From Xylographa opegraphella (lineage: Eukaryota): a stretch of 20,000 bases of DNA. Shown here in pieces: positions 1-20,000 of this stretch. How positions within the stretch are numbered: position 1 is the first letter of the stretch; each line of letters begins with the position of its first letter. The notes beneath the pieces were generated by a model that did no database searches, was not told where the DNA came from, and saw only the letters and a program-made list of their open reading frames with translations. The DNA is taken from NCBI GenBank assembly GCA_022813865.1, contig JALDZX010000005.1:664583-684582 (forward strand), read 5' to 3'. A program made the position numbers and the translations under genes.

Positions 1-21
1 AACTACATAATTTTTCCCTAG

Positions 22-255
22 GTCACTGTTGGAAACTTCGGTACAAGGGATAGGATCGATGGCAAAGAAGTTGTTGCATGCAGCGTCTCGAGGCTAGAGG
101 CAGACTGTCTATTCTTACAAGTCAGTGTACCTACATATTTTATATATATTGAATCAATCGCCTGGTCTTCGTCTGTGAACAGTACCACATTGACATATTT
201 GAAGGCCAAGTCTGGAGACATTGACACGATGATTGATGAACGGGTAGCACTTTGA
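22..255 (+). CDS. 3' end of an unidentified spliced gene entering from the left edge (exons 22-120 and 205-255)
   Basis: Acceptor TTTTTCCCTAG ends at 21. Exon reads VTVGNFGTRDRIDGKEVVACSVSRLEADCLFLQ. Intron 121-204 is GTCAGT...TTGAC...GAAG. Last exon reads AKSGDIDTMIDERVAL then TGA. Family not recognised. Confidence 0.5.
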   Translation, partial: VTVGNFGTRDRIDGKEVVACSVSRLEADCLFLQVSVPTYFIYIESIAWSSSVNSTTLTYLKAKSGDIDTMIDERVAL

Positions 256-703
256 CTGGGCTGTCTCAGAATAAAGATAGATGACTGGCGTATCATAGGC
301 GAGAGTCCAATAATAAGGTAAGGTAGTATAAGGGCAAGGCTCACGAAGTTCCCGGTCCACTGTTAGTTCTGAACAATTGCTCTCTACTAGAACTCCAAAG
401 CACAAAAAGCTTAGCGTAGAAGCATAATCATTGAACGAAGTCATCAGCTCCAAAGTTGGCCGTTGGAAGGATTTCGAAAGTCACAAACCACAACGTGAAC
501 AAGTTTTTTCAAGCTTTCACAAAATCAAATCGTATTAACGGTCCACACTTCCAGCATGAAGTGCCAAAGAAGATGGAAACGAGATCCATCTTCTGCTAAG
601 AGAAGACCAGAAGTTTCCCACCTCAAACAAAAATCATGCGTGCCACGAGTGGCTTTACATAGGCCCTCCCATCATCCACCCCCCCAAAACCCCCTTCCAC
701 CCT

Positions 704-1153
704 TTATCTTCCCGCCGTGCCCATTCGGCGCCACCTTCCCACGCTCTCCCTTGACATTTCAAGCAACACTTCGAATTGTGCCGCCAGCTTCTCCATGCAT
801 GCAATAATAGTCCTCAAATGCTCTTTCGTGAGCGCCCTGGTCAACACACGAGGGAAGACTTTGGTGTACCATTCGACGGTCGACCACTGCGTGAAGACGC
901 CGGACTTGATAGGTGTTCGGAGCACCGATTGCGCGTCGATGAGAGCCTGGTAGGAGGCTGTGAGCCAGGAAGATTGGAAGCGGTGCAGGGGCTCTGGGAA
1001 GACTAGGTCTCGAACGACAAGGTATTTGGAGTAGATGACATTGGTGAGGTTGAGGGCTTGTGTTGACAGAGTGCGGTAGTCTGGATTGCTGGTGCGTGGT
1101 GGATTGTTATGAGAGGGTAGGTGGCGGTTGGAGTTGAAAGGAGGGGACTGCAT
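704..1153 (-). CDS. Hypothetical protein, 149 aa
   Basis: ATG-started ORF with a low-complexity N-terminus and a helical-looking core (VFTQWSTVEWYTKVFPRVLTRALTKEHLRTIIACMEKLAAQFEVLLEM). No family recognised. Confidence 0.45.
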   Translation of the reverse strand: MQSPPFNSNRHLPSHNNPPRTSNPDYRTLSTQALNLTNVIYSKYLVVRDLVFPEPLHRFQSSWLTASYQALIDAQSVLRTPIKSGVFTQWSTVEWYTKVFPRVLTRALTKEHLRTIIACMEKLAAQFEVLLEMSRESVGRWRRMGTAGR

Positions 1154-2230
1154 GGTTGATGCCGCGTAGATGGAATTGTATGTAGGGTTGCAGATAGGAT
1201 TGCAGCTGGAATTGCAGATAGGATTGCTCTCGTTACGTGATGCAGAGGAGAATCTGGGTTATTTGAAGATACAAGAGAATGCAGCCGGCGTAAGAGGTTC
1301 TGAGGGAATGTAAAACTCTTGTACGAGATGGTCACTGTCTGATCATGTATTCAAAGAAGCAACACTTTGATTGTGAAATGAGCAGTAGTAAGGACGAATA
1401 GAAGACGCGTTAACAACAGACCGCCCCCGGTTTGACCCTTAGCTAGGCACCGCTCTTCCTTCCAAGGCCGTTGCTTGCTGCAATACACGTAACAGCTCTA
1501 GCAACGCGACTTCCGCATCTCTACATGCCGTCAGCTCAAGTGAATTGATCCACTAAAAGAAATTACTGACCGCTTTACCAGCACAGTCAAGGGGTCCAGG
1601 AGCGGTTCCATAAGCACTGCGTGTGCCTGCATAGTTTCTCTCATCGACTTGAACAATCTTGGCTTGACAAACGCACAGCAGGTAAGTTGGCGTCTTCCAA
1701 GCTTCTGCATATCCCACTCTACCCTGGATAAAGGGGAAGTGATATGCCGTTGGTATCCACGCAGTACCCGTGCTTCTCAGTTCATTAAGGCGGATGAGGC
1801 AAACCAGGTCACCAATGCGTCGACAGCGCTCCAGGCGAATGTAATGCGGATATATAGCTCAAAGAGTCTTTCTATGGTAGCGAGAACATGAATAGGCTTC
1901 TCGAGAATTAGGGAATTTGTTCGGCATTCTTATATAAAGGTGCAGATGGTAATGCTAGAGTATTGTAGTCCAAATCGAAACCGATACTTTTCATACTGTT
2001 ATAATCAGTATGTGTGATTTGCTTACAATGAGAATTGCTGCTGTACTCACGCAGTCAGTATCATGTCGAGGTCCGAGAATGTTGGCTGGAATTGAAGGGC
2101 AATGCTGATGGTGAAATATTAGTCCCTAATATTCGCTTAAGCCATGTCAATCAACAAGAGCCCATATAACGTACCAATGACCCTGTCACCCTTGTGCTCT
2201 ATTCTGATTCCGAAGGGCTTTTCCAGCTGT

Positions 2231-2435
2231 AAAAAAAAAAGGCAAAAAGTTCGCAAAGCCTTTAGGCTTTGCTATGAAACTATTCTTAACAGATTTTGAT
2301 ATCTGGTGAATGTTTGCAGTCCTGAGCGTAGCTCAGGCCGAGGATCGAACCTCGGGGGTTTTGCCTACGATCTACGCTATCTATAAGCGGCGCTAGAAGG
2401 AGCCACTGTCGACTCCTTAATTCCGGGCCGTCGAT
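2231..2435 (-). ncRNA. Candidate RNA polymerase III-type structured small RNA (~185 nt), unidentified
   Basis: On the minus strand: TATAAATATATAA at 2465-2453, B-box-like GGTTCGATCCT at 2351-2341, six short hairpins, then T5 (2248-2244) and T10 (2240-2231) tracts. No tRNA cloverleaf found. The 5' end is estimated from TATA spacing. Confidence 0.45.
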
Positions 2436-3144
2436 GAACTAAAACTATCTTATTATATATTTATAGGTAATATCTGTCCTGCATTAGTACCATGCCTTCC
2501 CTTCCACATTTGAGCTGTCTACATTACCTCGACCATAACGCCAACCAGCATTCCGAGCAACCACGTCGTCTTTCATCAACGATACTGCCTTTGTATTACT
2601 CAGAATATGTATTGACGGTTGAAGATATTGGCCATCGTTGTATACAGAATTCATCTTGACCTGAGCAGTAAAGACACTCATACCCGCCTTCGGACTTGCT
2701 TTGTTAACAGACTCGGAGAACACATCCTCTTGACCGTCGACTACCACGTCGCTATCTTTTCCTCATGGCTTACGTCTATGCATCGAACTGCGCAATATAT
2801 TCAGCACAACGCAATCTAATTGCAAGCTCATATCAGTCAAGACTTCGCTGAAGCACAAGTATTATGCAAAGATCTGCTCGCAGAGTGAAATACATTGTTG
2901 GTAACTCCTCAGTACAGAATTTGCATTGATGTCTTCCGCTAATTTTATCAAGAGGGCCTTCAATCGTTACTGAAAGACTCCGCCGTCAGATTCTTGACGT
3001 GGTCACATACAACTCCACAAATAGGGGTTCGAATGCAGAATGAAAGATATGGTATTCTCGAGAGTCAATCGATATTCGATATTACTGATGGATATGTAGA
3101 AAGCCCTTTACCAACATACCTTGTATCTGTCGGCCAACAATCTA

Positions 3145-4613
3145 CTACCCAAGCCCGTGTGCATAACTGAATGCCTGACCCAAACCAACCATATGCGCCA
3201 ATGCTGCTAGGACCACCATAACATGAAAGATCTGATGACTACTTCCCGCAATATCATAACGATGGGACCATCTTTCAGGGACCTTACTGATGTGAGCCAA
3301 CCTGTTATATCACCTCATATAGAGAATAGGATTTCCATTGACGCAGGACCAGTAATGGACATCATAGGAATCCAACAGGCTTACCCTCGTAGCATAAGGA
3401 ATCACGCCTAGGAAATTTAGGAGAGCCATCAAACACATCCACCCAAAGCCCATCCTATGGTAGGCAATTTCCAAACCATAGAGCACGATAGCATGGATAA
3501 CGAACCCAATTGCGGACAACCCGAGACCAGCATACATACCTGCTCGAAAATGTAAAGATGACACGAATCGTGGCGAGACGGTCAAAAGCCCCGAAGCCAT
3601 AGCAAGTATAGAGACCTGTCTATTGGTCAGAGGGTTTCCAACAAATACACATCGAATGGAACACACTAATGCCCAATACAGCGCTCTTAGCTTCCAGTTG
3701 CCATAAAAAGCATAAAAGATTGAAGCTACCGTTGCTCCCCACATCAAAGCGATAATTCCCAGGTAGTCTAACGCAACGCCGGCAGCCCGAAATTTCTTAT
3801 TTGCATCGCATATTGTGTGGAAACTAGCAACTATCAAGCCTGTACATCTTCGTGGTGATTATGCGTAACTTACATGGCGGAGAGTAGGAAGCAAAGAGAC
3901 ACGCTCGAAAAGAAGAGGCTCAAGACAACAATATCTCCATATTGAGCCACATTCCGGTATGGGAACGGCCCGAGCCAAGAGATAATCGGGATCGAAACAA
4001 AGATAATAGCACCGACAAGATGAGAATATATGTTTACTAGATCATGGGCGATGTAATGAGCAGGACGACGCCCGATCTTGGATACAGGCTACCCCTACCA
4101 GTTTCATTATGGAGAAAGATCAGACTATGGACCGATTCCTTCACGGATTTAATTGGTGGCCTTGAAGAAATCAGCACTATGCATATATTCTCGCTGTTCA
4201 AGGATACTTACCGGTAGCCAGTTGTGATATATATGTTATGCCTGTCACATGTCAGTCCTGACTCAGAGACATTCGTTCAAGGTAAGAGTCCGACCGCCGA
4301 AAGCTCACTGAACACGATCAACTCAGTAATAGGGTAAAGACGGTCGGATATCGAACGTACTAATTGACTTCCATCTAGACAAAGACGGCCTTCCGTTTGT
4401 ACTCAGAGCGGCAGGGACTGGCTTCGGAGCCACACTATGCATTGCGACACACGGGTCAAGCGCCTTCGGATCTTCAGACTCAATCCACTGATTTCGGGCG
4501 AATCGGTGAAATGGCCGGCCATGCGACAATAGAATATTATCTCGAAGATCCGAATATGTTCGGAATGCAGTATCCCTTTTGGACGGATAGAGAGTTCGCA
4601 ATTCCGCTGCCAT
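3145..4613 (-). CDS. PAQR / haemolysin-III family membrane protein (IZH / adiponectin-receptor-like), 8 exons
   Basis: Introns at 4360-4308, 4294-4242, 4211-4161, 4098-4037, 3873-3824, 3666-3616 and 3384-3283. The spliced product has [20 protein letters not shown] (ExxxNxxxH), SAIFH (SxxxH), DYLGI, and [17 protein letters not shown] (HxxxH). Stop TAG at 3147-3145. Start uncertain: ATG 4613 (CACCATGG context) or ATG 4442. Confidence 0.9.
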
Positions 4614-5391
4614 GGTGTCTCCCCCGGACGACGAGCTCATCATATCCATGTTGCACCTTGACGGGTAGCAAAACTTTTGTTAAACCAATTACCAATGAGA
4701 CAGCGAAGTATATTCAAGACCTAGTGAATAATAGGAGCTCCATTCATCCAGAGCGGGCCCAAAACACGATGTGAAGGAAAGGCATGAATGTGCACGAATC
4801 AAATTCACACAATCCAACGATCAGCCATACAGAACGAATACCCCGATAGTGACGAAACATCATTATGACGATCTCATTTTGAATGGGTAGGTCTGTGGCT
4901 GAAATGTCACCATTGCACAATGGCAGGCGTCGCTTTGCTGCCAAGCCAGATTAGAGGGGTCAGGCTGGGTCATTTGGTTACGTGATGGTGGCTTGCTTGG
5001 ACGTCTGTATTGGCTACCAAATGAGGTAGGACAACAATGACAGGCGCCGAGGAATGATTGTTATCCACCAAGGCGAATGGCGTTGTCCATCCTACCATAC
5101 CCAGTACATACCGTAGCTAGAAGAAAAAGCTGGTTTTTGCGTAGACGTTGGGGAAGGCACCCGCTAGTCATTTTGGGATTCGTCATCAGATCTCGCCGCG
5201 GATTATCCTTCCTCCGGTGAGAGTCAGATTAGCGAGGATTGATATCGAACCTCGGCTGGTGGAACGCGTATTGCAAACGCTGCCTATAGATACTCTACCT
5301 TATCTGTATGAACAACTGCCCAACTATCATGGGCAATCTTAAACGATAACATTCCTCAAAGAGCTTGAACAAAAGAATCTCGATAGCACGC

Positions 5392-6195
5392 ATGGATCCA
5401 TATTCAGGTAGACAATCTTCCATCCCTCCCGTATTTCTATTCCCAGACTTAAACACTTGCACCAGTCGAGCACAACGTCAAGCCCGCGCCGCCATCAAAT
5501 CAGCCCCCTCGCCGACCAGACTTCTCCACCTTCTTCTCCACACTCGAGCTCGTCGATACCTCGAACACCACCAATGTGCACTCGACTCCCATCCCCGGCG
5601 ACATATCGTCCGTCTTTCGGATGCTTGCAGAGGGCTACGAACGAATGCGCCAAGACCAGGACCCACATGCCGCTACACATACACAAAACGACGACCATGA
5701 TACCGACTCAGGTCACAGCCGATTCTTGGAGGGTCTGATACAAACGTTGCTGAGCGAGGCTGATACGCCTCCGAAGGAGGTCAATGGAGTCAGTGATGAG
5801 TTCTTGGCCGGTAGGAGGATCATCGCGGCGCATGACCGTAGAGCATCAATCTCTAATTTGCAACTATAGAGTTAGAGCGCGTTCCGAGGAAAGCCTTGAA
5901 ACAGGATATGTCTTGTCCTATATGCAACAACCCATTCCTGGACGGTAAGCCGCAACTCTATTCCCAATCATCTCGTTCGCAACTGACACGGCAGCCAACA
6001 GATGAATACCCTCTAGTCGTCCGCCTTCCATGTCACAAGTCCCATATCTTCGACCTCGAATGTATACAACCCTGGCTCAAGCTTCATCCTACATGCCCAC
6101 TCGATCGGAAAACCCTGGTGAAGAAGAAAGAGCCCCCTCCGCCGCCACCAAAAGATGAGGAAGAAGAGGGCGATTATGACGAGATGTACGCATGA
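5392..6195 (+). CDS. Small RING-finger protein, putative E3 ubiquitin ligase (resembles yeast YBR062C family), 4 exons
   Basis: Exons 5392-5407, 5466-5810, 5870-5944 and 6002-6195 with GT-AG introns. C-terminal motif: GVSDEFLAELERVPRK..CPICNNPFLDDEYPLVVRLPCHKSHIFDLECIQPWLKLHPTCPLDR. Confidence 0.88.
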
Positions 6196-6391
6196 GAATA
6201 CCATATAATGTTGTATAGAAGGGAACGTGCATAGTATAGCGCCGTAGCGGTAGATATCTGGTTCAACTGTTCACACCACATCTGCATCTACGATGATGGC
6301 AAGCCGAAGCTGGTATAGACTGCCACCTCCAAGGAAGCCCTTCACCTCCTCCCCCATTCGCCCACCAAGCCCTCCCTCTCCTCCCCTTGCC

Positions 6392-7552
6392 TCACTCTTC
6401 CCCTTCATAAAAGTTCCCCCCCACCTTCCCCAACAAATGCTTCCCGTACACCACCTCCCCCAACCTCTCCACGCCCCCACTCTTCGCCACACACTCCTCC
6501 AACGGCCTCACCCGCGCCTCGAAATCCGGCTCCACGAAGAACGGCACACTGACCCGGAACCCCTCCCCCCGATGCACGACCCGATGCCTCGTGCTCCGCC
6601 ACAGGCCGTTCGTCCAGCGCTCCATCATATCCCCGATGTTAACCACCAGCGCCCCCTCCACCGGATCGGCCGCAATCCAGCCCTCCCCTCCCTTCCCCTG
6701 CACCTGCAACGCCCCGCGCGTCTCATCCGCCAGCAAAAGCGTCAAGCACCCATAGTCCGTATGCTCCCCGCACGAAACACCCCCCTCCCCCCCCGCCGGC
6801 AGAGGCGGATAGCCAATCGCGCGCATCACCCAAAAGCTGTCGCGACACTTCCCCACAAAGAACTCCCGATCGCGCAACCCCAGCGCCCAGCCCATGGCGC
6901 GCAGCACGCCCTCCCCGAGCCGCAGCACCTCCCTCACATAGAGCTCATACACGTCGCGGAACTCCGCGGGCCGGTCCGGCCACAAGTTAACGCCGCGCAG
7001 CAGCTGAAAGGGCGGGACGCGGCCGAGGGCGTCCTCGCGGAGCACGAGCGGCTTGCCCTCGGGGTCGAGGAGGGGCCCGTCGGCGCCGCCGCGCTGGCGC
7101 AGGCGTGCGAGGCCGTAGGGCCCGTAGATGCGCACGAAGGTGAGCTCCTTGCCGGTGAGGCCGTGCTCCTCCGCGGGCAGGACGGGCCGGTACCAGTCGA
7201 TGGCCTCGTGGGCGTCGCGCTGGCCGCCGGTGACGTTCGTGGATGGGGGTTGGTAGCCGCGGGCGCCGTCGCCGTAGCCGTGGCCGGGGGCTTGGCGCGT
7301 GATGAGACGCTTCTCGAGCGGGGTGGCGGTTGTGAAGAAGGTGCGGGCGAGGGAGAGGACGCGGGTGGTGAGGGCGGGGGGCAGGCCGTGGTGGGTGAGG
7401 TAGAAGAAGCCGTGGGTGGTGCAGGCGGTATGGAGGCAGGTGGCGCAGGCGGTGAGAGCCGAGGGGGAGGAGGGGGAGAGGAAGGAGGAGATGTCGATGA
7501 GGGGGAGGGACGGGCTCGAAAGGTTGGTTGTGGGGTTCGGTGTCGAACTCAT
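6392..7552 (-). CDS. 2-oxoglutarate/Fe(II)-dependent dioxygenase, isopenicillin N synthase-like (DIOX_N plus 2OG-FeII_Oxy)
   Basis: LPLIDIS..AC..HGFFYL N-terminal domain. Iron ligands HTD (GEHTDYGCLTLL) and distal H (RSTRHRV). NIGDMMERWTNG and the RVS 2OG-binding motif are present. Intronless, 386 aa. Confidence 0.95.
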   Translation of the reverse strand: MSSTPNPTTNLSSPSLPLIDISSFLSPSSPSALTACATCLHTACTTHGFFYLTHHGLPPALTTRVLSLARTFFTTATPLEKRLITRQAPGHGYGDGARGYQPPSTNVTGGQRDAHEAIDWYRPVLPAEEHGLTGKELTFVRIYGPYGLARLRQRGGADGPLLDPEGKPLVLREDALGRVPPFQLLRGVNLWPDRPAEFRDVYELYVREVLRLGEGVLRAMGWALGLRDREFFVGKCRDSFWVMRAIGYPPLPAGGEGGVSCGEHTDYGCLTLLLADETRGALQVQGKGGEGWIAADPVEGALVVNIGDMMERWTNGLWRSTRHRVVHRGEGFRVSVPFFVEPDFEARVRPLEECVAKSGGVERLGEVVYGKHLLGKVGGNFYEGEE

Positions 7553-7829
7553 CCCGGGTGGAAAAGTTCTCAGTTCACGAGAGATTTCGTCAAGTGGATA
7601 ACATGGATTATTGAGGGTAGACTAATCGAGGTGTCTATATTTTTGTAGATGATGGGATATCGTAATTTCATACTATCTCTAAATAGGTAGTTATCTACCC
7701 CAGCACCCGGCAGGATTGTATATAAACCGAAAACTGCCACCAAAATTCACACCTGCGTATAATCGTAGGTTATTCAGCCCGCTAAATGCAGAAACTAACT
7801 TTTGGCGTTTTGGTTCATATCGCAGTCGC

Positions 7830-9311
7830 CTACATTATCACTTCGTTAGAGACATCCTAGGGTAGGGTTAGCTTTCTCGAAGTAGCATGACAGTGGGGAA
7901 GTGCAAAACCGACCCGCTTCAACTCCTTGTTGGGTAAGCAAACACAGTTCTGCACGCGGACCTCGTCACCAACACCGCAGTCTTTGCCGAGGATGGTGAT
8001 GCTCTGAACCTTGACACCATTCTTGATGATACTTGTAGTGTGACTGCTCACGGGCGTTGGTGTGCCTTCGACGCGTGCCCAAGCTCCAACACGGCCACCC
8101 CAACCGATGATCGAGTATAGCACACATGCATCGTGCTTGATCTCGACATCTTCCAGAACAACAGACTCCTTGATTCGAACCCCAGCGCCGATCACGGCAC
8201 GCGGACCAACCGAGACGTTTGGACCCAGCTTGGCGGTTGGGTCGACTTCGGCAGTGGGATGGATGAAGACCGGAGGAAGAATGTTAGCTGATGGTGCAGC
8301 TAATTCTTCGGAGCCGGACTGGAAAGCCTTCTGAAGGTAGAGGGCATTTGCTGGAACCGCCGATCCTGCAGTTTTGATCTGTCTCCAAAAGTCCTTGGTC
8401 TCAAGAACAAAAAATTGCTTGCTATCAGCTAAATCGGAGAGGATGTCTTGCTCCAGACGAAGAACCTCGTTCTTCTCTCCATCCTCTTGCTGATTGGCGA
8501 AGTAAGAGTTGTCGAGGTTTTCCGCTGAAGGATAAGAAACAAGTCGTGGACGATCCGTCCTGCGCTTGATGGCTGACCTAATCGAAGGGAAGATGGTTTC
8601 TGTGGAGAAGAGATAAACTCCACAATTGATCAGATTGGAGATGTGGGACTCGGGCTTTTCAACGTAGTGAAGAACTCGTTTGGTGTGGGCATCTGAAACT
8701 ATGCATCCGAAATTTGTGGCTGCTTCGTTGCTCACTCTTGTCCCTAGAATGACTGCTTCTGCATCCTTCTCGTCAAACAGCTTCAGCATGTCATTGAGCG
8801 GGAACGAGCAGCACACATCCGCATTGAGCACAAAAAACCTCTGTGGTCCTCCCTTGAGGATAGCATCACGGAAGTGGTACAATCCTCCAGCAGTCCCTAG
8901 AGCCTGGTATTCTCTGAGGTATTGTATCCGAATCTGAGGAAGTTCTCGGGCAGAATCTTTGATGAAATCCCTGAATACGGACTCGTCGTAGTATCCCACC
9001 AGTATCACCTCTCGAACGCCTGGAACCTTGGCGACAGCTTGCAAGCAATGCCAGATGATGGGATGACCTGCGACATCGAACAGTGGCTACGATGGTCAGA
9101 CATTGGAGTTCGTATCTTGTATACTGGGAATGTACTCACCTTGGGAACATCCAAAGACAAAGGTCGAAATCTAGTCCCTCGGGAAGGGCCTCCGACCTAG
9201 TTTTTTATGAGCTTCGTACGGCTATTTCTGCTATTGAAAGCTTACTAGTATAACAGCTTTCGTGGGCTTTGCGATGCCATTCTTCTCCCGGGAGGGGATA
9301 TTGAGGCTCAT
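7830..9311 (-). CDS. Mannose-1-phosphate guanylyltransferase, alpha/regulatory type (GMPPA / Mpg2-like), 4 exons
   Basis: Exons 9311-9246, 9196-9140, 9086-7914 and 7856-7830. [31 protein letters not shown] is the GMPPA-type signature. Also LNADVCCSFPL, HYVEKP, a C-terminal hexapeptide beta-helix, and the end DVSNEVIM then TAG. Confidence 0.95.
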
Positions 9312-9695
9312 CTTTACTATCTGATCCTTGTGATGTTGCCGTTTAGTTTCTCGGAGTTGAGGAGAATCAATTGCAGAAAGTGATTGAGTTGTGGAATTTA
9401 TTCAAACGTTCAAAGGGACAGCTCTCACTGCAGCTTTTTCGAAGTACACTTCAGGGTCCTCGAGTCCCTATTTAGAACAGCTTGTGACCTCCCTAATTCA
9501 CTTGGCGCACCACTAAATGTACCTCGGTAACACCCCTAATACCTTAGGTATGCTAGTGGCGCTTGGTAATGTGCGGACCTTCGTAAAGAGTTTTGAGGTA
9601 GACTCGCGAGCTTCGAAGGTGGGCAGGCACCTACCTCGTTCTCAGTATCCTTATCGAGCACACTGTGATTTGGGGCACATTGTTCAACACAAGAG

Positions 9696-9741
9696 AGCTT
9701 GATCAAAATCTACAAGATAGCTTGATCAGAATCTACAAGAT
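9696..9741. repeat. 23-bp tandem duplication (2 copies, 1 mismatch)
   Basis: AGCTTGATCAAAATCTACAAGAT (9696-9718) followed by AGCTTGATCAGAATCTACAAGAT (9719-9741). Confidence 0.9.
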
Positions 9742-9862
9742 ATTCTTATGAATTATTTCAGCTATTGAATAGTCGACAGCCCCCCACTCCTTGGCCTGCC
9801 AGCAGTCCTTCCACGCTTGAGCGACCTGATGCAAACATTGATCAAGGTTCTTATTAAAATGG

Positions 9863-10938
9863 TCACTGTCCAACCCTCTTCGGTCTCCATAGAGACCTTT
9901 TACTACCGCCCGGTCTCTTGACCACCATTGAAGACTGGTAGAGATCTCTCAGCCGCTGGCTCACGGTATGCTGACGAACGTCATATATCACTACTGTATC
10001 CGAGGGCAAGCTGTACGTAAGAGCTGCTGGCGCCAGTTGAGCATCTGCAACATGGAGAGGCTCTTCTGAACGGATCCGGAGCTGTCTGCGGAGGTTCCAT
10101 CTGGCAGCTTGTGATATGACTGTGTCGTCCACCGAAGTCTCACGCTCGGTGACCACTTCGGAACCACGCAGCGTCACCAAATCAATCTCTTCCTCGACGA
10201 ATAATGGGCTCTGGACTTGAGCATCCTGTACATGAATGCTCTCTCCGGGGGAATGTTCCGTCAAAGCAACCGCTTCGGCCAGAAGCATCAGTCCTACTTC
10301 GTCACGACGGTCTTCTCCGGTAGCCGAGATAGTAGATTGCGGCGAGGGTAAGCCGAGGGCTAGTAGATAATCAGCAGTTTCTTCGATTTCAGAGGCCGCC
10401 TGTATCATATCAGAATCGAATAGCACATTCAGTGAATGTGGTGCTTTACTTTCGCGGCTGCCCTCGTTATTCGCGCCGGCTTGCTACTCTCCGTTCTTTG
10501 CATAGTCTTATCTCCTCTATCTTCCTTGGCTCTTCTTCGTCTTTTCTGTTTGTTTCGAACATTCTGTGTGACACTTTCATCGTCGCTTTCCTCTATTACC
10601 TTTCTCGCCCTTTGTTTCCTTAGAGCTGGCAGATTTTGTACCATCTCTGTTCGTACATCTTGGTGAATTTCTGGACTTCGCCTGAGTATAGGTGATACCG
10701 GCTCCGGTGTCGGCACTTTTGGTTGAGAAATACTGTTCACTATTCGCGGGCGGCCTCCTTCACCAGCATTCAACACATGAATATTGTCGTTGATTCCAAC
10801 GTCCACGCATGGCGTACAAATGTGGAAGCCGCAATCTTTACAGCGGTACAATATCGCTTTATTGTTACGGTTGCACCTGTCACATTTGGCTGTATGGATT
10901 GTGATCGGAATGAAATCATAGTGCAAACACTTTCCCAT
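9863..10938 (-). CDS. Hypothetical protein with N-terminal Cys/His-rich (C1/ZZ-like) zinc-binding motif and basic NLS-like region, 2 exons
   Basis: MGKCLH...KCDRCNRNNKAILYRCKDCGFHICTPC. A 50-nt intron at 10449-10400 (GTAAAG...CTGAT...ACAG) joins ORFs 10429..11235 and 9863..10426 in the correct phase. Confidence 0.75.
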
Positions 10939-12846
10939 GGCGGAGCGGGTTCTGCCGCTGCAGCAAGAGCTGGGAAAGAAGATGAAGGTTGCCCAACGGC
11001 ATGCAAGGCTGGAGAAATAGAAATGCCGGAGTTGAGACTTGGAGCTGTTAATGATCAAGTGAAGCATGATGAATGAGCGACTTACTACCACCTGCAAGGA
11101 CGAAGAATGAGATCGTGGTAACTGGCAGTCAACCAAAGTGTCTTTCATCCATAGATCTGCGTAACTGGATGGAGTATGACGGGTTTCTATGACGAGTATT
11201 GAAACTGATGGGGGTACCACTGTTAAATAGCCCATTTTCTCATTCGTGAATCACCACTAGTCGGCGTCGCTTCTGAGTTTGCAAATGATTCACTCCGGGA
11301 GAAGACCCCCAAGCCCCTCTCTCGACCTTGCGCCTCACATTTATCTCAGCAGAGCTCATTTCAAGCTTGGCAGTCGCTTGGTGGTGGTCACCATGATCGC
11401 CGTGAGCAGTGTGCTGCTTAGTGCAAGTTGCGCAAGCAGAAGTCCACCGACATCAGACTGGGATCTTCGAGCCTGTCTCGTGAAAACGTCTAATTCGACA
11501 TGTCCATGAACAATGAGGATAGAAGGCCAAGTGATACGAAACTCGAGTTGTGCTTAAGCTGATGGGCAGCGGGCAGTGTGTTCCACGTGGTGTCCATCAG
11601 CAGGTCTCGTAGGATCGGCAGCAATGAATTTCTGCGTAGGATGATGAATTGGGCTTCACATGGAGTTACATCGATAAGGTTCAGTACGCTTGAGGTCGGT
11701 ATTTCCATCAGTCAAGATTGTTTAACGAAAGCGTTTGTCTCGTCCACCTTCTCGTACTTCTCATTGCAGGCTTGATCGGCCCTGTGCTTTATTTTCTTCT
11801 CTTCTCTTCTCGTCATATAATGTACATTCGCCATGCGGAACATGATGGAATAAGACACAGAATCCAGGACTGAGCTGAGGGCAAGGACGAAGTGACTACG
11901 CTCTTGGTTTCTTTCGTGCAATTCGTGGAAGGCTTATCTTTATTATAGTAGATATGTTCTGTTAAATCGATCTATCTTCCTAAATGGTTCTCACTGAAAC
12001 GCAGAATTCCGAAAACATTAAATGGGTGACTGTGAGAGGCTGGCGCATCACTCTGAGACTATAACCGACGAACGCGAACGGGTACGTAGAGGTGTGAAAG
12101 CGGAGACGGGCTTGTAGCATTAGCAGAGGTCCTGATAAATGATGATGTGAATGTGCAGTAGACTTATTACGCTGAGCTCCAACCCACAGAGCCAGCGGTA
12201 CTCGCAGCTGTATCGCCCAGATGAAAAGCACAGTATTCACCTTTCCCTCAATAGCTGATCCGGGTGTGATTGTTCGAGCATGCATCGTCTGGTAGGAGCT
12301 GGGATCGTCTTTGCCGCCCGCAAGAGAATCACGGAGAAGTATCGAGCCAGACAATTTCGAGGACTTGTAGAGAGCTGGCAGAGCTTTAAATCTCGCGAAA
12401 GATGTATTAAAGATATCCGGATAAAGCGGCAGTGGAACAAGACGTTAGGATTTGTCGGAGGAAGCGAGTATGAGAGTCGAGCCGAGTGGCCAGGTCCACA
12501 GTACAAGCGTATGTGTTCGACGAGCTCAATCAATGACGACAGATCATAGTGATCCAGCGATCTCAATCACGTACAAGCTCCCGCGCTCGTTCAGGCATGC
12601 ATTCGTACCTTCTGAAATGTTCTTCATGATATGTGCTACCTGTCGATGGAGGCTTGGAGGCATCGGGCTCCACTATCTCATACACGCATCGTCGTAGGGA
12701 ACAAATAGGAAAACCTCACTGAATGAACCGATGCATCGGAGTAGACTCCAGAACTCAATTATGTCAGGATATGGCAACTGGAGACGACATCACAAGCAAC
12801 AGCTGTAGCAGACAATCCAACGCTAAAGTCTCAATTCTCTCCGGGC

Positions 12847-14740
12847 TCAATAGCTGAAGTCTTCATACACAACTTCCTTTCCAGCTACCCATTGGAGGAG
12901 GCTCTTCTTGAGCGCTGTCCCGGTGCAGATGTACCACTTATCTGAAATGTCCAGATCCACTTCAAGATCCTTGGCCATTATTCGCCGTCTAGCCACCCTT
13001 GAGCACATGGATTCTACCACTGCCATTGAAGCTTGTTCTGAAGCAACGTCATGGAGGTTGCTGCTCGATACGAATAAGGAGGTCGAAGATGCTAAAGCCG
13101 GTACTCGTTGAAATGTTGCGAGCACTAGCCCGATGTCTTGGATGTTGATAGTCCAGAACAAGTGTAGTCCATTCAAATCCAGATGTGAGACTTGACCAAG
13201 CAAAGGCGTGATCCCTATACCGCCAGCCACAACAGGTGTAATTTTACCCGCCCGCTGCTCTATCACAAACTCCCCTCCGAAGCCTTTGAGCGGCACTTCA
13301 AGGCCTGCACGCACATTCTGTCTAAACATGAAATTTGTAACGACACCGACATTACGGATAGTGATTTCGAATTCATCGTCAGGCAACTCGGCCCCATTTG
13401 GAGGAGATGAAAGTGTAAACGTACGCATGTAATCGTCGTTGAGGCTTCTCGGGTCATCATCTCGCATGTGGCTGTAACCTGTACTAAGCTCGTTTTCAAA
13501 TGACAAAGCGACGTACTGCCCAACTTTCCAACGACCAGTAGCAATAGGGTCGCTGATACCGAAGTGGAAACGTGCTATGGTGGGTGTCAGGACTTCTCGT
13601 TTGAGCAACTTTGCGTTCACGCGGGATATTTCGTTTTCATGTGGTATTGCCGCTCCTCCTTCAGTTGCTAAGTATCGAACAGCTGGATTGTACGGGGATC
13701 TCTCGCCTGCTATACCTCGAAATGACAAGCCGGTCTCAACAAAACGAGCCTCTTGTACTAAAATTTTGACGACTAGCTTCGACTTCGGTATGACGGCTGC
13801 AGCATCTCGTCCCGCTATTATTTCTGTGGTTGCTGTCAGGTACAGTACGTCGCCGTTCTCGAAATTCGGAAAGACTAATCCAGCTTTAGATGACACTTGT
13901 AAATTACCAAGCGTTTGGTAGAAGCGGTTCCCAGAATATTCAGGGTAAACCAATGTGACACCGTCACTGCTGTTTGACATGACACGAACAAAACCAGGAG
14001 AACCACCACGATGATTCGTGCTCATACAAGATCTTTCGTCCGAAGAAGTTAAGAAGAATAAATCAGCTTTGTGGAGAAGCTCAAGTGCTTGGCATGACAA
14101 TGGAAAGGCTGAGGATATTAATTTTGGTGACGGCGGTACCGAACTTAACTCTTTCTTGTTCAAATATTTAGGGCAATTTCCTGACACGTGTGAGCCGGTT
14201 ACCATTTGTAGTCCGTACAGATAGATCATACCTACCCAAACTGGAGTCGACCTTGAGTACGACCTGCGCTTCCCCTATCTTACCGTCCTCGCCTGATGTC
14301 TGCAGTCTTGTACGATCAAGAGCACCGGCTATGACATGTCCAGAGAACTTAAGTCGTCTTCTAGCTGCCAGATCTATTGCCAATCCTGCGAGTGAGCGCC
14401 CCGCAATCCCTTTCTCTGTAATCTGACCACCCGCTTGGTGGCCTAGCAGAGTTTCCACGATTGGATCGTACTGCTTATCGACAAGAGTCTTGATCCCAAG
14501 GGTTGACGAACCCAAAGACTGTAGAAAGCCAGCCTCACCGCCCCAGAGGGTTGTCCACAGTCGGCCCCCAAGGTCATGTGTCCCTATAGCGAGTAACGGG
14601 GCCGTCTGAAGGAAATTTCCTCCGCCAGGGGTAAGACATGGATAAGTTGGATTCTCCATTGATAGGTCATTGTGCATGAGCGAGTGCATCTTTTGCTCAC
14701 CTTCATGCCAACCAGTATTACCCAGATATATGTTTGCCAT
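12847..14740 (-). CDS. Pyridoxamine 5'-phosphate oxidase-like FMN-binding / FAD-binding FNR-type oxidoreductase fusion, 2 exons
   Basis: GWHEGE N-terminus and LWTTLWGGEAGF. Intron 14235-14181 restores SLGNCPKY. Also NHRGGSPGFVRV, YPEYSGNRFYQTLGN, RTFTLSS (FAD), AGGIGITP (NAD(P)) and C-terminal YEDFSY. Confidence 0.92.
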
Positions 14741-15240
14741 TGAGCACGAGGCCGAGGTGTGTTACCAAGGTATAGTCTGATATACTTGCTAGGGAAAACA
14801 CAGAGAAATTTATCAATCATAAAGCAGATGTAGTTTGAATGAATCTGGTATCAAGATCGGAAGAAAAGTTGAACATCTGGCAGTGTATTACTGATATAAA
14901 TAAGGTTCGAGTACTCTATTTGGAATATCAATTGCAAATGGAATCGAGTATGCTAAAGCAGCGAACCGCTATTAGCCAATACGTATGTGGTTCAGTAATC
15001 AGACATGAGACACACGCCATCATGCTTTGGTTGAAGCCGTCGCTTGTACCGCGGGCGGATTGAACATATGGATTACAGGTGACCTGGTAGGGTAGCCTGG
15101 TGTGGCCATGATGTACTTTTGGTAGGCGGGCATGGGCTCATGCGTTTAGTGGCTTCATCAACGGTGATTTAGCGAGCATGGACCCCTATCCTAGTCCTAT
15201 CCTGGTCTTAAAGATCAGCCGCGAGGTTCAGTGTAGCTTA

Positions 15241-15258
15241 ACGCGTGCCTTGTCGCGT
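15241..15258. promoter_or_regulatory. Paired MCB-like (ACGCGT / TCGCGT) elements in the divergent promoter upstream of RAP1
   Basis: ACGCGT at 15241-15246 and TCGCGT at 15253-15258, ~190 nt before the RAP1 ATG. Short motifs; function is inferred. Confidence 0.3.
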
Positions 15259-15439
15259 CAAGCATGAGATGTGAACCACTACTGTCTGTTTCTGAGGACT
15301 AGATACTGCAAGTAAGGCCTGGTCTGGTGTCGTCGCAACGCATTTCGCTGATATATTATTTCCTGTAGTTGAACTGACAGGTATCGGCATCATTTGTCAT
15401 TGCGAGTCATTATCAGTCATCCAACCGAGGCTTCCGCAT

Positions 15440-17543
15440 ATGGCACAGATTGTCTACACCGGCGTTGCAGACAATGCTGGTGTTTCTGGTACCCTCTTCC
15501 AAGGCGCAAAATTCTGGTTCTCGCGCCGAGTTCCAAGCAGATCGACGTTCATTGAGCAAGTGAAGGCCAATGGAGGTGAAGTTGTCTCATTGGAAACATT
15601 CGCCGACATCAAGATCGTGGATCATTTGAAGTCGGACAATGCGCCAGGAACCTACTCGTACCGGTATATCGAGCGGTCTATCCGCAATAGTGTTCTTGAA
15701 GATCTCGAGGACCATCGTGCGGGACCTGCCAGGAATTCCATCAGGCCTGCTGGGGCAGTTGGTAAACCCACGAAAGGCACTCGAACACCATTTACTGCAG
15801 CCGATGACCAGGTGATTTACGATTTGGTCGATGAGACTGAGCGGAAAGGAGGAGCGACTTTTGGGAACGAGATATACAAGCAACTGGGACTGATCGTACG
15901 AAACAGCTACGAAACATGGCCAAATCTTACGCTAATTAGAGTACAGAATCCCCGACATACGTGGCAATCATGGCGAGAACGATGGGTGAAGATACTGAGT
16001 AATAAGCCCAGACCGGCTCGCGTTCCAAGCAATGCACCACCAACTCCTCCCAACGATCAGTCCGAGGCTATCACCCAGAAAACACCTAAGATTACTGCTA
16101 AGCCTGCTGCGGTGGCCTTCACAGCAGAAGATGCTAAGAAATTATTGAACGTGGCCGAGAGTATATGTGACATCCTTCCTGAAAACGATGAGGAGGCGTG
16201 GCAGACTTGGGCCGACAAAGTCAGTGGCTTGTTCCGCTGTATTCTTCCGTAACTCAACTGACCCTCTCGTGTAGTACCCTCACCACTCTGCTCATGAGTG
16301 GCGCAACTTCTGGAAAGCGAACATCCGTCCAATACACCTGAAGCAGCAGAGGAACTCAAAGACGGCAACGCCAAGGCAGATGGAATCTGTCGTGGATGGC
16401 AACGTGACCCAGAAGCCCCAGGAAGATGCCGATAACCCTCTCCAAATCAACAGAGCTATGGTGTCTACTGCGATCTTGTCGTTGTCAGAGAAGCCAAAGA
16501 CTCCTGTTCCATCGAAGCACCAAGGTTCGAGTGAAGTTTCCGACGATATCATTATACCAGTCAAAGTCGTACGGCCTACGGGAGGAGAACCCCCAATTAT
16601 CAGCAAGTCACCGAAACGGAGTCGAGACAGCTCGGTGGAAGCGCCCCCGAGAAGCTCACCTCCGATCAACCAACAGAGTCCATATCGCAAGCGACGCAGA
16701 ATAGAACAAGGGCTTCCAATACAGAAAGAGATACCGTCAACCCCTGAGAGAAGTCCTCTCACCATACGACGTCATCCCCCCACACCGGTGCAGTCTAACA
16801 TCATCAAACTCGAAGAGGAGTCAGATGTGGAGTCTGCGGTTGACGATGAAGATGAAAATGGTGACTACGATGCAGTGCCAGACCAGCCAGCTTCGCAATC
16901 ACTTTCGGAGCCCGAGCAGGCTTTGGCAAAGATAAGGAATGTCTTCAAAGACCCGAGACAGCTTATGGACTTTGATTTGCCAGCGCCCGAAGGAGGTTGG
17001 GCCGAGAGCGACGTTCAAGCAGATCCAGATGAGGAGCTGGAGATTCCTCAATCCATTAACAGACGGGAAGACACACAAGCGATACTGCAAGGCCAAACGC
17101 CAGCGTTCGATTTCTCGATCCCTGAGCCAGAGGAAGGATGGGACTTACTGATGCAACCTCCCCCTTCCTCACCACCAGTCCCCGTGGATGAAGCAGGTGA
17201 CTATGTCAGCGACGAAGGGCCAGAGGAGCTCATGGACGAGCAAGAAATGATTGCCATCCTAGAAAAGTGGCTGGATAGCCGGATGGAGAGCGGTGTTGAC
17301 GCCGAGATCTTGGGACTCGCTCTGAAAGCCACAAACAATGATCCGGAGCTTGCCGATCTCGTGCTGGAATCGTTGGACCGGGATGAAGGAGTTCCGGCTG
17401 ACGTTAGAGGTATATGGACGGAAGAAGACGACGAATGTCTGGACGCGGTGGATGCGCGGAAGATCAACGCCATGATCGAGAAGCACGGGCAGGACGGGCT
17501 CGACCGGAGGTACGAGTTTTTGAGGAAGTACAATGCCAACTAG
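15440..17543 (+). CDS. RAP1: Telomere-associated protein Rap1 (BRCT, Myb, second Myb-like, acidic linker, Rap1 C-terminal domain), 3 coding exons
   Basis: BRCT: LFQGAKFWFSRRVP..ANGGEVV..YSYRYIERSI. Myb: RTPFTAADD..GNEIYKQL..NPRHTWQSWRERW, after removing in-frame intron 15896-15946. Intron 16220-16274 gives YPHHSAHEWRNFW. C-terminal domain: ALKATNND..GVPADVRGIWTEEDD..KHG..RRYEFL. Confidence 0.93.
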
Positions 17544-19885
17544 GAGGGCTATGTGGAGTGCTTGGACCCATTGCTCGGTGTGGATTGGCAGATTTACGCC
17601 GTGGTGGGTGATGCTGCCAGCAGACCTTTGCTTTATCTATCGTATGTACAGCTACCGCTTTTCCTCCGATGCAGATAAGTGGTTTACATGTAAAGCTGTA
17701 TTTGGTCTTCTCATTTACATTGTACTTTAAATAGATTTCGCTTCTGGGTGGCAGATTCTGCAGCGCTACTAATCCCAGGACAAGCCCATTGCCATCCTGT
17801 CTTTATCAATGTCGCTCGCCGTCGATACGGTTCCCAACATCTTCTGCTTCGGTGTGCTCCGCAAGTGACCGTTCACTTTACACCCACGATGCTCAATAGC
17901 GGCTGACACTGAGAGCTCTGGCCCTAGCTTCACTGGCGGTGTCGAGGGCAGTCCTTAGCGCGATCCAGCAGCTGGTACTCCCCATCTGGAAAGCGACGCT
18001 TTCCCCAAGCAAAAGTGAGAAAACTCCATCGGAGAAGTCGGATGCGCTGACATCTCACCCCGGGGTGTTTTCTGGGACGGTTCTCGGTATGGTGTGTATG
18101 TGTGTGATGGGGAAACTTGTCCTAGCTTGACTCTGGGCGTCTACGTCCTCGATCCTTTCTGACGGAGAGGATTCTTGTTATCAGTGCGCTCGCGAGCTCG
18201 TGGCGCTGCTGTGTTCGAGCAGAGGGCTAGGGATGGGGTGAGTTGATCTGGTGGATAGGGTTGAGGTGAAGGGTCAGACTTTCTCCTTTTGTTCGTTTGT
18301 GGGCTCTATTTCGAGATAGCGGATTGTCTGTCCTGTCTCATCGCCAGCTGCTCCCTGCCAGCTGCTTCCTCCGCGGCTTATCCGATGATACTTGCACACG
18401 ATTGACTTGGACAGCGTTCGACAAAGGCTCGTGGATGCAACGGATGCGAAGAAGAGGATCTTGGTCTGTTTTCCGCTTTGCACTCTCCGGGTTTCCGAGA
18501 AGCCACAAGCCGTTGGCATGTTACTTATTCTTTCAATGTCTGGCTACACTTCGGCTCCAAGTACAATCAGAAAACCGCCGTCTACAGCATGCGCTGCGTT
18601 CGGTCCTTCAATGGCCGAGACGGGCCGGTTACGAGTCAATCGCTCTGTACATGTCCTGTTTGTGTCCTTCGTCTGAAACCACCAGGTGAATGTGACTCGA
18701 GCGTAGTGAGCATACATGCCAGGACCGATAGTCGACCTGTCAGTCGCGAGTCGGAGAAGAATACGCGCGAGTCTGTAGCGAAGGCCCTGTCGCCTGTTGC
18801 CGGCGATCCGCTCAGACCTGCATGACCCTTGACAGACTTTTCCCGCATCGCTCAATAGCCATTCTCCCAAGCTCAACACTTTTAGCACACGACTCCAACG
18901 GGCGGACCGCTCTTCTGCTCCAGCGCCTCACTCCCCATCATTCGTGAACTTGGCCAACGATTTCCAAGTCCGCCAGACGATCAGCCTATGCAGAGACATC
19001 TCGCAGGCTCCGACCCAGGATAGACCGTCCGCACCCAGCCAGCCTCGGCCTCGGGAATCTTCCTCGGCGGTCACTATATAAGGCGTCGCAGATACACACC
19101 ATCGGGTCTTCGACCTGCGCCCCGGCCAGGATACAAGCCCATGTATTCACCCTGCCACGATACCGGCACGCGAGCAGATCAGATCAAATACCAAATCACC
19201 CCTCCATAGACCCTTCACCAAAAACCTCTTTCCAGCTTTAAAAAGTCATCCAAGGGGCATAAGCATCGGAAGCACCGCTCACATCAGCGTACGAATAAAA
19301 GCACAGTCAAGTCTCACAAAGCATCCATCGCCTCCAGGTGGACAAAACAGAGGTCGAATACTGTATCACAAAGCACGCGAAACGGTCGCAGGCCCGGGAG
19401 TGCCGGGCGGGAATAGACCCGTCATTTATTTACTTACCGTAGCGGGCGTCCGTTACCAAACTAAGGGGCATAACGGTTCCTGCCCCGGCGGCATAAGCCC
19501 TAAACGATGCTGATTCCGGAGGGGAGGCTCAGTAATCGTCCGCCCGGGAGCGTGCGTTGAGGGGTGTCACGACTCCTGGTGGTCGGTCATCCAGCCTGAT
19601 CGATCGAACAGAAAGTAAGGTACTCCGTTGTAGCCGGGGCACAGCAGACTCAGGTCAACCACCCAAATTGATTGATAAGGATGCTAAGCTACGGAAGGAA
19701 GAACTTCCTATTTAAACTAATTTTTAACAGAACCCGGAAATTACGTCATCAGGCCCACACCAATCCCCTTTTTTCCTTTAAACAATAACGAGAGTTCGAT
19801 TTTTTACGATTTTAATAATTAGTATATTTTTAGCACTTTTAGCTATATTAGTATTAACCCTAAAAAATTCTTTTACTATAATTAA

Positions 19886-20000
19886 TGTTGGAAATAGCGT
19901 TGCCTGGCAGAATGCCATCTATGTTGCCTGCAGGCAAACATAGACGCTAACCTGCTTCTAGACTAGCGTAGCCGTATATAAGGGAGCTTTCTTCCTTAAG
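19886..20000 (+). mobile_element. Probable start of an LTR (solo or 5' LTR, copia-like TGTTG start), truncated by the window edge
   Basis: Abrupt switch from the AT-rich flank at TGTTGGAAATAG (19886). Near-palindrome at 19918-19944, TATATAAG at 19975, and a TpA-rich RIP-like tail. The other end and any target-site duplication are not visible. Confidence 0.5.

Follow-up and report, generated by a model that had tools for sequence, protein, structure and literature searches.

Introduction

Several described RNAs and elements resemble, in one respect or another, the locus reported here. In Neurospora the primary transcript of milR-1 is ∼170 nt in length, depends on a TATA element and ends in a run of T residues; RNase Z frees milR-4 from a tRNA (Yang et al., 2013, PMC3547838). 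The Afu candidates, Afu_182 (RF01496) among them, are described as intergenic, conserved RNAs of ∼200 nt from the Pezizomycotina with no assigned function (Joechl et al., 2008, PMC2377427); the A. fumigatus clone Afu-262 measured 225 nt on a northern blot (PMC2377427). 'Intergenic structure 2', which has 24 covarying pairs and was reported from 207 genomes, has a mean length of 144 nt and is mostly single-copy, intergenic and restricted to the Pezizomycotina (Gao, Jones and Rivas, 2021, PMC8216456). Low-copy tRNA-derived SINEs occur in A. fumigatus (PMC5063351), and at extra-TFIIIC (ETC) sites TFIIIC is bound without polymerase (PMC3395662). The bacterial Y RNA YrlA carries inside its closing stem, in this order, a T stem-loop, a closed acceptor stem-loop and a D stem-loop (Chen et al., 2014, PMC4201824).

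Here a candidate RNA element is described from the minus strand of the window, the whole 20 000-nt stretch of DNA that was analysed. A preliminary description had proposed a Pol III-transcribed non-coding RNA or a tRNA-derived, SINE-like unit, built of six hairpins. The element is probably an uncatalogued, single-copy small RNA gene of the Pol III type, possibly derived from a tRNA.

Results

Setting of the element

The element is housed in a non-coding gap, and the ORF check found no long ORF across it. A PAQR/haemolysin-III gene (3145–4270, minus strand) ends near 3145, ∼680 nt upstream of the TATA box of the element. This gene is an ordinary neighbour, as are those for a RING-H2 protein (5350–6195, plus strand), a 2OG-Fe(II) oxygenase situated inside an island of 70% GC (6392–7621, minus strand), GDP-mannose pyrophosphorylase A (7857–9086, minus strand) and Rap1 (15296–17543, plus strand). 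The assembly is that of an ascomycete and is 24.7 Mb in size; the closest named relatives of the mannose-1-phosphate guanylyltransferase gene in the window are from lichen-forming fungi, with 97% to an entry that bears the label Lambiella insularis, and the fungus is therefore most likely a Lecanoromycete.

Promoter, start and terminator

The TATA box TATAAATA occupies 2465–2458 on the minus strand, the strand of all element coordinates unless stated. It starts at 2465, ∼30 nt upstream of the predicted pyrimidine–purine start at A2435, in agreement with the spacing first proposed and close to the 31 nt of the U6 gene in this genome, where the TATA box lies at −31 from the Rfam start and the B box is found inside an intron. 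The likely start was placed from A2435 to G2432 because of this U6 spacing. A canonical A box was absent ∼20 nt after the start, the only candidate being a 12-nt variant that lies 56 nt past the start, at 2379, and is disrupted in the related organism C (see below). Since the canonical A box is missing near the start, the TATA box must set the start, as it does in yeast SNR6. A TATAWW word was located between −45 and −25 in 21 of 30 tRNA genes of this genome.

The B box GGTTCGATCC begins at 2351 and spans 2351–2342; it follows the GTTCRANNC pattern and lies inside the unit, in a T-arm-like hairpin with a 6-nt loop, as had been described. The putative terminator (2248–2231) consists of the two T tracts already noted, a T5 (2248–2244) and a T10 (2240–2231), separated by GCC. 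Both are outside the aligned part of organism C. Four or more T residues followed by G[CG][CT] were present within 40 nt of 14 of 30 tRNA genes in this genome. The transcript predicted from the promoter layout and the fold runs from 2435 to 2244 and would be ∼192 nt long to the end of T5, or ∼200 nt if read to T10, rather than the ∼185 nt initially suggested.

The B-box 10-mer is uninformative alone, as it was found at 38 sites in the genome, compared with 37 for a reversed control. Of the 19 loose B-box motifs in the window, one had both a TATA box upstream and a T5 downstream, as did three of the 38 sites of GGTTCGATCC in the genome. It is the combination of B box, TATA box and T5 that counts, the B box by itself being at chance level.

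The U6 gene of this genome (contig C198, SNR6-type promoter) shares with the element a TATA box ∼30 nt upstream, an internal B box, an oligo-T end and a single copy. The likeness is one of promoter layout only: neither an ACAGAGA box nor any other U6 sequence occurs in the element, and the U6 gene is a separate locus in which an intron carries the B box. That gene, from C198:307,326 onward, contains an apparent spliceosomal intron which carries its B box, and the intron-containing U6 gene of fission yeast is arranged alike. Just upstream of the TATA box of the element there are branch-point-like and 3′ splice-site-like words (2488–2474), which are kept in organism C amid changes, and a possible 54-nt intron extends over window positions 2474–2527 on the minus strand, with its branch-point and AG words among those retained.

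Predicted fold

Both strands of the element folded beyond chance, with z −4.72 for the minus strand and z −3.25 for the plus strand; no shuffled sequence of 200 folded as low on either strand, and none of 600 GC-matched windows of 195 nt drawn from loci of the same genome folded as well as the element. A plus-strand reading, prompted by an Sm-like word at 2292 and a weak U2 score, was rejected, the plus strand having no TATA and terminator layout and the lower z.

The predicted minus-strand fold comprises two domains. The first is a 5′ hairpin (2430–2388), short and interrupted at ∼16 bp, within a 5′ domain (2438–2376) that admits two folds, a single long hairpin or a pair of short ones, the pair lying 2.7 kcal/mol above the best fold. 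The second is a five-way junction of ∼127 nt (2366–2240), closed by an 8-bp stem in which 2366–2359 pairs with 2240–2247 and which is complete only when T5 is read through. Inside the junction the T-arm-like hairpin (2355–2338), with 6 bp and the 6-nt loop, holds the B box, and a 7-bp helix with a 3-nt loop (2337–2321; pair probabilities 0.99–1.0) stacks on it without a gap, acceptor-like but in permuted order. These are followed by a long irregular arm (2318–2275), which includes the CAGAT/ATCTG stem and from which a GG-containing D loop is absent, and by an 8-bp hairpin just before the terminator (2272–2253), outside the aligned part of organism C.

All six stems of the preliminary description proved to be exact reverse complements at their positions, and five of the six form in the predicted fold; the 4-bp stem (2375–2389) does not. 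The stem at 2397–2418 does reach 8 bp on the minus strand, through the pairs U2412–G2403 and C2411–G2404. The 8-bp stem that draws four arms into one junction had been overlooked.

Conservation in a related organism

Three DNA runs contain the stretch, these being the probable source and two other organisms of one study, B and C. Organisms B and C share an equal 31-mer fraction (0.07) and organism B was not counted as support; conservation is therefore that seen in one close relative, organism C, found through shared 31-mers. Out of the region 1900–2800, organism C aligned at 80% only over 2313–2518, with 29 substitutions, 20 of which could be placed and nine of which are near the alignment ends. 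The counts by segment cover the fully reported zone, ∼2344–2488, with segments drawn after seeing the data.

Bases changed or deleted in organism C were distributed very unevenly. They amounted to 8 of 19 in the upstream segment, 1 of 22 in the TATA region, 6 of 9 in the spacer between TATA box and start (2447–2439), 3 of 63 in the 5′ domain, 11 of 24 in the linker and 0 of 8 in the B-box core (2351–2344). Positions 2456–2469 were unchanged, while a second TATA-like word at 2459 was hit by a change at 2455. The switch from variable to invariant sequence falls at 2438, a few bases from the start predicted by the TATA box. The 5′ domain has three substitutions and no indel, with identical runs of 38 nt (2401–2438) and 15 nt (2376–2390). 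For this 63-nt block the scan-corrected P was 0.5, 0.019 and 0.0005 at a background divergence of 20, 25 and 30%, respectively; the background was put at ∼30% by eye from the loose alignment ends, where the flanks are ∼70% alike. A TATA box and a start region that are both kept, with a spacer free to vary between them, form a pattern that marks a transcribed minus-strand gene, and together with the U6-like promoter layout it supports the proposal of a Pol III non-coding RNA from this strand.

The predicted helices fared differently. No compensatory pair was found when the alignment was read by hand. In the 5′ hairpin the pairs 2415–2400 and 2427–2391 break, and 2424–2395 is kept with a change from G-U to G-C; the 4-bp stem and the CAGAT stem lose one pair each. 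All three changes of the 5′ domain affect the 3′ arm of the long hairpin, and the fold with two short hairpins would put two of the three in a loop. Two deletions and one insertion remodel the T stem, for which a form with a bulge and a canonical 7-nt loop can be drawn. The 7-bp helix has no indel, and substitutions could not be placed there; the long irregular arm falls below 80% identity at a loose alignment end. In the closing stem 3 of the 8 bases of the 5′ strand differ, and the partner strand is outside the aligned part. As no compensatory change was found and several stem pairs break, conservation is seen in the sequence and not in the six-hairpin structure. The earlier view of the six hairpins as a conserved feature is not supported by this one relative, pairs being broken in three of the readable stems. 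These data suggest that the element is under cross-species sequence constraint in one relative, and that what selection visibly keeps is sequence, over the first ∼60 nt as well as in the TATA and B boxes.

Comparison with known RNA families

No match to Rfam at the gathering score was obtained over the whole window. With E up to 10, five weak matches were found around the element, all far below the cut-off, and two weak matches were found in the region upstream of it. The U2 model, which has a cut-off of 46, scored 12.2 bits at the locus, on the plus strand. The claim that the element is not a tRNA was borne out: ARAGORN found no tRNA match over the sequence, the element is not among the 32 matches to RF00005, and the locus has no canonical or intron-containing cloverleaf, which would need a D arm, an anticodon arm and a T stem of 5 bp bearing a 7-nt loop. 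U1, U4, U5, U3 and 5S, checked at this locus, gave no Rfam match at E ≤ 10, and the U1 and U5 motifs are absent, in keeping with the reported lack of hallmark motifs. Proper loci for SRP, MRP, RNase P, U2, U6 and Afu_182 lie elsewhere in the genome. As far as Rfam reaches, then, the element belongs to no known family, as had been proposed, and no Afu family matched the locus at E up to 10. The comparison covers those Afu families that have an Rfam model.

A full-length orthologue of Afu_182 was located in this lichen fungus at C198:598,112–598,314, with 119.9 bits. The element resembles Afu_182 in being intergenic, conserved and of about the same length, but Afu_182 has this orthologue of its own and the Afu families with Rfam models do not match the locus. 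The range reported for Afu_182 is Aspergillus (bioRxiv 10.1101/2025.10.16.682787), narrower than the orthologue found here would imply. A second U2-like copy was also seen, at a sub-threshold 37.2 bits, at C206:22,025–22,132 on the minus strand. It has an insertion of ∼33 nt after the branch-point recognition sequence, with a branch-point-like word and no clear 3′ AG.

No snoRNA box C was found in the element. The element showed no long complementarity to U2, U6, SRP, MRP, RNase P or Afu_182, the best stretches having a raw length of 9–11 nt with G-U pairs included. LSU rRNA was not found in the assembly, nor rDNA in the viral contigs. A scan of viral contigs for homologues gave none. Of two pattern scans of metagenomes, the first gave no match and the second eight, all of which were chance on inspection; a scan of prokaryote genomes with an over-loose pattern gave at least 120 matches, taken as chance. 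The RNA was named nowhere in the literature found, in a search with subscription papers largely outside its scope.

Copy number

BLAST against the 24.7 Mb genome gave one match, the locus itself. A 20-mer of the invariant block, searched with three mismatches allowed, found itself and one further site, which is about the number expected by chance. A model of the locus found no second copy in 86 sequences totalling 259 kb, a set that takes in each of the 38 sites sharing its B-box 10-mer. No target-site duplication was present, the longest words shared by the flanks being 5 and 6 nt. On the tests run the element appears to be single-copy, and it is not a SINE family; the SINE-like alternative of the preliminary description, with neither a second copy nor a target-site duplication, was not upheld. 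AfuSINE2 and MgSINE are comparable in having a B box, a degenerate A box and a body unrelated to tRNA (PMC5063351), and differ from the element, which is single-copy, lacks a target-site duplication, has a leader of ∼45 nt before the tRNA-like part and has a conserved external TATA box.

A second unannotated Pol III-like unit, of ∼205 nt, was observed on the plus strand of contig C162, at ∼284,440–284,680 (1303–1540 of the extracted locus L020). It comprises a TATA-rich tract, a leader of ∼70 nt, a degenerate tRNA module, a T arm of canonical form that carries the B-box 10-mer of the element, and a T5. A long hairpin replaces the anticodon arm, and the unit could be a long-intron tRNA gene missed by the models. 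Rfam gave no match to it at E up to 0.5 and the fold z was only −0.85. Homology between this unit and the element was not supported: with the B box masked, between 92 and 225 of 500 shuffles scored as well.

Likeness to tRNA and to bacterial Y RNA

A degenerate stretch resembling a D arm or A box (2383–2364) lies upstream of the T arm and has its best match in positions 8–29 of the tRNA-Cys of this genome, over 19 of 22 columns and with the order and spacing of a tRNA. The match is weak, as equal scores were reached by 102 of 1000 shuffles and by 146 of 2000 windows from the genome (P ∼0.07–0.10). Alignment to whole tRNAs (glocal) was not significant (186 of 1000); the comparison covered 30 tRNA genes from a total of at least 32. 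Like the tRNA-Cys of this genome, the helix that follows the T arm ends in GAGCU, and the invariant loop of the 5′ hairpin ends in AGUGG, a D-loop word. Descent from a tRNA is plausible for the element, at a level short of significance in the alignment tests.

In circularly permuted tRNA genes the elements of the 3′ half precede the 5′ strand of the acceptor. The element is alike in that its T arm, acceptor 3′ strand and discriminator position come before the acceptor 5′ strand, but the acceptor is closed by just 3 nt and there is neither a D arm nor a pair of complementary anticodon-stem halves. A circularly permuted tRNA gene was rejected when none of 150 in silico re-joinings was recognised by ARAGORN at a lowered threshold. 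A canonical 5-bp acceptor (2388–2384 with 2335–2331) was rejected as well, at a cost of 12 kcal/mol relative to the best fold.

Two tRNA loci elsewhere in the genome were unusual. At C204:45,921–45,981 a tRNA with a Glu-like anticodon ends after the T arm, without the 3′ strand of the acceptor. At C146:15,081–15,566 a tRNA gene has very AT-rich flanks, unlike the other loci, and may lie in an AT-rich region or in foreign DNA.

In the predicted fold the arm order inside the closing stem is also that of bacterial YrlA as described (PMC4201824): a T stem-loop, a closed acceptor-like stem-loop, here of 7 bp, and a further arm after two unpaired bases. The element differs from YrlA in lacking a GG-bearing D stem-loop in the third arm and in having an extra 5′ domain of 65 nt, and the likeness is one of topology in a predicted fold, not of homology. 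By eye, the YrlA motif GNCGAAN0-1G was absent near the 5′ end, the nearest word, GTCGACAG, being different. No TROVE/Ro60 gene was matched in this genome, in an assembly that may be incomplete and in a search whose control was positive in 2 of 14 genomes. With no D loop, no Ro-binding motif and no match to Ro60, the element is not a Y RNA. A bolder and rather doubtful proposal would make it a eukaryotic counterpart of the permuted tRNA mimics of the YrlA type: a conserved Pol III RNA with a T loop on a closed 7-bp helix and an invariant 5′ hairpin docking on the T loop as a tRNA elbow, working on a tRNA-binding protein without Ro60 and belonging to a class of tRNA-derived Pol III RNAs in lichen fungi, of which the similarly arranged C162 unit would be another member.

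Discussion

The function of the element can only be inferred. The reading we prefer, with a probability of roughly 0.52, is a single-copy Pol III gene with a promoter of the U6/SNR6 type, the RNA of which, ∼190–200 nt long, acts in an RNP, its 5′ 60 nt being read by sequence and its T arm and 7-bp helix mimicking the top half of a tRNA. TFIIIC would bind the internal B box and TFIIIB the upstream TATA box, and transcription from ∼2435 to the oligo-T at 2248–2231 would yield a stable RNA; the layout is evident in the DNA, and transcription is predicted from it. The gene may well have arisen from a tRNA gene that was left without its anticodon arm and gained a 5′ leader and a 3′ trailer. The RNA would most likely act whole, as the RNA component of a small RNP. 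Its near-invariant first ∼60 nt would be the end read by sequence, and the T arm on the closed 7-bp helix, as a look-alike of the tRNA top half, may compact and protect the RNA or dock a tRNA-binding protein. La would bind the oligo-U end.

It is rather unlikely, among the alternatives to be weighed, that the element is the Pol III primary transcript of a microRNA-like RNA of the Neurospora milR-1 to milR-4 type, in which the invariant 5′ arm of the 5′ hairpin would give the mature small RNA, with a promoter or a handle for RNase Z in the tRNA-like part. The Neurospora transcripts are Pol III units of 170–200 nt in a filamentous ascomycete with a TATA-like element, hairpins and a T run, and milR-4 has a tRNA-like part followed by hairpins (PMC3547838). 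The confinement of the three 5′-domain changes to the 3′ arm is what would be expected of a star strand. Against these points, the 5′ hairpin is short and interrupted, the invariant run extends over the loop, and the genome offers the 20-mer from the invariant block no near-perfect partner beyond one chance-level site with three mismatches. Furthermore, the hairpins after the tRNA-like part, the position of milR-4, are the less conserved part here. As described (PMC3547838), milR-1 has no B box and milR-4 has intact tRNAs; the element, for its part, lacks a long stem of the Dicer type.

The element might instead encode no functional RNA, being a decayed tRNA gene or an ETC-like site whose conserved blocks are DNA elements serving neighbouring genes and whose transcript is incidental. 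This is unlikely, although a B-box 10-mer no commoner than its control, stems that break without covariation, a comparison limited to one close relative and the precedent of ETC sites, which hold TFIIIC without polymerase (PMC3395662), would all suit it. A DNA element leaves unexplained a fold below that of 600 of 600 genomic windows, as well as the joint conservation of TATA box and start region across a free spacer, and sixty near-invariant bases are long for factor sites.

It is decidedly unlikely that the element is a homologue of an RNA which has been reported but has no Rfam model, either intergenic structure 2 or an unassigned A. fumigatus clone such as Afu-262. The 144-nt average and the single-copy, intergenic occurrence of intergenic structure 2 (PMC8216456) recall the element and its junction domain, but the available account of that family, compared here by description, gives it no B box or Pol III feature. 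Two literal pattern scans yielded no homologue from soil fungi, which is weak evidence against. Even as a homologue of a reported RNA, the element would have no known function.

A very unlikely reading is that of a 3′-end structure in a Pol II transcript, either the PAQR/haemolysin-III mRNA or a spliced non-coding RNA, with the 'TATA' serving as a polyadenylation signal. The element is on the strand of the PAQR gene, and the branch-point-like and 3′ splice-site-like words upstream of the TATA box are kept in both species; yet the element lies 700–900 nt beyond the stop codon and downstream of an AT-rich tract, and a B box followed by T5 and T10 suits Pol III and is needless in a UTR. One copy of a tRNA-derived SINE or MITE is scarcely tenable, for although a tRNA-like B box is joined to an unrelated body and A. 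fumigatus has low-copy SINEs of tRNA origin (PMC5063351), the searches by BLAST, by 20-mer and by locus model found no copy beyond a single chance site, the flanks share words of only 5–6 nt, a retroposed copy would not carry an upstream TATA box, and the homologue in organism C sits in homologous flanks.

The non-tRNA Pol III genes of filamentous ascomycetes are known from a few model species, and no description of such RNAs for lichen fungi was found in the literature searched. Should the preferred reading of an RNP-forming Pol III gene be true, a conserved, single-copy and uncatalogued Pol III RNA would represent a gene class missed by standard annotation, for which the locus offers an exact and cheap target for testing. 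If the element were intergenic structure 2, that family would gain its missing promoter, ends and polymerase. If the permuted module of T arm and acceptor were conserved, the RNA would be a tRNA mimic with the topology described for bacterial Y RNAs.
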